The notes below the pieces were generated by a model, which was not told where the DNA came from, did not search any database, and worked only from the letters and a program-made list of their open reading frames with translations. A stretch of 57,978 bases of DNA, taken from positions 1 to 57,978 of the forward strand of contig WJJT01000021.1 of NCBI GenBank assembly GCA_014729555.1, given 5' to 3'. Origin of the DNA: Candidatus Woesearchaeota archaeon (GTDB lineage Archaea > Nanobdellota > Nanobdellia > Woesearchaeales > ARS49). Positions within the stretch are counted from its first letter, which is position 1. Every line of letters begins with the position of its first letter. Both the position numbers and the translations under genes were made by a program. Positions 1-57,978 of this stretch are shown here, piece after piece.

Positions 1-1365
1 GCAGAAGATTACAGAGTAAGAAGCCTTGAAGATGAGTTTAAGATTAAACTGGTTTATGCTGATGCAAACTCAGCAAAGGTTCAGGTTAATGGTGAAATTT
101 CTGATATGCTGAAAGTTGGTGATTCTTTTATTAATGCCGCAGAACAGATTAAATTGACTTTAACACGCATAAGAAAAACTGAAGCAGAATTCTGTCTTGA
201 GAGGGCAGGAAGGGTTTGCTGCAGGACAAAAGATGATAAGACCCTGTTTGTGGAGTCTTCTCAAGCATGCACAGCACAACGCGGTGATGTGGCAGAAGAT
301 GCTTATTGTGGTGAAGTAATCTGCTGTGAATTGATGCGAAAAAAGACTCTTAATTCAAGGGCTGAGTGCAGCTGGTTAGAAGGAAGCAGAGAGCGTTCAA
401 AGGATGACTGCCCTGGAGGGGTTGAGTACCCGTCTTGTGAACAGCTTAAAGAGCAGTGCTCCTTGGACACCAGCTTTGCAGAGGCAAAGTGCAGAGTGGA
501 AGCAAAAAAGATTGAGAGAGAGCGCCATGAAATGCATGAAAAACTCAGAGGATTGGAAATATACCTTGAGAACATGCAGGAAACAAATGAAGAATACTCA
601 AATCTGATAACAGGTGGTGCAGTTGCAGGACAAGAGTGGGCAGGCAAATTAACAAGAGTGCACCAATGTATCTTACCTGCTACAGACAGCAGACCACAAT
701 TAATCGCCCCTCGTATCGGACCATTAGCGTGTACAGCTCCAGCACAGTTTGACACACAAGATAAGATTGTTGGATACATCTTAACTCCAGGATATACTAC
801 AGAAGCGAATCTTATGGACAAAACACAAGCAATTTACAGATGCGGAATTGAGAAATTAGATACACAACGCTGGATGAAAGGAAGCTGTTCCTCACCATTC
901 GGAATGCCAGCAGCAGGCACTTCAACTTTAATGGGTCTTTCTTTCAAGCAGCAAGTTCCTGGAACATTAGAAGTATTTGTCTGCAGTAATTCTGGAACAG
1001 ACGCGCAACAGTTTGGAAGCAACTTCCTTACAACAGACTCTAACTGTAGAGGAAGGCAAGATTTCCAAAACATCGGATCTCTTGGTTTCTGGCCGCAGAG
1101 CACAGACTGGACATACACTAAACCAGCACCTAAGCAGGCAAGAGAGCCAGTGCCTCCTCCAAAAAAAGAAAAAGAAACTAAAGGCTGTCCTCCAGAAGAA
1201 GCAGCTGAGATTAAGGCAGACTGCGCAGAGCAGATTGAAAGAACCAGAAAAAAATGCTATGAAGAGGAAATAATGAGAGCAGAAGAAGCATGCGCAGATA
1301 TTAAAGAAGAGTACAACAGGCTGCTTAAAATAATCCAGCAACTGCAGAGCTTGCTAGAAAAATAA
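1..1365 (+). CDS. Cys-rich coiled-coil secreted/surface protein, 5' partial (hypothetical)
   Basis: Frame 1 is open from base 1, with no stop before the listed Met at 106, so the gene enters the window truncated. I count 22 Cys. There are two similar Cys-punctuated helical K/E-rich segments (DCPGGVEYPSCEQLKEQC... and GCPPEEAAEIKADCAEQIERTRKKC...). No enzyme motif recognised. Confidence 0.6.
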   Translation, partial: AEDYRVRSLEDEFKIKLVYADANSAKVQVNGEISDMLKVGDSFINAAEQIKLTLTRIRKTEAEFCLERAGRVCCRTKDDKTLFVESSQACTAQRGDVAEDAYCGEVICCELMRKKTLNSRAECSWLEGSRERSKDDCPGGVEYPSCEQLKEQCSLDTSFAEAKCRVEAKKIERERHEMHEKLRGLEIYLENMQETNEEYSNLITGGAVAGQEWAGKLTRVHQCILPATDSRPQLIAPRIGPLACTAPAQFDTQDKIVGYILTPGYTTEANLMDKTQAIYRCGIEKLDTQRWMKGSCSSPFGMPAAGTSTLMGLSFKQQVPGTLEVFVCSNSGTDAQQFGSNFLTTDSNCRGRQDFQNIGSLGFWPQSTDWTYTKPAPKQAREPVPPPKKEKETKGCPPEEAAEIKADCAEQIERTRKKCYEEEIMRAEEACADIKEEYNRLLKIIQQLQSLLEK

Positions 1366-1456
1366 AACTCTTTTTCTTTTTTATTTCTTTTTTTCCATAA
1401 AATTTATATACTAGATAGTCTGATTTCTATTTAAGCTTGTTCTGGCTTGCATAGCT

Positions 1457-1990
1457 TTGTTTGCAGTTGCCTGCCAGCAGCAGCCTCAGGCTGGAAGAGC
1501 TTATGGGATGCCAAGCCCTTCGGATGTTGAAGCAGCATATTACCAAGAACCTTCATATAGAGATGTAGCACCACCACAGTATGGAATACCTGAACAGCCA
1601 CAGCCCCCAAACAGTGAAATTGGAATCTGGAGATTAATAGAAGATCCGCCAGGATCTAACCAGTGGAAGTGGGTTGATGAAACTGCAGCAAGCTACACTC
1701 CTCGAGAAAATCTTCCACCTGACAAGGTTATCAGGGTTCGCGTAACTCCAGAATTAAGTGATGCGCTTTCTGAACAACAAACAACAGGAGCAGCGTCGCC
1801 TAAAGTTGAACTTCCACAACCACAAACTATTGAAGTAAAACATTGTATAACTGGCATATATCCTGACGCCTCAACAATAACTAAATGCAAAATAATACCC
1901 CGCCCATTACCGGAAAAGTATGATATAAGAGAGAATACCAACCGCGAGATTAAGAAAATTTCCTGGAGAGAATCAGGTTGGATGATGTGA
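1457..1990 (+). CDS. hypothetical protein (possible lipoprotein, start uncertain)
   Basis: 177-codon ORF from a TTG start. The in-frame upstream stretch back to the stop at 1421 reads FLFKLVLACIALFAVAC, a signal/lipobox-like sequence, but holds no ATG/GTG. TATA-like TTTATATA lies near 1404-1411. Confidence 0.45.
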   Translation: MFAVACQQQPQAGRAYGMPSPSDVEAAYYQEPSYRDVAPPQYGIPEQPQPPNSEIGIWRLIEDPPGSNQWKWVDETAASYTPRENLPPDKVIRVRVTPELSDALSEQQTTGAASPKVELPQPQTIEVKHCITGIYPDASTITKCKIIPRPLPEKYDIRENTNREIKKISWRESGWMM

Positions 1991-2166
1991 AACAATATAT
2001 AAGCAGTTAGCAGAGAGTCTGTAACAGATAATACAGCGACGCTGGTTACTTAGCTTTTATTTTTTTCTTTATTTTTGCAACAAAAAACTCTCTCAAATTA
2101 GAAATTTGTGAGCAGATTTGTTCATCGCGAATCTATTTTCAAGTAGGAAAATACAGTTGCTATGCT

Positions 2167-2207
2167 CAGAAATGCTAACAAATTAAGATGACTATTTAGC
2201 ATTTCTG
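2167..2207 (-). terminator. stem-loop just 3' of the NSUN methyltransferase gene
   Basis: Perfect 11-bp inverted repeat CAGAAATGCTA (2167-2177) / TAGCATTTCTG (2197-2207), directly after the stop at 2210-2212 on the minus strand. The loop is long (19 nt). Confidence 0.3.
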
Positions 2208-2209
2208 CT

Positions 2210-3154
2210 TTATATTTTCTTTATCTTCGCTACAAAAAACCCTTCTGTATCATTGTCCTGAGGCCATAGTCTTAAGCATTTCTTGATGCTTGGATTATAC
2301 TTCGTCTTCTCAAACTCTAATACAGGAGAACCGCGGTTGATATCTAAGTTGATTTCCACTAATTCAGCATCTTCTCTGTTGCGCAATAAATAATCAACAA
2401 CCCCTTCATTTTCCTCAGGCTCTAAAGAACAGGTTGAATAAACCATCACGCCGTCTTTCTTCAGCAAATCAAATGAATTTAATATTAATCTCTTCTGCAT
2501 TCCTGCTATGCTGGTAACTGTTTTTGGATTCCACCATTTAATTGTTTTAATACTTTTTCTAATCGTGCCTGTTCCAGAGCAGGGTGCATCCAAAAGAACC
2601 TTGTCAAAAGAATATCCTTTAATCCTCTCCCCTTTCATTTGCGTTACAACTGTATTACTAACCCCGCACCGTTGTAAGTTAATACCAAGTGCTGCCAGTC
2701 TCTGTCCTACTACATCATTTGCAATCAACACCCCTTTATTCTGCATGTATTGGGCTATCTGCGAACTTTTTGAGCCTGGCGCTGCGCAGACATCTAATAC
2801 TATTTCCCCTGGTTTTGGATCCAAAACAATTGGTGGTATCATTGAAGCAGCTTCTTGTACATAATAATATCCCAGTGCATGTTCTACAGTATTGCCTGCA
2901 TCAAGCCGGCCTTCTTTGTGCTCAACAAATAATCCTTCTTTGCACCAGGGTATCTCTTTGATTTCCCAGTTAGAACTTAACCTTTTCTTGATTTCACTTA
3001 TTGGCTTCTTCAGTGTATTCACGCGTATAGATTTCCGCAAGAAACATAGTGTATACTTCTTGAACTCCTCCCAATCAGTCAACTCAGAATATCTCTCAAC
3101 AAACTTAGGTTTAAACTCTATGTCTTCTGTTCCTGGTATCTTTTTCAGCTTCAT
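2210..3154 (-). CDS. NOL1/NOP2/Sun-family RNA (cytosine-C5) methyltransferase
   Basis: SAM motif VLDVCAAPGSKSSQ. Catalytic motifs DAPCSGTGTIRK and YSTCSLEPEENE. 4-nt overlap with the upstream elp3. Confidence 0.9.
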   Translation of the reverse strand: MKLKKIPGTEDIEFKPKFVERYSELTDWEEFKKYTLCFLRKSIRVNTLKKPISEIKKRLSSNWEIKEIPWCKEGLFVEHKEGRLDAGNTVEHALGYYYVQEAASMIPPIVLDPKPGEIVLDVCAAPGSKSSQIAQYMQNKGVLIANDVVGQRLAALGINLQRCGVSNTVVTQMKGERIKGYSFDKVLLDAPCSGTGTIRKSIKTIKWWNPKTVTSIAGMQKRLILNSFDLLKKDGVMVYSTCSLEPEENEGVVDYLLRNREDAELVEINLDINRGSPVLEFEKTKYNPSIKKCLRLWPQDNDTEGFFVAKIKKI

Positions 3155-4827
3155 AGTTTCTTGCTTACATACACCCCTTCTTTCTTATACCCTAATTTTT
3201 TGTAATACCCGCGCACACCTATCCCTGATATCACCAGCATCTTGTCACATTTAAATTCTTCTTTTGCAATCCTTTCTGCCTCAAGCATCAATTTTTTGCC
3301 CAGGCCTTTGTGCTGAAGAGCCACTCCTTTTTCTCCTACTGGAACTGCAGTGCCATAGACATGCAATTCCCTTATTCCTGCTGATTTTTTTGTTATCTCT
3401 GGCCTGAAAGGCTTGTAAGGAATACGTAACCTGCAAAATCCAAGCAAAACATCTCCAACTTCTGCTGATAAAAAAACTTCTTTTCCTTTGCTTGCAGTAT
3501 AATCCGTTCTTTTAATCATACTTTTTGAAAAATCAATTTTCCGGCCTTTTGGTTCTCTGCAACGAATACATTTGCACTTTATATTCTTGTCTTTCAGTAT
3601 TTTTGAGACATACTGCCGCAAATTAGTCCTGTCCACACCTGCAGATATCATTGTAGTGGGTATATCCCTTTGTACTCTCATCACCCGGCAATATGTAGGA
3701 ATGTACTTCTTTGCCTGTGCTATTATTTTTGCTGCAACAGATGTTGTCAGAGGCTTATATTTCTTGGCTTTCCATAAGTCATAAAGTTCTGTTCCCTCTA
3801 TAACCATGCAGGGATATATCTTCAGTGCATCTGGCTTGAAATCAGGATTTGAAAATAATTCTTTAAACATAGCAGTATCTTTTTCAGGGCTTGAGCCTGG
3901 AAGTCCGGGCATAAGGTGATACCCTGTCTTTAGGAAAGAATCTTTCATTAATTGTGTTGCTTTTACAGCATCCTGGACACTATGTCCTCTTTTTATTTTG
4001 CGCATTACATCTTCATATACTGTCTGCACTCCCAGCTCCACTCTTGTTCCTCCTAGTTTTAGCATTTCATTAATCTCTTTCTTAAAGCAGTAATCAGGCC
4101 TTGTTTCCAAGCACATTGCAACACACCGTATCTTAGACTTCTCATTCCTTTTTTGCTCTTTGGCAAGTGTTGACTTCCCTTTTAACTTAATCATCCTTTC
4201 TTGAATCCGTTTAACTCTTTCATCATCACGCATGTCTCCTGGCATCTCAAAAAACTCTTTATACCTGGCAAAATCCATTTCACCTTTAGAAAAAAATTCA
4301 TCACCAAAGTCATTCATTGCCTTTAGTGCATAAGTGATAAACTCTTCCTGATATTTTGAATCAAAACCAGGAAAAGTTCCCCCCATAACAATCAACTCAA
4401 CCTTATCCGGCATATGCCCCAGGGCAATATACTGCTCTAAACGATTAAACACCTGTAAATAAGCATCATACTTGTTCCTTATCGCCCGCATTGTTGCAGG
4501 TTCCTGGCCTGTATAGCTCTGCGGGACATCCCCAAAAAAGCTTGACGGCCCTCCTGGGCAGTACATGCACCGCCCATGCTTGCAGGCAAAGGGATAGCTC
4601 ATCACAGCCACCACTGCCACTCCTGATTGTGTTCTCATTGGTTTTACAACAACATCCATTTCAGAAATATCTTCTGGAGAAGCATGCAGTAAAATCTCTA
4701 TGTCTGTTGGTGGCTGTCTTACGCCGTATTTCTGGCATAGTTTGTTCTTTAGTTTGGACAGTTTTTCTCTTGGCAGTTTTTTCTGTTTTAATGCCTCTAT
4801 CAGTTCTTGAATTAATTTTTTGTTCAT
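3151..4827 (-). CDS. elp3: Elp3-type radical SAM / GNAT tRNA-modification enzyme
   Basis: Radical-SAM cluster motif CKHGRCMYCPGG. C-terminal GNAT segment LQHKGLGKKLMLEAERIAKEE. Length of 558 aa is typical of archaeal Elp3. Confidence 0.9.
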   Translation of the reverse strand: MNKKLIQELIEALKQKKLPREKLSKLKNKLCQKYGVRQPPTDIEILLHASPEDISEMDVVVKPMRTQSGVAVVAVMSYPFACKHGRCMYCPGGPSSFFGDVPQSYTGQEPATMRAIRNKYDAYLQVFNRLEQYIALGHMPDKVELIVMGGTFPGFDSKYQEEFITYALKAMNDFGDEFFSKGEMDFARYKEFFEMPGDMRDDERVKRIQERMIKLKGKSTLAKEQKRNEKSKIRCVAMCLETRPDYCFKKEINEMLKLGGTRVELGVQTVYEDVMRKIKRGHSVQDAVKATQLMKDSFLKTGYHLMPGLPGSSPEKDTAMFKELFSNPDFKPDALKIYPCMVIEGTELYDLWKAKKYKPLTTSVAAKIIAQAKKYIPTYCRVMRVQRDIPTTMISAGVDRTNLRQYVSKILKDKNIKCKCIRCREPKGRKIDFSKSMIKRTDYTASKGKEVFLSAEVGDVLLGFCRLRIPYKPFRPEITKKSAGIRELHVYGTAVPVGEKGVALQHKGLGKKLMLEAERIAKEEFKCDKMLVISGIGVRGYYKKLGYKKEGVYVSKKL

Positions 4828-4864
4828 GAGACGTAGAAATAACAGTTTGCTTTAAAAGTTTGCC

Positions 4865-5500
4865 CTAAATATCCTCTAGTGTTGTATAAACAATTTCTTT
4901 TATCTTGAGTATTGTTCCTGGTTCTATAAAAAAGTCTATTGCAAACCTGCGGCCTTCAAATGTTCTTGCCTGCAATAAGCAGGATTCCACACATGCATGG
5001 TGGAATTCTCCTGAGACTGTCCTGTATGCCGGGTTTAAGAACTCATATCCTTGCAGAACCGGCCCTTCTAATAAATCCAGCACAGGATTTTCTTCATGTT
5101 GTTGTATTGAGTTTCCTGTGACTCCTCCTCCCAGAACGCTTGTTCCTGTTATCCTGTTGTGTGTGCTGTCTTTTCTCTTGACATTCTTGTAAACCAGATT
5201 TCGCATTCCCCTTTCATTATCAAGGTATATTGATACTGTTCCTTCTCCTATTACTTCTCCGCTTAGTGTGAGTGAAGTAAGATGCACTGGTTCTGAAATT
5301 AAAGACCTTAAATAGAATCTCTGGCTCTGCTCAACAAAAAGGTTAAGGTCCTGGCTGTGCACGCTTGTGCTTGCATATCCCACTATTTCTGGCCTTGAAA
5401 AGACAAGGGCCAACAGGACAAGGCATATCATCAGTACTGCAAATTCTGCTTTTACAAATCTTATTCTTGCTTTGTCTGCTTTTTCTATTGCTTTTTTCAT
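4865..5500 (-). CDS. signal-anchored hypothetical protein
   Basis: 211-aa ORF with an N-terminal basic stretch followed by the TM helix FAVLMICLVLLALVF. 4-nt overlap (ATGA) with the upstream gene. Confidence 0.55.
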   Translation of the reverse strand: MKKAIEKADKARIRFVKAEFAVLMICLVLLALVFSRPEIVGYASTSVHSQDLNLFVEQSQRFYLRSLISEPVHLTSLTLSGEVIGEGTVSIYLDNERGMRNLVYKNVKRKDSTHNRITGTSVLGGGVTGNSIQQHEENPVLDLLEGPVLQGYEFLNPAYRTVSGEFHHACVESCLLQARTFEGRRFAIDFFIEPGTILKIKEIVYTTLEDI

Positions 5501-6039
5501 GTTGTTAACAGGCCTATTGTCTGGAAGAACAGGTCGTTTTTCTCAGGGCACACACCGTTGCATTCGACAACTTCATTCCATTTGGAAGAGGCTGCCTTGT
5601 TGTGAAGCGCATCTATGTCTTGGTTTGCTGCTGTGAGTGCTTTTGAAAACTCTACTATGTTTTCTGTTCCCCAGTATCTTTGTGTTATTAGTATGTTTGT
5701 CAGTAAGTTGCTGTATTTTATTTCATGTCCTTTTTCGTTTATCACAATCATGATGAAATTAAAATAATCGTCTGGAACACAGGTTTCTTTTAGGCAGTCA
5801 AGCATTGAGAGCCAGGCCTCTGTTATCTCTGGATTGTCTATGTCTGTCACTATTTCGTCTATTTTTGTTATGTCTTTTGCTTTTTCTACAGAATTGTCCC
5901 TGTTCTGGTATAGCTTGACTATTGTTGGTATGAGCTCTGGTGTCTGGCTCTCTCCTGTTGTAAAGCTGAGCAGTATTGCCAGGGCAGTCACCAGTATGCC
6001 CAGTCCTAGTGTTCCTATCACCACTGTTTTTAAACTCAT
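5497..6039 (-). CDS. signal-anchored hypothetical protein
   Basis: 180-aa ORF with N-terminal TM helix VVIGTLGLGILVTALAILL. Several Cys in the extracytoplasmic part. Confidence 0.55.
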   Translation of the reverse strand: MSLKTVVIGTLGLGILVTALAILLSFTTGESQTPELIPTIVKLYQNRDNSVEKAKDITKIDEIVTDIDNPEITEAWLSMLDCLKETCVPDDYFNFIMIVINEKGHEIKYSNLLTNILITQRYWGTENIVEFSKALTAANQDIDALHNKAASSKWNEVVECNGVCPEKNDLFFQTIGLLTT

Positions 6040-6086
6040 TTATATAAAATGTAGCTTTGTAGTATAAATATCTTTCGACTCAAGAA

Positions 6087-6518
6087 TTACTCAAGGTATG
6101 TCAGGACTCCTGCCTGTTCCTTGTGGTCAAGCCCTGTTGAGCTTTGGTATTCAAAATCTAGTTCTGTCTTTAGTTTTTCTCCTTTAGATCCGTATTTGCA
6201 GTCAGAAAGAACAAATGTTTCTTGTTCGCTGTTTTTTAGCTCTTTGCCTTCTTCGAGCGAGCATTTTCCTTCTGGGTCGCTTATTTTTTGTATGAACACG
6301 TCTTGTCCAAGATTGTTTTCTATCACTAATGTTAGTTCATCGTTTGTTGCCTGCACGTCCTGGCAGTCAAGCCCTGGCACTATTTCGCATTGCTCCTGCC
6401 CGAATGTCTCTGGGCTCAGGAATCCAAAATACAGAAGTGCCCCTATTGCTATTATGAATACAAGAATTACCCAGCCGTATGTTAGCAGAAATTCTATTGC
6501 TGCTTGCCCTTTTTCCAT
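6087..6518 (-). CDS. archaeal type IV pilin-like protein (class III signal peptide, DUF361-like)
   Basis: N-terminus MEKGQ/AAIEFLLTYGWVILVFIIAIGALLYFGF matches the KGQ-xxxEF prepilin peptidase site plus hydrophobic helix of archaeal pilins. Four Cys in the globular part. Confidence 0.7.
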   Translation of the reverse strand: MEKGQAAIEFLLTYGWVILVFIIAIGALLYFGFLSPETFGQEQCEIVPGLDCQDVQATNDELTLVIENNLGQDVFIQKISDPEGKCSLEEGKELKNSEQETFVLSDCKYGSKGEKLKTELDFEYQSSTGLDHKEQAGVLTYLE

Positions 6519-6530
6519 AATTCACCTTTT

Positions 6531-7274
6531 TTATTTTTTGGCTGGCGCCTTTCCGCCGGCTGCTGGCTTTGCACCTTCTTTTGTTTCTGCTGGCAGCATT
6601 TCTTCTATTATTGCTGATGGAATTCCGATGTCCAGCAGTTTTGTCTTGATTTCTCCTCTTGACTTGCCTTCCATCTTTGCGATTATGTCTTTTGCTTTTG
6701 TTTCGTATTCTTTTCTTCTCTTTTCCAGGTCTTCCTGTAGTTTTTTCTTCTCTGTTTCCAGTTTCTTTAGTTCTTCTGCTGACAGTTCTGTTTTTCCTGC
6801 CTTGATCTTGTCTGCATATTCTCCTTTGTTTATGTCTGCTATCGTGTCTCTTGCCTGCTTGCCTTCTACCATTATTCCCATGCTGTCGCATGAGCCTATT
6901 ATTTCTTTTACTTTTGCTATCCTGTCTTTGCCGAGCAGTGCCCCTTCTTTCATTTTTGCAATCTTGATTACCTGCTCAATCTTGATGTCTGCAACCTTGT
7001 CTGTTAAAGGATTAGATGCGCATTTTTCCACTCCTGCCTCTTTTTTGACCAGTGCAGAAACAGGCGGTGTTCCAACAGTAATAGTGAATGACTTGTCGTC
7101 TTTTACTGTGACTTTGACAGGCACTTTCATTCCTTTGAAGTCTGCTGTTTTCTTGTTTATTTCAGCGACTACCTGCCCTATGTTCACTCCTGCTGGCCCT
7201 AGCGCTGGCCCTAATGGCGGTGCTGCTGTTGCTTTTCCGCCTTCAATCAATGCCTCTATTACTTGGTCTGCCAT
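6531..7274 (-). CDS. rpl11: 50S ribosomal protein L11 (uL11) with long C-terminal extension
   Basis: N-terminal 160 aa is canonical L11 (PPLGPALGPAGVNIGQVVAEINKKT, TVGTPPVSALVKKEAG). It is followed by about 87 extra K/E-rich residues ending KPAAGGKAPAKK. Confidence 0.9.
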   Translation of the reverse strand: MADQVIEALIEGGKATAAPPLGPALGPAGVNIGQVVAEINKKTADFKGMKVPVKVTVKDDKSFTITVGTPPVSALVKKEAGVEKCASNPLTDKVADIKIEQVIKIAKMKEGALLGKDRIAKVKEIIGSCDSMGIMVEGKQARDTIADINKGEYADKIKAGKTELSAEELKKLETEKKKLQEDLEKRRKEYETKAKDIIAKMEGKSRGEIKTKLLDIGIPSAIIEEMLPAETKEGAKPAAGGKAPAKK

Positions 7275-7299
7275 TTTATTATTCTTGTTTAATGATGGT

Positions 7300-7818
7300 T
7301 TATAAGGTTTGCGCTTCCTCTTCTTTTTCTTCTGCAGCAGGCTCTTCTGAGTCTCTTCTTATGACTTTTACAGCGTCCATTTTTACTGTTATTGGGATTG
7401 GAACTGCTGCTTCTAATAGCTCGACTACTACTTCTTCTTTTGCCTTGTCTATTCTTGTGATTTTTGCCTGCTCTCTCTTGAACGGTCCTGAGATTATCTC
7501 TACTATGTCATTTTTCTGTATGTTAACGTCTCTTCTTACCTGTTCAAGCATGTGCTCTATTTCCTTGTAGTCAACTTCTTTTGGCAGGATTCCTCTGGCG
7601 TATGGCACGTTAAATGCTGCTTGTTCTGCGTGTATCCTGTCTTTTGCCTCTACAAAGATGTATCCTCTCATGCCGTGCGGCCTGACTATTGCAAAGACTT
7701 CAAGTCCTTTTTTCTGTACATTTGCTGCTACAAAGTCAAGGACCTGGTCTTCCCGGTTCGCAGTTGTTCTTAGCGCGAATATGTGTGATTTTGGTTCGTT
7801 TTTTTGTTCTTCTGGCAT
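7300..7818 (-). CDS. spt5: transcription elongation factor Spt5 (NusG)
   Basis: NGN domain (FALRTTANREDQV, VRPHGMRGYIFVEA). KOW motif (IQKNDIVEIISGPFKREQAKITRID). Conserved secE-spt5-rpl11 order. Confidence 0.9.
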   Translation of the reverse strand: MPEEQKNEPKSHIFALRTTANREDQVLDFVAANVQKKGLEVFAIVRPHGMRGYIFVEAKDRIHAEQAAFNVPYARGILPKEVDYKEIEHMLEQVRRDVNIQKNDIVEIISGPFKREQAKITRIDKAKEEVVVELLEAAVPIPITVKMDAVKVIRRDSEEPAAEEKEEEAQTL

Positions 7819-7906
7819 TTTAGGTTACCCTACCTCTTTTATATCTGAAAAGAATATTTTATTGAGTAAGATTATTAATACCTTTAAAAAGGTTTCGAAA
7901 ATCCAG

Positions 7907-8263
7907 TTATAACAGCAATTCCTTGATAAAGTGTATCGCAAACCCTATCAGCCCGATTATTATGATTCCCAGTCCTGATATCTTGACTATTGTCTTGAAT
8001 TCAAATGAGTTTGGTTTTTTTGTTATTTTCAGAACTCTTCTGCATTCCCGCAGGAAATCCTTTAATTTTTCTTTCCACCCTTGTTTTTTCTCTTCCTGCT
8101 GTTTTTCCTGGTCTCTTTTCTTTGCTATAAACATCTGTGTTGGCTGCTGTTCAAATTTCTTTGGCAGTTCTCCGCCTGTAGGGAATTCCTCTGTTTTGGC
8201 AGTTTTCTCTATTTTCTCTATGTCTTCCTGCATCTCTGGTTTTTCTTCTTTGTGTTCTTTCAT
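7907..8263 (-). CDS. secE: protein translocase subunit SecE (Sec61 gamma) with N-terminal charged extension
   Basis: C-terminal ECRRVLKITKKPNSFEFKTIVKISGLGIIIIGLIGFAIHFI is the SecE amphipathic plus TM segment. Position upstream of spt5 is conserved. Confidence 0.8.
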   Translation of the reverse strand: MKEHKEEKPEMQEDIEKIEKTAKTEEFPTGGELPKKFEQQPTQMFIAKKRDQEKQQEEKKQGWKEKLKDFLRECRRVLKITKKPNSFEFKTIVKISGLGIIIIGLIGFAIHFIKELLL

Positions 8264-8288
8264 AGTAAGTCAGAAAAATAAGGAGTAG

Positions 8289-8296
8289 TATAAAAA
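8289..8296 (-). promoter_or_regulatory. TATA-box-like element for secE-spt5-rpl11
   Basis: Minus-strand TTTTTATA lies 26-33 nt upstream of the secE ATG at 8263. This spacing fits an archaeal promoter with a very short leader. Confidence 0.4.
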
Positions 8297-8412
8297 GTTA
8301 ATCTTTTTGCGTGCATAGCACCTAGCGAAGTTTTCAGCATATACATCCAAGTTAGCATAAATCTGAAATAAAAGAAATATCAGAATCCTGGCAAAGCATG
8401 ATATGCACTTGC

Positions 8413-9564
8413 TTAGTCAACAAACTCTATGCCCAGCTCTTGTTCTATGTCTTTTTTTGCTTCTGTTGACATTTTTCTTGCTGGCCCGAATATCTGCGGT
8501 GACTTTACTCCTGTCACTATCAGCATTGTCCGCAAGTTGCCGCCTAAATCATCATAGATTTGTGCTCCCCAAATAATGCGTGCATCTTCAGACAGTTTTT
8601 GTGATATTGTCTCTACTACTTTTCTTGCTTCGTTTAGTTTCATGTCTTTTCCGCCGCATACGTTTATGAGTGCTCCTGATGCTCCTGTTATGTCTACATC
8701 CAGTAAGGGATTGCTTATTGCTTTTTCTACTGCTTCTACTGCCCTGTTTTCAGAGTCACTCTCGCCAACTCCAATTAAAGCTACTCCTCCATTGGACATG
8801 ACAGCGCGAATGTCTGCAAAATCTAAATTAACAAGTCCTGCGCGTGTAACCAGCTCAGCTATTCCCTTTACTGCATTGGTTAATATTTCATCTGCCACCT
8901 TGAATGCTGTGTGCAGCGGCAAATCAGGGGCAAGCTCTAGTAATTTATCATTTGGTATGACTATTAGTGTGTCTACAACATGCTCTAGTCTTTCTAGTCC
9001 TATAACTGCATTGTCATATCGCCTGTTGCCTTCCATTGTGAATGGCATGGTCACTATTCCTACTGTTAGTGCACCGCTTTTTTTGGCGATTTCAGCTATT
9101 ATTGGAGCACTGCCTGTTCCTGTTCCCCCGCCTAATCCGCACGTCACAAAGACCATGTCTGCCCCTTCTAGTGATTTTTTAATTTCGTGTTCGCTTTCGC
9201 GTGCTGCCTCTTCCCCTATTTTTGGGTCTGAGCCTGCTCCAAGCCCTTTTGTTACCTCTCTTCCTACAAGGATTTTCCTGTCTGCTGTTGTATACAGCAG
9301 GTCCTGTGCGTCTGTGTTTATTGCTATTGTTGCTGCGCCTTTTATTCCTACCTCTGTTATCCTGTTGATGGTGTTGTTTCCGCCTCCGCCTGCGCCGAAT
9401 ACTTTTATGCTTGCTTTTTGCTGTGTGAGAAGTTCTTCAAGTTCTTCGTCTTGTGATGTTTTTTGCCCTGCAGAAGGCTGTATTGTTTGCTGCTGAGGCT
9501 GCGGTGCTGAGTATGCACCTTCTTCAGAATTTACTGGTTTTATGAAATCCATTTTTTCTCCCAA
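8413..9564 (-). CDS. ftsZ: cell division GTPase FtsZ
   Basis: Tubulin signature FGAGGGGNNTINRI and GLGGGTGTGSAPIIAEIAK. Q-rich N-terminal extension of about 50 aa. Confidence 0.95.
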   Translation of the reverse strand: MGEKMDFIKPVNSEEGAYSAPQPQQQTIQPSAGQKTSQDEELEELLTQQKASIKVFGAGGGGNNTINRITEVGIKGAATIAINTDAQDLLYTTADRKILVGREVTKGLGAGSDPKIGEEAARESEHEIKKSLEGADMVFVTCGLGGGTGTGSAPIIAEIAKKSGALTVGIVTMPFTMEGNRRYDNAVIGLERLEHVVDTLIVIPNDKLLELAPDLPLHTAFKVADEILTNAVKGIAELVTRAGLVNLDFADIRAVMSNGGVALIGVGESDSENRAVEAVEKAISNPLLDVDITGASGALINVCGGKDMKLNEARKVVETISQKLSEDARIIWGAQIYDDLGGNLRTMLIVTGVKSPQIFGPARKMSTEAKKDIEQELGIEFVD

Positions 9565-9603
9565 ACCTGTTTTAAGGAAATAGAATGAACTAGTATATAT
9601 ACT

Positions 9604-10338
9604 TTATTGTGCTGGAGAAGGATTTTCTTTTGATGCCTGGTCTTTGGGTGTTTTTGCCTCTGTTTTCTCTTTTTTTGCTGTTTCCTGTTTTTTCTCCTCT
9701 TTTGTAAACTCTATATCGTCCAGCTTTACTAATTCTTTTATTTTTTTCTTGAGCTCCTCTTCCATCGGAGGCGGCAGTTTTGCTTTTAGCTCTATTGTTG
9801 CCTTGTTGTCTTTTATTTCTGTTTTTGTCTCTTTTATTCCCAACAACAGTTTTAATAGCGAATCTATCTGCTCTTTTTTGTCTGTCACGATTCTTTTTAT
9901 CTCGATTTCATAAACAAGGTCTTTGCCGGATAATGGGTGGTTAAAATCCACCAGAACTCTTCCGCTTGACACTGTTTTTACTGTTCCCATGGCATTGTCA
10001 ATGTTGATTTGCAGTCCTGGGAATGGTTTTATCTTGTTTTCTGTGAATTTTCTTTGCGGCACCATTTGTATTAGTTTTGCGTTTTTTTTCCCGAATGCTT
10101 TTTCTGCAGGCAGTTCTATTGTGTGTTTTCCTGGCTCTTTTCCCTGCAGTGCCTCGTCAAGCCCTGGCACTATCTGTTTCTCTCCAAGGCATATTATAAC
10201 AGGGCTGTATTCTGCGTTTGGATTGTGTATATCGTTGTCCTTTGCAGTTTGCTCTATGGTGGTGTCAAATACTGCGTTCTCATCCTTGAGCCTGCCTGTG
10301 TACTCGATTTCTATGAAGTCTCCTTTTTTTACTGCCAT
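9604..10338 (-). CDS. FKBP-type peptidyl-prolyl cis-trans isomerase (SlyD-like, with K/E-rich tail)
   Basis: MAVKKGDFIEIEYTGRL..., IVPGLDEALQGKEPG and VDFNHPLSGKDLVYEIEI are FKBP plus insert-in-flap motifs. I chose the internal ATG at 10338, which removes the overlap with cmk. The track ORF extends to 10386. Confidence 0.85.
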   Translation of the reverse strand: MAVKKGDFIEIEYTGRLKDENAVFDTTIEQTAKDNDIHNPNAEYSPVIICLGEKQIVPGLDEALQGKEPGKHTIELPAEKAFGKKNAKLIQMVPQRKFTENKIKPFPGLQINIDNAMGTVKTVSSGRVLVDFNHPLSGKDLVYEIEIKRIVTDKKEQIDSLLKLLLGIKETKTEIKDNKATIELKAKLPPPMEEELKKKIKELVKLDDIEFTKEEKKQETAKKEKTEAKTPKDQASKENPSPAQ

Positions 10339-10342
10339 TTTT

Positions 10343-10900
10343 TTATTTAATGTTGTGTTCTTTAATAAATTTATCCACCATGTCAAGGACAGCGTCTATT
10401 CCTTCCTGATGTTTTGTGGGTGTTGTGTCAAATATTATGTCGTATTGTGATTCATCTGTTACATCAATGCCGTAGTATTTCTGGTATCTCTCTTTCTCGC
10501 TCTGCCTTCGCTCAAGAACGTGTTTTTTGGCCTCTTCAATATCTGTCTCTCCCTCCTCTCCTGTTTGTTTTCTTTTGATGACTCTTCTTGCTGCCTCTTC
10601 TGGATCCACTTTCAGGTATATCTTGATTGATTTTGGTATGAAGTGGAATGCTATTCTTGAGTCAATCACAAAATTGTCTTCTTTTTCTGCAAGCTCTTTT
10701 GTCTTGGCGTCTATTTCCTTGTCAATTGCTGGGTCTTTTTCAGCCAGTTTGTTCAGCTCTAAGAGGCTTATGCCTTTTTCTTTTGCCATCTCTCGCATCA
10801 GGTCTCCTGCAGAATACCTCTTCAGCCCGTATTTTTTTGCTGCGTCATCTGCAACTACTGATTTTCCGCTTCCCAGCTCTCCTGCTATTGTGATTATCAT
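10343..10900 (-). CDS. cmk: cytidylate kinase, archaeal type
   Basis: P-loop IAGELGSGKS. SAGDLMREMAKEKGISLLELNKLAEKDPAIDKEID and ERYQKYYGIDVTDESQYD match the archaeal CMP kinase pattern. Confidence 0.8.
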   Translation of the reverse strand: MIITIAGELGSGKSVVADDAAKKYGLKRYSAGDLMREMAKEKGISLLELNKLAEKDPAIDKEIDAKTKELAEKEDNFVIDSRIAFHFIPKSIKIYLKVDPEEAARRVIKRKQTGEEGETDIEEAKKHVLERRQSEKERYQKYYGIDVTDESQYDIIFDTTPTKHQEGIDAVLDMVDKFIKEHNIK

Positions 10901-10999
10901 GTTTTTTGAGGGATTTCTATTCCTTTATAATGTTTTTGGTCACAAGCTTTTTAAATTAACAGTATTTTCTTTAAAATACATTCGTGGAGGAAGACAAAA

Positions 11000-11233
11000 A
11001 TGATTGATTTAACATCTGGGACCTTTACAGACCGCAGAGAAGAAACTAAGGAAGAGGCAGACGCTGCAACTCTTCATGCAACTGTAGAGTCTGCGTATTT
11101 GCTTGGTTTTACACCAAAAGAAATTTCTGAACATATTGCAAAAGATCCTGAGCTAAAAGCAATACAGGACAGCATGGGCTGCATATATAAAGCAGAAGAT
11201 AATTCAGGCAGGTTTGATTATTCTTTGTTTTGA
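11000..11233 (+). CDS. hypothetical small protein
   Basis: 77-aa ORF with an ATG start. No recognisable motif. Confidence 0.4.
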   Translation: MIDLTSGTFTDRREETKEEADAATLHATVESAYLLGFTPKEISEHIAKDPELKAIQDSMGCIYKAEDNSGRFDYSLF

Positions 11234-11291
11234 TTAACAAATTTTATATACTTATTTCTTTTTCTTTCTGAAAATCAGGGGGTAAGTTAAA

Positions 11292-11759
11292 ATGGTGAGT
11301 GGAAAGCATAAGGCATATGAACACGCAGAACCTTTAGAGGATTCTTTGGCAAATGATACCAGTACAGCTGCTTTTGAATTAAAACTAAACAGCAGGGAAG
11401 ACGCCAGTATTGGTAATACTTTTATTACTGTGGAAGGCAGAAGGTTTTATAGAAAAACAATCAATCGTTTGGTTGCTGAAGCAAGGGATCCAAAAAAAGA
11501 TGCTGTCTTTCTTTTTAGGTATGATGGTGAAACACCGCAACCTGTAGAAGTGAATGAAAACACATATGTTGGCCTTCTTAAACTGGCGGGCAGAGGCGGT
11601 TTTAAGCGTTTTATTGTTTATGATTTTGAGGATAAAAAGCTAAAACACAGGGTAAAAGAAGCAAGAATTAAGCTTGAAACACTGCCTCATGAGCAGGAAG
11701 GCCTGGATGATACCTACCTTGATGATATTACAGAACTTGAAGAGCCCTGCGAGTATTAG
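11292..11759 (+). CDS. hypothetical protein
   Basis: 155-aa ORF. GGGGGT SD-like site 8 nt upstream and TATA-like TTTTATATA near 11243. No recognisable motif. Confidence 0.55.
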   Translation: MVSGKHKAYEHAEPLEDSLANDTSTAAFELKLNSREDASIGNTFITVEGRRFYRKTINRLVAEARDPKKDAVFLFRYDGETPQPVEVNENTYVGLLKLAGRGGFKRFIVYDFEDKKLKHRVKEARIKLETLPHEQEGLDDTYLDDITELEEPCEY

Positions 11760-11769
11760 AATTCGTAAG

Positions 11770-11778
11770 TTTTATAAA
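11770..11778 (+). promoter_or_regulatory. TATA-box-like element of the thermosome gene
   Basis: TTTTATAAA lies 43-51 nt upstream of the ATG at 11821. A GGGGGGA SD-like run sits at 11808-11814. Confidence 0.45.
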
Positions 11779-11820
11779 CAACCTCTTACTCGGTTTTTCT
11801 TGTAAATGGGGGGATGAAAA

Positions 11821-13461
11821 ATGTCTAAAGATGTACAGCCTATATTCATATTACCAGAAGGCACTCAAAGAAGCAGTGGAAAGTCTGCTCAGAAGAACAA
11901 TATTATGGCTGCAAAGCTTGTTGCAGAGGCAGTCAAGACAACTCTTGGGCCAAAGGGTATGGACAAGATGCTTGTTGACGGCATGGGGGATATTACTGTG
12001 ACAAATGATGGTGTCACTATTCTCGAAGAGATGCAGGTCGAGCACCCTGCTGCCAAGATGGTTGTTGAGGTTGCAAAGACGCAGGAGGCAGAGATTGGTG
12101 ATGGCACAACCACTGCTGTTGTTATTGCAGGTGAACTGCTGAAGCAGGCAGAGTCTCTGCTTGAGCAGAACGTGCACCCGACTGTTATTGTGCGGGGTTA
12201 CCGCCAGGCTGCGGTTAAGGCTCATGAAATACTGCAGGATATTGCTGTCAAGGTCACTGAAAAAGACGAGTCTATACTAAAAAAGGTTGCTATGACTGCT
12301 ATTTATGGAAAGGGTGCTGAGTCTGCAAAGGAAACTCTAAGCACTATCGCGATAAAAGCAGTAAAGAAAGTCATTGACAAGACTGATTCTGAGATTTCTT
12401 TTAATACAGAGCACATTAAGCTTGAGAAAAAAGTTGGTGGAAGTGTTGAGGAAACTAATCTTATTGACGGTGTTGTGATAGAGAAAGAGATTGTTCATCC
12501 TGGAATGCCTAAGATCGTGAGCAATGCAAAGATTGCCTTGCTTGATTCTCCTATTGAGATTAAGGATACTGAGATTGATGCAAAGATTTCAATTACAGAT
12601 CCAAGGCAGATGCAGGCTTTTATTGAGCAGGAGGAGCAGATGATTTCTGCACTTGTGGAAAAGGTTGCAAAGTCAGGCGCTAATGTTGTTTTCTGCCAAA
12701 AGGGCATTGATGATATTGCACAGCATTTTCTTGCAAAGAAAGGAGTTCTTGCTGCAAGAAGGGTGAAAAAGAGTGATATGGGCGCTATTTCACGGGCTAC
12801 TGGTGCAAGGATTGTCACTAATTTTGATGACCTGGCTGCCAAGGACCTTGGCAAGGCAGGTCTTATTGAGGAAAAGAAAGTTGGTGATGAGGAATTGATT
12901 TTTGTGACTGGCTGCAAAAATCCCAAGTCTGTGACTGTTCTTGTGAGAGGGGGCACAGAGCATATTGTGGATGAGGTTAAGCGTGCCATGACAGATGCTA
13001 TTGGTGATGTTGCTTCTGCCTTGAGGCAGGGCAAGGTTGTGGGCGGTGCTGGCTCTCCTGAGATAGAGGTTGCAAAGCGCTTGAGAAAATTTGCTAATTC
13101 CTTGTCAGGCAGGGAGCAGCTTGCTGTTCTTGCTTTTGCCAATGCATTAGAGGTTATTCCAAGGACTCTTGCTGAGAATGCTGGTCTTGACCCGATTAAT
13201 GTCTTGACTGACTTAAAGGCTGCTCATGACCAGAAAAAGCTGTGGGCAGGCATTAATGTTTTTACTGGCAAGACTGTTGATGCCTGGAATGCTGGTGTTA
13301 TTGAGCCTCTGCAGATCAAGACTCAGGCTGTCAGCTCTGCTTCAGAGGTTGCTGAGATGATTTTAAGGATTGATGATGTTATTGCTTCTGGAAAATCAGC
13401 AGCTCCTTCCCAAGCAGGCGGAGGCATGGGCATGCCGCAGGGAATGCCTCCAATGGGTTGA
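11821..13461 (+). CDS. ths: thermosome subunit (group II chaperonin)
   Basis: [23 protein letters not shown] and [19 protein letters not shown]-type C-terminal tail [14 protein letters not shown]. Confidence 0.95.
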
Positions 13462-13565
13462 GTGATTCAAAAGATTGGAAATACACAGCATTTCAAAATT
13501 CCCAAAAAAATGCGAAATATTTATAAACACCATATATTTTAAAGTATATAAAAGATGGTGATATA

Positions 13566-14228
13566 ATGGTCAAAAAAGCTAAACATACTTCTACTGAAAC
13601 AGAAGAGTACGAGCTTCTGCCGCACAAGGAGATTGAAGAGCTTAAGGAAGAATTGAGAAAGCTCAAGGAGTTTGAAATTACGCCTACAAAAAAATTGCGT
13701 ATTTCTCTTATTGAATTAAACAAGAAGCTGGATAAGCTGCTTCAGGTTTTTGATGAAGCAAGACGTGACATAAGAACAGAGGAGATTGGCCTGGGTTTTA
13801 AGGAAAAGATGAAGCCTATTGTTGAAAAGATGGATAGGCTGTTGGAGCAGCAGTCTGATATTGCAGAGGGAATGGTTGCTCTGTCAGATATTGTGAAAGG
13901 CATGAAAAAAGAAAAGCCAGAGCTTGAGCCTAAGCCTGAGATGCCTTCAGAAATGCCTGAGAGGCCTCTTGGCCCGCCTTCAAGCACAATGGGCAGGCCT
14001 GCTGGCCCGCCAAGGCCGCCGTCTGGACCGCCTATGCCCCAAAAGCAAGGGCCGCCGCCAGTGCCTCCCCGTCCGGGAATGCCTCAAAGACCTCCTGCTC
14101 CTACACCACCTCCTCCAAGGCCTGGACCTCCTGCGCCTTCTGCTGGAGCACCCCCTCCACCCAGGGCTGCACCGCCTTCACGGGCTCCGCCAAAGCCGCC
14201 TAGGAAAAAAAGATTTGGAATAATATGA
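13566..14228 (+). CDS. coiled-coil protein with extreme proline-rich C-terminal half (hypothetical)
   Basis: 220-aa ORF with GGTGAT SD 5 nt upstream. The N-terminal 115 aa is helical and K/E-rich. I count 44 Pro in the last 103 residues. It ends KKRFGII. Confidence 0.65.
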   Translation: MVKKAKHTSTETEEYELLPHKEIEELKEELRKLKEFEITPTKKLRISLIELNKKLDKLLQVFDEARRDIRTEEIGLGFKEKMKPIVEKMDRLLEQQSDIAEGMVALSDIVKGMKKEKPELEPKPEMPSEMPERPLGPPSSTMGRPAGPPRPPSGPPMPQKQGPPPVPPRPGMPQRPPAPTPPPPRPGPPAPSAGAPPPPRAAPPSRAPPKPPRKKRFGII

Positions 14229-14758
14229 TTTCTTCAGATGTTGATCTGGATAAAACAAGGACTCTGCTTCTCTATCTTAGCCTGGCAAAGCACAAGATTG
14301 ATCAGAGGGAGATTGCAAAGCAAAAGCTTGCTGCCCAGATTTCTGCCTTGAAAAAGATAAGCACAAAGTCTGTCAAAAAGCATGTTGCTGACCTGGAAAA
14401 AGATATTGCAGAGGCCATACAAAAAGAGAGGAATATTATCAGCACTCAAAAGACAGAGGATGAGCAGCATCAGGAACTGGTCAGCAAGATTGACATGCTT
14501 GAAGCCAAGCTTGGCAAGTATCTTGAGACAAAAGAAGCAAGGAAAAAGCGCATTCTTGAGCTTGAGGCAAAGATAAAGAAGAAGATGGCTTCAAGAAAAG
14601 AGAAGCTTGCTGGCTTAAAAGACTCTATTAAAAGTCTTGAAAAGCTTTATTCTTCTGCAAAAAAGGACAAGAAAGTCTCCAGAAAGCGTTTAAAGTCTAT
14701 AGAAGCCAAGATAAAAAATCTTAAGAAAAAGTTAAAAAAGAAAGCAGAAGAATTATAG
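14225..14758 (+). CDS. basic coiled-coil protein (hypothetical)
   Basis: 177-aa ORF overlapping the previous stop by ATGA. Heptad-like K/E/L-rich sequence throughout. Confidence 0.6.
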   Translation: MISSDVDLDKTRTLLLYLSLAKHKIDQREIAKQKLAAQISALKKISTKSVKKHVADLEKDIAEAIQKERNIISTQKTEDEQHQELVSKIDMLEAKLGKYLETKEARKKRILELEAKIKKKMASRKEKLAGLKDSIKSLEKLYSSAKKDKKVSRKRLKSIEAKIKNLKKKLKKKAEEL

Positions 14759-14914
14759 GTCTTTTGCCATTACTGTTCTTCTGTTGTTTGCTTTTGCCCT
14801 CTCCACAGCGTCTTTTACCAGCTGCTCTACTTTCTTGTCAAGTGCTTCAGCAAAGTCACTGGATACATTTGCTTCGCCTATTACTTCTTTTATCTTTGCT
14901 TTTACTATCAACAT
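14753..14914 (-). CDS. small histone-fold-like protein (DUF1931-like)
   Basis: MLIVKAKIKEVIGEANVSSDFAEALDKKVEQLVKDAVERAKANNRRTVMAKDL resembles the roughly 55-aa DUF1931 family. GAGGTGG SD lies 6 nt upstream of the internal ATG at 14914. The longer track ORF (to 15028) would overlap gltX. Confidence 0.6.
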   Translation of the reverse strand: MLIVKAKIKEVIGEANVSSDFAEALDKKVEQLVKDAVERAKANNRRTVMAKDL

Positions 14915-15014
14915 TTTTTCCACCTCACTTATGGTAATATAAAATTTTAGCCTCTTATATTTAAATATTGCGCTAATTCGCTTGATTTGCGCTATTAGCG
15001 CCTTGCAGGGTCTT

Positions 15015-16718
15015 TTATCTGTGAGCAAACCAGAATTTTAGTGTTTTTCCTTTTTTTGCGTCTAACCTGCAGAAGCCGAATCTCTCTAGCTGCACTATGT
15101 CTCCGACTTTGAGCCTGCTTAATCCTGCCTCTCCAAGCCCTTTTGCTGTTGTCTTGTCTGGCATTAGCACTTCTACTTCAACAAGGTCTTTTGAGACCGG
15201 AAGCCAGTGCATTATCATCTCGCCTTTTTCTTTGTAATCCTTGTATGCTTTGCTTTCAAAAACAAGTTCTTTTCCTTTTTTCTTGAAATTAAGGCAGTCC
15301 ATCAATCGATACAATTTGTTTGTTTTTAGGCTTGCATAGTCTTGTTTTGAAAGGTAGAATTTTTCATGGCAGTTGAATGTTCTTTTGCCTTTTCCCGGGT
15401 GTTCTGGGTGGAGGTTTATCTCGACTTTTTGTTCTGGTGCTTGTTTGATTGCTGCCTCTGCCGGGTCTTTTACAAAAAAGTACCTGTTTGAGACTGGGTC
15501 TATTATTTCCTTGTTAAATGCAGCCAGTGTCATGAAGAATTCCTCTTTTGTCACTGTTTTGTCTGTCTGGGTTAAGCCAATGTCTAGTGCGAATTTGATG
15601 AGCGCTCCTGGCTGGAATCCTCTTCTTCTTAGTGCCGGCATGAACGGAAGTCTTATGTCATCCCAGTCATCATATTCTCCATATTCTATTTTTTTCTTTG
15701 TTTTTGAGCAGCTTAGTTCAAGGCCTATGAAGTTTATTCTGCCCCAGTTAATGTATGCAGGGCGTTTCCATTTGAAATAGTCAAAGATGTATTTCTGTCT
15801 TTTTGCACCGTCTGCGTGCTCTTTTCCGTTTATTACGTGTGTTAGCCCTAATAAATGGTCGTCTATTGCAACGCTGAAGTTCATCAGGGGCCATACGCGG
15901 TGTTTTGTTCCCTGTCTTGGGTGCACATGTTCATTTATTCTCATTGCAGGCCAGTCCCGCATTGCAGGATTCTTGTGCGCAACATCTGTTTTAATCCTGC
16001 ACACCGCCTCTCCTGGCTTGTACTCCCCGAACATCTTTGCCCATCTTTCGCCCTGGTCTTTAACAGGCAGGTCCCTGCAAGGGCATGCTTTTTTCTTTAT
16101 TATTAATTCCCTGAACTCATCTGGGTCGCAGGTGCAGACATATGCGTGGCCTGCAGCAATTAATTTTTCCATGTGGTTATAGTAGTGTCCAAGCCTGTCT
16201 GATTGGATTATCACTTCTGAAACATTATTTTTTGTGAGCCAGTTTGCGTCTGTTGGCACTAGTTCATATCCTGGTTCGTATATGTTTGCTGGATCTGTGT
16301 CTTCAATTCGCAGTATCAGTTTGCCGTTGTACATTCTTGCGTATTCAGAATTAATGCTTAAACCGTATGCATGTCCCAGGTGCAGCGGTCCTGATGGTGA
16401 TGGAGCAAATCTAACTGCCACATTTCCTTTTTCAGCATCTTTTAGCGGTTTTAGCCCTGTTCTTTTTTCTTTTGGTTTTTCTTCGAGCAGCTCTGGGGCT
16501 CTTTTTTCCAGTTCTTTTTTTTGTTTTTCTGGCCCTAATTTGTTGACTTCAGATATGATTGCGCTTATTTCCTTGCTTAGTGTCTTTAGTTCTTTTTTGA
16601 GTTCTGGGTGTTCTGCAAGGAGTTTTCCGATTACAGCACCCTGGTTTGCTTTTCCATTGTATTTGAAGGCGTTTTGCAGTGCCCAGTTCTTTATGTCTTC
16701 TTTTATTTGCTTGTCCAT
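15015..16718 (-). CDS. gltX: glutamyl-tRNA synthetase (archaeal/eukaryal type)
   Basis: HIGH motif RFAPSPSGPLHLGHA. KMSKS-like LELSCSKTKKK. N-terminal NAFKYNGKANQGAVIGKLL is typical of archaeal GluRS. Start set at MDKQIKED. Confidence 0.9.
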   Translation of the reverse strand: MDKQIKEDIKNWALQNAFKYNGKANQGAVIGKLLAEHPELKKELKTLSKEISAIISEVNKLGPEKQKKELEKRAPELLEEKPKEKRTGLKPLKDAEKGNVAVRFAPSPSGPLHLGHAYGLSINSEYARMYNGKLILRIEDTDPANIYEPGYELVPTDANWLTKNNVSEVIIQSDRLGHYYNHMEKLIAAGHAYVCTCDPDEFRELIIKKKACPCRDLPVKDQGERWAKMFGEYKPGEAVCRIKTDVAHKNPAMRDWPAMRINEHVHPRQGTKHRVWPLMNFSVAIDDHLLGLTHVINGKEHADGAKRQKYIFDYFKWKRPAYINWGRINFIGLELSCSKTKKKIEYGEYDDWDDIRLPFMPALRRRGFQPGALIKFALDIGLTQTDKTVTKEEFFMTLAAFNKEIIDPVSNRYFFVKDPAEAAIKQAPEQKVEINLHPEHPGKGKRTFNCHEKFYLSKQDYASLKTNKLYRLMDCLNFKKKGKELVFESKAYKDYKEKGEMIMHWLPVSKDLVEVEVLMPDKTTAKGLGEAGLSRLKVGDIVQLERFGFCRLDAKKGKTLKFWFAHR

Positions 16719-16817
16719 GACATATACTTTAAAAGCATAGTATTTAAACTTTATCACAAAACATAAATATGAGTTCTTTATTATGTGTTTTATATTCGGC
16801 TAATAAGGGGGATATTT

Positions 16818-18056
16818 ATGAAGAAGAGTAAAAAGCACACCAAAAATAAAGAAGAGTATTATAAGTTGGACAAGAAAACAATGGGCTATGCCTTGCTTGG
16901 CTTGATTGTTGTGTTGATAATTGCAGGGCTTTTCTATTATGATGTCATAGAATTGCCTGAATCAAAAGAGGGAAAAAAAGAAAAGAAAATTCTGGATAAT
17001 TTCACAGTTCCTGTTGGTGCTCCTGAAGTAGAGCTTTATGTGATTGAGAACTCTGACTGCAGGGAATGCATTAATGCCTCTCAGGTTATTGAGATTATAA
17101 AGGGTGCTCCCACTCTTGATGTAACGTCTGATAAGATTATTGAGTATGACTCTGACGAGGGCAAAGACCTTATTGAGGAGTATGAGCTCAAGAGGCTGCC
17201 TGCTTTTGTTCTGAAGATTACTTCAGAAGAGAAGCTTGAAGAGGCTGTCCCTCCTTTTGAAAAAAGGAATGGTGATATGGTTTATGATATGACTCCCCCG
17301 CCTTATTACGATGTTAAGGAGGGCGAGATAAAAGGCGTCATATCTGTCATTAAGCTTGTGAATCCTGGCTGTGAGGACTGCTTTGATCTTGATGCACTGA
17401 TGAAAAACCTTAAGATGTTTGGCCTGGCGATTAGTGAGGAAAAGACTGTTGAATATGATAGTGAGGAGGGAGAGGATCTTGTTGAAAAGTATGAGATAAC
17501 AAAGGTTCCTACTTTGATATTTTCCAGTGATGCTGCAGAGTATGATCAGATCAGCGGCGCCTGGGCTGATATTGGCTCTACAGAGGATGACGGCAGGATG
17601 GTGTTGAGGACAGTTAACCCGCCTTACTATGATCTTGAGACAAGTTCTGTTAAGGGTGTTGTTTCAATCACTCACCTGACTGATGAAAGCTGTGACAAAT
17701 GCTTTGATACAAGCATGATCAAGGACATGTTTGAGAATCAGCTTATGATGCAGTATGGAATTGAAAAGACTGTTGATGTGTCCAGTGAAGAGGGCAAGGA
17801 TATTCTTGAGAAGTATGGCATAACAAAGGTTCCTACAGTTGTCCTGTCAAGTGATGCAGGTGAATATCCTGGGGTCGCAAATGTATGGGACCAGATAGGC
17901 GTTGTTATGGATGGTGAGCATGTCATTACAAAGCTTGAGACTATTCCTGGCGTTGTTTACAAGAATCTGGAAACAGGCGAGATAATCGGCCTTGAGGAAG
18001 AGAATTCAGGAGAGGATTCTGAAGAAGAAACCAGTGATGGCAATGAGACTGCCTGA
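16818..18056 (+). CDS. signal-anchored protein with three tandem thioredoxin-fold CxxC domains
   Basis: TM anchor MGYALLGLIVVLIIAGLFYY. Three repeats of about 100 aa each have a CxxC (CREC, CEDC, CDKC) and a conserved E(K/E)YxI(T/K)(K/R)(V/L)P(T/A) strand (EEYELKRLPAFVL, EKYEITKVPTLIF, EKYGITKVPTVVL). GGGGGAT SD lies upstream of the ATG at 16818. Confidence 0.75.
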   Translation: MKKSKKHTKNKEEYYKLDKKTMGYALLGLIVVLIIAGLFYYDVIELPESKEGKKEKKILDNFTVPVGAPEVELYVIENSDCRECINASQVIEIIKGAPTLDVTSDKIIEYDSDEGKDLIEEYELKRLPAFVLKITSEEKLEEAVPPFEKRNGDMVYDMTPPPYYDVKEGEIKGVISVIKLVNPGCEDCFDLDALMKNLKMFGLAISEEKTVEYDSEEGEDLVEKYEITKVPTLIFSSDAAEYDQISGAWADIGSTEDDGRMVLRTVNPPYYDLETSSVKGVVSITHLTDESCDKCFDTSMIKDMFENQLMMQYGIEKTVDVSSEEGKDILEKYGITKVPTVVLSSDAGEYPGVANVWDQIGVVMDGEHVITKLETIPGVVYKNLETGEIIGLEEENSGEDSEEETSDGNETA

Positions 18057-18123
18057 TTTTTTTATCTTTTTTCCTTATTATTTCCATAAGTTTTAAAAGC
18101 TGGTCGAGTTTCTGAAATCTATA

Positions 18124-19068
18124 ATGATATGCATAATTGCTTTGGCGGTATTCAGTATTCTGGCAGTATTTTCTGCTAGCTACCGCCCTCTTGCAGCCGA
18201 GGCTTTTGACTGTGTTTTCAGAAAGGCTACTTTCAGGAAGTGCAGGACTAATCTTGACCAGAGATTAAAGAGCCAGATCACCGGAAAATTGCTTACCAAA
18301 AGCCCGGGGCTTGCAAGATTTGTTTACAAGCGATTTGAGATTCTGTCCTGGATTTTTGTTATTTTGTTCATAGCCAGCCTGGCTTACACTGTTTATGGTG
18401 GCTATAATTATGCATTGTATGGCAATTGTTATGGTCCTGAGGATAATGGTGGTTTTTGTATATACAATGCCCTGGAAGGAGAGCAGTTCTCTAAGATTCA
18501 TGCAGAGCTTGAGGGAGAGACTGTTCTGCCGACTGCAGATGATGACCCTGCTATGGGTCCTGATGACGCCAAGGTTGAGATGATTGAGTTTGGTTGTTAT
18601 ATGTGTCCTTTTAGCAGGGAGGCGCAGGAGGTTGTAAAGCAGGTTCTTGAAAAGTATGGTGACAGGATTAAGTTTGTTTACAGGGATTTTCCTATTGAGC
18701 AGAGCGGCCACTCTGATTTGCACATGGCTTCTAATTGTGCGAATGAGCAGGGAAAGTTTTGGGAGATTCATGATTTATTGTTTACAGAGCAGGAGGTTTG
18801 TGCCCAGACAACTGGAGAGGAAAGAGAAAAGCAGGTTCAGGATATTGCAGAGCAGGCCGGCCTGGATATGGCTGAGTTCAATGCATGTATGAAATCTGAG
18901 AAATATGAAGATGAAATTGATAAAGATTTTCAGGATGGCTTGAAAGCAGGCGTGTATGGCACTCCAACATTCTTTATCAATGGAAGGACTATCATTGGAC
19001 CGAAACCTTTAAGAGCTTTTGAAAAAATCATTGATGAAGAGCTGGAGAAAGCTGAAAATGGGTCTTAA
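18124..19068 (+). CDS. membrane-anchored DsbA-like thiol:disulfide oxidoreductase with novel two-TM Cys-pair N-domain
   Basis: C-terminal DsbA-type domain (EFGCYMCPFSREA, FWEIHDLLF, VYGTPTFFINGR). The N-terminal part has two TM helices, C30-x9-C40 in the basic loop and C102-x9-C112 after TM2. Confidence 0.75.
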   Translation: MICIIALAVFSILAVFSASYRPLAAEAFDCVFRKATFRKCRTNLDQRLKSQITGKLLTKSPGLARFVYKRFEILSWIFVILFIASLAYTVYGGYNYALYGNCYGPEDNGGFCIYNALEGEQFSKIHAELEGETVLPTADDDPAMGPDDAKVEMIEFGCYMCPFSREAQEVVKQVLEKYGDRIKFVYRDFPIEQSGHSDLHMASNCANEQGKFWEIHDLLFTEQEVCAQTTGEEREKQVQDIAEQAGLDMAEFNACMKSEKYEDEIDKDFQDGLKAGVYGTPTFFINGRTIIGPKPLRAFEKIIDEELEKAENGS

Positions 19069-20254
19069 TGTTGAGGGTATAAGAAAGGATTTCCCGATTC
19101 TGCAAAGGAAATTAGCTGGCAAGCCTGTTGTTTATTTTGATAATGCATGCCAGAGCCTGCGTCCTGTGCAGGTTATTGAGAAAATCAATGAATACTACAA
19201 GGATTTTCCTGCCTGCGGTGAGAGAAGCATGCATAAGCTGGGCAAGAAGGTTGATGAGGGTGTTGACAAGGCAAGAAAATCCCTTCAGGCTTTTTTTAAT
19301 GCAAAAAGAACAGAGGAAATTATTTTTACAAAGAATGCTACAGAGGCTATTAATATTGTTGCTCATGCTCTTGATTTAAGTAAAGGGGATGTTGTTTTGA
19401 CAACTGATAAAGAGCATAATTCTAATTTGATTCCCTGGCAGCTGCTTAAGGAAAAAGGTGTTAAACACGAGGTTGTTGAGTTCAACAACTTGGATGCCTT
19501 GAATGACAAGTTGACAAAAAATGTTAAGATTGTTTCCATGGTGCATACCTCTAATATGGACGGCACTAGTATTGATGCTAAAGAGATGATTAAGGCTGTG
19601 CATGACAATGGCAGTTTATTCATGCTTGATGCCTGCCAGTCTGCTCCTCATAAAACTGTTGATGTGAGAAAGCTTGATGTTGATTTCATGGCTTGTTCTG
19701 GCCACAAGATGCTTGGCCCCAGCGGTATTGGCTTGTTATATGGAAAGCAGGATGCTTTGTCAAAATTAAAGCCGTTTGTTGTTGGAGGCAGTACTGTTTC
19801 AGAGTCTACTTACTCCTCCTGTGACCTGGAAAAGCCCCCTCATTTGTTTGAGGCCGGCCTGCAGAATTATGCTGGAATAATGGGGTTTGGTGCTGCTGCA
19901 GATTACCTCAAGAAAACAGGATTAGATAATGTTTCTGCGCACGAGCTTAGGTTGAACAGGAAAATCACTGATGCTGTCGGTGATTCTGTTGAATTGCTTG
20001 GCCCAAAGAATCCAGAGTTAAGGGGAAGTATTTTTAGTTTTAATGTTCCTGGCCTGGAGACTCATAATGTTGCAGTTATGCTTGATGAGGCTGCTAATGT
20101 GATGGTCAGGAGCGGTGCTCACTGCTGTCATTCCTGGTTTAACGCGCATAAGATGCTGGGTTCTGTTAGGGCTTCTCTTTATTTATACAATACAGAAGAG
20201 GAATGTGATGTTTTTATTAAAGAATTGCAGAAAATAGTGAAATTACTTTCCTAG
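19058..20254 (+). CDS. sufS: cysteine desulfurase (SufS/class V aminotransferase)
   Basis: PLP-lysine motif CSGHKMLGPSGIGLLYG and active-site RSGAHCCH. Start set at MGLNVEGIRKDFPIL, overlapping the dsbA-like stop by 11 nt. Confidence 0.9.
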   Translation: MGLNVEGIRKDFPILQRKLAGKPVVYFDNACQSLRPVQVIEKINEYYKDFPACGERSMHKLGKKVDEGVDKARKSLQAFFNAKRTEEIIFTKNATEAINIVAHALDLSKGDVVLTTDKEHNSNLIPWQLLKEKGVKHEVVEFNNLDALNDKLTKNVKIVSMVHTSNMDGTSIDAKEMIKAVHDNGSLFMLDACQSAPHKTVDVRKLDVDFMACSGHKMLGPSGIGLLYGKQDALSKLKPFVVGGSTVSESTYSSCDLEKPPHLFEAGLQNYAGIMGFGAAADYLKKTGLDNVSAHELRLNRKITDAVGDSVELLGPKNPELRGSIFSFNVPGLETHNVAVMLDEAANVMVRSGAHCCHSWFNAHKMLGSVRASLYLYNTEEECDVFIKELQKIVKLLS

Positions 20255-20404
20255 CCTGTCTACTTCTTTGACTATGTCATTTGCTTCTTGCATGGGCTGT
20301 TCTTCTAAAGCAGCCTTGCCGCAATACGGGCAAAGTGTTGGCTGGAAATTCCTTGAAAATTTCCAATTACACGCTGCACATCTGTACTTTTTCTTTGTAG
20401 CCAT
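20243..20404 (-). CDS. small zinc-ribbon protein (53 aa), below the ORF-track size cutoff
   Basis: My own translation of the minus strand gives MATKKKYRCAACNWKFSRNFQPTLCPYCGKAALEEQPMQEANDIVKEVDRLGK. It has a CxxC-x12-CxxC pattern. GGGGGAT SD lies 4 nt upstream of the ATG. The 3' end overlaps the sufS stop region convergently. Confidence 0.6.
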   Translation of the reverse strand: MATKKKYRCAACNWKFSRNFQPTLCPYCGKAALEEQPMQEANDIVKEVDRLGK

Positions 20405-20499
20405 TATTATCCCCCGCATAGTCTGTTATTAAAGAAATATTTAAATGTTGTGTTTCTTATGGAAAAATTATTAAATCAGAATGTTTATTTTAGTTAAAA

Positions 20500-20727
20500 A
20501 TGAGGTCAGCAACTATATTTGCATTGTTTTTGTTGGCTGCAATCCTTGTAGCAGGCTTGTATGCCAATAGCATCAAGACTTATGCTGTGCGTTCTGTTAA
20601 TGATGACTGTGCTGACGGCCTTTGCTATGGCTGTGTTCTTGATGGTGTTCCCTGCACCTGCTACAGCCAGGAGTGTGTCTGCGGAGAAAAGATTGTTCCT
20701 TTAGACACCTGTGTTACTGCAGGATAA
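20500..20727 (+). CDS. small secreted Cys-rich peptide
   Basis: Signal peptide MRSATIFALFLLAAILVAGLYA followed by about 50 residues. Eight Cys lie in the last 42 residues. Confidence 0.6.
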   Translation: MRSATIFALFLLAAILVAGLYANSIKTYAVRSVNDDCADGLCYGCVLDGVPCTCYSQECVCGEKIVPLDTCVTAG

Positions 20728-20745
20728 AAAGAATTTCTTGCTCTT

Positions 20746-21381
20746 TTATTTCAGTATGGCTCTTGCATCTGCCACTTTTCCTGATTTGTCATTTATGATA
20801 AATGGGTTTATGTCCAGTTCTTCTATGTTTTTGTGTTTTTCAGGTATTTTTGATGTTTTTACAAGAGTGTTTTTCAGGATTTTCATGTTTGCTGGCTTTT
20901 CTCCCCTGAATCCTTGAAGCAGTTTTTTTGCTTTTAGCTCGTTTATCATTTCTTCTGCGTCCTTTTGTGTTATTGGGCACACCCTGAAGCTCACGTCTTT
21001 CAGTAATTCTACAAATACTCCCCCTATTCCAAACAATATCACGTGCCCGAATGTTGGGTCGTTTTTAAGTCCAATAATTGTTTCCGCCCCTTTGATGTGC
21101 TCCTGCACAAGGATTCCGTCAAGCTTTATTTTTTTCTTTTTTGCTGTGCTTGTTAAATTCTTGAATTCCTTTGTTAATTCTTCTTCATTGCCTGCTTTTC
21201 TTATTCCTTTTATTTCTGTCTTGTGAAGTGCATCTGGGGATATTAGTTTCAGCATTACAGGGTATTTTGTTTTTTTTGCAAATGCTTTAGCTTCTTTCTC
21301 TTTTTTCGTGAGTATGCTTTTTGCTATTGGCAGGTATTTTGATAATAGTTTTTCTGCTTTTGGTTCTGTTAGTTTTTTCAT
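20746..21381 (-). CDS. acdB: acetyl-CoA synthetase (ADP-forming) beta subunit / ATP-grasp domain protein
   Basis: EPKAEKLLSKYLPIAKS..., PVMLKLISPDALHKTEIKGIRK and GHVILFGIGGVFVELLKDVSFRVCPI match the ATP-grasp beta subunit of NDP-forming acyl-CoA synthetases. ATGA overlap with the MFS gene. Confidence 0.8.
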   Translation of the reverse strand: MKKLTEPKAEKLLSKYLPIAKSILTKKEKEAKAFAKKTKYPVMLKLISPDALHKTEIKGIRKAGNEEELTKEFKNLTSTAKKKKIKLDGILVQEHIKGAETIIGLKNDPTFGHVILFGIGGVFVELLKDVSFRVCPITQKDAEEMINELKAKKLLQGFRGEKPANMKILKNTLVKTSKIPEKHKNIEELDINPFIINDKSGKVADARAILK

Positions 21382-22568
21382 CTTGCTTTCACATTGTATA
21401 GCGCGAGCAGTCCCAGTATAAAAAATATTAGCAGGGATATTATTGCCCAGGAGTATCCTGTTCTTACTGCGAGAAAGCCGAATAGTATTGGCCCGATTAC
21501 TCCTGAGAACTTGTCGCTTAGTTCCATAAAGCCAAAGAATTGTCCTTCTTTTTTCTTTGGCGCTATTTCAAGCAGTAATGGCCGCATTGCTGTCCATACA
21601 GAGCCAAGTGCTATTCCCCCTAACACACCGCCTATCATGAATGTCGTCAGGGATGCTGTTTTTAACAGCACAAACAGTGTTATTATCCAGAGCACTCCTG
21701 CTATTGCCATTGTTTTTTTTGGTCCGAGCCTGTCTGTTATTTTTCCAAATATCAATGCTCCTATTGCTGCTGCTATTGAGAATAGTATGTATACTCCCAT
21801 GAATGCTTTTACTGTGAGCCCTATCTCTGATTTTCCGTAGAGATAAAGAAATACTATTACTGCGTTTATTGCGTTTACATACATGAATGTTGATATAAGA
21901 AACCACACAAGGCTTTTGTGTTGTCTTATTCTTGCAAGAGTGTATTTTACGTCTGAGAAAGATTTCAGAATGTCTTTTCCTAATTTATCTTTTGCTGGCT
22001 TGTCTCTTATCACCAAAAATGTTATTATTGAAAACCCGAAAAAGAATGCTGCTGTTGCTGGAAACATTATTTTTACTCCAAGTTCTGTTTCCCACCCAAA
22101 GTGGCTTAGTATGGCCCAGGTCATCAGGAGACTGAGGAATGTTCCAATGTACCCTATTCCTACCCCTATTCCGCTTACCTTTCCTACGTCTTTTTTGCTT
22201 GATATTTTCGGCAGTATTGCATTATATACTGTTAATGCTGCGTGGTAAAAGTAGTTTGCTATGAAGCCTAGTATTAATGCCCATTTCAGGCTTGAGTGCA
22301 CTACAAAATATGTTGCTGTGCAGCACAGGATTGTGAATCCTATGAGGTATGACATTCGTCTGCCTCTTCTGTCTGACAAGGCTCCTATGAATGGCACTGT
22401 GACTGCAACTAAAAGCATTGACAGCCCGAACACAAGCCCTATCTGGAATTCATTTCCGCCCAGGTATTGCTTGATATACAGCGGAAAAAAGAATGTCACG
22501 AATAATGCAGAGAATGCTGTGTTTGCCAGGTCATACACGCTCCAGGCCAGTACCTCTTTTTTTCTCAT
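21378..22568 (-). CDS. MFS transporter (UMF1/Atg22-like)
   Basis: About 12 predicted TM helices. N-terminal AWSVYDLANTAFSALFVTFFFPLYIK and the loop GALSDRRGRR are typical of the family. Confidence 0.8.
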   Translation of the reverse strand: MRKKEVLAWSVYDLANTAFSALFVTFFFPLYIKQYLGGNEFQIGLVFGLSMLLVAVTVPFIGALSDRRGRRMSYLIGFTILCCTATYFVVHSSLKWALILGFIANYFYHAALTVYNAILPKISSKKDVGKVSGIGVGIGYIGTFLSLLMTWAILSHFGWETELGVKIMFPATAAFFFGFSIITFLVIRDKPAKDKLGKDILKSFSDVKYTLARIRQHKSLVWFLISTFMYVNAINAVIVFLYLYGKSEIGLTVKAFMGVYILFSIAAAIGALIFGKITDRLGPKKTMAIAGVLWIITLFVLLKTASLTTFMIGGVLGGIALGSVWTAMRPLLLEIAPKKKEGQFFGFMELSDKFSGVIGPILFGFLAVRTGYSWAIISLLIFFILGLLALYNVKAR

Positions 22569-22590
22569 AAGCGTGTTATTTAGTTTGGGG

Positions 22591-22625
22591 TTTATAAATA
22601 TTTCTTAATCCATTAGCTTAAAATA
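22591..22625. promoter_or_regulatory. back-to-back TATA-like boxes of a divergent promoter
   Basis: TTTATAAATA (22591-22600) lies 23-32 nt from the minus-strand ATG at 22568. TTAAAATA (22618-22625) lies 23-30 nt from the plus-strand ATG at 22648. Both transcripts would be near-leaderless. Confidence 0.4.
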
Positions 22626-22647
22626 CTCTCTGCACGTATTTGCTTTT

Positions 22648-23388
22648 ATGTATGAAGACTCTTTGGATACAGACATCTTTGATTTGAGTGATATGTCTTT
22701 GGTACTTAAGGAAATGCTGGGAAAGTATGCTGATTTATTCCGGCCTTATGTTTCTTTTGGTGATTTTGCGTCTCTCAGGGGAACTCCTGGCAAGAATTAT
22801 ACTGCACGCACAGAGGTTCCTGTTCACGGCAGGAACAAAGATTCTATAGGCACGCTTTATGCTTTGGTTTTTCAGTTCCAGGATGGAACTGGTAATGACA
22901 GCACTTTCAAGCCAGGGGATTTAGAATTGCCAGGCAGGTTTAAGTCAATGAAAGATCCTAGAACAGTTTTTCCAAGATCTAAGCAAGGCATACGAATGGA
23001 GGCTTTTTTCCCTTTTTTTACTGCACTGGATGGAAAATATCACAAGCATGCTGTTTGTCTTGAGGAATTGACTGTTGATAACCCTGAAAATCCTGCAACT
23101 ATTATCCCGCAGGGTATTCTTGGTTTGAAAACAACAGAATATAGCCGTGCCTTAAGAGGAGAGAAAATAAAAGGGTATGATGATATTAATCCGCCTTTGT
23201 TCTTGACTTGCGGATACAAAGAGGGTGCCAGATTTGGTGATCCTCACGCAATTTACCATTCTATTCCTGCTGAAGGTGCGCAGGTTGCTGGTTTTCTTGC
23301 AGTGCCTGATGATACTAATGCGGATTTAGATACCTTGGGCATACTTTTTAAGGCTAAGGGAAAACCGCCTTTAAAATATGACCAGTAA
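22648..23388 (+). CDS. hypothetical protein
   Basis: 246-aa ORF and first gene of the plus-strand operon. No recognisable motif. Confidence 0.6.
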   Translation: MYEDSLDTDIFDLSDMSLVLKEMLGKYADLFRPYVSFGDFASLRGTPGKNYTARTEVPVHGRNKDSIGTLYALVFQFQDGTGNDSTFKPGDLELPGRFKSMKDPRTVFPRSKQGIRMEAFFPFFTALDGKYHKHAVCLEELTVDNPENPATIIPQGILGLKTTEYSRALRGEKIKGYDDINPPLFLTCGYKEGARFGDPHAIYHSIPAEGAQVAGFLAVPDDTNADLDTLGILFKAKGKPPLKYDQ

Positions 23389-23436
23389 GCAAACATTTTT
23401 ATACCTATTTTCTTAATTTTCTGTAAAGAGGTGAAA

Positions 23437-24048
23437 ATGGCATATTTTTTTACTAAACTTTTATTGTATCCTTTGATGCGGCTTTTGTTTGTAAAGAAAA
23501 TCATTGGATTGGATAATCTTCCTAAGAAAGCTCCTTATATTCTTGCTGCCAACCATGCGAGTTATATTGATGGTGTATTGATGTTTCTGACAATTCTCTG
23601 GCACAAGAACAAGCCTGTTCATATCTTGATTTACAGGGAGTTTTTCAAGACCTGGCTCAAGAGGTTTGTGTTCTTGACCTGGTATAGGCAGATGCAGGCA
23701 AATCACTCTGTTGATCATGCTGTTGAATATCTTGAAAATGATGAGCTTGTGGGTATTTTTCCAGAGGGCGGCAGGACCCGCACTGGCAGGATGAAGAAAG
23801 TCACAGGCACGGGAATTGCTGTGCTGGCTCTTGAAACTGGTTTGCCTGTTGTTCCTATGGGTATTGAAGGAAGTTATGAGCTTTGGTCAAGATACAGGAA
23901 ATTGCCTAAGTTCAAGAGGCTTGTTACTATCAGAATAGGAAAGCCGATGAGGTTTAACTTGAGAATGAATAAAAAGAATTATAAAACAGTAACAAGCAGG
24001 GTTATGAATAAGATTGCAAAGCTTGCAGGGAATGAGTATAAATGGTAA
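23437..24048 (+). CDS. PlsC-like 1-acyl-sn-glycerol-3-phosphate acyltransferase family protein
   Basis: LPLAT motifs AANHASYIDG (HX4D) and FPEGGRTRTG, plus an N-terminal hydrophobic helix. GAGGTGA SD precedes the ATG at 23437; a GTG at 23431 is an alternative start. Confidence 0.8.
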   Translation: MAYFFTKLLLYPLMRLLFVKKIIGLDNLPKKAPYILAANHASYIDGVLMFLTILWHKNKPVHILIYREFFKTWLKRFVFLTWYRQMQANHSVDHAVEYLENDELVGIFPEGGRTRTGRMKKVTGTGIAVLALETGLPVVPMGIEGSYELWSRYRKLPKFKRLVTIRIGKPMRFNLRMNKKNYKTVTSRVMNKIAKLAGNEYKW

Positions 24049-24049
24049 T

Positions 24050-25228
24050 ATGAAACAAGTGCTTTCAGTTCAGGAATTAAGAAGTCTAAACCCAATGCAG
24101 ATTGAAAGGCTGCAGAATGCTAAGTTTCATGCTGCTGCCAAGAATCTTCTTCCTCAGACCAAGTTTTATTCAGGTTTGTTCAAGGAGTATGGTGTTGATC
24201 CTGCCAAGCTTAAGAAAGTTGAGGACTGGAAAAAGCAGGGCCTTCCATTGGTTAAAAAGTTTTATTACATGAAGCATGTTGAGGATTTTGTTGTCAAGCC
24301 GGATGATGCTTTTAAGACGCATTTGTCTTATTTGCGTGACTTGAGCACTGGTGCTGCTCTTGATTTGGCTTTCAAAATGCTTGACAAGCAGGCATTGGCG
24401 CATCAGCTTCATTATTTTTTTCACCCTAAGATGCCTTTGTTTTCTGGCGGCACTCAGAGCGGAAAGCCCACTCCTACTTTGATTACTATGCCTCAGCTGA
24501 GAAACCTGGATAATGTGATGGGTATTGCTGCTCAGTTGATGAGCCAGGATTATTTCAAGGATACTGTTGGCATGAATTTGTTTCCTTATGGCCCGCATCT
24601 TGCCTGGCATGCTGTTCAGTCTGCTTTTAATCTTGGTGTTGACCTGAATCTTGCCACTGCTGCTGGCAGTGCCATGAAAACAAAAGACTTGGTGGAAATG
24701 GCTGATAAGTTCAAGGCCAATGTTTTTGCAGGCATGGCCGAGTATATGGCTAACAGGTTTTTGCCTATGGCTGTGAAAAAGAAAATCAAGTTGAAAAAAA
24801 ATATTTTGTTTATTAATGGTTCTGAGCCTATGCTTTCTAAGGACAAGGATAAAATCCTTAAGTTGTCTAAAAAGCTTGGTGTTAAGAACACGTTGGTTCT
24901 TGATTTTTATGGTGTGAGTGAGATGAAGGAGGATATTTTTGCTGAGTGCCGTCCTGGTTCTGGTTTTCATCATATTGCTCCTCTTTCCACAATAGTAAAG
25001 ACAATTAGGATTAATAAGTTGAAAAAAGGTGATTTCATTGATGACTGGAGTTTTTCAAAGCCAGAGGATGGCGGTGCTGCTGTTATGTGGAACATTAATG
25101 GTGCAGGGACTCTCCTTCACGGCTACTTGGTCGGGGATAAATATAAAAAAATAGTTAAAGGCAGGTGCCCTAACTGCAGGTTAAACACTGAAAGAGTTTA
25201 TGGTGTTGGCAGGCTTGAGTTAAAATGA
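24050..25228 (+). CDS. PaaK/F390-synthetase-like adenylate-forming enzyme (ANL superfamily)
   Basis: N-terminus ...IERLQNAKFHAAAKNLLPQTKFYSGLFKEYGVDPAKLKKVEDW resembles phenylacetate-CoA ligases. P-loop-like FSGGTQSGKPTP. Start set at MKQVLSV, 1 nt after the plsC-like stop. Confidence 0.65.
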   Translation: MKQVLSVQELRSLNPMQIERLQNAKFHAAAKNLLPQTKFYSGLFKEYGVDPAKLKKVEDWKKQGLPLVKKFYYMKHVEDFVVKPDDAFKTHLSYLRDLSTGAALDLAFKMLDKQALAHQLHYFFHPKMPLFSGGTQSGKPTPTLITMPQLRNLDNVMGIAAQLMSQDYFKDTVGMNLFPYGPHLAWHAVQSAFNLGVDLNLATAAGSAMKTKDLVEMADKFKANVFAGMAEYMANRFLPMAVKKKIKLKKNILFINGSEPMLSKDKDKILKLSKKLGVKNTLVLDFYGVSEMKEDIFAECRPGSGFHHIAPLSTIVKTIRINKLKKGDFIDDWSFSKPEDGGAAVMWNINGAGTLLHGYLVGDKYKKIVKGRCPNCRLNTERVYGVGRLELK

Positions 25229-26589
25229 ATCTTGATACTTTTTTCAGGGCTGACAGGATTGCTGTAATTGGCGCTTCTAGGGAAGAGGGCAAGGTTGGCA
25301 ATGTTGTTTTCAAAAATTTCTTAGAGGGTTTTGATAAAGAGGTTTTTCCTGTCAATCCTAACGCAGATGAGGTTCTTGGTTACAAATGTTACAAGAGTGT
25401 CAGGGATATTCCTGGAAAACCGGAGTTAGCAATAATCTGTATTCCTGCAAAGTTTGTTCCTGGTGCTGTTATCGAATGCGGCAAGAAAGGGATAAGGCAT
25501 GTTATCATAATCAGTGCTGGTTTCAAGGAGGTCGGCAATGACAGGCTTGAGAAAGATTTGTTTAATGCCCTGAAAAAATATGATATTAAGTGTATTGGCC
25601 CTAATTGCCTGGGTGTTTATGCATCAAGAGGGCATATTGATACATTATTCTTGCCAAAGAATCGGTTAAAGAGGCCTAAGGCTGGTGTTATTTCTTTTGT
25701 TTCCCAGTCTGGTGCTTCTGGCAGTGCTATTCTTGACTTGGCTGCTGAAGAGGGTTTTGGTTTTGCAAAATTCATCAGTTATGGTAATGCGATTAATGTT
25801 GATGAGTCTGATTTGATTGAGTATCTTGGTAATGATGCTGACACTAAAGTGATTTGCTTGTATGTTGAGGGTGTTAAAGACGGCAGGAAATTTCTGGAGA
25901 CCTGTAAAAAGGTTGCTGCTAAAAAGCCGGTTATTGCGATTAAGGGTGGTATTACTGATGCTGGTAAAAAGGCTGCCTTGAGCCACACTGGTTCTTTGGC
26001 AGGCTCTGCAGAGGTTTATTTTGGCGCGTTTAAGCAGGCTGGTGTCACTATTGCGCATACTCTTGAAGAGGTTTTTGATTACATGAAGGTTTTTGAAAAA
26101 GTGCAGGTCAGGCCTAAGGGAAGAAAGATTCAGGTTATCACTAATGGCGGTGGTTTTGGCATTCTTTGTTCTGATGCTGTTGCAGGTCTTGGTCTTGAGA
26201 TGTCTGAGATGTCTTCTGCTGTAAAGAATTCCTTGAAGAAAAAACTCCCTTCTATTGCTGCTGTTGGCAATCCTGTTGATTTGCTTGGTGATGCAACCAC
26301 AGAGCGGTATAGGCTTGCCCTGGATGCCTGCATAAAGGACAAGAATGTTGATGTTATTGTTGCTGTTGTCCTCTCCCAGACTCCCTTGATTGAGAAAGAG
26401 ATAATCACAGATGTTTTAGAGGAGTTTAATAACAGGAAAAAGAAGCCTATTGTTACTGTCACGACCGGCAGCGAGTTTAGTGAGAAATTAAAGCAGGAGA
26501 TTGAGGATTCTGGCCTGCCTTGTTTCAGGTTTCCTTTTAATGCAGTGCGTGCTGTTAAGGCTTATTTAGAGTATTATAAGAAGATTTGA
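25225..26589 (+). CDS. acdA: acetyl-CoA synthetase (ADP-forming) alpha subunit (CoA-binding + CoA-ligase domains)
   Basis: RIAVIGASREEGKVGNVVFKN (CoA-binding Rossmann), ISFVSQSGASGSAILD and LSHTGSLAGS (phosphohistidine loop). ATGA overlap with the upstream gene. Confidence 0.85.
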   Translation: MNLDTFFRADRIAVIGASREEGKVGNVVFKNFLEGFDKEVFPVNPNADEVLGYKCYKSVRDIPGKPELAIICIPAKFVPGAVIECGKKGIRHVIIISAGFKEVGNDRLEKDLFNALKKYDIKCIGPNCLGVYASRGHIDTLFLPKNRLKRPKAGVISFVSQSGASGSAILDLAAEEGFGFAKFISYGNAINVDESDLIEYLGNDADTKVICLYVEGVKDGRKFLETCKKVAAKKPVIAIKGGITDAGKKAALSHTGSLAGSAEVYFGAFKQAGVTIAHTLEEVFDYMKVFEKVQVRPKGRKIQVITNGGGFGILCSDAVAGLGLEMSEMSSAVKNSLKKKLPSIAAVGNPVDLLGDATTERYRLALDACIKDKNVDVIVAVVLSQTPLIEKEIITDVLEEFNNRKKKPIVTVTTGSEFSEKLKQEIEDSGLPCFRFPFNAVRAVKAYLEYYKKI

Positions 26590-26611
26590 AATTCTTTTAA
26601 TTTCAAAATTC

Positions 26612-26630
26612 ACAGAACAGTTAGTTCTGT
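26612..26630. terminator. hairpin between convergent genes
   Basis: ACAGAAC-agtta-GTTCTGT lies between the acdA stop (26589) and the stop of the minus-strand gene at 26647. It is flanked by A/T runs. Confidence 0.3.
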
Positions 26631-26646
26631 TAAATAAATAAAAAAA

Positions 26647-27111
26647 TTATTTTTTCTTTTTCTTGGATTTTTTCTTGCTTTGTTTCTTTGCTGTTTTCTT
26701 TGTTGTTTTTGTGTCACACACCACTGAGTGCGGCTCGTCGTCAAAGTCATAGGTTTCAAGCGGATGGTCTTCCTCTGTAAAGTCATCGTCTTCTTTTATT
26801 GATATTATGGATATCAGCAGTCCTGCTGTGTTGAAGAACAGCATTAGTGCAAATACAAGGAATGATCTTGTCAGCACATACAGGAAGACTGTGTTTGCCA
26901 GGTACAGTGAGAATGCTATTGTGGTTATTGGCCAGCCCCACTTCAACTCTAGCCCTAGCCCGAGTATCAGTCCTAATGCAAGTATTAGCCCTACTACTAT
27001 GAATACCAGTTCTAGTGTAAAGTATGTTGAAAGTTTTGTTTCCAGGTATATTGCTCCCAGGAAATTCAAAAATAGCAGCGCGATTATTGTTATTGTTCTT
27101 ATGATTCCCAT
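26647..27111 (-). CDS. polytopic membrane protein with poly-Lys tail (hypothetical)
   Basis: Four hydrophobic helices, then an acidic linker and KKTAKKQSKKKSKKKKK. Confidence 0.6.
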   Translation of the reverse strand: MGIIRTITIIALLFLNFLGAIYLETKLSTYFTLELVFIVVGLILALGLILGLGLELKWGWPITTIAFSLYLANTVFLYVLTRSFLVFALMLFFNTAGLLISIISIKEDDDFTEEDHPLETYDFDDEPHSVVCDTKTTKKTAKKQSKKKSKKKKK

Positions 27112-27183
27112 TTGTATTACCCCCTAATATCAAAAAGGACAAATAAAGAATATATAAATATTTCTATTCTGGAGTAGTGACTT

Positions 27184-27891
27184 CTAACTGAACCAGCTTG
27201 ATATCCATGCCCAGATTTTTGAAAAAAAGCCTTTTGGTGCTTTTTCTTGTTTTTTCTTTTCTGTTATTTCCACGGTTATTTTTTCCTGTTCTGGCTCTTC
27301 GTTTTTCACCACGACTGGTTCTGGCTCTGCTTCTTTTTCAGTCGGAGTGTCTATCTCTACATCTGTTGTTTCATTAGTGTCTGTACCAGCTGTATCGCCT
27401 GAGTCTGTTTTTGTGCCTTCTTTGGTTATCTTGATTTCGCATTTGCAGTATTCATTGCACAGGCCTATGTTTCCTTCGTCATCAAAGCAGATTTTGTTCA
27501 TTGGGTCGCATTCTTCCCCTTCATCCACGATTGAATCTCCGCAGAATGCTGCTGGTTTTGGTGCTGTGTAGTTTTGGTCTTTTGCTTTTGCTTCTCCTTC
27601 ACCGCCTACGCACTTTCCCATTTCGCATTTTTCAAAGCCCTCTCTTGTGCACTCTATTATTTCTGATTTAATCTGGTCATCATGGTCACAATAGTATTCT
27701 TTAAGGTGTGCGCTTGTGTCCTGTCTTACCTCTGCGCTTGGGCTTAGTATACAGATATCTTCTTTTCCGCTGATTATCTTGGTCTCTCCTTTTTCTGCAT
27801 AGTTTTTTCCGCCGTCTGTGTCTGTGCAATCTGCTGCAGCAGTGCCTGCAAATAACACAAACAACACCAAGAACAGTATGGCCCTTTTCAT
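27184..27891 (-). CDS. secreted modular Cys-rich protein
   Basis: Signal peptide MKRAILFLVLFVLFAGTAAA. A CTDTDGGKNY...EYYC...EC...C module. CGDSIVDEGEECD resembles the CGNG-x-E-x-GEECD Cys-rich repeat. An acidic T/E/P linker follows. Hydrophobic tail GFFSKIWAWISSWFS. Start set at the ATG at 27891. Confidence 0.65.
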   Translation of the reverse strand: MKRAILFLVLFVLFAGTAAADCTDTDGGKNYAEKGETKIISGKEDICILSPSAEVRQDTSAHLKEYYCDHDDQIKSEIIECTREGFEKCEMGKCVGGEGEAKAKDQNYTAPKPAAFCGDSIVDEGEECDPMNKICFDDEGNIGLCNEYCKCEIKITKEGTKTDSGDTAGTDTNETTDVEIDTPTEKEAEPEPVVVKNEEPEQEKITVEITEKKKQEKAPKGFFSKIWAWISSWFS

Positions 27892-27892
27892 T

Positions 27893-28270
27893 TTAGAATT
27901 CCTCGCTTTCAAGTGTTTTTAATAATCCTTTTTTCTTTAAGGCCTGTATTTGTATTGGCCTGTATTTGAATACTACATCTCCTTTGTTATCTGCACTCAG
28001 CTCCCAGGGCTCTATTAAGAGGACGTCTCCCTCTCTTATCCATAGGTGTCTTTTTAGTCTTCCTGGTATCCTGCATATTCTTATCTTGCCGTCCATGCAC
28101 CTGACTTTCATTCTTGAGCCGCCAACCCTCTGTTCGCAGATGCCTATGACTTGGTTTCCCCGTGGTGTAGGGGTTCTTCTCATCATCTCGAGCTTTTGCT
28201 GCTCTTGCTCTTCTGCAGATAACTGCGGTTTATTTTCGCGCGGTTTTCTGCCTTGTGGCTTTTTACCCAT
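27893..28270 (-). CDS. eif1A: translation initiation factor aIF-1A
   Basis: S1-like OB core GICEQRVGGSRMKVRCMDGKIRICRIPGRLKRHLWIREGDVLLIEPWE. Basic/Q-rich N-terminal extension. Confidence 0.9.
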   Translation of the reverse strand: MGKKPQGRKPRENKPQLSAEEQEQQKLEMMRRTPTPRGNQVIGICEQRVGGSRMKVRCMDGKIRICRIPGRLKRHLWIREGDVLLIEPWELSADNKGDVVFKYRPIQIQALKKKGLLKTLESEEF

Positions 28271-28355
28271 ATTTATCTGTTAATGAGGGCTATTTATAAG
28301 GCTTTTGTTTGATACGGCCAAAAAATTTATATACCTTCAAGCAAATATGTGAATT

Positions 28356-28943
28356 ATGGCAGAGGATGTTGCAAGGCTTTTTCAGGAGCATTTTCAGGTT
28401 ATTTATGAACAAGGCGGAAGATGGGAAGCCCGCGCAGTAGAGATTGGCAAACATCTATTGAAAGGAAGTGCAGAGGGTAAGACAATCAGGAATCTTGCTT
28501 GTGCTCTTGTTGAGCAGGCAAAAGACTGGGCAGATGTAGAGCGCAGGCTGAATGCAATTTTTGACCCTCTTCAAAAAGGCCAGGGCGGTGCAAATTACTG
28601 GTTTTATGGCAATAAGCATCTGAAGAAATGTCTTGCCAAAACATATATAAGATTGCTTGGCACTCTTGGATTGCCTGCAGGAAAGGAGCTTGAACGGCTC
28701 TCTAGCAGGCTTTCTGTAATTTTTGGAATCAATATTAAGAAAGAGGTTGCTCCTGCTCAGTTTGTTGAGGAAGAGGTTCCGCATGAAGAGCCTGTTTCTG
28801 TTGAAAAGGGGTTCTGGCCTTTTAAGAGAAAAGTGATTGAAAAGCAGATTGTGATTAAAAAAGTCAGGAAAAAGGCCCGCAGTGCAAGAAAAGCCACAAA
28901 GACTGCTGAAGAATTGATTAAAGAGCTTGCACAGTTTGTTTAA
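28356..28943 (+). CDS. hypothetical protein with basic C-terminus
   Basis: 195-aa ORF with TATA-like TTTATATA near 28327. No recognisable motif. Confidence 0.55.
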   Translation: MAEDVARLFQEHFQVIYEQGGRWEARAVEIGKHLLKGSAEGKTIRNLACALVEQAKDWADVERRLNAIFDPLQKGQGGANYWFYGNKHLKKCLAKTYIRLLGTLGLPAGKELERLSSRLSVIFGINIKKEVAPAQFVEEEVPHEEPVSVEKGFWPFKRKVIEKQIVIKKVRKKARSARKATKTAEELIKELAQFV

Positions 28944-28984
28944 TAAAAACATTTATAAATTCTTACTCTAAAATACTGTTTATT

Positions 28985-29944
28985 ATGGTAAAAAAAAGAG
29001 GTTTTAATATAGCTGGGTTTTTCAAGACACTTGGTGCTGTTCTTGGTTTTTTTATTACAGCAATGATTTTTGTTTTTGTCGGCCTTCTTTTCATTAATGT
29101 CCTGAACTTTTTTTTTACAGAGCCGGTTGTTTTTGATGGTAATGTTGCCTTGATTCCTGTTAAAGGGACTATCACTACTACTGGCGGTACTGATGTCTGG
29201 GCAAAGGGTGGTGTTAAGTCTGGCACTGTTGTGAAGTGGATTCAGGAGGCAGAGGAGGATGACAGCGTTAAGGCCTTGTTTTTTGATATTGATAGTCCTG
29301 GGGGCACGCCTGTTGGAAGTGTTGAGATTGCAGAGGCCATCAATAGGGCTGAAAAGCCTGCTTTTGCTGTGATTCATGAGATGGGCACTTCAGGAGCATA
29401 CTGGGTTGCTTCTGCTGCTGACAAGATTTTTGCTAATCGGCTCTCTACTATTGGCTCTATTGGTGTTAGGAGTTCGTATCTTGAGTTTGCCGGCCTGATG
29501 GATGATTATAACGTGACTTACAGAAGATTGATAGCAGGAAAATACAAGGATATCATGTCTCCTTACAAGGAAATGTCTCTTGAGGAGCAGAAAAAGGTTC
29601 AGGAAAGATTGGACAGATTGCATGAGATTTTTATTAATTCTGTTGCCCAGAACAGGGGCCTTGATATTGAGCACGTGTATGATATTGCAGATGGTTATAT
29701 TTATTTTGGTGATGAGGCTAAAGAGCTTGGCTTGATTGATTTTATTGGCACTACAGAAGATGCCAAGAAGATGCTTGGAAAAGAGTTGAACATCACTGTT
29801 AAGTTCAGGAAGTATAAGGAGAAAAAAGGCTTTTTTGATATGTTTACCAGCGTGATGTATGATGCCTCTTATAAAGTTGGCCAGGGCATTGGTTCTGTTT
29901 GGCTTTCTAGCACAGAGGATTCTGGCCCAGAATTATTTGTTTGA
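28985..29944 (+). CDS. sppA: signal peptide peptidase SppA (S49 family, 36K type)
   Basis: N-terminal TM anchor. DIDSPGGTPVGSVEIAEAI and MGTSGAYWVASAADKIFA (Ser nucleophile region). Lys-containing GKYKD segment. Confidence 0.85.
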   Translation: MVKKRGFNIAGFFKTLGAVLGFFITAMIFVFVGLLFINVLNFFFTEPVVFDGNVALIPVKGTITTTGGTDVWAKGGVKSGTVVKWIQEAEEDDSVKALFFDIDSPGGTPVGSVEIAEAINRAEKPAFAVIHEMGTSGAYWVASAADKIFANRLSTIGSIGVRSSYLEFAGLMDDYNVTYRRLIAGKYKDIMSPYKEMSLEEQKKVQERLDRLHEIFINSVAQNRGLDIEHVYDIADGYIYFGDEAKELGLIDFIGTTEDAKKMLGKELNITVKFRKYKEKKGFFDMFTSVMYDASYKVGQGIGSVWLSSTEDSGPELFV

Positions 29945-31126
29945 TTCTATCTTGTATACTTTGTCGTTCTCTCTTGCTGTGAAGTTTAGTTTTATTCCTA
30001 CCATTTCTTTTTCTGCTTTTTCTACTGGTTTTTTGTTTATCTGCATTGATTCTGTTGTTTGTTCCTGCACTCCTGTTTTTTCTCCTTGTATCATTATCCT
30101 GTCTCCTTTTTTTACTGCGCCTGCATCTAGCTTTACTGCAGCAACACCCTGCTCTTTGAAGAAATTGGTTACATAACCGACATATGTTTTTCTTTGTGCT
30201 GCCTTGCTTCCTCCCCTGTCTGTGAAGTCATCTGCAGTTGGAAGTCCCAGGTAAAACCCGCTTGAAAATCCTCTGTTGTATACTTTTTTAAGTTTTTCAA
30301 CTAGTTTGTCTGCTAATTCTTTGTTAAATTCTCTTTTTTCATAGGCATCTATTGCTTCTCTGTATGCTGACACAACTGTTTTTACATACTCTGGGCTTCT
30401 TACCCTGCCTTCTATCTTAAAGCAGTCTATTCCTGCCTCTATTAGTTTGTCTATAAATGGCAAAGCACAGAGGTCTTTTGGTGACACTACATAATTTTCT
30501 CCAAGCACTAGTTCGTTGTTTTCTTCATCAATGATTTTATATTCTCTTCTGCATGGCTGCAGGCAGTCACCGCGGTTAGCGCTTCTGTTGAACATGTGCT
30601 GGCTCATGAAGCATCTTCCTGAGACACTCACGCACATTGCCCCGTGGATAAATGCCTCTACTTCTATTCCTGAATTTTGTTTTATTGCTTTTACATCCTC
30701 TAGTTTGCATTCTCTTGCTAAGACTATTCTTTCTGCTCCTAGGTTTTTGTAGAATTTTGCTGCTTCTGTGTTTGCAACGCTTGCCTGTGTTGATATATGG
30801 AATGGCATTTCTTGTCTTTTGCACTCCTTTATCACTGCCATGTCCCAGCATATTATGTTGTCTACTCCTGCTTTCTTGGCTCCTGAAATAACTTTTTTTA
30901 CATCTTCTAGTTCATTGTCATAAACTATTGTGTTTACTGTCAGGAATACTTTTACATTATTGTCATGGCACTGCTTCACTATTTCCTGCAGTTCTTCCAG
31001 TGTAAAATTCTTGCCAGTGGCTCTCATGTTTAATTTCTGCAGTCCAAAATAGACGCAGTCTGCTCCTGCATCTATTGCAGCTGTCAGCATTACTCTGTCG
31101 GATACTGGTGCCAATAGTTCTGCCAT
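29933..31126 (-). CDS. peptidase U32 family protein
   Basis: ELLAPVSDRVMLTAAIDAGADCVYFG..., ARECKLEDV, FIHGAMCVSVSGRCFMS and the CxxPCR-like CLQPCRREY are typical U32 motifs. Confidence 0.85.
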   Translation of the reverse strand: MAELLAPVSDRVMLTAAIDAGADCVYFGLQKLNMRATGKNFTLEELQEIVKQCHDNNVKVFLTVNTIVYDNELEDVKKVISGAKKAGVDNIICWDMAVIKECKRQEMPFHISTQASVANTEAAKFYKNLGAERIVLARECKLEDVKAIKQNSGIEVEAFIHGAMCVSVSGRCFMSQHMFNRSANRGDCLQPCRREYKIIDEENNELVLGENYVVSPKDLCALPFIDKLIEAGIDCFKIEGRVRSPEYVKTVVSAYREAIDAYEKREFNKELADKLVEKLKKVYNRGFSSGFYLGLPTADDFTDRGGSKAAQRKTYVGYVTNFFKEQGVAAVKLDAGAVKKGDRIMIQGEKTGVQEQTTESMQINKKPVEKAEKEMVGIKLNFTARENDKVYKIESNK

Positions 31127-31180
31127 GAGAGAAAGAATAGATAAGAGATTTTTAAAGGTATGGTAATATTTAAATAATTA

Positions 31181-31600
31181 ATGCATTTTTCAAAAATCAT
31201 GAGGCTGCTTGCACTCCTTATTTCATTGTTATTTCTTGTAGGCTGTTCAATGCCTGAGATTGAGTCAAGTTATGGTAAAAAAGAATGCTATGATAATGTA
31301 AGGCAAAGCATAACCAGTGAGTTTAAGCAGGATGTATCAAAATTGAATTTTAAAAGAATTCGGTGTGAATCCGTGGGGCGGAGATCGCGGTTTGAGGCAG
31401 AGGGAACAACAGATGGAAAACAGTTTTATGTCTTGCGAGACGCTCAAGGAGGCAGTCCTGGCGGCGGTGGCTGGCTAAGCAGATGCATGGTTGTAGAAGG
31501 TAAAAAAATAATTTCATACTCCAAGCAAGAAGGATTTGCTCATGAAGACCCGCCATACCAGCCAAGGATTTCTAATGAAACTAGATGTGTGTGGGAATAG
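31181..31600 (+). CDS. putative lipoprotein (hypothetical)
   Basis: Signal with lipobox LLALLISLLFLVGCSMPE. 139 aa. Confidence 0.55.
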   Translation: MHFSKIMRLLALLISLLFLVGCSMPEIESSYGKKECYDNVRQSITSEFKQDVSKLNFKRIRCESVGRRSRFEAEGTTDGKQFYVLRDAQGGSPGGGGWLSRCMVVEGKKIISYSKQEGFAHEDPPYQPRISNETRCVWE

Positions 31601-31625
31601 TTATTTCTCAATTCCCTCCCAGTGT

Positions 31626-32618
31626 TTATCTTGTATTCCTAAAAAAAGAATCAACATCTATTTCTGGAAGCTTTATTGTTTTCTTTAACTGTCTGTATTG
31701 ATGCTTTGCTTCTGCTATATGCAGTCTTGCTGTTGTTTTTCTCAGGTATTCTGTCGGCAGTTTTTTGTTTATTATCTCAAAAGAGCGAATTATCTCCCAG
31801 AGCAGATAATGGTGTCTCATCAGTATTGCATAGTTTCTTGCTCTGCTTAAGACTGTTTTGTCTTTTCTTATTTTGTGATACTCTTTCAGGAATAGATTGA
31901 GTAATCTGCCTTTGAAGCCAAGGTTTATCATAACACAGCTTATATCTCTTGCAGGGTCTGATAACTCAAGTGATTCCCAGTCAATTAGTTTTAGCTTATT
32001 GTTTTTTGTTTGTATAATATTCTGGGGATACACATCTCCGTGAGTAAGTCCAATTTTATGCGTTTCTTTTTTTGGCATGGCGTCTTTAATAGAAGTATGC
32101 AGCCTTTTTAATTCACCGGCAAATTCGTTGTTTGTGTATTTGTTGATTTTTCTTTCAAATTCTTTGCTTTGTTTGAGGTTTTCTTTGTAAGAGAGCCATT
32201 TTTTGTCTTTTTTCAATAGTTTGCTTTTTTTGTTATGCAATTTTGCAAGAACAATTGCTAATTCTTTTGCTTGCGCAGCAGTATAATCTCTTTTTCGCAT
32301 CCGGAATGGCTTGCCTCCAATGTATTCAAGGATTATAAAGCTCTGCAGGCAGGATCTGTCTGCTTTATGTAGATAAACTGCTTTGGGCCCTACATCAAGT
32401 CCTTCAATTGCTTTAAGGCAGGCATATTCTTTTTTTACTCTTTCAGTCTCACCGCAGAAGTTCACTCTACATACGAATTTCTTGTTTTTGATGGAAAAAA
32501 TATAGTTAAGGTTGCATTCACCAAGGCCTAGTTTTTTGAAAGAATTTATTTTAATAGAATCAAAACCCAGTTCTGCTGGTTTTATTCTATTTATCGCCTC
32601 TTTTATGCTTTGTTTCAT
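31626..32618 (-). CDS. aminoglycoside/choline-kinase-family phosphotransferase (APH fold)
   Basis: Catalytic loop LTHGDVYPQNII and LIDWESLELSDPARDI. Confidence 0.75.
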   Translation of the reverse strand: MKQSIKEAINRIKPAELGFDSIKINSFKKLGLGECNLNYIFSIKNKKFVCRVNFCGETERVKKEYACLKAIEGLDVGPKAVYLHKADRSCLQSFIILEYIGGKPFRMRKRDYTAAQAKELAIVLAKLHNKKSKLLKKDKKWLSYKENLKQSKEFERKINKYTNNEFAGELKRLHTSIKDAMPKKETHKIGLTHGDVYPQNIIQTKNNKLKLIDWESLELSDPARDISCVMINLGFKGRLLNLFLKEYHKIRKDKTVLSRARNYAILMRHHYLLWEIIRSFEIINKKLPTEYLRKTTARLHIAEAKHQYRQLKKTIKLPEIDVDSFFRNTR

Positions 32619-32620
32619 TG

Positions 32621-33295
32621 CTATTTCTCAATCCCGTCCCAGCTTCCGTGCAGATGTTTTGGAACCATTGAAGTGTCAGCATATATTTTGAATCCTGCGT
32701 TAATCACATCTAAAGAAAACATCATGTCATCAAAGCCTTCTTCATATCTGAACTCAACCTTCTCAAGGACATCTTTGTGAATAAGCACGCAGCTAAAAGA
32801 ACAAGCTTTCAATTCAACTAATTGTTCTTTCTCCAGCTCTTGTTTTGGCAGATACCATAGCCCTGTCGGATCTACTGGATGCTCTACATATGCCATTGGC
32901 ATTAGTTCTATTTTATTGCCTACTGGCAGATTATTGTAAACTATTCCTGATACTATTTTCTTGTCATGCCTTACTAGTTTCTGTATAATATCTGGTTCTG
33001 GAATCACGTCCTGCTCTAAACTCAGGAAATAATCATAATCATTCTCCAGGGCATATTTTCTTATTTTGTTTCTGCTTTGCTTTATTCTCTCTCTTGCACT
33101 GTCATGCCACTCATTTCGAAAGACTTTAAATCCTAGTGCTTCTATCATTTTTGAATACCCGCTTTCTTTGGAATTATCAACAATGAGAACATCAAAATTA
33201 TCATAAGTTAGTTTCTTGAGTGCCTCTGCATACTCTTTCAAGCAGTATTTTTTCCCGTCCCATGTCGGACACCCTACTAATACTTTTGGTTTCAT
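32621..33295 (-). CDS. glycosyltransferase-like protein (putative)
   Basis: N-terminal beta-alpha pattern VLVGCPTWDGKKYCLKEYAEALKKLTYDNFDVLIVDNS resembles GT-A/GT2-like enzymes. No firm DxD assignment. Confidence 0.4.
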   Translation of the reverse strand: MKPKVLVGCPTWDGKKYCLKEYAEALKKLTYDNFDVLIVDNSKESGYSKMIEALGFKVFRNEWHDSARERIKQSRNKIRKYALENDYDYFLSLEQDVIPEPDIIQKLVRHDKKIVSGIVYNNLPVGNKIELMPMAYVEHPVDPTGLWYLPKQELEKEQLVELKACSFSCVLIHKDVLEKVEFRYEEGFDDMMFSLDVINAGFKIYADTSMVPKHLHGSWDGIEK

Positions 33296-33705
33296 ATGTT
33301 TAGCTTGACCTCTTCTCCTATTTGAATGTTGTGTTTTTCTGAAAATCCTGAATTTATTTCAAGCACGTATTTTGCCTCTGCTTTTGGTATATAATTTTTG
33401 CAGGGTTCTTTTTCACACGGTTCTGCAGTTAGGATATCAACTATTGTATTTTCTGAATTGATGAATACCATATCTAGAGGAATTAATGTATTTTTCATCC
33501 AGAAACCGTGTTTTCTTTCTTCGTCAAAGACAAAAAGCATTCCATCATTCTCCCCTAAATGCTCTCTGTGCATAAGTCCTCTTGCCATCTCTGCAGGTGT
33601 TTCAGGCACTTCTACAGACACTTTTGTATCACCTATTTCAACACAAGGCCTGGAAGTGCAGGCAATTAAAGCAAAGAGTAATGGTATTAAGATTGTTTTT
33701 TTCAT
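33292..33705 (-). CDS. DUF192 domain protein, lipoprotein-type signal
   Basis: LLFALIACTS lipobox. MLFVFDEERKHGFWMKNTLIPLDMVFI is the DUF192 core. Confidence 0.75.
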   Translation of the reverse strand: MKKTILIPLLFALIACTSRPCVEIGDTKVSVEVPETPAEMARGLMHREHLGENDGMLFVFDEERKHGFWMKNTLIPLDMVFINSENTIVDILTAEPCEKEPCKNYIPKAEAKYVLEINSGFSEKHNIQIGEEVKLNI

Positions 33706-34316
33706 GGCAGTTCACTTATGTTGATTATGCTCACTTTCTCATCTGCAATCCTGGGGCATGCTGTGTTTACCCAGCACTCTATGAACAGGAAGTTTTCTAG
33801 GTCAGAAGGGTTTAGTGTGTCAAATGCAAATATGTAATATTCTTTGTCTTTTTTTGCAGCTAATTCCAATGCTTTATCTATTCTGTTTTGCCCGTGCTTT
33901 ACTGAAACTAATATTCCTATCTTATTTGAGGAAAGAAATCTTGCCAGTGCTGCGTTTCTTCTTTTTTTGTATTTCTCAATATCTTCATCCTTGACAACAG
34001 ATAGTTTTTGTGTCAAGGGATTCCATTTGAACACTTTCTTGCCTGTCTCTAAAGCAACTGCTATTGGATGAAATTCTCCAGAGCCGATGAAAAGAAATGC
34101 ATCCACTTTGTCTGCTATCTGTTTTGCAGTATCAACATTGCATCCTAATACCTGCCCTCCTTTTACAGCCTCTTTTAACTGTGAGATAACTTTGTCTAAT
34201 TCATGCAGATGCTGTATTGTTGTTACCGCACCCAGCTTTGCAGGCAGTGCATTCAGAGCTGATTCTGATAGTTTTGGATCTGCTGTTGATTTTGCAGGTA
34301 TGTGCAGTATTTTCAT
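33702..34316 (-). CDS. dph2: diphthamide synthase Dph2, C-terminal two domains only (split gene, part 2)
   Basis: TTIQHLHEL, GQVLGCN, AFLFIGSGEFHPIAVAL, IGILVSVKHGQ and ECWVNTACPRIA line up with domains 2-3 of archaeal Dph2 (about 340 aa). The N-terminal domain is absent here. Confidence 0.8.
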   Translation of the reverse strand: MKILHIPAKSTADPKLSESALNALPAKLGAVTTIQHLHELDKVISQLKEAVKGGQVLGCNVDTAKQIADKVDAFLFIGSGEFHPIAVALETGKKVFKWNPLTQKLSVVKDEDIEKYKKRRNAALARFLSSNKIGILVSVKHGQNRIDKALELAAKKDKEYYIFAFDTLNPSDLENFLFIECWVNTACPRIADEKVSIINISELP

Positions 34317-34352
34317 ATTAAAAATGAAAAAATAGAAGATATAAAAAGGTAT

Positions 34353-34655
34353 CTAATGATTTTCTTCTTCAATTCTTCTGATTGTTGCCTGTACAAACCC
34401 TGTGTATCTTGCTACGTCCATTTCTGTGAGCTCTGATATTCGCTTTAGTTTTTGCTCTGTTTCTCTTGCATCTTCCAGTGTTCTGCAGTGTCCTAACTCG
34501 TATTGTACAAGGTCTGTTAATACGTCTTGGGCATCTTCTTTTGATAAAGGAAGCATTTTTACTTTCCCGTCTTCAAATACGCTGCTTGGCTGCATTCTGC
34601 ACTCTACTTCTCTTGGATTGTATGTCATTTTGTCTTCACTCACCTCGGAGTGCAT
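34353..34655 (-). CDS. hypothetical protein with possible C-terminal HTH
   Basis: 100-aa ORF; an alternative start is MTYNPRE at 34628. The C-terminal ISELTEMDVARYTGFVQATIRRIEEE looks helix-turn-helix-like. Confidence 0.45.
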   Translation of the reverse strand: MHSEVSEDKMTYNPREVECRMQPSSVFEDGKVKMLPLSKEDAQDVLTDLVQYELGHCRTLEDARETEQKLKRISELTEMDVARYTGFVQATIRRIEEENH

Positions 34656-34667
34656 TTTTTGGCTGTG

Positions 34668-35396
34668 TTATTTAAATCTTGTGGTTTCCCATAATTTCTT
34701 GATTGCATGCTCTGCAATTGGTTTTAGATTCACTATGTCTTCTTCATTATATTGAACAAGCAGTTCAATGTATTTCCTGTTTCCGGTCATCCGCCATCTT
34801 CTCCAGAGAAAGGCAATGTCTATTTCATCCTTGAATGTCTCTTCTTTTCTTTTTACTCCTAACTGCCGTTCAATATGCTCTAATCCGCCTGTTAATCCTA
34901 TTTTTTGGCACACAAACCGCAGGTCAACATGCGGTATCTTGAAGTCAAAGTTAAAGTATCTCCTCAAAGCAGGCAGGTCAAAGCTTGAACCATTGAAAGT
35001 AACTACCAGTTTATGCTTTGATATTTCTTTTTCCAGTAATCTTTTGTCAAAATTAAATCCTCTCACCATTGTTTTTGTTTCATACCCGTCAAATAATCCT
35101 ATTACAGACACGTTTCCTTCTATGTCTAGAAATATTGTTTCGTCCTTGAATTGTTCATAAAGTCTCCAGTGCTCGCCTGAGGGTAACAAGGAAGCAAAGT
35201 ATTCTGCAGCATCCTTTAATAATTTCTGCCTTGCCTCAAGTAATTGTAAATCAAATTTTTCCTTTCTTTTCTTTGATATTCCTTTTATTTTCTCTGCTTT
35301 TAAGAAGTCATTCCAGCAGGAAACGCCTTGTTTCCATATGTTTTGCTCTGTTTTATGGCTTATTTTGTCTAAAAAGATAAAGCTCTCTCTTATCAT
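34668..35396 (-). CDS. RNase H-like / PolB-exonuclease-like 3'-5' exonuclease (YprB-type)
   Basis: Acidic motifs IFLDIEG, VVTFNGSSFDLPAL and YNEEDIVNL fit the DEDD-like RNase_H_2 family. Confidence 0.7.
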   Translation of the reverse strand: MIRESFIFLDKISHKTEQNIWKQGVSCWNDFLKAEKIKGISKKRKEKFDLQLLEARQKLLKDAAEYFASLLPSGEHWRLYEQFKDETIFLDIEGNVSVIGLFDGYETKTMVRGFNFDKRLLEKEISKHKLVVTFNGSSFDLPALRRYFNFDFKIPHVDLRFVCQKIGLTGGLEHIERQLGVKRKEETFKDEIDIAFLWRRWRMTGNRKYIELLVQYNEEDIVNLKPIAEHAIKKLWETTRFK

Positions 35397-35452
35397 TGCA
35401 GTCTCAAGAATTTGTTTTGTTTATAAGTCCTGCGCGTGCCTGTCCAGTGGCT

Positions 35453-36640
35453 TTAGATTATGCTCCAGAGCTGGTATATTATTCCGAATGAGAAAACCAG
35501 TATTAGCAATGCTGTTAGTGTTCTGCTTATTGTGAGGCTGTATTCTGGTTTTCTTTCCCCTTTTTCCTTTGCTTTCCAGTATGCCAGCATTATGAGTATG
35601 CCGTCTATTCCTCCTGCCACTGCCCCTGCAAATGCGATTATTGTTATAAAGCTTGTCAGCCCCAGCATTGCAATGCATAGTGGGGGGATTACTGTTAAAA
35701 AGAATGCTGTGTGCTTGTGAAGCTTGCAGTCATACATATACATTTCTTTTAGTGCCAGTCCAAGCCCGAGGAATGATGTCAGCATTGCAAATGCTGCGAA
35801 CAGGTTTGCTATGAATGCAAGGTGTGGTTCTGAAAATATGCTTAATGCTACTGTTGCTATTCTTTCATTTGGTCCCAGCAGGTCAAAGTTGCCAAGCCCT
35901 ACTATTCCCAGGACAATAAAGGCAAAGATAAAATACAGTACTACTGGTGTTACGCTTCCTATTATTATTGCTTTCTTGAGCTTTTGTTTGTCTTTTGCAA
36001 GCTCTAGTCTTAGTTCTGGTATTGCTGCTGTCCCTACAAACGCGAATAGTATCACTCCGTATGGCAGGAAGAAGTTTTTTAAGTGTATTCCTGTCAGGTA
36101 TGCAGGGTTTATCTTGTCATATGCAAATGCTCCTATCAAGAATATTGTTATCACCATTACTGCTGTTATTGCCAGTTCTGCTCTTCCTGTGGCTTTTATG
36201 CCGTGGTATAATACTGCTGCTGCCAGCAGAAAGAATGCAAGTGAGTATAGCCATGGCTGGCCGCCGATTATTGTACTGAATATCTCTCCCTGCCCCAGGA
36301 TATATGCTGTCAGTGCTCCGTATATTCCGATCATCATTGAGAGCATCATGAAGTATTTTCCTGATCTACCAAGGTATTTCTCCATATAGCCGGATAACTG
36401 GTGTATCCCTTTTGTTCTTAGTGATATCTCTCCTATGCATAGGTGAAGTATGAGGATTATCAGGCCCAGCACCAGTAAATGTATTATTCCGATGAATAGC
36501 CCGCTTTGTGCTATTGCATATGGTATTCCAAGAACTCCTGCTCCCACTATTGTGCCCATTAGTGTGGCTGATGCTACCCAGAGATTGTTTCTTCTGAAAA
36601 ATCCTTTGTATTCTTTTCTTACTCTGCCTCTTTTGAACAT
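35453..36640 (-). CDS. amino acid permease (Trp/Tyr-permease/AAAP-like)
   Basis: About 11 TM helices. N-terminal WVASATLMGTIVGAGVLGIPYAIAQSG is characteristic. Confidence 0.75.
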   Translation of the reverse strand: MFKRGRVRKEYKGFFRRNNLWVASATLMGTIVGAGVLGIPYAIAQSGLFIGIIHLLVLGLIILILHLCIGEISLRTKGIHQLSGYMEKYLGRSGKYFMMLSMMIGIYGALTAYILGQGEIFSTIIGGQPWLYSLAFFLLAAAVLYHGIKATGRAELAITAVMVITIFLIGAFAYDKINPAYLTGIHLKNFFLPYGVILFAFVGTAAIPELRLELAKDKQKLKKAIIIGSVTPVVLYFIFAFIVLGIVGLGNFDLLGPNERIATVALSIFSEPHLAFIANLFAAFAMLTSFLGLGLALKEMYMYDCKLHKHTAFFLTVIPPLCIAMLGLTSFITIIAFAGAVAGGIDGILIMLAYWKAKEKGERKPEYSLTISRTLTALLILVFSFGIIYQLWSII

Positions 36641-36710
36641 GTTTCTGGATTACAAAAGAATCTGCTTATTAATTTTTTGTTTTTAAGTCCTGCAGATGGA
36701 TTTCTTGTTG

Positions 36711-37316
36711 CTATAATCTTGAAATATCTATTGTCCAGTCAAGAAATTCCATAAAGTCGTATCTATCTTGTATCAAAGGATGGTTATCTTGCAGTTCTGA
36801 AGCAATTCTTTTTGCGCTCTGTGCAAGCTGCAGTTTATAGATTCCTATTGGTACCTCTGTCTTGAATGCTCTCCGCCTGTAATCCAGCCAGCTGATTTCA
36901 GCAATTCTTTTGCCAGGCACTGGTTGTATGCAGACAGTTGGGTTTGGCTCCCACCCGCGTAAAAGGTGTGTTCTGCGCCAGTGGTCAAACTTGCCCCCGT
37001 CATCCTCTGTGCCTGTTTTGTCTCTTTCAAGGTAATATTTGTTTATGCCTTCTTCTGCATATGCACCTGTCTGCAGGTACTGCCTGATGTTGCGCACAAA
37101 CCAGGATAATGTGTCAATTGGGTAGCTGGTTTCATCAAGAACCGTGTTTCCTCTTGCATTTAGTGTGAATCTTCCCCCAAAAGGCTCTCCACATATCCCA
37201 AAAAGTTCTTCTCTTTTTAGTTCACTGTTTATCTCTTCTGTCGGCCTGTCAAATGAAATAAGTAAATCTATGCAGTATTCATTTTGAGCCCCAACATACT
37301 GAGGTATTCTTTGCAT
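36711..37316 (-). CDS. hypothetical protein
   Basis: 201-aa ORF, 9 nt downstream of the UDG-like gene. No recognisable motif. Confidence 0.55.
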   Translation of the reverse strand: MQRIPQYVGAQNEYCIDLLISFDRPTEEINSELKREELFGICGEPFGGRFTLNARGNTVLDETSYPIDTLSWFVRNIRQYLQTGAYAEEGINKYYLERDKTGTEDDGGKFDHWRRTHLLRGWEPNPTVCIQPVPGKRIAEISWLDYRRRAFKTEVPIGIYKLQLAQSAKRIASELQDNHPLIQDRYDFMEFLDWTIDISRL

Positions 37317-37325
37317 GTATGCTGT

Positions 37326-37982
37326 TCACGGCAGTTTCTTTAAAAGCTTTAGTATTTCAACTGCTTTCTTAGGCTCCCCTCTTCCTACAGGAAAGTAAGA
37401 AGGTATCACTTTATATGTCTCAGAATCAATTTTCAGGCCATAAGTTCTTAATTTCTTTGTCTTCATTGCTTCTTTGTAATACTCCCCTAGTTTTATCTTG
37501 CGCCCCGTCAGGTGTTCAAATGGTATCAGCCCCATTGTGACTATGTATTTGGGATTCACTATCTTGATTTCTTCTTTCAAGAGAGGAATATATGCTTTTA
37601 TTTTTCTGGCTTTGGGGAGGTCTGCTGTTTCCCCTGTCCATTTGACGATGTTTGTCAGGTAAAGCCCTTGTTTTGCGATTGATTTATAGACTTTTTCTGC
37701 GAGAAATGTGGACCAGGTGTCGCTTTTTTCTATGACTTTCATCAGCTGGCTGTTGAACAGGCCTGCCTTATGGAGGACTCTCCATACTGGTTTTGTGCCT
37801 ATGAACGGTGCTCTAAAGCCTTTCCATCCTGGATGAGAGCTTATATTTGCCTTGGTTGGGTTGATAAAAACCAGCATGAATTTTGGGTTTTTGCATTTCC
37901 CGTTTCCCATTATTGGATTATATCTGCTGGGAAATTCCTTGCTTAGCTTGTCAACTTCTTTCCAGATTTCCTTTAGTTTCAT
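37326..37982 (-). CDS. uracil-DNA glycosylase superfamily protein (atypical motif 1)
   Basis: FMLVFINPT (motif-1 position, closer to the GINPG/GMNPG of MUG/SMUG than to family-4 GEAPG). LYLTNIVKW, PKYIVTMGLIPFEHL. No C-terminal HPS motif. Confidence 0.6.
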   Translation of the reverse strand: MKLKEIWKEVDKLSKEFPSRYNPIMGNGKCKNPKFMLVFINPTKANISSHPGWKGFRAPFIGTKPVWRVLHKAGLFNSQLMKVIEKSDTWSTFLAEKVYKSIAKQGLYLTNIVKWTGETADLPKARKIKAYIPLLKEEIKIVNPKYIVTMGLIPFEHLTGRKIKLGEYYKEAMKTKKLRTYGLKIDSETYKVIPSYFPVGRGEPKKAVEILKLLKKLP

Positions 37983-38683
37983 TTGAGCGTGAAATATACT
38001 CTTCTGTTGTTCTTTCCTTTGTTCTCTGCATTAACTGCTTCTATCTCTCCCACCTCTTTTGTTGATTTTACGTGTGTTCCGCCGTCTGCCTGCGTGTCAA
38101 ATCCCTCTATCTCTACCATTCTCAATTCTTTTACAGCTGGAGGCAGGACATTTGCAAGTTTTGTTACAGAGGGTATTTTAATCGCCTCATCTCTTGGAAG
38201 TGTGTATATCTTGATCGGCAGATCCTTTTGAACAATCTCGTTTGCTTTTGCAGTATATTCTTTTATTTTCTCCCTGTCAAAGTTCTCTAGGCTGAAATCG
38301 ATGCGGGACTTGTCTGTATTCAGTTGGTTTCCTGTTATCATTGCTCCTGTTTCTTTGTGGAATATTTCTGAGAGTATGTGTGCTGCTGTGTGCATTCTCA
38401 TTAGCTTGTGTCTTCTGTCCCAGTCAAGCGCTCCGTGCACCTTATCACCTGTTTGCAAGCCTTCTTTGTCCACTTCATGGCTCACGTCCGGCCCTTTTTT
38501 CTTTGCAAACATCACTGTATATTCTTCTCCGTCTGTTATAAGCTTTCCTTTGTCTGTTGGCTGTCCTCCGCCCTGTGGATAGAATGCTGTTTTGTCTAAT
38601 ACAATGAATTTGCCGTCAACTTTTTTCACAACTGCATCAAATTCTTTTGCATAGCAGTCATTCATGTATATTAGTTCTGTCAT
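37979..38683 (-). CDS. alaX: alanyl-tRNA editing protein AlaX (AlaX-M type)
   Basis: TAFYPQGGGQPTDKG, Zn motif MRMHTAAHILS, ADGGTHVKST. Confidence 0.9.
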   Translation of the reverse strand: MTELIYMNDCYAKEFDAVVKKVDGKFIVLDKTAFYPQGGGQPTDKGKLITDGEEYTVMFAKKKGPDVSHEVDKEGLQTGDKVHGALDWDRRHKLMRMHTAAHILSEIFHKETGAMITGNQLNTDKSRIDFSLENFDREKIKEYTAKANEIVQKDLPIKIYTLPRDEAIKIPSVTKLANVLPPAVKELRMVEIEGFDTQADGGTHVKSTKEVGEIEAVNAENKGKNNRRVYFTLK

Positions 38684-38693
38684 TTTACCACCC

Positions 38694-39269
38694 TTAGTAT
38701 ATTTTTGGAATTATTTTTTTGGTTTTTTCCATGTAAGCAAGGTATTCTTTTCCAAATTCTTTTATCAATATTCCCTCTTCTGCGCTTATCCTGTAAAGCA
38801 GCGCAGGGATATAAAAGACTATCAGTGCAAGCACTCCGTAAAAAGAGGAAAACGCTATTGCCAGTCCAAAGAATATGAGCAGCATTCCAAGATACATTGG
38901 GTGCCTTATGTGTTTGTAGAGCCCTTTTTTGACTAGCTTGTGGTCTTTTTGCACGACCACCTCAAAGCTGAAGAATCTGTCAAGTTCTTTTCTTGCGTAT
39001 ATTCTTATCAAGCCTCCTATGAATATCAATAGCACCCCTACATAACTGTATATTGTTGTTGCAGGCCTTAGCTTGATGAATTCTCCGGCAATTATGCCTA
39101 TGCACAGCGTGTTGACAACAATCATCATCCAGAATGATTCTCTTTCTTTTATTTTCACTTTGTGCACTTTTACTATTCCTGTTTTAAATATGTCTTTGGA
39201 TAATAATAAGAATGTGATTACCCATAATGCTACAAATACTCCTATCAGCAGGTAGACAACATCAATCAT
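38694..39269 (-). CDS. isoprenylcysteine carboxyl methyltransferase (ICMT)/phospholipid methyltransferase family protein
   Basis: Five TM helices. GLYKHIRHPMYLGMLL and EEGILIKEFGKEY. Confidence 0.8.
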   Translation of the reverse strand: MIDVVYLLIGVFVALWVITFLLLSKDIFKTGIVKVHKVKIKERESFWMMIVVNTLCIGIIAGEFIKLRPATTIYSYVGVLLIFIGGLIRIYARKELDRFFSFEVVVQKDHKLVKKGLYKHIRHPMYLGMLLIFFGLAIAFSSFYGVLALIVFYIPALLYRISAEEGILIKEFGKEYLAYMEKTKKIIPKIY

Positions 39270-39912
39270 GTTTTTTTACACCTCTCTTTTTGCAGTGTTT
39301 GTTCACAGGGCATTTTGAGCATTTTGGAATTCTTGGCAGGCAAATTGTCTGCCCGTGAAGCACAAGCACTTCATTGACAATCATCCAGTATTTTTTCGGC
39401 ACTAGATTTTCCAGGGCGCCTTGTGTTTTCTCAGGGGTTTTTGTCTTGACCCATCCCAGGCGGTTGCTCACCCGGAAAACATGCGTGTCTACTGGTATTG
39501 CCGGCTTTCCAAAGGCGTAAACCAGCATGCATGCAGCCACTTTCTGCCCTACTCCTGGCAGTTTTTTCAGCTCTTTTTCATCTCGTGGCACTTTGCCTTT
39601 ATATTTGTTTTGCATTGTTTTTGCTGCTTTTATTATGTTTTTAGCCTTGTTCTTGTAGAATCCTATTCTCTTGATTATTTTTTCAACATCTTTTTGTTTT
39701 GCATTTGCAAGGCTTTTTACTGTAGGATACTTCTTGAAAAGTTCTTTAGAAACAGGCAGTGTCACAACATCTCTTGCTCTTGCACTGAGTATTGTGCTTA
39801 TCAGCATCTTGTATGCATTTCTGGACTTGCTAATTGTGCCGAGCATGGAAAGTCCTGTGTGATATTTATGAAGTATCTTGAGTACTTTTACTGCCTCTTC
39901 TTTTGTGGCCAT
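39262..39912 (-). CDS. nth: endonuclease III (HhH-GPD DNA glycosylase/AP lyase)
   Basis: HhH LPGVGQKVAACMLVYAFG, VDTHVFRVSNRLG. 4Fe-4S loop CLPRIPKCSKCPVNKHC. Confidence 0.9.
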   Translation of the reverse strand: MATKEEAVKVLKILHKYHTGLSMLGTISKSRNAYKMLISTILSARARDVVTLPVSKELFKKYPTVKSLANAKQKDVEKIIKRIGFYKNKAKNIIKAAKTMQNKYKGKVPRDEKELKKLPGVGQKVAACMLVYAFGKPAIPVDTHVFRVSNRLGWVKTKTPEKTQGALENLVPKKYWMIVNEVLVLHGQTICLPRIPKCSKCPVNKHCKKRGVKKHD

Positions 39913-39953
39913 ATCTAGAACGCTTCTTCTGTATTATTTAAAGTTTTTGAGAA

Positions 39954-40352
39954 TTACTCTTTCTTTTTTGGCAGGGGAAACTTTGGCACTGGCCCTTTTT
40001 TCAGGAGCTCCCGGTATTCATTAACATCTTCTGGCTTTTCAAAGAGAATTTCATAGACATCGCCTTCTCCGTGCCTGACGCAGCTTTCTGCATCATGGTC
40101 CCTGCAAAGCTGTGGCCTTTTGTCATAGATTTTGCAGTTGTCGTCTTTATCAAGCATCCTGCAGTTTGTTGCAAACTCTACAAGCCAGTCCCCTTCATTG
40201 TCCTTGTATACTGTAATGTTTTCATGGCACAGCATCCACTTTATCTCGTCCCAGTCTGTCTCGCAGTCTGGCTCGTCCAGTTCTACCGCCACAAATTTGC
40301 AGCATAGTGCTGGGCAGCCGTTGCATGGGTTTTCTTCTGGTACTTTTGCCAT
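39954..40352 (-). CDS. YkgJ/UPF0153-family Cys-cluster protein
   Basis: CNGCPALCCKF (CxxCxxxCC) plus downstream CRMLDKDDNCKIYDKRPQLCRDH. Confidence 0.7.
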   Translation of the reverse strand: MAKVPEENPCNGCPALCCKFVAVELDEPDCETDWDEIKWMLCHENITVYKDNEGDWLVEFATNCRMLDKDDNCKIYDKRPQLCRDHDAESCVRHGEGDVYEILFEKPEDVNEYRELLKKGPVPKFPLPKKKE

Positions 40353-40442
40353 GCTGTGCTAAAATTTATTGCCCCTTTAAAAGCTTTTTGTTTACTGAAT
40401 ATGCACAAAGCTTTAAAACTGGCACAGGTTATTATACAGTAT

Positions 40443-40901
40443 ATGGCTTTTTCAGAATTATGCGCTTTTGGAAAATATTACTGTTTTGGGTGCTGTATTA
40501 TTGATGGTGCTGTGCCTGGCAGGAAGGATCTTGCAGAGGCTTTTAAGAGGAATACTATTACATTCAGGCAGTTCAGGAATCTTAGGAGCTTTGCAGAGCG
40601 GGAAAACTCTGGTGATGTCAGGGCCTGCGGTGTCTGCAATAATCTCACCATACAAAATAATAGGATTATCTGCCCCCTTCATCCAAAGCTTGCAGGAAAA
40701 GAATTGAGAAAAAGAAATTTCTGCTTCAAGGATTATCTCTGCGAGACTGCAGAGGTATTCAACAAATGGCCTCAGGAAAAGCAGAAGAGATTCCTTAAGT
40801 TCATCAGGGCAAAGAATCCTGACTGGTTCTCTTTTTCCATGAATATTGAGAATGGCTCCTGGCTTAAGGAGTTTAAGCAGAGAGAAGCAAGGATAAAATA
40901 A
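40443..40901 (+). CDS. Cys-rich hypothetical protein (start uncertain)
   Basis: The ORF is open from 40356. I prefer the ATG at 40443 because TTTAAAAG at about 40377-40384 could be its TATA box. Contains CAFGKYYCFGCC and CGVCNNLTIQNNRIICPLH. Confidence 0.5.
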   Translation: MAFSELCAFGKYYCFGCCIIDGAVPGRKDLAEAFKRNTITFRQFRNLRSFAERENSGDVRACGVCNNLTIQNNRIICPLHPKLAGKELRKRNFCFKDYLCETAEVFNKWPQEKQKRFLKFIRAKNPDWFSFSMNIENGSWLKEFKQREARIK

Positions 40902-40907
40902 GAGAAT

Positions 40908-41261
40908 TCAATTACGATAAATACAGCGAACAGTCAGGTCATTAAAATTCATTAGCATAACTCTTTTTTCAACATGTTGTATGTTGTCAATATCAAATCC
41001 ATACTCGCCTGCTCCTGCAATTTGCGGGTTATCCTTGTTTTCCTGAAGAAATGAAATACACTCTTGGACATCTAAAGGATTATTGTTGCAGGTTAGGCAA
41101 TCAATTTGAATCCTGTTTGCACGCAGCTCCCCACTCTCCAATTTGTCTTTAATAGAATCTCCAACAGATTCTCCGAGAATTATTAAAGCTAACAGGCCCC
41201 CACACAACACAATCAAGATTATTAGTATTACCAAAATAATAGTCAGTAAGGATTTTTTCAT
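40908..41261 (-). CDS. signal-anchored hypothetical protein
   Basis: TM helix LLTIILVILIILIVLCGGLLALIIL, then DCLTCNNNPLDVQEC. Confidence 0.55.
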   Translation of the reverse strand: MKKSLLTIILVILIILIVLCGGLLALIILGESVGDSIKDKLESGELRANRIQIDCLTCNNNPLDVQECISFLQENKDNPQIAGAGEYGFDIDNIQHVEKRVMLMNFNDLTVRCIYRN

Positions 41262-41352
41262 TATTCGCTAGTACATGCCAGATATTTATAAAGATTCACT
41301 TCTCCATCACCCAAACATACTCCTGATTGTCTTGAACTTGAACCCTATTTCT

Positions 41353-41871
41353 TTATATGCCTCTATTCAGAATATTCTTGATTTTGTTCACAAAAAGAAC
41401 TGCCTGTATTCTTAATTTTTTCACTTCTTTTTTGTCAAACAATGTTTTTGTGGAATATGCCGCATCTTCTCTTTTGTTTTTTGCTTCTACATAAAACAGT
41501 ATATCCTTGTAGTCCAGGAACTTGGATAAAAGCGCGATATCTTCCTCAGTTAATTCGTTTTTATAAAATTCTTTAATAAGAATACACATTGTTGCAAGAT
41601 GGCTCTTTGATGTGTAGCCTTTTGTTTGTATCAGTGCAAGCGCTGCATGATAACAGGCATAGTAGCATCCTGTTATTGCCCAGTCAGGAAAATCTTTTGC
41701 CTGCACTTCTGCAATAAATCTGAGATTGTGATCTGCTTTGAGCAAATGGCCTTTTATTTCTGCTCTATCTATATCCTGCTTAAACAGGAGTTTATTATTA
41801 ATGCATTCTTTTATCTTTGCATCGACTATTTCTGGGGTGTTTATTAATTTTTGAACATCATACTCTTTCAT
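41353..41871 (-). CDS. HEPN domain protein (toxin-like partner of MNT)
   Basis: Helical protein with CYYACYHAALALIQTKGYTSKSHLAT and EAKNKREDAAYS at the R-x4-H/Y position. Overlaps the upstream MNT gene by 14 nt. Start set at MKEYDVQ. Confidence 0.7.
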   Translation of the reverse strand: MKEYDVQKLINTPEIVDAKIKECINNKLLFKQDIDRAEIKGHLLKADHNLRFIAEVQAKDFPDWAITGCYYACYHAALALIQTKGYTSKSHLATMCILIKEFYKNELTEEDIALLSKFLDYKDILFYVEAKNKREDAAYSTKTLFDKKEVKKLRIQAVLFVNKIKNILNRGI

Positions 41872-42460
41872 TATACAATGCCTCATAATAGCGTATATGA
41901 TTTATTAAAGGATATCCTGACTGCAGTGCGGACTGTACTACTTTGTCCTCTTCCATTTTTAATTCTGTTAAAAAATCACTATATTTTATTTGAAATGTAC
42001 TGATTTTTATTGCAGCCAGTGCATCTGCTTCTTTTTCAGCACCTCTTGCAGAAATCTTATTATTGGTGATTATCAAAATGTCTATATCTGAATCTTCTTT
42101 GTATGTTCCTTTTGCAGTAGAGCCAAAAAGCACAGCAAAAACCGGCTTTTCAGGCAGCTTATCCAGGTAAGCGCGTATTGCATTCTTTCTAATACTAGGA
42201 AGCTTTTCAAACCGCTCAATATCAAATAATTCCATAACTGCGTAAGCATGAACAGTTCTTTTTAATGAATATTTCTTAAGATTACCTTCTTTTTCAGATT
42301 TAAGAATTTTCTCTTTTTCAAGTGACTGCAAAAATCGTGTAACACTAGGTTCGTGAAGTTTAGTCTGCCTGGCAATTTCTCTCAAGTGAAGCTTTGCATT
42401 CTTATCCTTATAAAAAAGCTGCATAATCTTCCAAAATCCAGATTTTAAAATTGTTATCAT
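41858..42460 (-). CDS. minimal nucleotidyltransferase (MNT) with N-terminal winged-HTH
   Basis: AVLFGSTAKGTYKEDSDIDILI (GS-x9-D-x-D NTase motif). The N-terminal LHLREIARQTKLHEPSVTRFLQSLEKEKIL is wHTH-like. Confidence 0.8.
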   Translation of the reverse strand: MITILKSGFWKIMQLFYKDKNAKLHLREIARQTKLHEPSVTRFLQSLEKEKILKSEKEGNLKKYSLKRTVHAYAVMELFDIERFEKLPSIRKNAIRAYLDKLPEKPVFAVLFGSTAKGTYKEDSDIDILIITNNKISARGAEKEADALAAIKISTFQIKYSDFLTELKMEEDKVVQSALQSGYPLINHIRYYEALYNERV

Positions 42461-42465
42461 TTTAA

Positions 42466-42490
42466 TAACAATTGTTACTATTATAGTAAC
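42466..42490 (-). promoter_or_regulatory. overlapping perfect palindromes between TATA box and MNT start (candidate operator)
   Basis: TAACAATTGTTA (42466-42477) overlaps GTTACTAT-T-ATAGTAAC (42474-42490). A further TTGTTA copy at 42451-42456 abuts the ATG (42458-42460). TTTATATA lies on the minus strand at about 42492-42499. Confidence 0.5.
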
Positions 42491-42780
42491 ATATATAAAG
42501 CTTTTGGAACATTCTTCTTTGCCAGGCTAATCATTGTGTCAGATATGTCAACTGCAGTAACCTTGAAACCTCTTTTAACTAGTTCTTTAGTTATTGGCAC
42601 TCCTGGACCACATCCCAGGTCCAGAACACAAGCATTTTTCGGCAGGCTTTTACAAAACAGATTAAACATTTTCAAATAAGTCTTATGTTTAATATAAGGA
42701 GAAGCAGTTCTTTTTCCAATCACATCCCAAGCCTTCTTGCTTAAATCCAATACCTCCATAGTATAAATGCCTTTTAACAA
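42481..42780 (-). pseudogene. truncated class I SAM-dependent methyltransferase (N-terminal fragment only)
   Basis: VLDLGCGPGVPITKELVKRGFKVTAVDISDTMISLAKKNVPKA is motif I through post-I. The ORF then stops (LYMLL*) exactly at the TA-cassette promoter. Motifs II-III are missing. Confidence 0.6.
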
Positions 42781-42866
42781 GTAAATAAATATTTCGATTT
42801 TAAACTGTTCTGATCCACAGGTTTCTTTCCAAAACCTATAAATACCACCGCTTTCTCCAGAGCAGT

Positions 42867-43082
42867 ATGGCAGAGGAAATCAAGAAAACAGATATTATCG
42901 GCGAGGTTGTTGAAAAGCACGAAAAGCTTGCTCCGATTTTCTTCAAGTTTGGCATGCACTGTATTGGCTGCCCTGCTGCAAGGGGAGAGTCTATTGAGGA
43001 TGGTGCTAAGGCGCATGGCCTTGATGATGAAAAAATAAAAGCTTTAATAAAGGATCTTAATGAGGAACTTGCAAAAGAATAG
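42867..43082 (+). CDS. DUF1858 / hybrid-cluster-protein-associated redox disulfide domain protein
   Basis: FGMHCIGCPAARGESIEDGAKAHGLD is the family signature. 71 aa. TATA-like ATAAATA lies about 25 nt upstream. Confidence 0.7.
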   Translation: MAEEIKKTDIIGEVVEKHEKLAPIFFKFGMHCIGCPAARGESIEDGAKAHGLDDEKIKALIKDLNEELAKE

Positions 43083-43170
43083 TTCTGATTTATATTTTCA
43101 TAACATATATTTTGTTTTCTAACAATGTTTAAATACAAGCCTGTCTTATTGTATATATTCTAAAGTGCAA

Positions 43171-43186
43171 CCACCATATCTTGTGG
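43171..43186 (+). promoter_or_regulatory. candidate NrdR box
   Basis: CCACCATATCTTGTGG is a 16-bp palindrome. By my alignment it matches 12 of 16 positions of the published acaCwAtATaTwGtgt consensus. It lies between a TATATATT element (43152-43159) and the nrdR ATG (43222). Confidence 0.5.
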
Positions 43187-43221
43187 TTTGCTACTTTTCA
43201 CTGATGAAAAAAGGTGATTCA

Positions 43222-43662
43222 ATGAGATGCCCGTATTGCTTGAAATCAGAAACAAGTGTTCTTGACAGCAGGCCCAGCCTTGATTCAATTAGAAGGCGTC
43301 GTTCCTGCAGGTCATGCTCAAAGAGATTCACTACTTATGAGCGCATAGAAAATACTTTAAGTGTTCTCAAGAAAAATGGAAAAATAGAGCTGTTTGACAG
43401 GCAGAAACTAATGCACGGCATTCTAAAGGCTTGTGAAAAAAGGCCTGTCACAGTCGAGCAGATTGAGAGCATGCTGGACTGCATAGAGGCAGAGCTCAGG
43501 CAGAAGCACACCAATAAGATACCTACAAAGATAGTTGGAGACCTGGTTATACAAAAGCTAAAAAAGCTTGACGGTGTTGCTTACATGCGTTTTACGTCTG
43601 TTTACAGGAGCTTCAGGAGCCCCAGGCAGTTTGCTAAAGAGGTTGAAAAACTAAAAAGATGA
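43222..43662 (+). CDS. nrdR: transcriptional repressor NrdR (zinc ribbon + ATP-cone)
   Basis: MRCPYCLKSETSVLDSRPS...RRRRSCRSCSKRFTTYE followed by an ATP-cone. GGTGAT SD lies 5 nt upstream of the ATG at 43222. Confidence 0.9.
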   Translation: MRCPYCLKSETSVLDSRPSLDSIRRRRSCRSCSKRFTTYERIENTLSVLKKNGKIELFDRQKLMHGILKACEKRPVTVEQIESMLDCIEAELRQKHTNKIPTKIVGDLVIQKLKKLDGVAYMRFTSVYRSFRSPRQFAKEVEKLKR

Positions 43663-43672
43663 GGGGTTTAAA

Positions 43673-45844
43673 ATGGTAGTAACACAAATAAAAAAGCGTA
43701 ACAACGAGTTGGCGCCGTTTGACAGGATAAAGATATCCACTGCAATTTACAGGGCTGCTGTTGCTGTCGGAGGAAAAGACAGGGCAAGGGCTGATGATCT
43801 TGCAAAGCAGGTCGAGCATGTCCTTAACAAGAAGTTTGGAGAAAAGATTCCGAATGTAGAAGAGATACAGGATATTGTGGAGACTGTTCTTATTGACCAG
43901 GGCCATGGAAAGACTGCAAAAGCTTACATTCTTTACAGGCAAAGGCACAAGGAAGTGCGGGAGGCAAGAGAGGTTATGCTTGGCAAGCCGACTTCTATAA
44001 AGGTCTCGCTTAATTCACTTGCAGTTCTCAAGGGAAGGTATTTATTAAAAGATCCTGCTGGAAACATAATAGAGACTCCTGAGGAATTATTCAGCAGGGT
44101 TGCTGAGAATATCTCTTTGGCAGAACCAAAATACGGCGGTGATGCAAAAAAGACAGAAGACGCTTTTTATGAGGCTATGACTTCTATGAAATTCATGCCC
44201 TGCTCTCCTACTTTGATGAATGCAGGCGCTCCGCTGCAGCAGTTGTCTGCCTGCTTTGTTCTTCCTGTGAGTGACAGCATCAAGGAGATTTTTGATTCTG
44301 TAAAAAATACCGCAATAATACACCAAAGCGGTGGAGGCACTGGCTTTAGTTTTTCAAGGATACGGCCAAGAAATGATATTGTTATCTCCACTAAAGGCAC
44401 TGCATCCGGTCCCTTGTCTTTTATTCGTGTTTTTGATACTGCTACTGATGTGATTAATCAGGGCGGCAAGAGGCGCGGTGCAAACATGGGCATCTTGAGG
44501 ATAGACCACCCAGACATAATGGATTTTATTGTTGCAAAGGAAAAGACCACTGTCCTGAATAATTTTAATCTATCAGTTGCCTTGACAGGCAAGTTCATGG
44601 AGGCTGTTAAAAAAGGAGAGGATTATGAATTAATCAACCCCAAGACCAATAAGCCTGTGAAAAAGCTTAATGCAAAAAAGGTTTTTGACTTGATTGTCTT
44701 GATGGCCTGGAAAAACGGTGAGCCAGGAATCATTTTCATTGACAAGATAAACAAGGACAATCCAACTCCTGAGATTGGCGAGATTGAGAGCACTAATCCC
44801 TGTGGGGAGCAGCCTCTGCTTCCGTATGAGAGCTGTAATCTTGGCTCTATTAATCTTGCTAAGTTTGTTAAAAAGGACAGGACTGTTGACTGGCCTGGCT
44901 TGAAAGAGTGCTGCAAGCTCTCTGTGCATTTCATGGATAATGTTATTGACATGAATAACCTGCCTCTGCCTGAAATTGAAGAGATGACCAGGAACAACAG
45001 AAAGATTGGTATTGGTGTGATGGGCTGGGCAGATATGCTTTACCAGCTGAGGATCCCTTATAATTCTGAAGAGGCAATCCAATTGGCTGAGAAATTGATG
45101 AAGTTTGTTGATGATGAAATACGCACTGCTTCTGAAGAGCTTGCTGCAAAAAGAGGGCCTTTTCCAAACATCCAGAAGAGCATTTACAAGAATAAGACGC
45201 CTGTTAGAAACGCTGCCAGGACTACTATTGCCCCTACCGGAACAATCAGCATGATTGCAGACTGCTCCTCTGGAATAGAGCCTTTGTTCTCTATTGCTTA
45301 TATCAAGAGGGTTATGGGCGGCCAGGAACTGCTTTACATTAATCAGCATTTCAAGAATGCCCTGAAAGACACTGGTCTTTATACAGATAACATAATCCAG
45401 AAAGTTACTGACAAGGCTTCTATACAGGGTGTTGAAGAGATTCCTGAAGAGCTTAGAAAGATTTTTGTCACTGCTTTTGACATATCACCTGAGTGGCATG
45501 TCAGGATGCAGGCAGCCTTTCAGAAATACACCAACAATGCTGTCAGCAAGACTGTTAATTTCCCGAACGATGCAACCACTGCTGATGTTGAGCAGGTTTA
45601 CTTGCTGGCTTATGATACCGGCTGCAAGGGCGTTACTGTGTATAGGGATGGCAGCAGGGAAGGCCAGATTCTTAATGTTAAGTCTGATAAAAAAGAGGAA
45701 AAAGCAGATCAAAAAAAGGAGGAAAAGCAGGGAAGCAAGTGCAAGTTTGATGACAAGAACTGTCCTGAGTGCAGTGCTGCAATGGTTTTCAAAGAAGGCT
45801 GTGCTACCTGCCCTGATTGCGGTTGGTCTAAATGCAGTGTTTAA
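43673..45844 (+). CDS. nrdJ: adenosylcobalamin-dependent (class II) ribonucleotide reductase
   Basis: N-terminal ATP-cone. NPCGEQPLLPYESCNLGSINL and GVTVYRDGSREGQIL. C-terminal zinc ribbon CPECSAAMVFKEGCATCPDCGWSKC. Confidence 0.9.
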   Translation: MVVTQIKKRNNELAPFDRIKISTAIYRAAVAVGGKDRARADDLAKQVEHVLNKKFGEKIPNVEEIQDIVETVLIDQGHGKTAKAYILYRQRHKEVREAREVMLGKPTSIKVSLNSLAVLKGRYLLKDPAGNIIETPEELFSRVAENISLAEPKYGGDAKKTEDAFYEAMTSMKFMPCSPTLMNAGAPLQQLSACFVLPVSDSIKEIFDSVKNTAIIHQSGGGTGFSFSRIRPRNDIVISTKGTASGPLSFIRVFDTATDVINQGGKRRGANMGILRIDHPDIMDFIVAKEKTTVLNNFNLSVALTGKFMEAVKKGEDYELINPKTNKPVKKLNAKKVFDLIVLMAWKNGEPGIIFIDKINKDNPTPEIGEIESTNPCGEQPLLPYESCNLGSINLAKFVKKDRTVDWPGLKECCKLSVHFMDNVIDMNNLPLPEIEEMTRNNRKIGIGVMGWADMLYQLRIPYNSEEAIQLAEKLMKFVDDEIRTASEELAAKRGPFPNIQKSIYKNKTPVRNAARTTIAPTGTISMIADCSSGIEPLFSIAYIKRVMGGQELLYINQHFKNALKDTGLYTDNIIQKVTDKASIQGVEEIPEELRKIFVTAFDISPEWHVRMQAAFQKYTNNAVSKTVNFPNDATTADVEQVYLLAYDTGCKGVTVYRDGSREGQILNVKSDKKEEKADQKKEEKQGSKCKFDDKNCPECSAAMVFKEGCATCPDCGWSKCSV

Positions 45845-45846
45845 TC

Positions 45847-46440
45847 ATGACTCCAAGCAAGTTAGGTTTGATCCAGGTTTATACTGGAGAGGGAAAGGGA
45901 AAGACTTCTGCCTCTCTTGGCCTTAGCCTGCGGGCTCTTGGCCAGGGTTTTTCCACTTATATTATCCAGTTCATGAAATCTGGTGATACTGGAGAATTAT
46001 TCAGTGTTAAGAAATACATTCCTAATATCAAGATTGCGCAGTTTGGAAAGGATGCTATTGCTGACAAGCAGTCAAAGATGTTTGAGTTTGACGGGTCAGA
46101 TGAGATTAAGGGTACTGACGGCAGGTTTATTTTTTTGCCAGACGCTGCTGAAAGAGAGCCTGCAAGAAGGGCTCTTGAGCATGCTGCTAATGTGATTAAG
46201 TCAGGCAAGTATCATCTTGTTATTCTTGATGAGATTAATTGTGCTCTTGACAAGAACTTGATTGAAGTGAATGATGTTGTGCGCCTGCTTGATGAAAAGC
46301 CGGATAATGTAGAGGTTATTCTTACTGGCAGAAACGCGCCCCAGTTGATTATGGACCGTGCAGATTATGTCAGTGAGATTAAGCAGGTCAAGCATCCCTG
46401 GGAGCAGGGAATCGGCGCCAGAAGGGGCATTGAATACTAA
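45847..46440 (+). CDS. cobA: cob(I)alamin adenosyltransferase (CobA/BtuR/CobO type)
   Basis: IQVYTGEGKGKTSASLGLSLRALGQG (P-loop), IIQFMK, LVILDEINCAL. Starts 2 nt after the nrdJ stop. Confidence 0.85.
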   Translation: MTPSKLGLIQVYTGEGKGKTSASLGLSLRALGQGFSTYIIQFMKSGDTGELFSVKKYIPNIKIAQFGKDAIADKQSKMFEFDGSDEIKGTDGRFIFLPDAAEREPARRALEHAANVIKSGKYHLVILDEINCALDKNLIEVNDVVRLLDEKPDNVEVILTGRNAPQLIMDRADYVSEIKQVKHPWEQGIGARRGIEY

Positions 46441-46470
46441 AATATAAATACAACCTATGCATTTCTTGTC

Positions 46471-47175
46471 TTGGGGGTTATGATGGGAGATGATTCTAAA
46501 GAGATAAAGGTTACGTATGAGACCTTGTATGAGGTTCTTCGCAGGGAGAAGAGCAAGGATGAGCTTCAGAAGCTTGACGAGTCTTTTTTTCGTGATGTTC
46601 TTGAGTATCTTAAGGAAAAGACAAGGATTGTTCAGGAGGCTGCTGGCAAGTTTGACATGTTTTCTGTTGAAGAAAGAGAGAACACCCAGATTCAGTTGAA
46701 TAATGTCAGGAGGATTTTGAAAGAGATTTATGAGAGAAGAGAGAAAAAGATTATTGACATGGCCTTGAACAAGTCCAAGACTAATTCCAGTATTATTGAC
46801 ACAACTAACCTGCTCGCAAAAGAGCATGAATTGTATAATGAGGCTGTGAAGCTTCTTGACACATTCAGAAAGGATATCCTGCTTAGCCTGCTTGAGTTAA
46901 AGTCTTCTGGTGTTTCACAGCCTGCTACATGGCAAGAGCCCTCTTCAGAATCCCCTGCTCCAGAACCTGAAGCTGAACCTGCATCATCAGCTCCAGAGAC
47001 AGAACCTTCTGCAGCAGCAGGCAGGGTTAATGTCAAGTTCTTGCAAAAGATTGAGCAGTTTGTGGGAAAGGAGCTTGAATTATACGGCCCTTTTGAGCCA
47101 GACACAACTGCAGAGCTTCCAAAAGAAATTGCTGATATCTTGATTAATAAAGGTAGTGCTTCTATAGTCGAATAG
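46471..47175 (+). CDS. GINS-like replication protein (Gins51/Gins15-like), putative
   Basis: N-terminal VTYETLYEVLRREKSKDELQKLDESFFRDVLEYLKEK resembles the archaeal GINS A-domain. A P/E/S/A low-complexity linker is followed by a small C-terminal domain. Confidence 0.45.
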   Translation: MGVMMGDDSKEIKVTYETLYEVLRREKSKDELQKLDESFFRDVLEYLKEKTRIVQEAAGKFDMFSVEERENTQIQLNNVRRILKEIYERREKKIIDMALNKSKTNSSIIDTTNLLAKEHELYNEAVKLLDTFRKDILLSLLELKSSGVSQPATWQEPSSESPAPEPEAEPASSAPETEPSAAAGRVNVKFLQKIEQFVGKELELYGPFEPDTTAELPKEIADILINKGSASIVE

Positions 47176-47218
47176 TTCTTCTTTAGTTTCAAAACCTACT
47201 AAAATCAAAGATTTTAGA

Positions 47219-47253
47219 GGTTCGAAAAATGTCCCATTTTTCGTAACCTTTTT
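47219..47253 (+). terminator. hairpin plus T5 run downstream of the GINS-like gene
   Basis: GGTTCGAAAAATG-tcc-CATTTTTCGTAACC (13-bp stem with one bulge) followed by TTTTT. The T-run merges into TTTTTAAATAAATA, the likely TATA box of rpl44e. Confidence 0.5.
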
Positions 47254-47293
47254 AAATAAATACCTGCTCAGCTGAGTAATAAGAGGATTTATC

Positions 47294-47608
47294 ATGAAAA
47301 TACCCAAGACTAGAAGAATGCACTGTCCTAAGTGCAAAAAACATACTGAGCATAAGGTTTCTGAGGCTAAGAAAAAAACAATTGGTTCTGCGCATCCGCA
47401 AAGTTATGGAAGCAAGAAAAGAGCTAAGAAAAGAGGTGCTTTAGGTTCTGGTTCCCAGGGTCGTTACTCTAAGCCTGCCTTGAGCAAGTGGAAGATGACT
47501 GGAAAAAAGCAGTCCAAGAAGGTTGACCTGCGCTATACCTGCACTGTCTGCAGAAAGGCGCACACAGCCGGCAAGGCATGGCGTGCAAGGAGGGTGGAGT
47601 TCAAATGA
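47294..47608 (+). CDS. rpl44e: 50S ribosomal protein L44e (eL42)
   Basis: Zinc ribbon CPKCKKHTEHKV ... CTVCRKAH. Basic composition. Confidence 0.9.
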   Translation: MKIPKTRRMHCPKCKKHTEHKVSEAKKKTIGSAHPQSYGSKKRAKKRGALGSGSQGRYSKPALSKWKMTGKKQSKKVDLRYTCTVCRKAHTAGKAWRARRVEFK

Positions 47609-47790
47609 AGTCAATCAGGGAAACTGATGCAAAGTTTATCAAGCTTAGGTGCCCTAAATGCAAGAATGAGCAGATTGTTTTTGGCAAGGCTGCAACAGTG
47701 GTTAATTGTCTTGTCTGCAATAAGCCTCTTGCAGAGCCTACTGGCGGAAAGACAAAGGTTAAGGCAAGGGTGCTTGAAGTATTAGAGTGA
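47605..47790 (+). CDS. rps27e: 30S ribosomal protein S27e
   Basis: CPKCKNEQIVFGKAATVVNCLVCNKPL. ATGA overlap with the rpl44e stop. Start set at MKSIRE. Confidence 0.9.
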   Translation: MKSIRETDAKFIKLRCPKCKNEQIVFGKAATVVNCLVCNKPLAEPTGGKTKVKARVLEVLE

Positions 47791-47826
47791 TTTTTTATTC
47801 AAGAATATCAGGGGGTCTGTAGTAAG

Positions 47827-48606
47827 GTGCTGTTAAAGAAAGAGGGATTTCCAGAAGAGGATGAGCTAGTTCTCTGCACTGTCACAGGAGTCCAGTACCA
47901 TTCTGTTTTTGTCAAGCTTGATGAGTATGGCAGGACTGGCTTGATTCACATTTCTGAGATTGCTCCTGGAAGGATCAGGAATATTCGTGATTATGTTGTT
48001 GAGGGCAAGAAGGTTGTCTGCAAAGTTCTGAGGATAGACAAGGAAAAAGGGCATATTGACCTCTCTTTAAGAAGGGTTAATGAGGCCCAGAAAAGAAACA
48101 AGCTTAATCAGGTTAAGCAGGAGCAGCTTGCTGAGAAGATTATTGAGATTGTTGCTAAAGAAAACAAGCAGGACAAGATGAAGCTGTACAAAACTCTTTC
48201 GCAGAAACTGCTAGATAAGTATCCAAGCATGTTTGCTGCTTTTGAGGATGTTGTGCTTGGCTCTCTTGATTTTTCAAATCTTATTGATGCAAAGCTTGCA
48301 AAGCAGTTGACAGATGCCATAACACACAGGATAAAGCCTCCAGAGGTTGAGATTGGCGGTGAGTTGATGCTCTCTTCATACGAGCCTGCTGGTGTTGAGT
48401 TGATTAAAGAGACCTTGAAAGAGGTAGAGTCTGTCAAAGACGGACTTGTTATCAAGTACAAGGGCACAGGCGTGTATAGCATGTGGGTCAAGTCAGAGGA
48501 TTACAAGAGCGCAGAAAAAGTGCTGAAAAAGGCTATTGAGGCTCTTGAGAAGTTTGCAAAAAAGAACAAGATTAGTATGGAATTCAAGAGGATTGAGAAA
48601 GATTAA
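47827..48606 (+). CDS. eif2a: translation initiation factor aIF-2 alpha subunit
   Basis: S1 domain EDELVLCTVTGVQYHSVFVKLDEYGRTGLIHISEIAPGRIRNIRDYV. GTG start. Conserved position after rps27e. Confidence 0.9.
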   Translation: MLLKKEGFPEEDELVLCTVTGVQYHSVFVKLDEYGRTGLIHISEIAPGRIRNIRDYVVEGKKVVCKVLRIDKEKGHIDLSLRRVNEAQKRNKLNQVKQEQLAEKIIEIVAKENKQDKMKLYKTLSQKLLDKYPSMFAAFEDVVLGSLDFSNLIDAKLAKQLTDAITHRIKPPEVEIGGELMLSSYEPAGVELIKETLKEVESVKDGLVIKYKGTGVYSMWVKSEDYKSAEKVLKKAIEALEKFAKKNKISMEFKRIEKD

Positions 48607-48754
48607 GCATATCCTTAAATGTGAGAAGTGCAGTGCTTACACAATGAAAGAGAAATGTAAGTGCGGTGGAAAGGCAGTGACTGTTGTCCCTGCAAAATAC
48701 AGTCCGCAGGACAGGTATGCTGAATACAGGAGAAAAGCGAAGGGTTTGGTATGA
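48593..48754 (+). CDS. nop10: H/ACA RNP protein Nop10
   Basis: CEKCSAYTMKEKCKCGGKAV...KYSPQDRYAEYRRK. A TTG start at 48593 gives a typical length of about 53 aa. The track ORF from 48536 would overlap eif2a by 71 nt. The start is uncertain. Confidence 0.8.
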   Translation: MRKIKHILKCEKCSAYTMKEKCKCGGKAVTVVPAKYSPQDRYAEYRRKAKGLV

Positions 48755-49560
48755 TGGGTATGTGGAATATTGAGTTCACTGGCAAAAAGCCTAATTTGAA
48801 AAACCCTGTCTTTATTGAGGGCCTGCCTGGCATTGGTAATGTTGGAAAGCTGGCAGCTGATTTTCTTATTGAGGAAATAAAAGCAAAGAAGATTGCTGAG
48901 TTTACCTCTTTTAGTTTTCCTCACTCTGTTTTCATTAATGAGGATAATCTTGTTGAGCTTCCTGTTATTGAGGTTTATTGCAAGAAGTTCAATAACAGAA
49001 AAAAGGATTTGCTGATTTTGGCAGGTGATGTCCAGCCTATTGATGAAAAGTCTTGTTATGAGTTTTCCAGCAAGGTTCTTGATATCGCAAGCGAGTTTGG
49101 CTGCAGTGAGATTGTGACTCTTGGCGGCATTGCTATGAAGTCAGAGCCTAAGAGTCCTTCTGTTTTCTGCACTGGAAACAATAAAGAGTTGATTACTGCT
49201 TACAAGAAGAGCATTAAGAACCTGAATAATGAGTTGTATGGTGTTGTCGGCCCGATTATTGGTGTCTCTGGTGTCTTGCTTGGTCTTGCCGGCAGGAAAA
49301 ACATGAAAGCTGTTTCTTTGCTTGCAGAGACTTATGGCCATCCGATGTATCTTGGTGTCAAGGGAACAAGGGAGATTCTCAAGGTCTTGAACAAGAAGTT
49401 TAATCTCAAGCTTAATTTCAAGTCTATCGACAAGGAAATGGAGGCAATCAACGGGGAGTTCAGCCAGCAGAAGCAGCAGTTAAGCCCTGCAGACCTCCAG
49501 AAAAACAAGGCAATAAAGAAGTTAAGGAAATCCTGTAATGATGTTAATTATATTGGTTAA
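48751..49560 (+). CDS. PAC2-family (proteasome assembly chaperone-like, COG1938) protein
   Basis: NPVFIEGLPGIGNVGKLAADFLIEE. Conserved archaeal position after nop10. ATGA overlap. Confidence 0.65.
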   Translation: MMGMWNIEFTGKKPNLKNPVFIEGLPGIGNVGKLAADFLIEEIKAKKIAEFTSFSFPHSVFINEDNLVELPVIEVYCKKFNNRKKDLLILAGDVQPIDEKSCYEFSSKVLDIASEFGCSEIVTLGGIAMKSEPKSPSVFCTGNNKELITAYKKSIKNLNNELYGVVGPIIGVSGVLLGLAGRKNMKAVSLLAETYGHPMYLGVKGTREILKVLNKKFNLKLNFKSIDKEMEAINGEFSQQKQQLSPADLQKNKAIKKLRKSCNDVNYIG

Positions 49561-49657
49561 ACACACAACTCATTGATAACTACGTGCCAATAACCACCAG
49601 CTGCTTAACCACAACATTTAAAAACATATTATTCTATTATTTCTTAAAAAAGGTGAT

Positions 49658-50929
49658 ATGTTGAAGATACTTAAGGTTAAGTCTCGTGAGATTCTTGATT
49701 CTAGGGGTAATCCTACTGTTGAGACAGATATTTTCACAAGGCAGGGTGTTTCAAGGGCAAGTGTTCCTTCTGGTGCTTCTACAGGCGTGCATGAGGCTGT
49801 TGAGTTAAGGGACGGCGGAAAGAGGTATCTTGGTTTGGGTGTGAGCAAGGCTGTAAAGAACGTCAACAATACCATTGCAAAAAAGATTTCTGGAAAGTCT
49901 TTTGATCAGGAAAAATTGGATAACTTGCTGATTGGTTTGGATGGAACGCCTAACAAGGAACAGCTTGGTGCTAATGCTGTTTTGTCTGTTAGCCTGGCTT
50001 TTTGCAAGGCAAGTGCTTTAGAGCAGGGGGTTCCTCTTTACAGCCACATTGCGAACTTGTTTGAGAGCAAGAAGCTGCTTCTTCCGGTTCCTGCGTTTAA
50101 TATTATAAACGGCGGAAAGCATGCAGAGAACAAGCTGGATTTTCAGGAGTACATGCTTTTGCCTGTCAAGGCAAAGAGTTTCAGCGAGGCCCTGCAGATT
50201 GGTTCTGAGGTTTATCATGTTCTTAAGAAAAGGATTGCAAAGCATTATGGAAAGAGCGCGACCAATGTTGGTGATGAGGGCGGTTTTGCTCCTCCTATGA
50301 CTTGTTTTGAAGAGCCGTTGGATTACATTATGGATGCAGTTAATGAACTGGGTTATTATAAAAAAATAAAACTGGGTGTTGATGTTGCTGCAACCTCTTT
50401 CTATAGGGGAAATAAGTATTATCTTGAGGGTAGCGAGTTGTCTTCTGGTGAGTTAAGAGACACTTATCTTGAGATGGCTGGTGCATACCCTGTTGTTTCA
50501 ATTGAGGATCCTTTTGTTGAGGATGATTTTGAGGCTTTTGCAAAGCTCAATAAAAAAATAAAGGGTGTGCAGATTGTTGGTGATGATTTGCTGTGCACAA
50601 ACCAGCAGAGGATTCAGAAAGCGATTATCCTGGATTCATGCAATGCTCTTTTGTTGAAAGTTAATCAGATTGGCACTGTTACAGAGGCTCTTGAGGCTGC
50701 AAAGCTTGCCTTGAAGCAGGATTGGAATGTTATGGTTTCTCACAGGAGTGGTGAGACTGATGATAGTTTTATTGCTGACTTGGCTGTTGGCCTTGGCAAT
50801 GGCCAGATTAAGTCAGGCGCGCCCTGCAGAGGAGAGCGTTTGGCAAAATACAATCAATTATTAAGAATAGAGGAAGAGCTTGGTAAAAAGGCAAAGTTTG
50901 GAGGCAGGATAAAATGGCAAAAAAGGTAG
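49658..50929 (+). CDS. eno: enolase
   Basis: [53 protein letters not shown]. Confidence 0.95.
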
Positions 50930-51789
50930 TTTTTGGAGGAACTAATTCACAGGACCTGGGAAGGAGGATTGCAAGAAAGATAAAGGCGCCTTATTCTTCT
51001 TTGGTTGTTAAGCATTTTCCTGATGGCGAGACTAATTTAAGGCTTCCAAAGGATGTTAAGGGCAAGGAAGTTATTCTTGTTGAGTCTATGCATCCTGATC
51101 CTAATGAGATTATGATTGAGATTATTTTTGCTTCAAGGACTGCTAAAGAGCTGGGTGCTAAAAAGGTGACTATTGTTGCTCCTTATTTGGCGTATATGCG
51201 GCAGGACAAGAGGTTTCATTCAAGGGAGTGCAAGTCTAACACTATTATGTCTGCCTTGATGACTTGTGGTGACAGGATTATGACTGTTGACCCGCATTTG
51301 CATAGGATAAGCAGTTTGAGTGAAATTTTTGATATTCCTGCCAAACGGCTTTCTGCTAATGATGCGATTGCAGAGTATATCAAGAAGAATATCAAGAATG
51401 AGGTTATTGTTGGTCCTGACAGTGAGAGTTATCAGTGGGCCAGGGCTATTGCTGACAAGATTAATGTGCATGCAACTGTCCTGAAAAAAAAGAGGTATAC
51501 CTCCAGGCATGTCAGGATTAAGGTTAAGTCAGATATTGATTTCAGGGGAAAGAATGTTGTTATTGTTGATGACATTATCAGCACAGGGCATACAATGATT
51601 GAGCCTATTAAGCAGATTAAGAAGATGGGTGCTAAGAAGATTTATTGTATTGGTGTTCACGGCTTGTTTGTTGAGGGTGCTTTAAAGCGCTTGAAAAAGA
51701 TTGGTGCAAAAGTCATCACAACTAATACTATTCCTAATCCTGCTTCCAGGATTGACTTGTCTGGCACTATTGCAAAGGCTTTAAAATGA
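50914..51789 (+). CDS. prs: ribose-phosphate pyrophosphokinase
   Basis: PRPP-binding loop [14 protein letters not shown] and [10 protein letters not shown]. 16-nt overlap with eno. Confidence 0.9.
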
Positions 51790-53243
51790 GTAAGGCTGTT
51801 TTGATTGTTTTGGATGGCTGGGGTTTGAGAAAAAGCAGGAAGCGTAATGCTGTCAAGCTTGCAAAGACCCCTAATTTTGATTCTTATTGGAAGCATTACC
51901 CTCATTGCAGGTTAAAGGCTACTGGCACTGCTGTTGGCCTGCCCAGGGGTTATATGGGTAATTCTGAGGTTGGTCATTTGAATCTTGGTGCTGGCCGTGT
52001 TGTCAAGCAGGAGGTAACTGTCATCAACGAATCTATTAAGGATGGCAGTTTTTTCAGGAACAAGGTTTTGGTTTCTAATATCAAGAAGGTTAAGAAGAAT
52101 AAGGGAAGACTGCACTTGATGGGCTTGTTGAGTGATGCTGGTGTTCATTCTCATATTAATCACTTGTTTGCTTTGCTAAAGCTTGCAAGAAAGTTTGATG
52201 TTCCTGTCTTGATTCATGTTTTTGCAGATGGCAGGGATACTCCTCCTAAGTCTGTTATGAGACACATTAGACAGCTGAAGAAAAAGATTAAGGATGAGAA
52301 GATTGCAACTGTTTCTGGCAGGTATTATGCTATGGACAGAGACAAGCGCTGGCAGAGGACTAAGAAAGCGTATGATGCTGTTGTGAATGCTAAAGGCCTG
52401 CATGCAAAGAGCATTGATAGTGCTGTCAAGCAGGCTTATGCTCGTGGTGAGAATGATGAGTTTATCCTGCCTACTGTTATTGGTGATTACAGCGGTATTA
52501 AGGATTGTGATGGTGTTGTTTTTTTTAATTATCGCGAGGACAGGGCAAGGCAGTTGACTTCTGCTGTTGCTCTTGGAAAGTTTGGAAAAAAGAAAAAGAT
52601 TGATTTTGTGTGTATGTATGAGTATGATGCTTCTTTTGGCTTGCCTGTTGCTTTTGAAAAGCCTGAGATTAAGCATGTGCTTGCAGAGGTCTTGAGCAGG
52701 GCTGGTAAAAAGCAGTTTCATATTGCTGAGACAGAGAAATATGCTCATGTTACTTATTTTTTTAATGGAGGCAGGGAAAAGCCGTTTAAAAACGAGACAA
52801 GAAAGATTGTTCCAAGCCCTAAGGTGGCTACTTATGATTTAAGGCCTAGGATGTCTGCTGCAAAGATTACTTATTCTGTCCTGAAGCAGTTGGAAAAGCA
52901 GGATTTTATTATTGTTAATTTTGCTAATCCTGATATGGTTGGGCATACGGGCGACCTTAAGGCAGCTATTGAGGCTGTTGAGTTTGTTGATGCTTGTCTT
53001 GGAAGAATTGTCAGCAGGGCGCGCAGGCTTGGAATTGCCTGTTTGATTACTGCTGATCATGGCAATTGCGAGGAGATTACCGGCAAGCGGGAGACCAGCC
53101 ACACTCTTAATGATGTGCCTTGTATTCTTGTGAGTGATTTAAGTGTTAAGTTAAAGAATGGAAAGTTGGGTAATGTTGCTCCTGCTATTCTTAAGATTCT
53201 GGGTGTTAGAAAGCCTGGTGTGATGATTTCCAGCTTGTTCTAA
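51786..53243 (+). CDS. gpmI: 2,3-bisphosphoglycerate-independent phosphoglycerate mutase (GpmI/bacterial-plant type)
   Basis: VLIVLDGWG, GNSEVGHLNLGAGR, FADGRDTPP, TADHGNCE. ATGA overlap with prs. Confidence 0.9.
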   Translation: MSKAVLIVLDGWGLRKSRKRNAVKLAKTPNFDSYWKHYPHCRLKATGTAVGLPRGYMGNSEVGHLNLGAGRVVKQEVTVINESIKDGSFFRNKVLVSNIKKVKKNKGRLHLMGLLSDAGVHSHINHLFALLKLARKFDVPVLIHVFADGRDTPPKSVMRHIRQLKKKIKDEKIATVSGRYYAMDRDKRWQRTKKAYDAVVNAKGLHAKSIDSAVKQAYARGENDEFILPTVIGDYSGIKDCDGVVFFNYREDRARQLTSAVALGKFGKKKKIDFVCMYEYDASFGLPVAFEKPEIKHVLAEVLSRAGKKQFHIAETEKYAHVTYFFNGGREKPFKNETRKIVPSPKVATYDLRPRMSAAKITYSVLKQLEKQDFIIVNFANPDMVGHTGDLKAAIEAVEFVDACLGRIVSRARRLGIACLITADHGNCEEITGKRETSHTLNDVPCILVSDLSVKLKNGKLGNVAPAILKILGVRKPGVMISSLF

Positions 53244-53290
53244 CAATAAATAGTTAAATTTTTAAACTCCTTTGGTTTTTGTTTGCTGTT

Positions 53291-53746
53291 ATGGTTAGGG
53301 ATACTGATGTGGTCTTGAGAATTGGCAGAAAGTATGGTATTGATGAGGCCTTGTCTATTTACACCTCTAAGATTTATGTGAATCACTGGGTTGGCCTGAA
53401 GTATAGGTTTGCTGTAAAGGACTCCTGCAGGCACACTCTTTCTCCTGACCAGACATACAAGCTTTTGAAAGAGTACAAACGGGCTGTGCTTGTTATTGGC
53501 AATAAGAAGGAGGATTTTAAAAAGGCTCTTGTTGAGATGGAGCAGGAGTTGGTTAAAGAGGGTTATCATAAGGCTGTTGCTTTGGTTAACGAGCCTTGTT
53601 CTATCTGCAGTGGTGATGAACTTACCAGGCCTGCTTTTGAGCCTTTGGGTATTGATATTTTTTCTACTGTCAGAAAGTTTAAGAAGAATATTTCACAGCC
53701 TGCTCCTGGAGAATACCCGCCGTATGGTATTATTCTTGTAGGATGA
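53291..53746 (+). CDS. hypothetical protein (possibly DUF2284-like metal-binding)
   Basis: C-terminal EPCSICSGDELTRPAFEPLGIDIFSTV is reminiscent of DUF2284, but the N-terminal Cys motifs are missing. An ATG at 53291 is preferred over the TTG at 53279. Confidence 0.5.
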   Translation: MVRDTDVVLRIGRKYGIDEALSIYTSKIYVNHWVGLKYRFAVKDSCRHTLSPDQTYKLLKEYKRAVLVIGNKKEDFKKALVEMEQELVKEGYHKAVALVNEPCSICSGDELTRPAFEPLGIDIFSTVRKFKKNISQPAPGEYPPYGIILVG

Positions 53747-53767
53747 TACTGAATAGCAGTTTTTGGC

Positions 53768-54154
53768 CTATATGATATCTTTAATATGTGCTGTTGATAT
53801 TGGGCAGCACTTTTGGCCTATGTAGTATCTTGGGTATTTTACTTCTATGCATCCTGGTTTGAATTCACTCATTCTTGCTAATGCATACCCTTTTGGGCAT
53901 GGCTCATACCCTAGTACATCGCTGTACGGCTGCCTTCCTTTTCTTTCTATTTTTGTTGATATTACGCCTTCTGGTGTGATGCCTGCTCCATAAAACCTGT
54001 CTACTGGCGCGTTTTGTGCTTTTTCAGCATCCACATACACTTTTTCAACTGAGTGGATTATTGATCCTGTGTTTTTCATCTGGAATAATAAAAGAAGTCC
54101 GATTATTGCGATAATTGCCACAATGCCTAGCATCACTAATGAAAAAGATTTCAT
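53768..54154 (-). CDS. signal-anchored small Cys protein, paralog 4 of array
   Basis: MKSFSLVMLGIVAIIAIIGLLLLFQMKNTGS... with C-terminal CPKGY...PGC...QKCCPIS. Confidence 0.65.
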   Translation of the reverse strand: MKSFSLVMLGIVAIIAIIGLLLLFQMKNTGSIIHSVEKVYVDAEKAQNAPVDRFYGAGITPEGVISTKIERKGRQPYSDVLGYEPCPKGYALARMSEFKPGCIEVKYPRYYIGQKCCPISTAHIKDII

Positions 54155-54188
54155 TCATTTCACCAAATTAGATAAAAAAAATAAAATT

Positions 54189-54584
54189 TTACTGCGGGAT
54201 TATCTGGCAGGCAGTATCTCCAATCCAGTAGTCTATTTGTTCTGGCCTGCTGGCTTGCCTGTTTGGATAGCAGGGTGAAGTGAATACGCTTGTTGACCTT
54301 GTTATTGTTGGCTTTACCTGCATTACTGCTGAGCCCGTGTCATAATATCCTGCGTAATATACTGGCTGTTCATATGTTTCTGGCACGCCTGTTACCCAGC
54401 TTCCGTATACTTCCTGCCATCTGTCTGTCTTTGCTCCTGAGTAGGATTTAGACACTCCATATGCAGTAGAGGATATGCTGTAGGCTCCGCTCATTGCTCC
54501 TTTGAACAGCAAGATCAATCCCACTATTGCAATCACTGCAACAATTCCTAATATTACCAGTGAAAGATGCCTCTTTTGATCCAT
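54189..54584 (-). CDS. signal-anchored small Cys protein, paralog 3 of array
   Basis: MDQKRHLSLVILGIVAVIAIVGLILLFKGAMSGA... The anchor is nearly identical to paralog 4. Y/G/S-rich middle region and two C-terminal Cys. Confidence 0.65.
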   Translation of the reverse strand: MDQKRHLSLVILGIVAVIAIVGLILLFKGAMSGAYSISSTAYGVSKSYSGAKTDRWQEVYGSWVTGVPETYEQPVYYAGYYDTGSAVMQVKPTITRSTSVFTSPCYPNRQASRPEQIDYWIGDTACQIIPQ

Positions 54585-54644
54585 TTTTTTTATTCACCTC
54601 TTGATTTATTATTTATTTTTATTTGATTACATAAATGTTTGTTC

Positions 54645-55262
54645 TTAGTATGTTGCCCGTAGTCCTGATTTAAAACAGCACCACGTGTCATCTGCGCCCC
54701 ATATTAAATCTCTGTTTTGTATTGCTGATCTCACCATTACTGTTAATGTCTGTCCAGCGGCAGTTTGGATTTGCTGTCCTGATTGATAGCATTCCAGGGT
54801 TCTAAGGCTGTGTTTAAGTTGTTCTGTTCCTGCAGCATACTGCATGCCTAACTGGCCGCTTCTTACAGGCTGATTGTAAACATAACAACCGCGTTCATTT
54901 TCATTAAGCCGCTTCCAAGACCTTTTTTTGTCCTGATAAGACGTTGTTCCTGCTATTCCTAGGTTGCCTGTTGCTTGACCTTCTCGCGTATATGCTTGGC
55001 CCCCTTCAACTTGTGCTCCGGTCTCTTCAATTATATTTGCCTGTGTCTCGCCTTGCTGGACTATGCCCCCGTAAATAGCTCTTCCGCCTGAAGCTGCTTT
55101 CCAGTATTTTCCTGGATCTCCTCCTGGTGTTTCTGCTGCTTCTCTTGTTTGTTTATATATTGAAACAGCTCCTGTATTTGCATCTGTCATCATCATCACA
55201 AATCCTACCATGCCTACTACAAACACGACTGTTAAGACAATGAATGGTGTTTTTTCACTCAT
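54645..55262 (-). CDS. signal-anchored small Cys protein, paralog 2 of array (longer, G/Q/T-rich)
   Basis: MSEKTPFIVLTVVFVVGMVGFVMMMTDANTGAV... with C-terminal GCYVYN, LECYQSG and WCCFKSG. Confidence 0.65.
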   Translation of the reverse strand: MSEKTPFIVLTVVFVVGMVGFVMMMTDANTGAVSIYKQTREAAETPGGDPGKYWKAASGGRAIYGGIVQQGETQANIIEETGAQVEGGQAYTREGQATGNLGIAGTTSYQDKKRSWKRLNENERGCYVYNQPVRSGQLGMQYAAGTEQLKHSLRTLECYQSGQQIQTAAGQTLTVMVRSAIQNRDLIWGADDTWCCFKSGLRATY

Positions 55263-55273
55263 CTTTTTTCACC

Positions 55274-55663
55274 TCATATACCTACACAGCAATACTTGTC
55301 TGTGTATACATCTTCTACACTGAAATATGGATAGCATTTGTTTAAGTCATTTATTTCATCCATGCTTATGTACGTTGGAACATCTGTTAAGTCATATAGC
55401 TCTCCCTGAATTGATAACACAAAGCAGGATTTTCTTGGTTTTACTCCTGCTATTGCAGAGCCCCATGCTCCAAAGACACCTTTTTCTTTTTTTGCTGCCT
55501 CTATTGCTTCTGGTGTTGCTATAGCCCTGCCGTACATAGGAGATTTTGCAACCATCCCTGTTGTTCCAGTATTGTATAGCATAACCATTCCGACTACTGC
55601 CAGAACAGATACTATTGCTAGAAGTGTCATAGGAAAATTTTTCTCAAAGTCCATTATTTTCAC
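55274..55663 (-). CDS. signal-anchored small Cys protein, paralog 1 of array
   Basis: ...PMTLLAIVSVLAVVGMVMLYNTGTTGMVA... with C-terminal SCF..., NKCYPYF and KYCCVGI. Confidence 0.65.
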   Translation of the reverse strand: MKIMDFEKNFPMTLLAIVSVLAVVGMVMLYNTGTTGMVAKSPMYGRAIATPEAIEAAKKEKGVFGAWGSAIAGVKPRKSCFVLSIQGELYDLTDVPTYISMDEINDLNKCYPYFSVEDVYTDKYCCVGI

Positions 55664-55722
55664 CTCAGTTTTTTACTTGATAAGAGAATAATATTAGTTT
55701 GTGTATATAAATCTTTTGCTAT

Positions 55723-56160
55723 TTAAGTAAAAAAAAACATGCCTGCAGCCACTGCTAAAAACACCACTATATTTAGTATTATCTCTTTCTTATTTTTCAT
55801 CAATGAGCCTGCCGGAAGCCCGTAAAGAAAAATAACTCCGCTTATTAATAAGAAACTGCCAGTTAGTGAAGCTAGATACATTCCCAATCCCAGGATCACA
55901 GAGATAAAATATGTTGGTATTTTCTTGGACCAGCTTAAATAAACAAAGATTATCAAGGCTCCTGTCCAGGTGTAGTGAACATTTGTTCTGTTGAAATGCA
56001 TCACTAAAAAAACAGTTAGGCAAAACAAGAATTTCTGCAGTATCAGGAAATATTTCTTTCCTGGCTTTATTTCCTCCTTTGCAATCCTGGCAAGCGCTCT
56101 TCCTGATACTAAACCAAGTGCAGCAACAACAGCAGCCAGCACATAATTTATGACTTCCAT
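55723..56160 (-). CDS. four-TM membrane protein (hypothetical)
   Basis: 145-aa ORF with four hydrophobic helices. Its start overlaps the stop of the Dph2 N-domain gene by 13 nt. Confidence 0.6.
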   Translation of the reverse strand: MEVINYVLAAVVAALGLVSGRALARIAKEEIKPGKKYFLILQKFLFCLTVFLVMHFNRTNVHYTWTGALIIFVYLSWSKKIPTYFISVILGLGMYLASLTGSFLLISGVIFLYGLPAGSLMKNKKEIILNIVVFLAVAAGMFFFT

Positions 56161-56402
56161 TCAGAATGCCCCCATTGTATCAATAAGTCAACTCCTAAAT
56201 CCTCTGCTTGTTTTGGAATGTCACAAGCACCATAACAAGAGCCAAGCCATATTATTACCTCTGCGCGTGTTTTTTCTTTCAGTTCTTTTGCAATCTTTTC
56301 AGCCTCTGGCTTCAGGCCATCAGGAAGCTGCACACAAACACGTTTAGCTTTTGTCTTTTTTATCTCTTCACAAGCCTTCTCTAATTCTAAGTCATATTCC
56401 AT
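56148..56402 (-). CDS. dph2: diphthamide synthase Dph2, N-terminal domain only (split gene, part 1)
   Basis: MEYDLELEKACEEIKKTKAKRVCVQLPDGLKPEAEKIAKELKEKTRAEVIIWLGSCYGACDIPKQAEDLGVDLLIQWGHS matches Dph2 domain 1, including the CYGACD cluster-ligand region. It ends where the 33702-34316 product begins to align. Start set at the ATG at 56402. Confidence 0.75.
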   Translation of the reverse strand: MEYDLELEKACEEIKKTKAKRVCVQLPDGLKPEAEKIAKELKEKTRAEVIIWLGSCYGACDIPKQAEDLGVDLLIQWGHSEWKS

Positions 56403-56498
56403 AGAACGAACAATATCTGATGATTTTAAAAAACTATTGATAATCCGAGCATTAGCGAGGACTAGCTGCACAAAGTGCCCTTTCTATTTTTAGAAAAC

Positions 56499-56506
56499 TA
56501 TTTAAA
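56499..56506 (+). promoter_or_regulatory. TATA box of tRNA-Asn
   Basis: TATTTAAA ends 25 nt upstream of tRNA position 1 (56531). Confidence 0.5.
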
Positions 56507-56530
56507 GCCTCTATAATCACTACTTGTCAA

Positions 56531-56618
56531 GCCCCTGTAGCTTAGTGGTAGAGCGTGCGGCTGTTAAACTCAATTTTTAGAAACCGCAAGGTCGCAGGTT
56601 CAAATCCTGCCGGGGGCG
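56531..56618 (+). tRNA. tRNA-Asn(GUU) with 16-nt intron at 37/38
   Basis: Manual fold. Acceptor GCCCCTG/CGGGGGC. D arm GCTT-AGTGGTA-GAGC. Anticodon stem TGCGG/CCGCA with loop CTGTTAA interrupted by 16 nt (about 56567-56582). T arm GCAGG-TTCAAAT-CCTGC. Discriminator G. T-run after the 3' end. Confidence 0.85.
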
Positions 56619-56640
56619 TTTTATTCTATCCAAGAAATAA

Positions 56641-57789
56641 TTATTTCTTTTTAGGCAAAGTATATTCATTAGTGAAATAATCCTGCATTCTCTCTGTCAA
56701 GCCGCTGCTGGCTTCTGCTCTGCAGCTTGCCACTGCACTGCAGAAAGCATTTGCATCAGAAACGCCGTGTCCTTTTTTCAGTATGGCGCTTCTGTATTGT
56801 GCACGTGATCTCAGGCCGTGAAGTGTTGCAGCGCCATAGCCTTCAAAAGCAAAAAGTTTTATCAGCCTGCTTATCACATTTCTGGGAATATTTTCTACTT
56901 TTTTCATAATCGCGCCCATTTCCGGCTGGGGTTTAATCTTCCCTTGCTCGACTGCAATTTGATAATCCAGGACTATATCTTTAACAGTGTCTGAAATGAA
57001 ATGTTTTGTATAACCTAAGATCGTCTCTGCTTTTGCCTCTATTGCCTTTAGTATAAGGTTTCCTGTGTGTCCGTCAATCACTACTGCATGAGCCTTGCTT
57101 AGTTCTGCATCTCTTGGCTCTGCTCTGCTTACATTTATTGTTTCTATTCCTGCAGCTTCGCAAAGCTCCATTGTTCTTCTGACTAATTTGTTTCCTTTGT
57201 ATACTTCTGAGCCGACTGTTAATATGCCTATTTTTGGATCTGTGATTCCTTCTCTTTCATCCAGGACTATTCTTGCGATTTGGGCAAATTGATACAAGTG
57301 GTGTGCTCTGCAAACCATGTTTGCGCCTATGTCTAAGTAAAGCACTTTATCTGCTGCATCTCTTACCTTGATGAATTCTGCGAGAGGCAGCTGGTCTACG
57401 TTAGGCATTGCAAAATCATGCAGTTTTCCGGCGATGTGCTGTATTATTTTGGTTGTGTCGCCTATTGTCAATCCGCCGTCAAAATCTTGTCCAATGCCGT
57501 CTACGAGTTTGTTCAAAGAACTGCAGGATAGGTTATGCGAATCAAAATAAGTTTCTGCTGGTTCGATATGCACCGGGACTTTAACATCCAGTTCGTCTAA
57601 TTCTCTTTTAATATCATCTTCATGGCCAATAAGAACAAGTTCGCTGTTTTTTTGTTCATTAAGTGCTTTTACTGCACCTTTTACTGCTCTTTCAACAACT
57701 GGCTGTTCTCTTCGCTTTCCATCCAAGCCCACTACATACTGGTCTCCCCCCAGGGTATCAACAGCGATTATTGTTTGGTATTCACTCAT
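56641..57789 (-). CDS. plsX: PlsX-family (phosphate acyltransferase-like) protein, divergent
   Basis: IAVDTLGGD, YLDIGANMVCRAHHLYQFA, PKIGILTVGSEVYKGN, VVIDGHTGNLILKAIEA and YGAATLHGL...KKGHGVSD line up with PlsX motifs. An insertion follows GGD, and the central AGNTGA region is diverged. Confidence 0.7.
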   Translation of the reverse strand: MSEYQTIIAVDTLGGDQYVVGLDGKRREQPVVERAVKGAVKALNEQKNSELVLIGHEDDIKRELDELDVKVPVHIEPAETYFDSHNLSCSSLNKLVDGIGQDFDGGLTIGDTTKIIQHIAGKLHDFAMPNVDQLPLAEFIKVRDAADKVLYLDIGANMVCRAHHLYQFAQIARIVLDEREGITDPKIGILTVGSEVYKGNKLVRRTMELCEAAGIETINVSRAEPRDAELSKAHAVVIDGHTGNLILKAIEAKAETILGYTKHFISDTVKDIVLDYQIAVEQGKIKPQPEMGAIMKKVENIPRNVISRLIKLFAFEGYGAATLHGLRSRAQYRSAILKKGHGVSDANAFCSAVASCRAEASSGLTERMQDYFTNEYTLPKKK

Positions 57790-57838
57790 ATTTATTCACT
57801 CATTTTATTACTTTTTAAAGCTTTTGACAAAATATTGA

Positions 57839-57978
57839 TGGGCCTGCGGAGATTTGAACTCCGGACCTCACGATTTGTGAATTCTTGTTCAGTCACTGGA
57901 GACAGAGTCTTCAATGGTGAATCTCCCGAAGAAGATTCGCGAACTCGAATTTATCAGTCGTGCGCTCCACCAGGCTAA
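57839..57978 (-). tRNA. tRNA-Ile(GAU) with 77-nt intron at 37/38, 5' end beyond window
   Basis: Minus strand reads ...TT-AGCCTGGTG-GAGC-G-CACGA-CTGATA[A + intron]-TCGTG-AGGTC-CGGAG-TTCAAAT-CTCCG-CAGGCCC-A. About 11 nt of the acceptor 5' strand and D stem lie past base 57978. Confidence 0.8.

What the first reader, a model, noticed from the sequence alone, without database searches (positions are those of the whole stretch)
16818..19068. Two-gene extracytoplasmic thiol-disulfide module: triple CxxC thioredoxin-fold protein plus membrane-fused DsbA
Gene 1 is a signal-anchored protein made of three thioredoxin-fold repeats of about 100 aa. Each repeat has its own CxxC (CREC, CEDC, CDKC) and a conserved E(K/E)YxI(T/K)(K/R)(V/L)P(T/A) strand. 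The second and third repeats are each preceded by PPYYD linkers. Gene 2 is a DsbA-type domain (CYMC) tethered to a two-TM module. The pair is followed by sufS, which overlaps gene 2 by 11 nt. The window also encodes unusually many secreted or anchored Cys-rich proteins: 1-1365, 6087-6518, 20500-20727, 27184-27891, 40908-41261 and 53768-55663. This suggests a lifestyle dependent on extracellular disulfides. No DsbB or VKOR homologue is visible here, so how the system is re-oxidised is an open question.
Basis: partly seen in the sequence, partly recalled or inferred. Interest (0 to 1): 0.7.

Follow-up and report, generated by a model that had tools for sequence, protein, structure and literature searches.

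The report
Cysteine-desulfurase-linked disulfide system in DPANN archaea
The exported thioredoxin-like genes are real, but the conserved unit is the DsbA gene's cysteine-studded membrane domain paired with the next gene, a cysteine desulfurase, which may let these quinone-poor archaea make protein disulfides using sulfur taken from cysteine.

Summary
Gene 1 (16818-18056) is an N-anchored protein with three thioredoxin-like repeats, each carrying one CxxC. Gene 2 (18124-19068) is a two-helix membrane domain fused to a DsbA domain. A SufS-like gene overlaps gene 2 by 11 nt.

The interpretation needs re-centring. Gene 1 is a lineage-specific neighbour. The "tether" of gene 2 is an uncharacterised module with five invariant cysteines and no Pfam, NCBIfam or PDB match. 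It is better conserved than the DsbA domain.

The module occurs in 311 protein clusters, either fused to DsbA or standalone. In 100 loci holding the module, taken from DPANN genome bins and from metagenomes, a group-II desulfurase is directly adjacent in 60 and within about 3 kb in 11 more. Another 20 loci are cut by contig ends. Only 4 of 61 DsbA-only control loci have one within 10 kb, none adjacent.

Some loci also carry a separate IscS/IscU pair. Twelve carry a thioredoxin-like protein homologous to the partner domain of bacterial VKOR, seven of them directly after the module.

Best reading (inferred, about 0.4): the desulfurase supplies sulfane sulfur, which the module uses to oxidise DsbA or Trx partners, replacing DsbB/VKOR plus quinone. 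How anything crosses the membrane is unexplained.

The parts
16818..18056 (+). Gene 1: membrane-anchored protein (N-terminus inside, body outside) with three thioredoxin-like repeats (CREC, CEDC, CDKC). It resembles archaeal protein disulfide oxidoreductases (PDO). Probably an accessory exported oxidoreductase or isomerase.
   Evidence: Closest solved relatives are PDO/glutaredoxin-like proteins 2ywm, 2hls, 1j08 and 1a8l. 109 of 111 full-length homologues have exactly three CxxC, mostly Cx[DE]C.
18057..18123 (+). Intergenic region. A T7...T6 run lies right after the gene 1 stop (terminator-like for archaea) and a TTTTAAAA TATA-like box lies about 35 nt before the gene 2 ATG. This suggests gene 1 is a separate transcription unit.
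   Evidence: Read directly from the sequence. The functional reading is inference only.
18124..18501 (+). Five-cysteine membrane module (gene 2, residues 1-126). TM1 carries C3 at its outer end. A basic cytoplasmic helical region carries C30-x9-C40. TM2 is followed by an outer segment with C102-x9-C112. The family is uncharacterised.
   Evidence: C3, C30, C40 and C102 are invariant and C112 is present in at least 90% of 88 fused homologues. All five are invariant in 25 standalone homologues. 311 clusters, with the module always at the N-terminus. No Pfam, NCBIfam, PDB or Foldseek match. AF2 full-length model has pLDDT 91.
18538..19068 (+). DsbA-type domain (gene 2, residues 139-314). Active site C158-Y-M-C161, a T280-P281 loop, and a second conserved Cys pair C205/C255.
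   Evidence: PF13462 E 5.9e-29 and PF01323 E 2.8e-21. Foldseek matches to BdbD 3eu3 (TM 0.82 normalised to target), Wolbachia alpha-DsbA and C. diphtheriae DsbA. Invariant residues.
19058..20254 (+). SufS-like group-II cysteine desulfurase whose start overlaps the end of gene 2 (likely translationally coupled). It belongs to a distinct subfamily with active-site motif RSG[QA]HC[VL]HSW; here the motif is RSGAHCCHSW.
   Evidence: Aminotran_5 E 6.8e-107. TIGR01979 scores 405 bits, below its 475 cut-off. Closest structures are 1t3i and 5xt5. Motif census. Adjacent to the module in 60 of 100 loci.

Best explanation
Gene 2 and the sufS-like gene form a unit that is conserved in the DPANN archaeal genomes sampled here. 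Gene 1 is an accessory exported oxidoreductase.

Shown here:
- The N-terminal 126 residues of gene 2 are a distinct module with two transmembrane helices and five cysteines.
- Its predicted topology puts three Cys (C3, C102, C112) at the outer face and a Cx9C pair (C30, C40) on a basic cytoplasmic region.
- The module is either fused to DsbA or standalone.
- It is nearly always encoded next to a dedicated group-II cysteine desulfurase.
- In some loci it is followed by a thioredoxin-like protein of the VKOR-partner type, or sits beside a separate anchored DsbA.

Inferred:
1. The desulfurase converts cysteine to alanine and forms a persulfide on its catalytic Cys.
2. This sulfane sulfur passes to the cytoplasmic Cys pair of the module.
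3. Resolving it releases H2S and leaves a disulfide, or a relayed S0.
4. The oxidising equivalent reaches the outer Cys trio and then the CxxC of DsbA. DsbA then oxidises exported Cys-rich proteins, with the triple-Trx gene 1 product acting as co-oxidase or isomerase.

The module plus desulfurase would thus stand in for DsbB or VKOR plus quinone, with cysteine as the terminal electron acceptor. The step across the membrane is the weakest part. No conserved polar path or cofactor site is evident.
For: - Synteny. Of 100 module-bearing loci, sufS is directly adjacent on the same strand in 60 and within about 3 kb in 11 more. Twenty are cut by contig ends and about 8 have room but no sufS. Gaps are mostly -4 to +13 nt.
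- No other gene family is linked in more than 12 loci.
- Control. Of 61 loci with related DsbA but no module, 4 have a sufS within 10 kb and none adjacent.
- The link follows the module, not DsbA. Standalone modules keep sufS immediately upstream, and most of those loci show no DsbA nearby, though many contigs are short.
- Fused and split forms both exist. L022 reads DsbA - sufS - module, and L039 reads DsbA - module.
- The module is more conserved than DsbA: majority-residue frequency 0.78 for TM1 and 0.70 for the cytoplasmic loop, against 0.61.
- Loci L101, L122, L128, L134 and L153 also carry a second, more distant (IscS/NifS-like, by my reading of the sequence) desulfurase. In four of them it sits beside an IscU-like gene. 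The module-linked enzyme is therefore probably not the Fe-S housekeeping one.
- The linked enzyme forms a distinct motif subfamily.
- A small family is directly downstream of the module in seven loci and within about 4.5 kb in five more. It is homologous to TM5 plus the Trx domain of Synechococcus VKOR (3kp9, residues 164-277, E 3.6e-22).
- Topology is supported by charge bias. It also fits the N-terminal anchors of the split DsbA and Trx partners, and standalone modules that have a third helix followed by KRKK.
- Chemical precedent. A natural desulfurase-rhodanese protein oxidises the roGFP2 dithiol with cysteine through a persulfide relay, releasing H2S (PMC12319549). Polysulfide S0 oxidises E. 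coli DsbA in vitro and rescues a dsbB mutant anaerobically (PMC11921322).
Against: - There is no biochemical or genetic evidence for this system.
- Two helices with no conserved charged or polar path, apart from S85 in mid-membrane, give no obvious route for thiol-disulfide exchange or sulfur transfer across about 30 Å.
The module modelled alone is only moderately confident (pLDDT 72).
- Most standalone-module loci show no DsbA or Trx partner nearby. The core function may therefore not be DsbA oxidation.
- About 8 loci with room lack sufS.
- Whole genomes were not searched. DsbB, VKOR, quinone synthesis or SufE/SufU could exist elsewhere.
- Neighbourhoods also hold metal-homeostasis genes (a Cu P-type ATPase in 11 loci, plus ArsR-like and ArsP-like genes). 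These point to possible alternative roles.
Confidence: 0.4

Rival explanations
1. Sulfur export or handling rather than disulfide formation. The module is a membrane-bound sulfur acceptor for the desulfurase, a functional stand-in for SufE or SufU. It passes sulfane sulfur outward by Cys-to-Cys ligand exchange, much as MerT passes Hg(II). The sulfur would be used at the cell surface, for example for metal-sulfide detoxification or for loading the Cys-rich tails. DsbA would then act as a sulfurtransferase or an accessory.
For: The link is between module and sufS even without DsbA. Many standalone modules carry extracellular tails of about 10 Cys. A Cu P-type ATPase recurs nearby in 11 loci, along with ArsR-like and ArsP-like genes. 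No SufE, SufU, rhodanese or TusA-like gene turned up in the recurrent neighbour families I read (judged by eye and a few Pfam hits, not by a dedicated search).
Against: The fused domain has all the sequence hallmarks of an oxidase-type DsbA. The VKOR-type Trx partner points to disulfide chemistry. No extracytoplasmic consumer of sulfur is identified.
Confidence: 0.2
2. Ordinary membrane-tethered DsbA. The N-terminal domain is only an anchor, perhaps with structural disulfides. DsbA is re-oxidised by environmental oxidants or by a partner encoded elsewhere. sufS is the housekeeping Fe-S desulfurase that happens to share an operon.
For: Some organisms are reported to run DsbA without DsbB (for example Staphylococcus aureus; my own knowledge). 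This window has no second desulfurase. Whole genomes were not searched.
Against: The module is more conserved than DsbA and has five invariant Cys, two of them cytoplasmic. Standalone modules keep sufS adjacency without DsbA. DsbA-only relatives lack sufS adjacency. Separate IscS/IscU-like pairs are present in several loci.
Confidence: 0.12
3. Sensor or regulator. The outer Cys trio reads the extracytoplasmic thiol-disulfide or metal state through DsbA or Trx. The cytoplasmic Cx9C region, possibly binding a metal or an Fe-S cluster as a dimer, controls or is matured by the desulfurase. This would tune cysteine use and H2S output.
For: Cys residues lie on both faces with no evident conduit between them. 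Small proteins with two helices and a winged-helix domain, and ArsR-like regulators, recur nearby.
Against: There is no known signalling domain. Tight start-stop coupling with an enzyme suggests a stoichiometric complex, not regulation. Two Cys per chain is a minimal metal site.
Confidence: 0.1
4. Reductive or isomerase pathway. The module carries reducing equivalents outward, like CcdA or DsbD, to keep the DsbA-like and triple-Trx proteins reduced for disulfide isomerisation or for protection against copper.
For: Some related loci have CcdA-like and TlpA-like genes nearby (L142, L164). Copper ATPases also recur.
Against: The conserved cytoplasmic partner generates an oxidant (a persulfide), not a reductant. 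No thioredoxin or reductase is consistently linked. The module lacks the 6-8 helix architecture with Cys buried in the membrane.
Confidence: 0.08

Closest known systems
DsbA-DsbB (E. coli) and BdbD-BdbC (Bacillus subtilis)
   Same: An outward-facing DsbA-fold oxidase with a CxxC site and a Thr-Pro loop is paired with a membrane protein that carries Cys residues at the outer face. BdbD is among the best structural matches.
   Different: The membrane partner here has 2 helices rather than 4. It has one outer Cys pair plus a lone Cys, and also a cytoplasmic Cys pair. There is no sequence or fold similarity to DsbB. Its conserved genomic partner is a cysteine desulfurase, and nothing links it to quinones.
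Bacterial VKOR fused to a thioredoxin-like domain (Synechococcus, PDB 3kp9/4nv5)
   Same: Fused and split arrangements of a membrane oxidant with its Trx/DsbA partner. Related DPANN loci encode a protein homologous to VKOR's TM5 plus Trx domain, directly after the module in seven loci (E 3.6e-22).
   Different: No VKOR domain is present. The module has no CxxC inside a helix and no four-helix bundle.
DsbD/CcdA
   Same: Moves thiol-disulfide redox equivalents between cytoplasmic and outer Cys pairs without a quinone.
   Different: DsbD/CcdA has 6-8 helices with Cys buried in the membrane, and thioredoxin is the cytoplasmic donor. The flow is reductive. No homology was detected.
Natural cysteine desulfurase-rhodanese fusion (Pseudorhodoferax CD-Rhd; PMC12319549)
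   Same: A desulfurase persulfide is relayed through a Cys and ends as an intramolecular disulfide in an acceptor, with H2S released. This is the chemistry proposed here.
   Different: That system is soluble and cytoplasmic, and its acceptor (roGFP2) is artificial. It has no membrane step and no DsbA.
Archaeal protein disulfide oxidoreductases (PDO; P. furiosus 1a8l, A. pernix 2hls, Aquifex 2ywm)
   Same: Gene 1 repeats 2-3 align across both thioredoxin units of PDO, and repeat 1 aligns to the first unit. Each unit has its own CxxC.
   Different: PDOs are cytoplasmic, two-unit proteins of thermophiles. Gene 1 has three units, is anchored with its body outside, and uses Cx[DE]C motifs. Its TIGR02187 score is 40 against a cut-off of 185.
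MerT mercury transporter (analogy recalled from memory, not tested)
   Same: A small membrane protein with a Cys pair at the outer or first-helix position and another on the cytoplasmic face. It hands a thiophilic atom between a CxxC protein outside and an enzyme inside.
   Different: No homology was detected. MerT has three helices, its cargo is Hg(II), and transport is inward.

Membership tests
DsbA family (gene 2, residues 139-314) | Thioredoxin fold with an inserted helical domain | tested here: met
   PF13462 E 5.9e-29 and PF01323 E 2.8e-21. AF2 pLDDT 91. Foldseek to 3eu3, 6eez and 4pwo with E about 1e-8 to 1e-9.
DsbA family (gene 2, residues 139-314) | CxxC active site and a Thr/Val-Pro loop opposite it | tested here: met
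   C158, C161, T280 and P281 are invariant in 88 homologues. The cis conformation of the proline cannot be tested here.
DsbA family (gene 2, residues 139-314) | Extracytoplasmic location | tested here: inconclusive
   Predicted only. The loop has 13 K+R against 3 D+E and the downstream flank is acidic. Split DsbA orthologues have N-terminal anchors with the N-terminus inside. No experiment.
DsbA family (gene 2, residues 139-314) | A DsbB or VKOR partner in the genome | tested here: not met
   None among the multi-helix ORFs of the window that I scanned. The rest of the genome was not available.
DsbB (module, residues 1-126) | Four transmembrane helices, two periplasmic Cys pairs, a quinone site | tested here: not met
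   Two helices, one outer pair plus a lone Cys and one cytoplasmic pair. No Pfam hit. Quinone binding is not testable here.
VKOR (module, residues 1-126) | Four-helix bundle with CxxC in a helix, plus a loop Cys pair | tested here: not met
   No CxxC in the module. No Pfam, PDB or Foldseek match.
CcdA/DsbD (module, residues 1-126) | Six or more helices with two Cys inside the membrane | tested here: not met
   Two helices, and only C3 lies in a helix, at its outer end.
SufS / group-II cysteine desulfurase (19058-20254) | Class-V aminotransferase fold, a PLP-binding Lys (SGHK) and a catalytic Cys in the C-terminal loop | tested here: met
   PF00266 E 6.8e-107. 1t3i E 7.5e-88 and 5xt5 E 2.1e-84. 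The sequence reads ...ACSGHKMLG... and ...RSGAHCCHSW....
SufS / group-II cysteine desulfurase (19058-20254) | Reaches the curated SufS model cut-off | tested here: not met
   TIGR01979 scores 405.3 bits against a cut-off of 475.1. The active-site motif is RSG[QA]HC[VL]HSW in most linked enzymes, instead of the canonical R[TA]GHHCA (that canonical motif is from memory).
SufS / group-II cysteine desulfurase (19058-20254) | Operon with sufBCD and a SufE or SufU acceptor | tested here: not met
   No such neighbours appeared among the gene families that recur in the 100 loci or among the window genes I scanned. Identification was by eye and by a few Pfam scans. Elsewhere in the genome was not testable.
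Thioredoxin superfamily / PDO-like (gene 1) | Thioredoxin fold with CxxC, repeated | tested here: met
   PF13192 31.6 bits (cut-off 24.8), PF00085 31.2 (23.5) and PF13098 30.3 (27) for the whole protein. Repeats z = 11-36. PDO structures at E 3.5e-6. Repeat 1 alone gives no hit.
Thioredoxin superfamily / PDO-like (gene 1) | PDO equivalog: a two-unit cytoplasmic protein | tested here: not met
   TIGR02187 scores 40 against a cut-off of 185. Gene 1 has three units and a predicted outside location.

The most novel reading that the evidence does not exclude
DPANN archaea make extracytoplasmic protein disulfides without oxygen or quinones. A dedicated cysteine desulfurase turns cysteine into alanine plus sulfane sulfur. 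A previously unrecognised five-cysteine, two-helix membrane protein conveys that oxidising equivalent to DsbA or Trx partners outside the cell. This would be a new class of disulfide-generating machinery, with cysteine as the terminal oxidant.
Probability: 0.3. Interest if true: 0.9.

Novelty: new variant of a known kind. Interest (0 to 1): 0.75.

Why it matters
All well-characterised routes that make protein disulfides from scratch end in oxygen or a quinone (DsbB, VKOR, Ero1, Erv). DPANN archaea are generally reported to lack respiratory chains and quinone synthesis (my own knowledge), yet this window encodes many Cys-rich exported proteins.

A conserved, genetically compact candidate is now in hand: a desulfurase plus a five-Cys membrane module plus DsbA. 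That makes the question of how such organisms oxidise DsbA directly testable. Two or three genes could be moved into an E. coli dsbB mutant.

The work also defines an uncharacterised membrane protein family (311 clusters at 50% identity) and a distinct SufS-like subfamily that seems separate from Fe-S housekeeping. Even if the oxidation model is wrong, the near-obligate pairing of a cysteine desulfurase with a membrane protein that has Cys residues on both faces needs an explanation.

Tried and rejected
- Family searches for the module found nothing. This covers Pfam and NCBIfam on the full protein, Pfam on 25 standalone modules, a PDB profile search, Foldseek with the full-length model (DsbA-domain hits only) and Foldseek with a model of the module alone (0 hits).
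- I looked for the same DsbA subfamily fused to VKOR, as a domain-swap argument. The longer matches (L074, L037, L027 and the Myxococcota loci) are plain anchored or tandem DsbA proteins, so this gave no support.
- I looked for gene 1 next to gene 2 in distant lineages. It was not found at E < 1e-5 in the genome loci. It appears in only 3 of the 80 metagenome loci.
- I looked for IscS/IscU in this window and found none. Whether this genome has a second desulfurase is therefore unknown.
- I considered a Zn-binding or structural role for the CxxC pairs of gene 1. Each repeat has only two Cys, and 96 of 111 full-length homologues have exactly six in total, so a four-Cys Zn site within one repeat is impossible. 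This reading is unlikely but not excluded.
- I considered the reverse topology, with DsbA inside. I rejected it on charge bias and on the anchors of the split partners.
- A first metagenome search with a broad alignment failed because it had no conserved stretch. It worked with a narrower alignment.
- Literature searches found no paper linking DsbA and SufS in DPANN.
- I could not obtain model coordinates, so Cys-Cys distances and the way DsbA packs on the module were not examined.
Full report
**1. What is in the sequence**

The ORFs are as described.

Gene 1 (16818-18056, 412 aa):
- It starts with a lysine-rich tail and one hydrophobic helix.
- It then has three repeats of about 100 aa, each with a single CxxC (CREC81, CEDC185, CDKC292).
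- PPYYD linkers precede repeats 2 and 3, and each repeat has a conserved ...EKY.ITKVPT... strand.
- The repeats align far better than shuffled controls, with z = 11 to 36.
- The whole protein passes the Pfam cut-offs for Thioredoxin_3, Thioredoxin and Thioredoxin_2.
- Its closest solved relatives are the two-unit protein disulfide oxidoreductases of thermophiles: 2ywm, 2hls, 1j08 and 1a8l.
- Among 111 full-length homologues, 109 have exactly three CxxC, mostly Cx[DE]C, and 96 have exactly six Cys. Of 112 homologues of at least 340 aa, 103 have an N-terminal helix.

Gene 2 (18124-19068, 314 aa):
- Two hydrophobic helices are followed by a DsbA domain (PF13462, E 5.9e-29) with CYMC158.

The next gene starts at 19058, 11 nt before the gene 2 stop. 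It is a group-II cysteine desulfurase (PF00266 E 6.8e-107; nearest structures 1t3i and 5xt5).

The window looks like a fermentative DPANN archaeon. It encodes a thermosome, an archaeal GluRS and ADP-forming acetyl-CoA synthetase parts. The closest homologues of all three genes are labelled Woesearchaeota.

**2. The "tether" is a conserved module**

- Gene 2 homologues are full-length across Woese-, Nano-, Aenigmat-, Micr- and Diapherotrites/Iainarchaeota.
- In 88 sequences, C3, C30, C40 and C102 are invariant. C112 is present in at least 90%.
- The first helix and the loop between the helices are more conserved than the DsbA domain. Majority-residue frequencies are 0.78 and 0.70, against 0.61.
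- The loop has 13 K+R against 3 D+E, and the segments after helix 2 are acidic. The predicted topology is therefore N-terminus out, loop in, DsbA out.
- This places C30-x9-C40 in the cytoplasm, and C3, C102 and C112 at the outer face.
- An AlphaFold2 model is confident (pLDDT 91, pTM 0.82). It shows TM1 (2-16), three cytoplasmic helices (18-35, 44-59, 61-69), TM2 (71-99) and then the DsbA fold.
- Foldseek matches only the DsbA part, to BdbD, Wolbachia alpha-DsbA and C. diphtheriae DsbA.
- The module has no match in Pfam, NCBIfam, PDB sequences or PDB folds.
- An exhaustive HMMER search with residues 1-126 found 311 clusters. The module is always at the N-terminus. Lengths are bimodal, about 300 aa (fused to DsbA) and about 130-170 aa (standalone).
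- Standalone forms keep all five Cys. They often add a Cys-rich tail or a third helix followed by KRKK, which fits the topology.

**3. The conserved partner is the desulfurase, not gene 1**

I fetched 80 loci from genome bins using the gene 2 family, of which 19 hold the module. I fetched 80 more from metagenomes using standalone modules.

Results for 100 module-bearing loci, including the window:

| sufS-like gene relative to the module | Loci |
|---|---|
| Directly adjacent, same strand | 60 |
| Within about 3 kb | 11 |
| Locus cut by a contig end | 20 |
| Room available but no sufS | about 8 |
| Module ORF not resolved by the script | 1 |

- Intergenic gaps are mostly -4 to +13 nt.
- Fused genes usually have sufS downstream, and standalone modules have it upstream.
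- No other gene family is linked in more than 12 loci.
- In 61 control loci with related DsbA genes but no module, mostly bacterial, only 4 have a sufS within 10 kb, and none is adjacent.
- Gene 1 is absent from the module loci of distant lineages.
- Its homologues elsewhere sit next to plain anchored DsbA genes (L165, L166) or a CcdA-like gene (L164). L164 has the same downstream genes as this window but lacks gene 2 and sufS.
- In the window, an oligo-T run follows gene 1 and a TATA-like box precedes gene 2.
- The unit is therefore gene 2 plus sufS. Gene 1 is a recurrent but lineage-specific companion. Other lineages place different multi-domain exported thiol oxidoreductases there, for example a GILT/DsbA/Trx protein in L001 and L005.

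**4. Clues to function**

(a) Five loci also carry a second, more distant desulfurase that I read as IscS/NifS-like. In four of them it is next to an IscU-like scaffold gene, which would be the usual Fe-S housekeeping pair. These identifications are by eye from the sequences. The module-linked enzyme has its own active-site motif, RSG[QA]HC[VL]HSW. It also falls below the curated SufS cut-off.

(b) A small family was found in twelve loci, directly after the module in seven of them. Each member has a helix and a WC.HC thioredoxin domain. It is homologous to TM5 plus the Trx domain of Synechococcus VKOR, the natural redox partner of VKOR (3kp9, E 3.6e-22).

(c) Split arrangements exist, such as DsbA - sufS - module in L022 and DsbA - module in L039.

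The module thus occupies the genomic and architectural place that DsbB or VKOR hold elsewhere. Its constant cytoplasmic neighbour, however, is an enzyme that makes a persulfide.

**5. Proposed mechanism and how far it is supported**

- Established chemistry: sulfane sulfur on a Cys is attacked by a second thiol, giving a disulfide and H2S.
- A natural desulfurase-rhodanese protein does this to roGFP2 with cysteine as the only oxidant (PMC12319549).
- Polysulfide S0 oxidises E. coli DsbA in vitro and rescues a dsbB mutant anaerobically (PMC11921322).
- From formation energies I recall, the couple cysteine / alanine + H2S lies near -0.1 V. This is a rough figure from my own knowledge. If right, cysteine is thermodynamically able to accept electrons from protein dithiols.

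The inference is that the desulfurase loads S0 on C30/C40. The module then delivers the oxidising equivalent to C3/C102/C112, and from there to DsbA or Trx partners. Those partners oxidise exported Cys-rich proteins, with the gene 1 product as co-oxidase or isomerase.

Not shown: any interaction, any activity, or the route across the membrane. There is no conserved polar path in the helices, apart from S85. I could not read model coordinates. An oligomer, a lipophilic sulfur species crossing on its own, or a MerT-like ligand-exchange relay are all possible.

**6. Rivals**

- Sulfur export or metal handling. Cu ATPase, ArsR-like and ArsP-like neighbours, the Cys-rich tails, and the many standalone modules without a nearby DsbA favour this.
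- A plain tether plus a housekeeping sufS. The controls and the conservation pattern disfavour this.
- A redox or metal sensor that controls the desulfurase.
- A reductive, CcdA-like path. This is disfavoured because the cytoplasmic partner makes an oxidant.

**7. Novelty and verdict**

- The DsbA domain, the triple-Trx protein and the desulfurase are new members of known families.
- The five-Cys module is an undescribed family. I found no paper describing its near-obligate pairing with a desulfurase.
- I rate the whole as a new variant of a known kind (a DsbA system with a new kind of membrane partner). I give a 0.3 chance that it is a categorically new, cysteine-driven disulfide generator.

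Limits of this analysis:
- Whole genomes were not searched.
- Many metagenome contigs are short.
- The locus sets were chosen by similarity, so counts describe the sampled loci, not all DPANN.
- Several neighbour identifications (IscS/IscU, Cu ATPase, CysRS, cysteine synthase, CcdA-like) rest on my reading of the sequences or on precomputed Pfam labels.

Noticed in passing
window 20500-20727 (+): A 75-aa ORF with a signal-like N-terminus and 8 Cys (10.5%), about 250 nt downstream of the desulfurase gene. It is a plausible substrate of the disulfide system. No informative Pfam hit.
   Followed up: partly
window 20243-20419 (-): A 58-aa zinc-ribbon-like ORF (CxxC...CxxC) that converges on the desulfurase gene and overlaps its 3' end by 12 nt. 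Only weak Pfam zinc-ribbon hits.
   Followed up: partly
L162 9676-10071; also L101, L115, L128 and others (12 loci): A small protein with one helix and a WC.HC thioredoxin domain, homologous to TM5 plus the Trx domain of Synechococcus VKOR (3kp9, E 3.6e-22). It is encoded directly after the standalone five-Cys module in seven loci, with no VKOR domain in sight.
   Followed up: yes
L022 11721-12200; P0260, P0267, P0280, P0339, P0353: Many standalone modules end in a conserved extracellular tail of about 10 Cys (CGSEHC...GC.C...C...C.GNC.C....CG). Others end in a third helix. The function of the tail is unknown.
   Followed up: no
L005 10952-11425; L002 8815-9252; 12 loci in all: A small protein with two helices (Cys residues between them) and a C-terminal winged-helix domain (DUF7343/MarR-like) recurs near the module. 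It may be a membrane-bound redox or metal-responsive regulator.
   Followed up: partly
L101, L122, L128, L134, L153 (3-6 kb from the module): A second, more distant desulfurase that I read as IscS/NifS-like, next to an IscU-like gene in four of the five loci and often followed by a heavy-metal P-type ATPase. L101 also has what look like CysRS and two cysteine synthase genes upstream. Identified by eye, not by a family search.
   Followed up: partly
L001 8277-9983; L005 11569-13425: Anchored proteins of 570-620 aa with two GILT/DsbA-like domains flanking a thioredoxin-like domain similar to the gene 1 repeats. They sit beside gene 2 homologues in other lineages and look like a different solution for the accessory oxidoreductase.
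   Followed up: partly
L040 7445-9436; L046 9095-11131 (Myxococcota): Single proteins made of three tandem DsbA domains, each with CPFC, and one N-terminal anchor. They turned up among the DsbA-only control loci.
   Followed up: no
L161 4629-5651: A reverse-transcriptase gene (RVT_1) and several small ORFs lie between the fused module-DsbA gene and the desulfurase gene in a 1.1-Mb contig. This looks like an insertion that split the usual pair.
   Followed up: no
window 6087-6518 (-) and 53768-55663 (-): 6087-6518 begins MEKGQAAIEF..., which looks like an archaeal type IV pilin signal, so it is not simply a Cys-rich secreted protein. 53768-55663 is four tandem small N-anchored ORFs with 2-4 Cys each, possibly paralogous surface or pilin-like proteins.
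   Followed up: no
window 16818-18056 and homologues P0121-P0240: The CxxC motifs of the triple-Trx family are mostly Cx[DE]C (CEDC, CKEC, CTEC, CEEC and others). This dipeptide is unlike thioredoxin, DsbA, PDI or glutaredoxin, so the redox properties cannot be guessed by analogy.
   Followed up: partly

Follow-up and report, generated by a model that had tools for sequence, protein, structure and literature searches.

A dph2 gene split into two distant genes in Woesearchaeota, with a breakpoint that probably lies within domain 1

We analyzed a stretch of 57,978 nucleotides from a Candidatus Woesearchaeota archaeon (contig WJJT01000021.1; hereafter, the window) and found that its dph2 is divided between two ORFs on the same strand. 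The shorter ORF (the N piece) carries the motif CYGACD, and the longer ORF (the C piece) carries the motifs GQVLGCN and VNTACPR; together, they encode 288 aa. The two are separated by 21.8 kb, and the N piece lies upstream in the direction of transcription. A previous sequence-only reading of this DNA had proposed a C-piece ORF with its own ATG, the three motifs, and a domain-1 context as a separate gene about 22 kb away on the same strand, and all of these are present. The mechanical ORF of the N piece extends as far as a GTG at 56471. As its homologues are 83-84 aa in length and begin with MEYDLELEK, the start is likely the ATG at 56402. The positions of these ORFs and of the neighboring features are given in Table 1.

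Table 1. Positions of the two dph2 pieces and of other features in the window
Feature	Position	Strand	Remarks
APH-family kinase	31626-32618	-	co-oriented with the C piece
GT2-like gene	32621-33295	-	co-oriented with the C piece
DUF192	33292-33705	-	directly after the C piece, co-oriented
dph2 C piece	33702-34316	-	204 aa plus stop; ATG start; ligands Cys59 (GQVLGC) and Cys187 (NTACPR)
TATA-like box (TTTTTATAT)	34339-34347	-	23-31 nt upstream of the C-piece ATG
RNase_H_2-family gene	34668-35396	-	242 aa
AlaX-type gene (putative)	37979-38683	-	234 aa
145-aa predicted membrane protein	55723-56160	-	13-nt overlap of its start with the N-piece end; no Pfam match
dph2 N piece	56148-56402	-	84 aa plus stop; strands 1-3 of domain 1, first cluster ligand Cys60, GH motif
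TATA-like box (TTTTTTAAAA)	56424-56433	-	22-31 nt upstream of the N-piece ATG
tRNA-Asn(GTT)	56531-56618	+	88 nt
PlsX-like gene	56641-57789	-	PF02504 FA_synthesis, E 1.4e-24
Elp3-like gene	3151-4827	-	ELP3_N, radical SAM, Radical_SAM_C, and GNAT domains

The C piece had been described as the head of a four-gene operon, and this arrangement was found as proposed: the DUF192, GT2-like, and APH-family genes follow it, with overlaps of 4 nt at the first two junctions and a gap of 2 nt at the third. The DUF192 and GT2 genes also stand behind the C piece in close relatives, and the kinase gene is found there in one locus only (L011). In at least 23 of 80 species loci, the DUF192 gene is immediately downstream of the C piece. 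The DUF192 protein has a lipoprotein-like N terminus (…LLFALIACTS). In about 25 of the 80 loci, the RNase_H_2-family gene has the same orientation as the C piece and is located at most about 1 kb upstream of it. The synteny of the DUF192 and RNase_H_2 genes with the C piece extends well past the close relatives (loci L010-L089), and no functional link is evident.

At the other position, the 13-nt overlap between the N piece and the membrane-protein gene was also observed in three further species (four in all), in which the homologous proteins are 141-149 aa in length. The positions of homologues are 6243-6677 in L004, 4243-4668 in L092, and 4243-4692 in L094. The homologues show 27-60% identity and share a conserved AKEE-K-GKKYF motif, and the retention of the same overlap suggests translational coupling of the N piece and the membrane protein. 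The gene directly upstream of the N piece, in relatives as well as in the window, resembles the gene for PlsX, an enzyme of bacterial-type phospholipid synthesis that here occurs in an archaeon. Between the PlsX-like gene and the N piece lies the tRNA-Asn(GTT) gene, the length of which (88 nt) is to be compared with a model of 71 positions. Inspection by eye places about 16 inserted nucleotides immediately behind the anticodon loop, which corresponds to an intron of the archaeal type. On contigs of a Woesearchaeota relative (L004, L005, and L006 1-920, minus strand), a gene that codes for 510 aa and has all of the bacterial sigma-70 regions (PF00140, PF04542, PF04539, and PF04545) is located about 5 kb from the N piece, past the point where the window ends. 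Such a gene is unexpected in an archaeon.

Two other genes of the window are recorded here. The 234-aa protein, which is also encoded in the relative L001, matches only positions 472-552 of PF01411 (the end of the AlaRS core) and tRNA_SAD, which makes it appear to be a stand-alone editing protein of the AlaX type and not one part of a split AlaRS. The Elp3-like protein is a further Fe-S/SAM enzyme in the same window that acts on the translation apparatus.

Dph2 is the [4Fe-4S]/SAM enzyme that moves the 3-amino-3-carboxypropyl group onto the diphthamide histidine of EF-2, and it starts diphthamide synthesis. The two ORFs belong to this family and jointly cover its models in a contiguous manner and without overlap, which bears out the earlier proposal that dph2 is a split gene. 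In PF01866 (curated cut-off, 33.2 bits), the N piece corresponds to positions 1-56 (53.3 bits) and the C piece to positions 64-271 of 302 (136.3 bits). In TIGR00322 (cut-off, 35 bits), they correspond to positions 1-81 (83.4 bits) and 90-299 of 320 (125.7 bits), respectively; both pieces are thus above the cut-offs of these two models. In the archaeal Dph2 equivalog model TIGR03682, the N piece matched positions 1-64 (68.6 bits) and the C piece positions 72-278 of 308 (147.5 bits). The cut-off of this model, 202.8 bits, applies to the whole protein, and each piece alone scored below it, as expected for fragments; the rough sum of the two scores is about 216 bits. Alignment with PDB 6bxm_A placed the N piece at residues 5-84 and the C piece at residues 93-292. 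When three full-length Dph2 sequences were used as tblastn queries against the window, the two pieces were matched in a colinear and non-overlapping manner, and no full-length dph2 was found in the window. No third fragment corresponding to the missing C-terminal tail was found within the window by tblastn.

The three ligands of the [4Fe-4S] cluster in PhDph2 are Cys59, Cys163, and Cys287 (PMC11048331). Cys60 of the N piece and Cys59 and Cys187 of the C piece align with the three ligand positions of the family, one per domain, and Cys60 of the N piece is followed by Asp61, as Cys59 is by Asp60 in PhDph2. The distribution of the three ligands over two polypeptides in a ratio of one to two, which the sequence-only reading had pointed out, therefore agrees with the alignment, and the three residues are invariant. 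The AF2 model of the C piece (pLDDT 95.1) matched the structures 6bxm, 6q2e, and 3lzd with TMq values of 0.83-0.85 and a probability of 1.00. EF-2, Dph5, and Dph6 were not found among the 27 ORFs of the window that were scanned against Pfam. A 723-aa ORF was considered as a candidate for EF-2 and rejected, as it encodes ribonucleotide reductase. Dph5 is reported in Woesearchaeota by two previous studies (PMC6143161 and PMC6349945).

The position of the break was examined by comparison with a full-length homologue, P0360. The end of the N piece (…QWGHSEWKS) aligns with GHSKMIE at residues 80-86 of P0360, and the start of the C piece (MKILHIPAKS) aligns with LPVFYIEARD at residues 91-100. The N piece stops five residues past GHS, and the C piece begins at the next conserved element of the family. 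In the AF2 model of P0360 (pLDDT 94; TM 0.93 and rmsd 1.4 A to M. smithii Dph2, 6q2e), strands are located at residues 23-27, 50-53, 75-79, and 93-96, followed by a helix at 105-112, and the next set of strands begins at 118. In the structure of PhDph2, each domain reportedly consists of a four-stranded parallel sheet with flanking helices. We assigned strand 93-96 to domain 1 on the basis of the AF2 secondary structure, the 4+4+4 pattern of strands, and the published fold. The break is therefore probably located in the loop at residues 80-92 (P0360 numbering), which would link strands three and four of domain 1; this placement is well supported, if short of proof. Profile-profile comparison aligned domains 1, 2, and 3 in register, although without significance (E 0.01-0.08, probability below 4%).

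This position differs from the boundary between domains 1 and 2, where the break had been placed before. The 204-aa ORF had also been taken to encode domains 2-3 only. It does encode these two domains, but the absence of domain 1 probably does not hold in full: with a break in the 80-92 loop, the ORF corresponds to the end of domain 1 and domains 2-3, minus the C-terminal ~25 residues, and the C piece probably also supplies the fourth strand and the last helix of domain 1. When the C piece was modelled alone by AF2, its first 17 residues received no strand assignment, which fits a strand that has its pairing partners in the N piece.

The C piece differs from canonical Dph2 at two other sites. 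The last ~25 residues are missing, so that the protein ends a few residues into the last helix (33702-33760), and 13 residues are deleted in domain 2, ahead of GQVLGC. Relatives of the C piece with 232 aa end in a different, unrelated-looking tail (…EAGILKLEKEPMSYEVPIWIGKMGLKK). In the N piece, some tryptophans are specific to the split clade: IIW is found in place of the IIS of the full-length P0360 and P0364, and the N pieces of the split clade have QWGHSxW as opposed to H(F/Y)GHxxM. As a speculation, these tryptophans may be adaptations at an interface between the pieces.

Hundreds of Woesearchaeota and Nanoarchaeota assemblies encode the N and C halves as separate ORFs, of about 84 aa and 204-250 aa, respectively. 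Homologues of the C piece form more than 100 clusters of 201-250 aa and, where named, are assigned to Candidatus Woesearchaeota. Those of the N piece likewise fall into more than 100 clusters; almost all of these contain proteins of 80-94 aa, and the names given are Woesearchaeota or Nanoarchaeota. Over the homologue matches as a whole, the names are Candidatus Woesearchaeota, Nanoarchaeota, or Nanoarchaeia. Among the best 150 matches to the C piece in an exhaustive search (representatives at 50% identity), 147 are 156-284 aa in length, and most are aligned from query residue 1. Just three are full-length (336, 343, and 336 aa), and the relatives of these three are Dph2 proteins of the Thermoplasmata type. 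A scan of GTDB species genomes with an alignment of 14 C-piece sequences detected 381 stretches with a coding sequence related to the C piece; the best 80 of them carry almost exclusively Woesearchaeota or Nanoarchaeota labels, plus mislabelled TPA bins. The same breakpoint, which the sequence-only reading had suggested looking for in related genomes, is common to nearly all of the split N and C pieces examined.

Many of the GTDB records with a Woesearchaeota-type C piece (L012, L016, L019, L024, and others) bear the title 'uncultured Methanosarcinales archaeon', and two further records (L046 and L048) carry the titles 'Candidatus Binatia bacterium' and 'Aenigmatarchaeota'. The oddly titled records are probably mislabelled or mis-binned MAGs.

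Several archaeal lineages are documented to have lost diphthamide synthesis (PMC6143161), and the C piece shows both a shortened C terminus and an internal deletion. The two ORFs could thus be regarded as decaying halves of a pseudogene in a lineage that lost diphthamide, as Korarchaeota and most of the Asgard archaea did. The conservation of the halves argues against this. They are intact ORFs whose ends stay the same across hundreds of species, even at identities as low as about 35-40%, and no variation was seen in the ligand cysteines or the other family motifs: Q35, G58, C59, F82, G134, K140, Q143, N184, and C187 in 58 diverse C pieces, and Q25, L26, P27, G29, C56, G58, C60, D61, G78, and H79 in 27 N pieces and three full-length proteins. 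By the Nei-Gojobori method, comparison with seven relatives gave a dN/dS ratio of 0.05-0.09 for the C piece, and the ratio of the N piece was 0.036; these values are approximate, because dS was saturated in most comparisons. Both halves are under strong purifying selection, and the promoter-like elements described below are conserved. We therefore reject decay, which we regard as very improbable.

The separation of the halves is likewise not peculiar to one contig. In 80 of 80 species-representative loci of the C piece, no match to the N piece was obtained by tblastn in flanks of up to 10 kb on each side, and the halves are thus never neighbors in these loci. In three independent assemblies, the N piece is followed by the C piece on one strand at a distance of 18-22 kb: 21.8 kb in the window, 18.8 kb in JAHWHZ010000001.1, and 17.8 kb in the ENA contig k141_1061911. 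A colinear spacing of about 18-22 kb is kept in close relatives, though the halves are never adjacent. An artefact of assembly or binning, or a rearrangement confined to one contig, had been named as a finding that would overturn the split, and it may be brought to mind by the resemblance of the window to a metagenome-derived contig and by the many mislabelled MAGs among the related records. Independent assemblies from different samples, however, show the same arrangement with the same neighbors, start, stop, and upstream stop codons are present for each piece separately, and the GC content is uniform along the window. The probability of such an artefact is negligible, and we reject it as well.

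Each piece is preceded by an A/T-rich, TATA-like box (Table 1). Similar boxes at the same distance, together with in-frame stop codons upstream, were found in nine relatives of the C piece. From these sequences, we infer that each piece would have its own predicted promoter and that the mRNAs would be leaderless or nearly so.

Taken together, it is very likely that the N and C pieces constitute a functional two-gene archaeal Dph2, although the association of the pieces, the sharing of the cluster, and the activity are inferred. The ancestral single dph2 would have been broken once, in the loop past the GHS motif, in an ancestor of a large clade of Woesearchaeota and Nanoarchaeota, and the halves would have been retained since then as independently transcribed genes. 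The 84-aa N piece and the 204-aa C piece would reassemble non-covalently, with the N-terminal strand of the C piece (KILHI) completing the domain-1 sheet of the N piece. The N piece would contribute one cysteine ligand to the [4Fe-4S] cluster and the C piece two, and the reconstituted N.C unit may dimerize like ordinary Dph2 to give an (N.C)2 enzyme. A stricter form of this proposal is that the N.C assembly is obligate, with the C piece donating a strand to the domain-1 sheet and cysteines of two polypeptides ligating the radical-generating [4Fe-4S] cluster; we lean slightly toward it, and in the literature that we searched, we came across no demonstration of such an arrangement for any Dph2.

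Because the halves are never adjacent, and because each has a conserved partner of its own (the membrane protein with the 13-nt overlap for the N piece, and DUF192, in at least 23 of the 80 loci, for the C piece), they might no longer cooperate: the C piece alone could be a reduced Dph2 with two cysteines, or one or both of the pieces could have taken another role, for example, with the neighboring genes. We consider this unlikely. The N piece keeps the residues that are vital in intact Dph2 (QLPxG, CxGxCD, and GH), and these are as invariant as in the full-length proteins. In addition, a fragment of 84 aa with three strands would hardly be expected to fold by itself, residues 1-17 of the C piece lack pairing in the AF2 model without a partner, and both pieces are present in the same assemblies wherever checked.

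The products might also be joined after translation. Split inteins require roughly 100 + 35 extra residues, and neither the end of the N piece nor the start of the C piece has sequence to spare. PF01866 is the sole Pfam family above the curated cut-off in either piece; the other match, PFK in the N piece, is weak (11.4 bits against a cut-off of 30.9 bits). Trans-splicing by a split intein has a precedent in a related DPANN lineage, the DNA polymerase of Nanoarchaeum equitans (PMC3655853, Table 1), but the lengths of the two pieces lead us to reject it here, and its probability is as slight as that of an assembly artefact. The reading that we prefer is a Dph2 reassembled from two separate polypeptides.

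Whether a split dph2 had been described was left open by the sequence-only reading; it had. In 2013, Podar et al. included a split DPH2 of Nanoarchaeote Nst1 in their Table 1 (PMC3655853; Nst 222-440). Narrowe et al. (2018, PMC6143161) mention a split Dph1/2 in 'several DPANN genomes', and the summary of that work by Dombrowski et al. (2019, PMC6349945) covers Parvarchaeota, Pacearchaeota, Woesearchaeota, and Altiarchaeota. Some homologues carry the NCBI name '2-(3-amino-3-carboxypropyl)histidine synthase subunit'. The split dph2 in the window is thus real and was correctly read, yet it has already been described for Woesearchaeota. [quoted passage not shown] The case of Nst1 is similar in having two distant genes in a reduced DPANN genome, and it differs by lineage, as Nst1 belongs to the hyperthermophilic Nanoarchaeota.

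Canonical Dph2 is a homodimer (P. horikoshii 3LZD, Ca. M. nitroreducens 6BXM, and M. smithii 6Q2D/6Q2E) with the same family models, cysteine ligands, and fold. Its protomer is one chain of ~330-340 aa, whereas the window encodes 84 + 204 aa, with the 13-residue deletion in domain 2 and without the tail of ~25 residues. The presence of two ORFs 21.8 kb apart in place of a single chain is a difference of architecture and is no criterion for function. The eukaryotic Dph1-Dph2 heterodimer resembles the window in that it is made of two different gene products of one family. However, eukaryotic Dph1 and Dph2 are full-length paralogues with one cluster each (PMC11048331), whereas in the window one protomer is cut in two, and a single cluster would be shared between the pieces.

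The main texts of the papers on the split Dph1/2 of DPANN give no breakpoint, structural mapping, gene distance, or selection analysis, and our search of the literature turned up neither biochemical nor structural work on a split Dph2, and no study showing that its pieces assemble, share a cluster across chains, and modify EF-2. Our additions are modest: the probable breakpoint inside domain 1, the non-adjacency of the halves with a colinearity over 18-22 kb, the purifying selection, and the missing tail. As discussed by Narrowe et al. (PMC6143161), Dph2 is a poor single-copy marker for the completeness of DPANN genomes, and the halves need to be concatenated for phylogeny. The breakpoint (after GHS and before the fourth strand), together with the many natural pairs, provides a ready design for biochemistry and for an engineered split of canonical Dph2. 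If the assembly of the N and C pieces is obligate, the Dph2 of these archaea would be a naturally split enzyme whose assembly and cluster insertion may be mutually dependent.

Follow-up and report, generated by a model that had tools for sequence, protein, structure and literature searches.

The locus described here raises the question of what four small, consecutive genes in a Woesearchaeota archaeon encode, and whether their products act at the cell surface. Woesearchaeota and other DPANN archaea are believed to depend on attachment to other cells, yet the molecules of their contact surface are, to our knowledge, scarcely characterised. The four genes are co-directional and lie on the minus strand at 53768-55654 of the window, which is the whole 57,978-nt stretch of DNA that was analysed. 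The initial annotation saw in them a diversifying tandem family of surface-exposed, disulfide-bonded proteins with no assignable family. The genes and the signals before gene 1 are as follows.

55704-55711, minus strand: TATA-like box TTTATATA, ~50 nt before the ATG of gene 1 and preceded by an A-rich BRE-like stretch.
55660-55666, minus strand: ribosome-binding motif GAGGTGA of gene 1, read from the upstream sequence.
55274-55654, minus strand: gene 1 (P129), 126 aa from ATG 55654 (129 aa from GTG 55663 in the ORF list); leader MDFEKN followed by FPMTLLAIVSVLAVVGMVMLY, then NTGTTG; Cys 80, 110, 125 and 126 (129-aa ORF numbering); C-terminal end ..KYCCVGI.
54645-55262, minus strand: gene 2 (P205), 205 aa; leader MSEKT followed by PFIVLTVVFVVGMVGFVMMM, then TDANTGA; long G/Q/T-rich spacer; Cys 126, 158, 194 and 195 (..TWCCFKSG..).
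54189-54584, minus strand: gene 3 (P131), 131 aa; leader MDQKRH followed by LSLVILGIVAVIAIVGLILLF, then KGAMSGA; two Cys, 105 and 126; the most conserved array member.
53768-54154, minus strand: gene 4 (P128), 128 aa; leader MKS followed by FSLVMLGIVAIIAIIGLLLLF, then QMKNTGS; Cys 86, 102, 116 and 117 (..QKCCPIS..).

The tandem set of ORFs is present as first described, with gaps of 34, 60, and 11 nt between the genes. Its sole correction is the start of gene 1, which was moved to ATG 55654 because all orthologues start there (MDFEKN...) and because GTG 55663 sits within the GAGGTGA Shine-Dalgarno motif. The same motif lies upstream of the ATGs of genes 2 and 3, and gene 4 has a shorter GGTGA. 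The predicted TATA-like and BRE-like elements are probably the array's own promoter. The array had been placed between gpmI and dph2N, a description that omitted its direct neighbours, a DUF2284 gene and a gene for a 145-aa membrane protein. This multi-pass protein (55723-56160) was considered as a possible component of the system or an unrecognised peptidase and was rejected: it contains no Asp at all, has no Pfam match, and its distant homologues do not adjoin arrays.

What the four proteins share is their leader. A leader HMM matches P128, P131, P205, and P129 with E-values of 2.5e-15, 2.5e-20, 2.4e-14, and 3.3e-17, respectively, and matches no other ORF in the 58-kb window. In all four, a hydrophobic helix of 19-21 residues begins at residue 4-9. 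The helices of P128 and P131, LVMLGIVAIIAIIGLLLLF and LVILGIVAVIAIVGLILLF, are identical at 15 of 19 residues, yet only 6 of these 15 residues use identical codons, which argues for selection at the protein level and rules out gene conversion as the source of the helix identity. Similarity among the four is significant over the first 35-60 residues only (BLASTP E 2e-10 to 2e-4). Without leaders, the ectodomains show no significant similarity to one another by BLASTP, and hhalign of their orthologue-group profiles gives probabilities <6%. A C-terminal-domain HMM built from the wider family likewise has no significant match among the window ectodomains and 337 decoy ORFs. Statistical support for the proposed paralogy is thus confined to the leaders; to judge by these comparisons, the outer domains appear to have in common just a Cys framework, C..C..[aromatic]CC. 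The initial annotation was otherwise accurate in its sequence details (Cys content, CC in three of the four, near-identical helices, and NTG/SGA motifs) and in the architecture it drew, namely a single helix near the N-terminus, then the small-residue motif, a spacer rich in Y and G, and an end bearing Cys or CC.

All four genes are conserved in the same order in several genomes, and their Cys residues are fully conserved within each orthologue group. Relative to the orthologous locus L001, dN/dS is 0.13 for P129, 0.23 for P205, 0.11 for P131, and 0.27 for P128, and P131 is 92% identical to its L001 orthologue, compared with 84% for enolase. Selection on the orthologues is therefore purifying, contrary to the diversifying family first envisaged. 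In each of the four genes, dN is lower for the leader than for the mature part; the difference is clear in P205 and P131 but only marginal in P129 and P128. Signal peptides that are cleaved off usually show the opposite pattern and evolve faster than the rest of the protein. These data bear on the notion that the array is a chance or non-functional, AT-rich artefact whose helices look alike through generic hydrophobic composition. Such an origin would suit the missing similarity among the ectodomains and the missing database families, but the conserved gene order, the dN/dS values, the ribosome-binding motif before each gene, the invariant Cys, and leader E-values down to 1e-20 among otherwise unmatched window ORFs rule it out, and its probability is close to nil.

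The four genes belong to a large, unannotated family of at least 523 clusters at 50% identity. The 177 genes sampled from 50 loci come from Woesearchaeota and Nanoarchaeia MAGs, on which the family is centred, and several arrays occur per genome, with up to 12 genes each. On the question of whether the genes are always tandem, arrays of 2-12 genes are the typical layout, and single genes make up 25 of 60 gene groups. The four have no match in Pfam or NCBIfam, in line with the failure to assign them a family, and no description of the family was found in the literature. No known domain was found fused to the leader in the long members, and a viral origin was rejected as IMG/VR holds no relatives.

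The family leader profile reads K/R-x-[IVL]-[AS]-L-x-I-L-G-I-V-A-x-I-A-x-V-G-L-x-L-L-F ... [TS]-G. Its 21-residue helix motif is [IV]AL[AV]ILGIVAVIAIVGLVLLF, with the [TS]-G turn ~27 residues from the helix start, and in 361 distinct leaders the helix is conserved as L95 G85 V87 A86 A90 G95 L90 F86. The small-residue motif after the helix has T/S/G/A at +4 in 75%, G at +5 in 51%, and A/G at +6 in 51%, and conservation runs beyond it into a K-x-Y-G-G segment. Many members are short, at 50-90 aa with Cys-rich tails, and in many just 15-50 residues follow the leader.

Several features place the domains behind this leader outside the cell. P129, P205, and P128 have four Cys each and P131 has two, with CC in the first three and AC in P131. 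Across the family, the number of Cys in the mature part is even in 162 and odd in 7 of the 169 Cys-containing members, and it is exactly four in 105 of 207. N-x-S/T sequons are ~16-fold depleted (10 observed versus 165 +/- 12 expected) and wholly absent from the four and their 35 orthologues; neither the reverse motif nor 701 control genes show depletion, and adjacent Sec-type giant surface proteins are ~2.5-fold enriched in sequons. Even Cys counts, together with sequon depletion beside enriched neighbours, are evidence that the domains are extracytoplasmic, disulfide-bonded, and unglycosylated, and DsbA-like and thioredoxin-like membrane proteins are encoded at 16785-19068 of the same window. 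The surface-exposed, disulfide-bonded character originally put forward is thereby supported. Flanking charge (positive-inside) does not fix the topology, with a mean difference of +0.26. An AF2 model of P128 (pLDDT 60) contains a helix at 2-27, a low-confidence spacer at 27-80, and a small C-terminal domain at 81-120 with pLDDT 75-83, so that its usable parts are the helix and the last 40 residues; the model of P205 is uninformative (pLDDT 40). A Foldseek search against the PDB found nothing (best E = 2).

The residues before the helix connect this leader to class III signals, in which a charged residue at -2 is followed by G, A, or S at -1 (PMC4371748). In the family, position -2 is K in 70% and R in 17% (87% together), and position -1 is G in 54%, S in 11%, and A in 2% (67% together), so that the family site fits the published rule (PMC4371748). 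The remaining third carries N, K, E, H, or Q, and one and the same array or orthologue group can contain both permissive and non-permissive residues. The window's four have K or R at -2 (K-S in P128, R-H in P131, K-T in P205, and K-N in P129), and only the S of P128 is permissive at -1. The initial statement that they lack a K/R-G context is hence true of these four and not of the family as a whole. Within orthologue groups, the -1 residue differs between members (S/N/H/K in one group and H/N in a second), although other leader positions are nearly fixed; it is therefore not a constrained cleavage residue in this lineage. Deeper homologues of P131 (L036:13270-13674) and P129 bear KKG/LAL and QKG/LPL, respectively (slash, putative cleavage site), and these homologues, with the family preference for K/R and G, indicate that the leader found in the window has evolved from a class-III-like one.

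It is pertinent to ask whether the proteins are true type IV pilin-like subunits, with a class III signal peptidase trimming the n-region, a PilB/PilC-type machine encoded elsewhere building a thin filament, and the array members serving as major and minor subunits with differing disulfide-locked knobs. Besides the family site and the K-S of P128 itself, the helix follows the site directly and is conserved as in pilin H-domains, and pilin sets typically form tandem gene arrays in which only the N-termini are conserved. The [TS]-G follows the putative cleavage site by 27-28 residues, a spacing that presumably matches the conserved NT(S/A)G of archaellins. TFF systems have been reported in DPANN archaea (bioRxiv 10.64898/2026.04.22.720090), and pilin genes can sit apart from their machinery, as in Haloferax pilA1-6 (PMC4371748).

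Against such subunits stand the non-permissive -1 residues of P131 (H), P205 (T), and P129 (N) and the N/K/E/H/Q in one third of the family. Curated pilin and archaellin N-terminal models, such as Pfam Class_IIIsignal and Pilin_N and NCBIfam arch_flag_Nterm, match neither the four nor their K-G-type relatives even at E<=1-10. Solved pilins are not matched either, and a PDB sequence search with the leader profile returns only PsbJ-type noise (E>=0.04). A secretion-ATPase Walker A motif is absent from the window and from ~892 genes of 50 related loci, and no T2SSE, T2SSF, or A24 domain occurs in the sampled array neighbours. The AF2 model of P128 lacks a pilin head domain packed on the helix, and characterised archaeal pilins mostly carry 3-7 sequons (PMC4371748, table), unlike the depleted family. 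Taken together, true pilin subunits are unlikely in the window, although they are the leading alternative. Because G, S, or A occupies -1 in 67% of its members, the family may originally have been cleaved and assembled into filaments, and possibly still is.

The reading that we favour, tentatively and at a little under an even chance, is that the four are helix-anchored, pilin-like surface display proteins that retain the leader helix. Because their -1 residues are S, H, T, and N rather than G, they probably stay in the membrane and are neither cleaved by prepilin peptidase nor extruded into a filament. Each protein would comprise a class III-like N-terminal module with a short n-region ending in K/R, a G/A/P/Y-rich and probably flexible spacer, and a small C-terminal knob with two disulfides in the C..C..[aromatic]CC framework. 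The Sec system would insert it in an N-in, C-out orientation. The conserved helix would remain as the membrane anchor and could also serve as a sequence-specific association surface, either between proteins of the family or with a single common partner. The knob would be oxidised outside the cell by a DsbA-type system, displayed on its stalk, and kept free of N-glycans. The array would then be a fixed repertoire of differing knobs, each conserved between species, which would suit specific contact with a partner cell or surface.

Several observations fit less well with helix-anchored display, among them the uninformative flanking charge, the lack of significant similarity among the ectodomains, and the low AF2 confidence for the P128 spacer and for P205. 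Members with 15-50 residues after the leader look more like secreted peptides than stalked proteins, and the [TS]-G motif and a recurrent neighbour, the bacterial-type signal peptidase II gene lspA, hint at a processing step that an anchor does not need. Of the 50 loci, 23 (in 23 of 32 genomes) have lspA upstream of the array in the same orientation, and it directly precedes the first array gene in ~13 loci. Its identity is supported by TIGR00077 scores of 82-118 bits against a cutoff of 73.95, and metagenomes supply two more lspA-array examples: an LspA-first metagenome scan was swamped by bacterial LspA, with the Woesearchaeota type in 2 of 80 loci, both with arrays directly downstream. No lspA was found near the window's own array.

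These observations could mean that the leader is a dedicated cleaved export signal, cut at [TS]-G-[A/G] 5-7 residues after the helix by signal peptidase I or the neighbouring signal peptidase II homologue, and that the products are soluble, unglycosylated, disulfide-rich peptides such as effectors, antimicrobials, or signals directed at host or competitor cells. The conserved small-residue motif, the many members of only 50-90 aa with Cys-rich tails, the bona fide lspA genes, a signal-peptide peptidase (S49) also encoded in the window, and the ..TITG/Q that follows the helix of a large adhesin in the same genomes all accord with such cleavage, and sequon avoidance suits small knotted peptides. 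However, the 21-residue hydrophobic stretch has the length of a membrane span, whereas ordinary Sec signals in the same genomes (MTIKKLLLVLIVLLILNAFSASA followed by Q) have 11-13 hydrophobic residues and AxA. The h-region of 19-21 residues and the lack of a consistent -3/-1 pair do not describe a signal peptidase I substrate, with K/R/M common at -3 and Q/E/K occurring at -1. Nor are the proteins canonical signal peptidase II substrates, as no lipobox Cys occurs within at least 50 residues after the helix in the four or at that place in the family logo; lipoprotein signals in the same genomes end differently, in ..LLLIAS/C.

Genuine lipobox proteins (L012:7478-8482; window 31181-31600 and 33292-33705) can account for the presence of the enzyme, and the lspA adjacency may be inherited synteny, since glycogen synthase, enolase, and Prs are conserved array neighbours too. 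Moreover, the leader exceeds the mature part in conservation and is conserved at the protein level, unlike most signals that are discarded, and conservation continues into the K-x-Y-G-G segment. A cleaved export signal is thus doubtful and ranks after the pilin subunits. A bolder version holds that the leader marks an unrecognised archaeal export and maturation route, in which a class-III-like helix independent of prepilin peptidase is matured at [TS]-G by the upstream signal peptidase II homologue, lipid-independently at a Cys-less 'lipobox', to yield unglycosylated, disulfide-knotted peptides used on the host surface; we consider it improbable. As a separate observation, genuine lspA genes with lipobox proteins occur in these archaea, which may be compared with a 2025 study according to which archaea have no identified Lsp homologue (PMC12462473).

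With helix-anchored display as the preferred reading, the four probably function at the cell surface as contact proteins devoid of N-glycans, and a role in cell-cell contact, as suggested at the outset, would be in keeping with it. The family supplies tangible candidates for effectors or for proteins of surface recognition because it is abundant, lineage-centred, conserved between species, exported, disulfide-bonded, and glycan-free beside sequon-rich surface proteins. With its near-invariant helix, it could also reveal whether an H-domain of the pilin type can act as an assembly module when prepilin processing is absent.

Among known systems, archaeal class III proteins such as Haloferax volcanii PilA1-PilA6 and Methanococcus EpdA-E share with the family a charged n-region ending in K/R, usually followed by G, and a helix that follows at once and is conserved among paralogs with differing C-terminal parts. 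Several paralogs per genome, often clustered and not necessarily beside assembly genes, are another likeness. In contrast, position -1 is S, H, T, or N in the window's four and is other than G, A, or S in a third of the family. The two-disulfide C..C..CC knob, the avoidance of sequons, the unmatched pilin and archaellin models, and the 50 family loci without visible assembly genes also set the family apart from archaeal pilins.

Bacterial minor-pilin and pseudopilin operons (fimU-pilVWXE, gspGHIJK, and comGC-GG) likewise consist of 3-5 consecutive small genes whose products have a like helix and a divergent globular part, and bacterial type IVa pilins commonly have a disulfide near the C-terminus. 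However, no sequence similarity to these proteins was detected, and their invariant G at -1, E at +5, and location in or near machinery operons do not recur here. The resemblance to bacterial lipoproteins, the substrates of LspA, lies in the recurrent upstream lspA and in F-[TS]-G-A, which resembles positions -3 to -1 of a lipobox; the family lacks the defining +1 Cys, and the window array has no lspA nearby.

Released peptides, as in the cleaved-signal reading, would resemble animal toxin and defensin superfamilies. In these, for instance conotoxins and amphibian antimicrobial peptide precursors, a highly conserved signal region precedes small and very divergent mature domains with a Cys framework that includes a vicinal CC, and tandem duplication has expanded the families. 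These families are eukaryotic, with short cleaved signals and mature parts under positive selection, whereas the hydrophobic segment of the array proteins is as long as a membrane span and their orthologues are under purifying selection.

Four consecutive minus-strand ORFs in the window encode the array proteins, which are named here by their length in the initial annotation. Its gene calls hold apart from the start of gene 1, which is ATG 55654 and not GTG 55663.

Array genes
53768-54154, minus strand: gene 4, ORF for P128
54189-54584, minus strand: gene 3, ORF for P131
54645-55262, minus strand: gene 2, ORF for P205
55274-55663, minus strand: gene 1, ORF for P129; start moved to ATG 55654 from orthologues and the ribosome-binding motif

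The GTG listed for gene 1 falls within a GAGGTGA ribosome-binding motif, and the ATG at 55654 (MDFEKN...) is the start in every orthologue, so the protein has 126 aa. Genes 2 and 3 likewise have GAGGTGA before their ATGs, gene 4 has a shorter GGTGA, and a TTTATATA box is found ~50 nt upstream of gene 1. The genes are separated by 34, 60, and 11 nt. The earlier description is right about the helix sequences, the NTG/SGA motifs, the number of Cys (4, 2, 4, 4), and the CC pair in three of four proteins. The 145-aa membrane protein upstream does not belong to the system.

The four ORFs are genuine conserved genes: metagenomes and Candidatus Woesearchaeota MAGs contain a separate orthologue group for each, in which all Cys are invariant, and related genomes keep the order Dph2 N-fragment, 146-aa membrane protein, and genes of 127, 204, 131, and 122 aa, DUF2284 lying on the other strand. 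The proteins had been called diversifying, which is not supported between orthologues: dN/dS against the related locus L001 is 0.13 for P129, 0.23 for P205, 0.11 for P131, and 0.27 for P128, compared with 0.08-0.14 for enolase, Prs, PlsX, and DUF2284, and P131 is 92% identical to its orthologue, whereas enolase is 84% identical.

Near this locus, a short ORF at 56148-56471 (minus), overlapping 55723-56160, matches the diphthamide synthase Dph2 model over its first 56 positions only and is kept at 80-84 aa in the related genomes L001 and L008; it may represent a split Dph2 or what remains of one. The tRNA-Asn (GTT) gene at 56531-56618 (plus) is 88 nt, above standard tRNA length, which suggests an archaeal intron. 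A PlsX-like gene (bacterial-type phosphate acyltransferase, FA_synthesis) lies at 56641-57789 (minus) in this archaeal genome.

The claim that the four are paralogous has statistical support at their N-termini and none beyond. Most full-length BLASTP pairs are significant (2e-10 to 2e-4), with similarity confined to the first 35-60 residues. This leader comprises a short n-region, a near-invariant hydrophobic helix, and a [TS]-G motif. Without it, BLASTP among the four gives E above 0.06, hhalign of the orthologue-group profiles gives probabilities below 6%, and the window ectodomains score no better than decoy ORFs against a C-terminal-domain profile of the wider family. The sole segment common in the leaderless hhalign is YYIGxxCC / YWIGxxAC. 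As far as these comparisons reach, the ectodomains share a plan, namely a [K/R]-x-Y-G motif, a low-complexity spacer, and a C..C..[aromatic]CC ending, rather than demonstrable homology. The P128 and P131 helices are identical at 15/19 residues, yet their codons at only 6/15, so selection on the protein, and not recent gene conversion, maintains the helix. In each of the four orthologue comparisons, dN is lower for the leader than for the mature part, a difference that is clear in P205 and P131. Synonymous divergence (53768-55654 vs L001:8929-10799) is also lower in leader codons than elsewhere in the gene in 4/4 genes, most clearly in P131 (0.23 vs 0.55), P128 (0.34 vs 1.05), and P205 (0.57 vs 1.79); this may reflect constraint at the nucleotide or translation-initiation level.

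Within the 58-kb window the leader profile picks out the array's four proteins alone among the ORFs (E 1e-14 to 1e-20); elsewhere, leader-based searches recover many more proteins with this N-terminus. Scanning 1.84 billion cluster representatives in full with HMMER gave 523 clusters at E<=1e-3, and a one-genome-per-species scan gave 50 loci in 32 assemblies. These loci are labelled mostly Woesearchaeota or Nanoarchaeia, with one Aenigmatarchaeota and about a dozen 'uncultured Methanosarcinales', presumably mislabels. They hold 177 leader genes, typically in arrays of 2-12, with several loci per genome; singles also occur, so that tandem arrangement is usual and not universal. L005 is an 11-gene array, the L007 array occupies the same syntenic position beside iPGM-Prs-enolase, and recognisable P131 and P128 homologues lie within the L036 and L037 arrays. 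No family member matches Pfam or NCBIfam, even the long members lack any known domain, and no relatives were found on viral contigs. At L025, a single leader-family gene sits between genes for a DHH/DHHA1 phosphoesterase and a GGDEF diguanylate cyclase (E 9e-44; flanking ORFs L025:8840-9997 and L025:10569-11555), and L022, L030, L031, L038, and L042 have ORFs of the same size at the same positions, the domain scan covering L025 alone. To our knowledge, c-di-GMP enzymes are unusual in archaea.

Across 361 distinct leaders, position -2 before the helix is K (70%) or R (17%), and position -1 is G (54%), N (12%), S (11%), K (6%), or A (2%). The helix reads [IV]-A-L-[AV]-I-L95-G85-I-V87-A86-V-I-A90-[IV]-V-G95-L90-V-L-L-F86 and is followed by [TKS]-G-A-x-[TS]-G-[AG]. 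Class III signals have a charged -2 residue, G/A/S at -1, and a cleavage site preceding the H-domain (PMC4371748). Judged by sequence, the leader has this class III (prepilin) layout and is quite unlike the lipoprotein signals of the same genomes or their ordinary Sec signals, which have 11-13 hydrophobic residues plus AxA. The initial annotation's statement that the K/R-G context is lacking is true of the four window proteins but not of the family as a whole. The -1 rule is broken by three of the four (H, T, N at -1) and by one third of the family. The proteins could be genuine pilin-type subunits, cleaved and then assembled into filaments, and the layout fits this somewhat unlikely reading. 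Permissive and non-permissive -1 residues are mixed inside arrays and orthologue groups, so -1 is not a constrained cleavage residue in the window's lineage, and no pilus ATPase, platform protein, or A24 peptidase turned up in the neighbourhood of any array. Among deeper homologues, those of P131 (KKG|LAL) and P129 (QKG|LPL) have K-G at the site, which suggests an ancestral K-G that was later relaxed.

Alternatively, the leader may be cut in the [TS]-G region, possibly by a neighbouring LspA, releasing soluble Cys-rich peptides; we consider this unlikely. At 23/50 loci (23/32 assemblies), the array has a signal peptidase II gene upstream in the same orientation, immediately before the first array gene in about 13, and metagenomes supply two more examples. 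By domain content (Pfam Peptidase_A8 E 1e-33; NCBIfam lspA equivalog 82-118 bits vs cutoff 73.95; both catalytic Asp motifs kept), these Woesearchaeota/Nanoarchaeia genes are bona fide bacterial-type lspA (L012:8904-9347, L016:8916-9386, L033:9460-9915, and 20 further loci). According to a 2025 paper, an archaeal Lsp homologue has yet to be identified (PMC12462473). Lipobox proteins occur both in these genomes and in the window, which gives the enzyme ordinary substrates, and the window's organism probably makes lipobox lipoproteins.

Small window proteins with a canonical lipobox in the signal sequence
31181-31600, plus strand: ..LLFLVG|C..
33292-33705, minus strand: ..LFALIA|C..

Because glycogen synthase, Prs, and enolase are likewise conserved neighbours, the lspA-array adjacency may be inherited synteny, and the 58-kb window holds no lspA alongside its own array.

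The mature parts carry exactly 4 Cys in 105 of 207 members; 162 have an even number, 7 an odd number, and 38 none. P0023, an orthologue of the 54645-55262 protein, has lost one CC-pair Cys together with the LEC Cys and gained a new Cys nearby, which hints at which residues pair. N-x-S/T sequons number 10 in 357 mature regions (165 +/- 12 expected from shuffling), and a single atypical 398-aa protein accounts for five of them. The reverse motif shows no depletion, and 701 other genes at the same loci have 932 sequons against 820 expected. The window's four and their 35 orthologues have none, although the four alone are not significant (P=0.26). With these controls, we read the depletion as indicating that the mature parts meet oligosaccharyltransferase, and hence are located outside the membrane, and that selection keeps them unglycosylated. 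Large Sec-signal surface proteins beside arrays are ~2.5-fold enriched (31 vs 12, 69 vs 25, 83 vs 36 expected). Giant surface proteins immediately beside arrays (beta-helix/NosD, DUF11/Big_9; L052:12731-16750, L005:13456-19023, L033:12548-15565, L049:9781-12504) have ~2.5x the expected sequons, contrary to the leader family.

The window also has a plausible system for oxidising exported Cys-rich proteins.

Candidate thiol-oxidising genes
16785-18056, plus strand: thioredoxin-like membrane-associated thiol-disulfide oxidoreductase, adjacent to the DsbA-like gene
18124-19068, plus strand: DsbA-like protein with N-terminal membrane region (Thioredoxin_4 E 6e-29, DSBA E 3e-21)

In the AF2 model of P128, residues 2-27 form a helix, 27-80 a low-confidence spacer, and 81-120 a compact C-terminal domain (pLDDT 75-83); a PDB structural search gave no match. 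P129-group proteins (window gene 55274-55654) always end in a CaaX-like C-terminus (CCVGI, CCVI, CCRI), and the window also codes for a membrane protein of the PEMT/ICMT family (isoprenylcysteine carboxyl methyltransferase-like) at 38694-39269 (minus); since the Cys domain appears extracytoplasmic, this is probably coincidence.

The reading we tentatively favour, at somewhat short of an even chance, is that these are exported proteins whose class-III-like helix would be retained as an anchor and sequence-specific association module and whose flexible stalk would carry an unglycosylated knob locked by disulfides. No description of the leader family was found in the literature, and no curated model was found. 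Its nearest known kind is the archaeal class III signal proteins with a shared H-domain, from which it differs in its relaxed -1 residue, Cys framework, avoidance of sequons, and lspA neighbourhood.

Follow-up and report, generated by a model that had tools for sequence, protein, structure and literature searches.

Dph2, a [4Fe-4S] enzyme of the non-canonical radical-SAM type, moves the 3-amino-3-carboxypropyl group of SAM onto the diphthamide histidine of EF-2. The canonical archaeal enzyme, a homodimer with solved structures from P. horikoshii (3LZD), Ca. Methanoperedens (6BXM/6BXN) and M. smithii (6Q2D), is built from one chain of about 330-345 aa, in which the three cluster cysteines come from three regions of the chain and the SAM pocket is lined by Gly, His, Gln, Arg and an acidic residue. 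In P. horikoshii Dph2 the cluster ligands are Cys59, Cys163 and Cys287 (PMC11048331), and in CmnDph2 the residues that contact SAM are Gly158, His180, Gln237, Val265, Arg285 and Asp289/290 (PMC10669111). Eukaryotes also use two genes for the same reaction; Dph1 and Dph2 form a heterodimer of functionally unequal subunits, each of which is a full-length paralogue that binds a cluster (PMC11048331, PMC10669111). Split versions of Dph2 have been described in DPANN archaea. The protein is listed as split in the nanoarchaeon Nst1 (genes 222/440; Podar et al. 2013, PMC3655853), separate genes for the N- and C-parts were reported in DPANN by Narrowe et al. 2018 (PMC6143161), and the review of Dombrowski et al. 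2019 (PMC6349945) names Parvarchaeota, Pacearchaeota, Woesearchaeota and Altiarchaeota for split Dph2. A fusion/fission survey of Archaea (PMC11237513) makes no mention of Dph2. Other genes split in DPANN/Nanoarchaeota include those for reverse gyrase, AlaRS, RNA polymerase B and the intein-joined PolB of N. equitans (PMC3655853).

We analyzed a contig of 57,978 nt from a Candidatus Woesearchaeota archaeon (WJJT01000021.1; the whole stretch is referred to here as the window) that carries two separate genes for complementary parts of Dph2. These genes belong to the same class as the split Dph2 of DPANN described by Podar, Narrowe and Dombrowski and do not differ from it in kind. Given that this split has been published for DPANN including Woesearchaeota, the core finding is not new. 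However, the relevant passages of PMC3655853, PMC6143161 and PMC6349945 give no cut site, allocation of cofactor residues, trimming of the C half, series from adjacent to dispersed halves, or downstream membrane gene. What we add is the exact cut site, the distribution of the cluster ligands and the SAM pocket over the two products, a trimmed C half, a series running from adjacent to dispersed halves and a conserved, unexplained operon partner. We are confident in an explanation with two parts: dph2N, the shorter gene, encodes the N-terminal subunit of a two-piece Dph2 whose halves would assemble in trans, and it probably forms a compact operon with the membrane protein gene T that follows it.

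The two Dph2 genes and the division of the active site

The two genes are as follows.

56148-56402, minus strand: dph2N, probable 84-aa N-terminal subunit of a split Dph2 (HMM and PDB matches, homologues, dN/dS)
33702-34316, minus strand: dph2C, probable 204-aa C-terminal subunit of the same split Dph2 (profile and PDB matches, alignment, homologues, dN/dS)

The ORF dph2N spans 255 nt (84 codons plus TAA) and its product contains the motif GSCYGACD. It had originally been predicted to be a free-standing Dph2 N-terminal gene, and this is borne out by matches to positions 1-56 of 302 of PF01866 (Diphthamide_syn; E 2.3e-14, 54 bits, cut-off 33.2), to positions 1-81 of 320 of TIGR00322 (E 8e-24, 84.6 bits, cut-off 35), to positions 1-64 of 308 of the archaeal Dph2 equivalog TIGR03682, which corresponds to arCOG04112 (E 3e-19, 69.4 bits), and to residues 7-84 of the solved Dph2 structure 6bxm_A (E 7e-15). 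The structures 6Q2D and 3LZC are matched as well. The longest version of the ORF, 107 aa from a GTG at 56471, was rejected. We place the start at the ATG at 56402 because MEY is where homologues begin and an in-frame stop interrupts the upstream sequence in close relatives; the conservation seen upstream of this ATG in an alignment with relatives is at the nucleotide level.

The product of dph2C matches the remainder of the same families, at positions 64-271 of PF01866 (136.3 bits), positions 72-278 of TIGR03682 (147.5 bits), TIGR00322 (125.7 bits) and residues 93-292 of 6bxm_A. Together the halves cover positions 1-64 and 72-278 of TIGR03682, and although neither alone passes the cut-off of 202.8 set for the full-length protein, their scores of 69.4 and 147.5 bits sum to more than this value. 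Where canonical archaea have a single three-domain polypeptide of about 330 aa, the window thus has two ORFs of 84 and 204 aa (288 aa jointly). They lie on the same strand, 21.8 kb apart with about 30 ORFs between them, and therefore share no promoter, in line with the view that the two halves are under different promoters.

When concatenated and aligned with MAFFT, the two products are collinear with 14 full-length Dph2 proteins, with a gap of at most 3 residues at the junction. The product of dph2N ends ...DLLIQWGHSEW-KS, four residues past GHS, and that of dph2C starts with MKILHIPAKS..., opening directly with the next Dph2 strand. The profile positions and the alignment agree with the original prediction that the 84-aa product stops where the 33702-34316 product begins to align. 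As judged from the alignment, the break appears to fall in the loop after the GHS motif, past the third beta-strand of domain 1. An AF2 model of the concatenated sequence, computed from the single sequence, has a pLDDT of 55.7, which is too poor for conclusions on the fold; this low-confidence model gives dph2N three strands, and residues 2-7 of dph2C form a fourth. The cut inside domain 1, with the sheet completed in trans, is thus suggested by the alignment together with a weak model. The earlier assignment of the 84-aa product to the N-terminal part of Dph2 holds, but the product is not a complete domain: it probably has most of domain 1, namely three of its four strands. At the junction neither product extends past its Dph2 homology, which leaves no room for a split intein and rules out a joining of the halves by protein trans-splicing. 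In this respect the window Dph2 differs from N. equitans PolB, while it resembles the other split genes of reduced archaeal genomes in that a fission has been followed by dispersal of the halves.

The division of the active site between the two products is uneven. In HMMER alignments, Cys60 of dph2N (in GACD) corresponds to Cys59 of P. horikoshii Dph2, and Cys59 (in GQVLGC) and Cys187 (in NTACPR) of dph2C correspond to Cys163 and Cys287. The first half thus provides one cluster cysteine, and the second half provides the other two and the whole SAM pocket. Every SAM-pocket position maps to dph2C (G of VLGC, H of FHP, Q of HGQ and R of CPR), with Leu in place of Val and with the D/E of RIADE one residue nearer to the Arg than in the canonical enzyme. 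Only as a pair do dph2N and dph2C supply the three cysteines of one [4Fe-4S] cluster, and since one ligand out of three sits on dph2N, the cluster site can be complete only with both polypeptides. The window pair therefore shares with canonical Dph2 the three cysteines from three regions and the set of pocket residues, whereas its cluster would span two polypeptides; and whereas eukaryotic Dph1 and Dph2 are full-length paralogues, the window genes encode complementary fragments of one protomer. Most likely, the two products assemble non-covalently into one [4Fe-4S] enzyme. If so, split Dph2 is a natural experiment in which an iron-sulfur cluster would be held by cysteines of two separate polypeptides.

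Some features of this enzyme may be altered. Compared with canonical Dph2, dph2C is without about 14 aa before GQVLGC, 5 aa after ACPRIA and the C-terminal tail of 20-45 aa, so that the enzyme could differ from its single-chain relatives. Neither half matches PF04055, the profile of classical radical-SAM proteins with CX3CX2C; their cysteines are widely spaced in the sequence, which holds for all Dph2 proteins. Genes for EF-2, dph5 and dph6 were not recognized among the ORFs of the window, as judged from ORF lengths and N-terminal sequences.

Conservation, selection and the history of the split

We find that the free-standing form of dph2N is widespread. A search of 5.8 billion proteins gave 1,678 matches, the best 120 of which are nearly all 83-94 aa long with 63-92% identity, and among the matches listed there are more than 100 homologues of 83-90 aa. 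In the listed matches, the close homologues of both halves that carry a source name come from Woesearchaeota or Nanoarchaeota archaea. The gene is found in at least 579 loci of species-representative genomes, and each of the 80 species loci that were fetched has it as a free-standing ORF with its end right after GHSxW. Most top matches in a library of 50%-identity clusters are likewise short, at 80-130 aa; GH[STNAV] is retained in the C-terminal part of 83 of 99 short cluster representatives, 64 of which end 2-12 residues beyond it. This recurring end after GH[STNAV] argues for the same cut site across deep divergence. Homologues of dph2C are free-standing too (201-250 aa, 50-90% identity, among the 120 listed).

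Both halves are under strong constraint. The residues that are invariant in dph2N (QLPxGLK, GxCxGxCD and QWGH) are the ones conserved in full-length Dph2, and the cysteine of GACD is unchanged across 20 homologues. By the Nei-Gojobori method, comparison with close relatives gives dN/dS values of 0.04-0.05 for dph2N, 0.06 for dph2C and 0.15-0.21 for the neighboring gene T, which are approximate given that synonymous sites are near saturation. The original prediction was open to refutation by evidence of an untranslated remnant; with hundreds of free-standing homologues and a dN/dS of about 0.04, dph2N is not one. The idea that dph2N is a decaying piece, or that a frameshift or assembly artefact has broken an intact dph2, could draw on the short product and on a C partner that is trimmed relative to canonical Dph2. 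It is nevertheless almost certainly wrong: 21.8 kb and some 30 genes lie between the halves, the same architecture recurs in hundreds of independent assemblies, selection on the gene is purifying, and its start and stop positions are conserved.

A different question is whether dph2N now serves a purpose other than diphthamide synthesis, for example as a small Cys-bearing flavodoxin-like module that acts together with lipid enzymes or T, while the C half works alone or is inactive. The very strong selection on dph2N, its long separation from the C half and its entry into another operon are what one would expect under such a scenario. However, its invariant residues are those of full-length Dph2, a C half alone has two of three cluster ligands, the two halves are under similar constraint, and they occur together on contigs (directly seen in the window and, since the longest contigs listed for both members of a pair agree in length, likely also for contigs of 705 kb and 40.6 kb). 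We therefore regard an independent function as very improbable.

How the halves came to lie far apart is suggested by more distant relatives. No dph2C was found within the fetched flanks of dph2N, which extend up to 10 kb, in any of the 80 species loci, whereas two lineages at 39-45% identity keep the N and C halves as neighbors. In one of these (L096) the halves are adjacent with an ATGGTAA overlap in different frames, and in the other (L095) one small ORF stands between them, which encodes 97 aa including three hydrophobic segments and has no match to the T HMM at E <=1 and none in Pfam. Adjacent halves in these two lineages and dispersed halves elsewhere fit a single fission in situ followed by dispersal. 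In the relevant passages of the papers on split Dph2, this contrast between a C half that is never within 10 kb among 80 species and adjacent halves in two distant lineages appears to be unreported.

We propose the following sequence of events. The break in an ancestral dph2 would have come in the loop that follows beta-strand three of domain 1 (...LIQWGHSEW to the left of the cut, KILHIPA... to the right), and the halves would later have dispersed in a DPANN lineage of the Woesearchaeota type, with dph2N captured in front of T and the resulting pair inherited across most of the order. The 84-aa and 204-aa products would associate non-covalently, probably completing the sheet of domain 1 and sharing the iron-sulfur cluster, and dimerization would then follow as in archaeal Dph2. 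For genome surveys the practical consequence has been noted by Narrowe et al. 2018 (PMC6143161): Dph2 serves as a single-copy marker, and a version encoded by two genes misleads completeness estimates and phylogenies.

The membrane protein gene T as a probable operon partner

The gene that overlaps the end of dph2N is the following.

55723-56160, minus strand: T, orphan membrane protein (145 aa, six predicted helices) whose start overlaps the dph2N stop by 13 nt

The overlap reads ATGGAAGTCATAA, so its predicted length of 13 nt is confirmed in the sequence. The description of T as a four-TM protein has to be corrected, as its AF2 model has six helices (pLDDT 90.6, pTM 0.83). Searches of Pfam and NCBIfam gave sub-threshold noise and no family, and a Foldseek comparison of the model with the PDB gave no fold match (best E 0.41, TM below 0.3). 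We collected 45 homologues of T, and Woesearchaeota is the sole taxon among those that are named. Two motifs are nearly invariant in their alignment, IAKEEIKPGKKY after helix 1 and LIFLYGLPAGSL in helix 5. A manual count by the positive-inside rule gives 12 Lys/Arg for loops 1, 3 and 5 and a single one for the opposite side, so that both motifs are predicted to face the cytoplasm.

We compared 80 species loci around dph2N with flanks of up to 10 kb, 75 of which are informative for T. In 68 of these 75, T is found on the strand of dph2N and downstream of it. It is adjacent or overlapping in 42 of the 68, usually with the identical overlap of 13 nt or with one of 10 nt, and in the other 26 it lies 0.3-2 kb away with an RpiB, NUDIX or EamA-like gene in between. 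Flanking genes, before dph2N as well as after T, are far more variable than the pair itself, which is conserved more strongly than any other neighbor of dph2N, and the pattern persists for a homologue of dph2N with 59% identity. Conversely, dph2N is without T in seven of the 75 loci and in one further locus. Seen from the other side, in 75 informative T loci from metagenomes, dph2N is directly upstream in 31, on the same strand at a distance of up to about 3 kb in 13 and at 3.5 kb in 1; it is absent from 11 despite at least 2.5 kb of upstream sequence, and from 19 with shorter flanks. The gene is thus found at most 3.5 kb upstream of T, on the same strand, in 45 of 75 loci, or in 45 of 56 if the loci that are without dph2N and have less than 2.5 kb upstream are set aside. 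One more locus likewise has T without dph2N. The link between the two genes is therefore strong but obligate in neither direction, and the counts are not independent, all loci being from a single order. A conserved six-helix gene that overlaps or follows dph2N also appears to be unreported, as far as the relevant passages of the split-Dph2 papers go.

The other associations of T point to lipid (head-group) metabolism. In two species the first five helices of T are fused to a glycerophosphodiester phosphodiesterase (GDPD) domain; two other extended forms have no Pfam match. The commonest downstream neighbor of T is a convergent gene for CDP-archaeol synthase (CarS), and genes for CDP-alcohol phosphatidyltransferase, phosphatidylserine decarboxylase and PAP2-like proteins are often near T in the same loci. 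In the window, the upstream gene is PlsX-like.

Could T nevertheless be a functional partner of Dph2? It might hold the split enzyme at the membrane or regulate it there, or it might be a third subunit, stabilizing the small N fragment through its conserved cytoplasmic loops. A partnership of this kind would predict what the synteny counts show, namely a same-strand pairing in 68 of 75 loci, mostly by a fixed overlap where the genes touch, that holds in the reverse direction, reaches the 59%-identical homologue, exceeds that with any other neighbor of dph2N and outlasts the changing genes on both sides. It would also suit the position of the two invariant motifs in Lys/Arg-rich loops predicted to be cytoplasmic, and the finding that dph2N is never close to its own C half in the 80 loci. 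However, each gene occurs without the other (T without dph2N in at least 11 loci with 2.5 kb or more upstream and in the additional one, dph2N without T in eight), unrelated genes intervene between them in 26 loci, and the domain fusion of T is with GDPD while its other conserved neighbors are lipid enzymes. The two lineages with adjacent halves have no T in the roughly 4 kb fetched on each side, and all counts are drawn from a single order. A useful baseline is provided by dph2C, which is followed by an overlapping DUF192 gene in a pair conserved down to 53% identity; the N-terminus of the DUF192 protein resembles a lipoprotein signal. Given that this overlap has no plausible link to diphthamide, conserved adjacency says little about partnership in these compact genomes.

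A functional link between Dph2 and T is thus possible, but we consider T an unlikely partner. It is similarly doubtful that T binds the 84-aa Dph2 fragment as a physical partner through its invariant cytoplasmic motifs AKEEIKPG and FLYGLPxGS. Because T is otherwise tied to lipid head-group metabolism, the dph2N-T pair is best read as a conserved compact operon and not as a Dph2 complex. If T were a true partner, the first step of diphthamide synthesis, or a new function of the fragment, would be organized at the membrane; we know of no Dph2 system of this kind. Unless T proves to be a real partner, our understanding of diphthamide synthesis is unchanged.

Putative promoter elements, tRNA-Asn and surroundings

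The intergenic region upstream of dph2N contains the following elements.

56424-56441, minus strand: A/T-rich box (ATCAATAGTTTTTTAAAA) conserved in five relatives, 22-39 nt before the ATG of dph2N
56499-56506, plus strand: TATA-like box (TATTTAAA), 25-32 nt before the tRNA, conserved in five relatives
56531-56618, plus strand: tRNA-Asn(GUU), found by ARAGORN and by Rfam (63.8 bits), divergent from dph2N

From its sequence and position, we infer that the ATCAATAGTTTTTTAAAA box is an archaeal TATA element for a leaderless dph2N-T transcript. In the alignment of the five relatives no comparable TATA-like box precedes T, whose ATG sits within the end of dph2N. Co-transcription of dph2N and T is plausible because of the 13-nt overlap, the conservation of this overlap across many species and the presence, only before dph2N, of a conserved TATA-like box at 22-31 nt upstream of its ATG. 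Under this reading dph2N would probably be the first cistron of the leaderless transcript, and T the second, translated from the overlapping start codon.

The array of paralogs at 53768-55663, which had been noted just downstream, is conserved only in the closest relatives and does not belong to the unit. A conserved 40-nt intergenic block was considered as a repeat, but it is unique in the window and has no match in Rfam. The gene for tRNA-Asn is indeed next to dph2N as first described, with the corrections that it lies on the opposite (plus) strand and that alignment with intron-less homologues reveals an intron of about 15 nt after the anticodon. Introns in tRNA genes, like the gene content, are in keeping with an archaeal source. 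Among 57 loci scanned, a tRNA-Asn gene is directly upstream of dph2N, on either strand, in about 10.

Gene pairs of the split Dph2 halves

The C-terminal half of the split Dph2, dph2C, is followed by a gene that overlaps it by 4 nt and encodes a DUF192 protein whose signal (MKKTILIPLLFALIAC) resembles that of lipoproteins:

33292-33705, minus strand, DUF192 protein gene

The same arrangement is found in loci L089 and L177, and the pair is kept down to 53% dph2C identity. Given this conserved pairing, we propose that each half of split Dph2 is the first gene of a small operon that also encodes an unrelated envelope protein. L095 and L096, two lineages at a greater distance, still have the halves side by side:

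L095 4001-5419, Dph2 N and C halves
L096 1091-2088, Dph2 N and C halves

The L096 halves overlap at ATGGTAA. In L095 an ORF of 97 aa separates them; its product contains three hydrophobic segments and matches no Pfam family. This ORF was considered as a homologue of T, the orphan membrane protein whose start overlaps the dph2N stop, and was rejected.

Fusions and neighbors of membrane protein family T

The sole functional clue for orphan family T is a fusion. In two related loci, the N-terminal ~125 residues of T (five helices) are joined to a GDPD glycerophosphodiester phosphodiesterase domain (domain match E ~1e-46). Directly after T, two other loci encode a radical-SAM protein of ~500 aa (PF04055):

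L034 2595-3704, T-GDPD fusion
L049 6434-7531, T-GDPD fusion
L007 4470-5990, radical-SAM protein
L008 4514-6013, radical-SAM protein

Counting L007, L008, and 11 loci of the L009-L088 set, such a radical-SAM protein is encoded within 1-6 kb of T. In L008, a 260-aa TP_methylase is encoded 2 kb beyond it; Dph5 belongs to the TP_methylase family.

The region upstream of dph2N

Upstream of the N-terminal half, dph2N, we find four features:

56444-56480, minus strand, conserved block of ~40 nt
56531-56618, plus strand, tRNA-Asn(GUU)
56641-57789, minus strand, PlsX-like gene
57839-57978, minus strand, tRNA-Ile(GAU)-like gene, cut off by the window end

The block (GCACTTTGTGCAGCTAGTCCTCGCTAATGCTCGGA) lies between two TATA-like boxes, is kept in the relatives L011 and L017, and is missing in L009 and L010. 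Because relatives carry in-frame stops at that place, we conclude that it is non-coding; it has no second copy in the window and no Rfam match.

In the tRNA-Asn(GUU) gene, the anticodon is immediately followed by an intron of ~15 nt. The L001, L011, and L027 counterparts are interrupted likewise, and other relatives carry copies with no intron. This tRNA is directly upstream of dph2N, on either strand, in ~10 of 57 loci. The PlsX-like gene (PF02504 FA_synthesis, E 1e-24) encodes a phospholipid-synthesis enzyme of bacterial type on an archaeal contig, and 14 related loci have it upstream of dph2N.

The tRNA-Ile(GAU)-like gene has an unusually long intron (~75 nt) after the anticodon and matches the Rfam tRNA model at 25.1 bits with a truncated 5' end. 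ARAGORN did not call it in the window, and its L001 counterpart aligns well. Many related loci have an ARAGORN-called tRNA-Ile(GAU) at a distance of 1-2 kb upstream from dph2N; in several, it immediately precedes the PlsX-like gene.

Other genes around the dph2N locus

Two further features, the second outside the window, are:

53768-55663, minus strand, four small ORFs (128-205 aa)
L001-L003 1-920, minus strand, 510-aa sigma-70-type protein

Each of the four encoded proteins has a hydrophobic anchor at its N-terminal end and cysteines at its C-terminal end. BLAST groups two of them together, none of the four has a Pfam family, and among relatives only the closest (L001, L009, and L017) keep them. 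The sigma-70-type protein has bacterial regions 1-4 (PF00140, PF04542, PF04539, and PF04545) and is encoded ~5 kb upstream of dph2N on closely related Woesearchaeota contigs; such a protein is unexpected in an archaeon.
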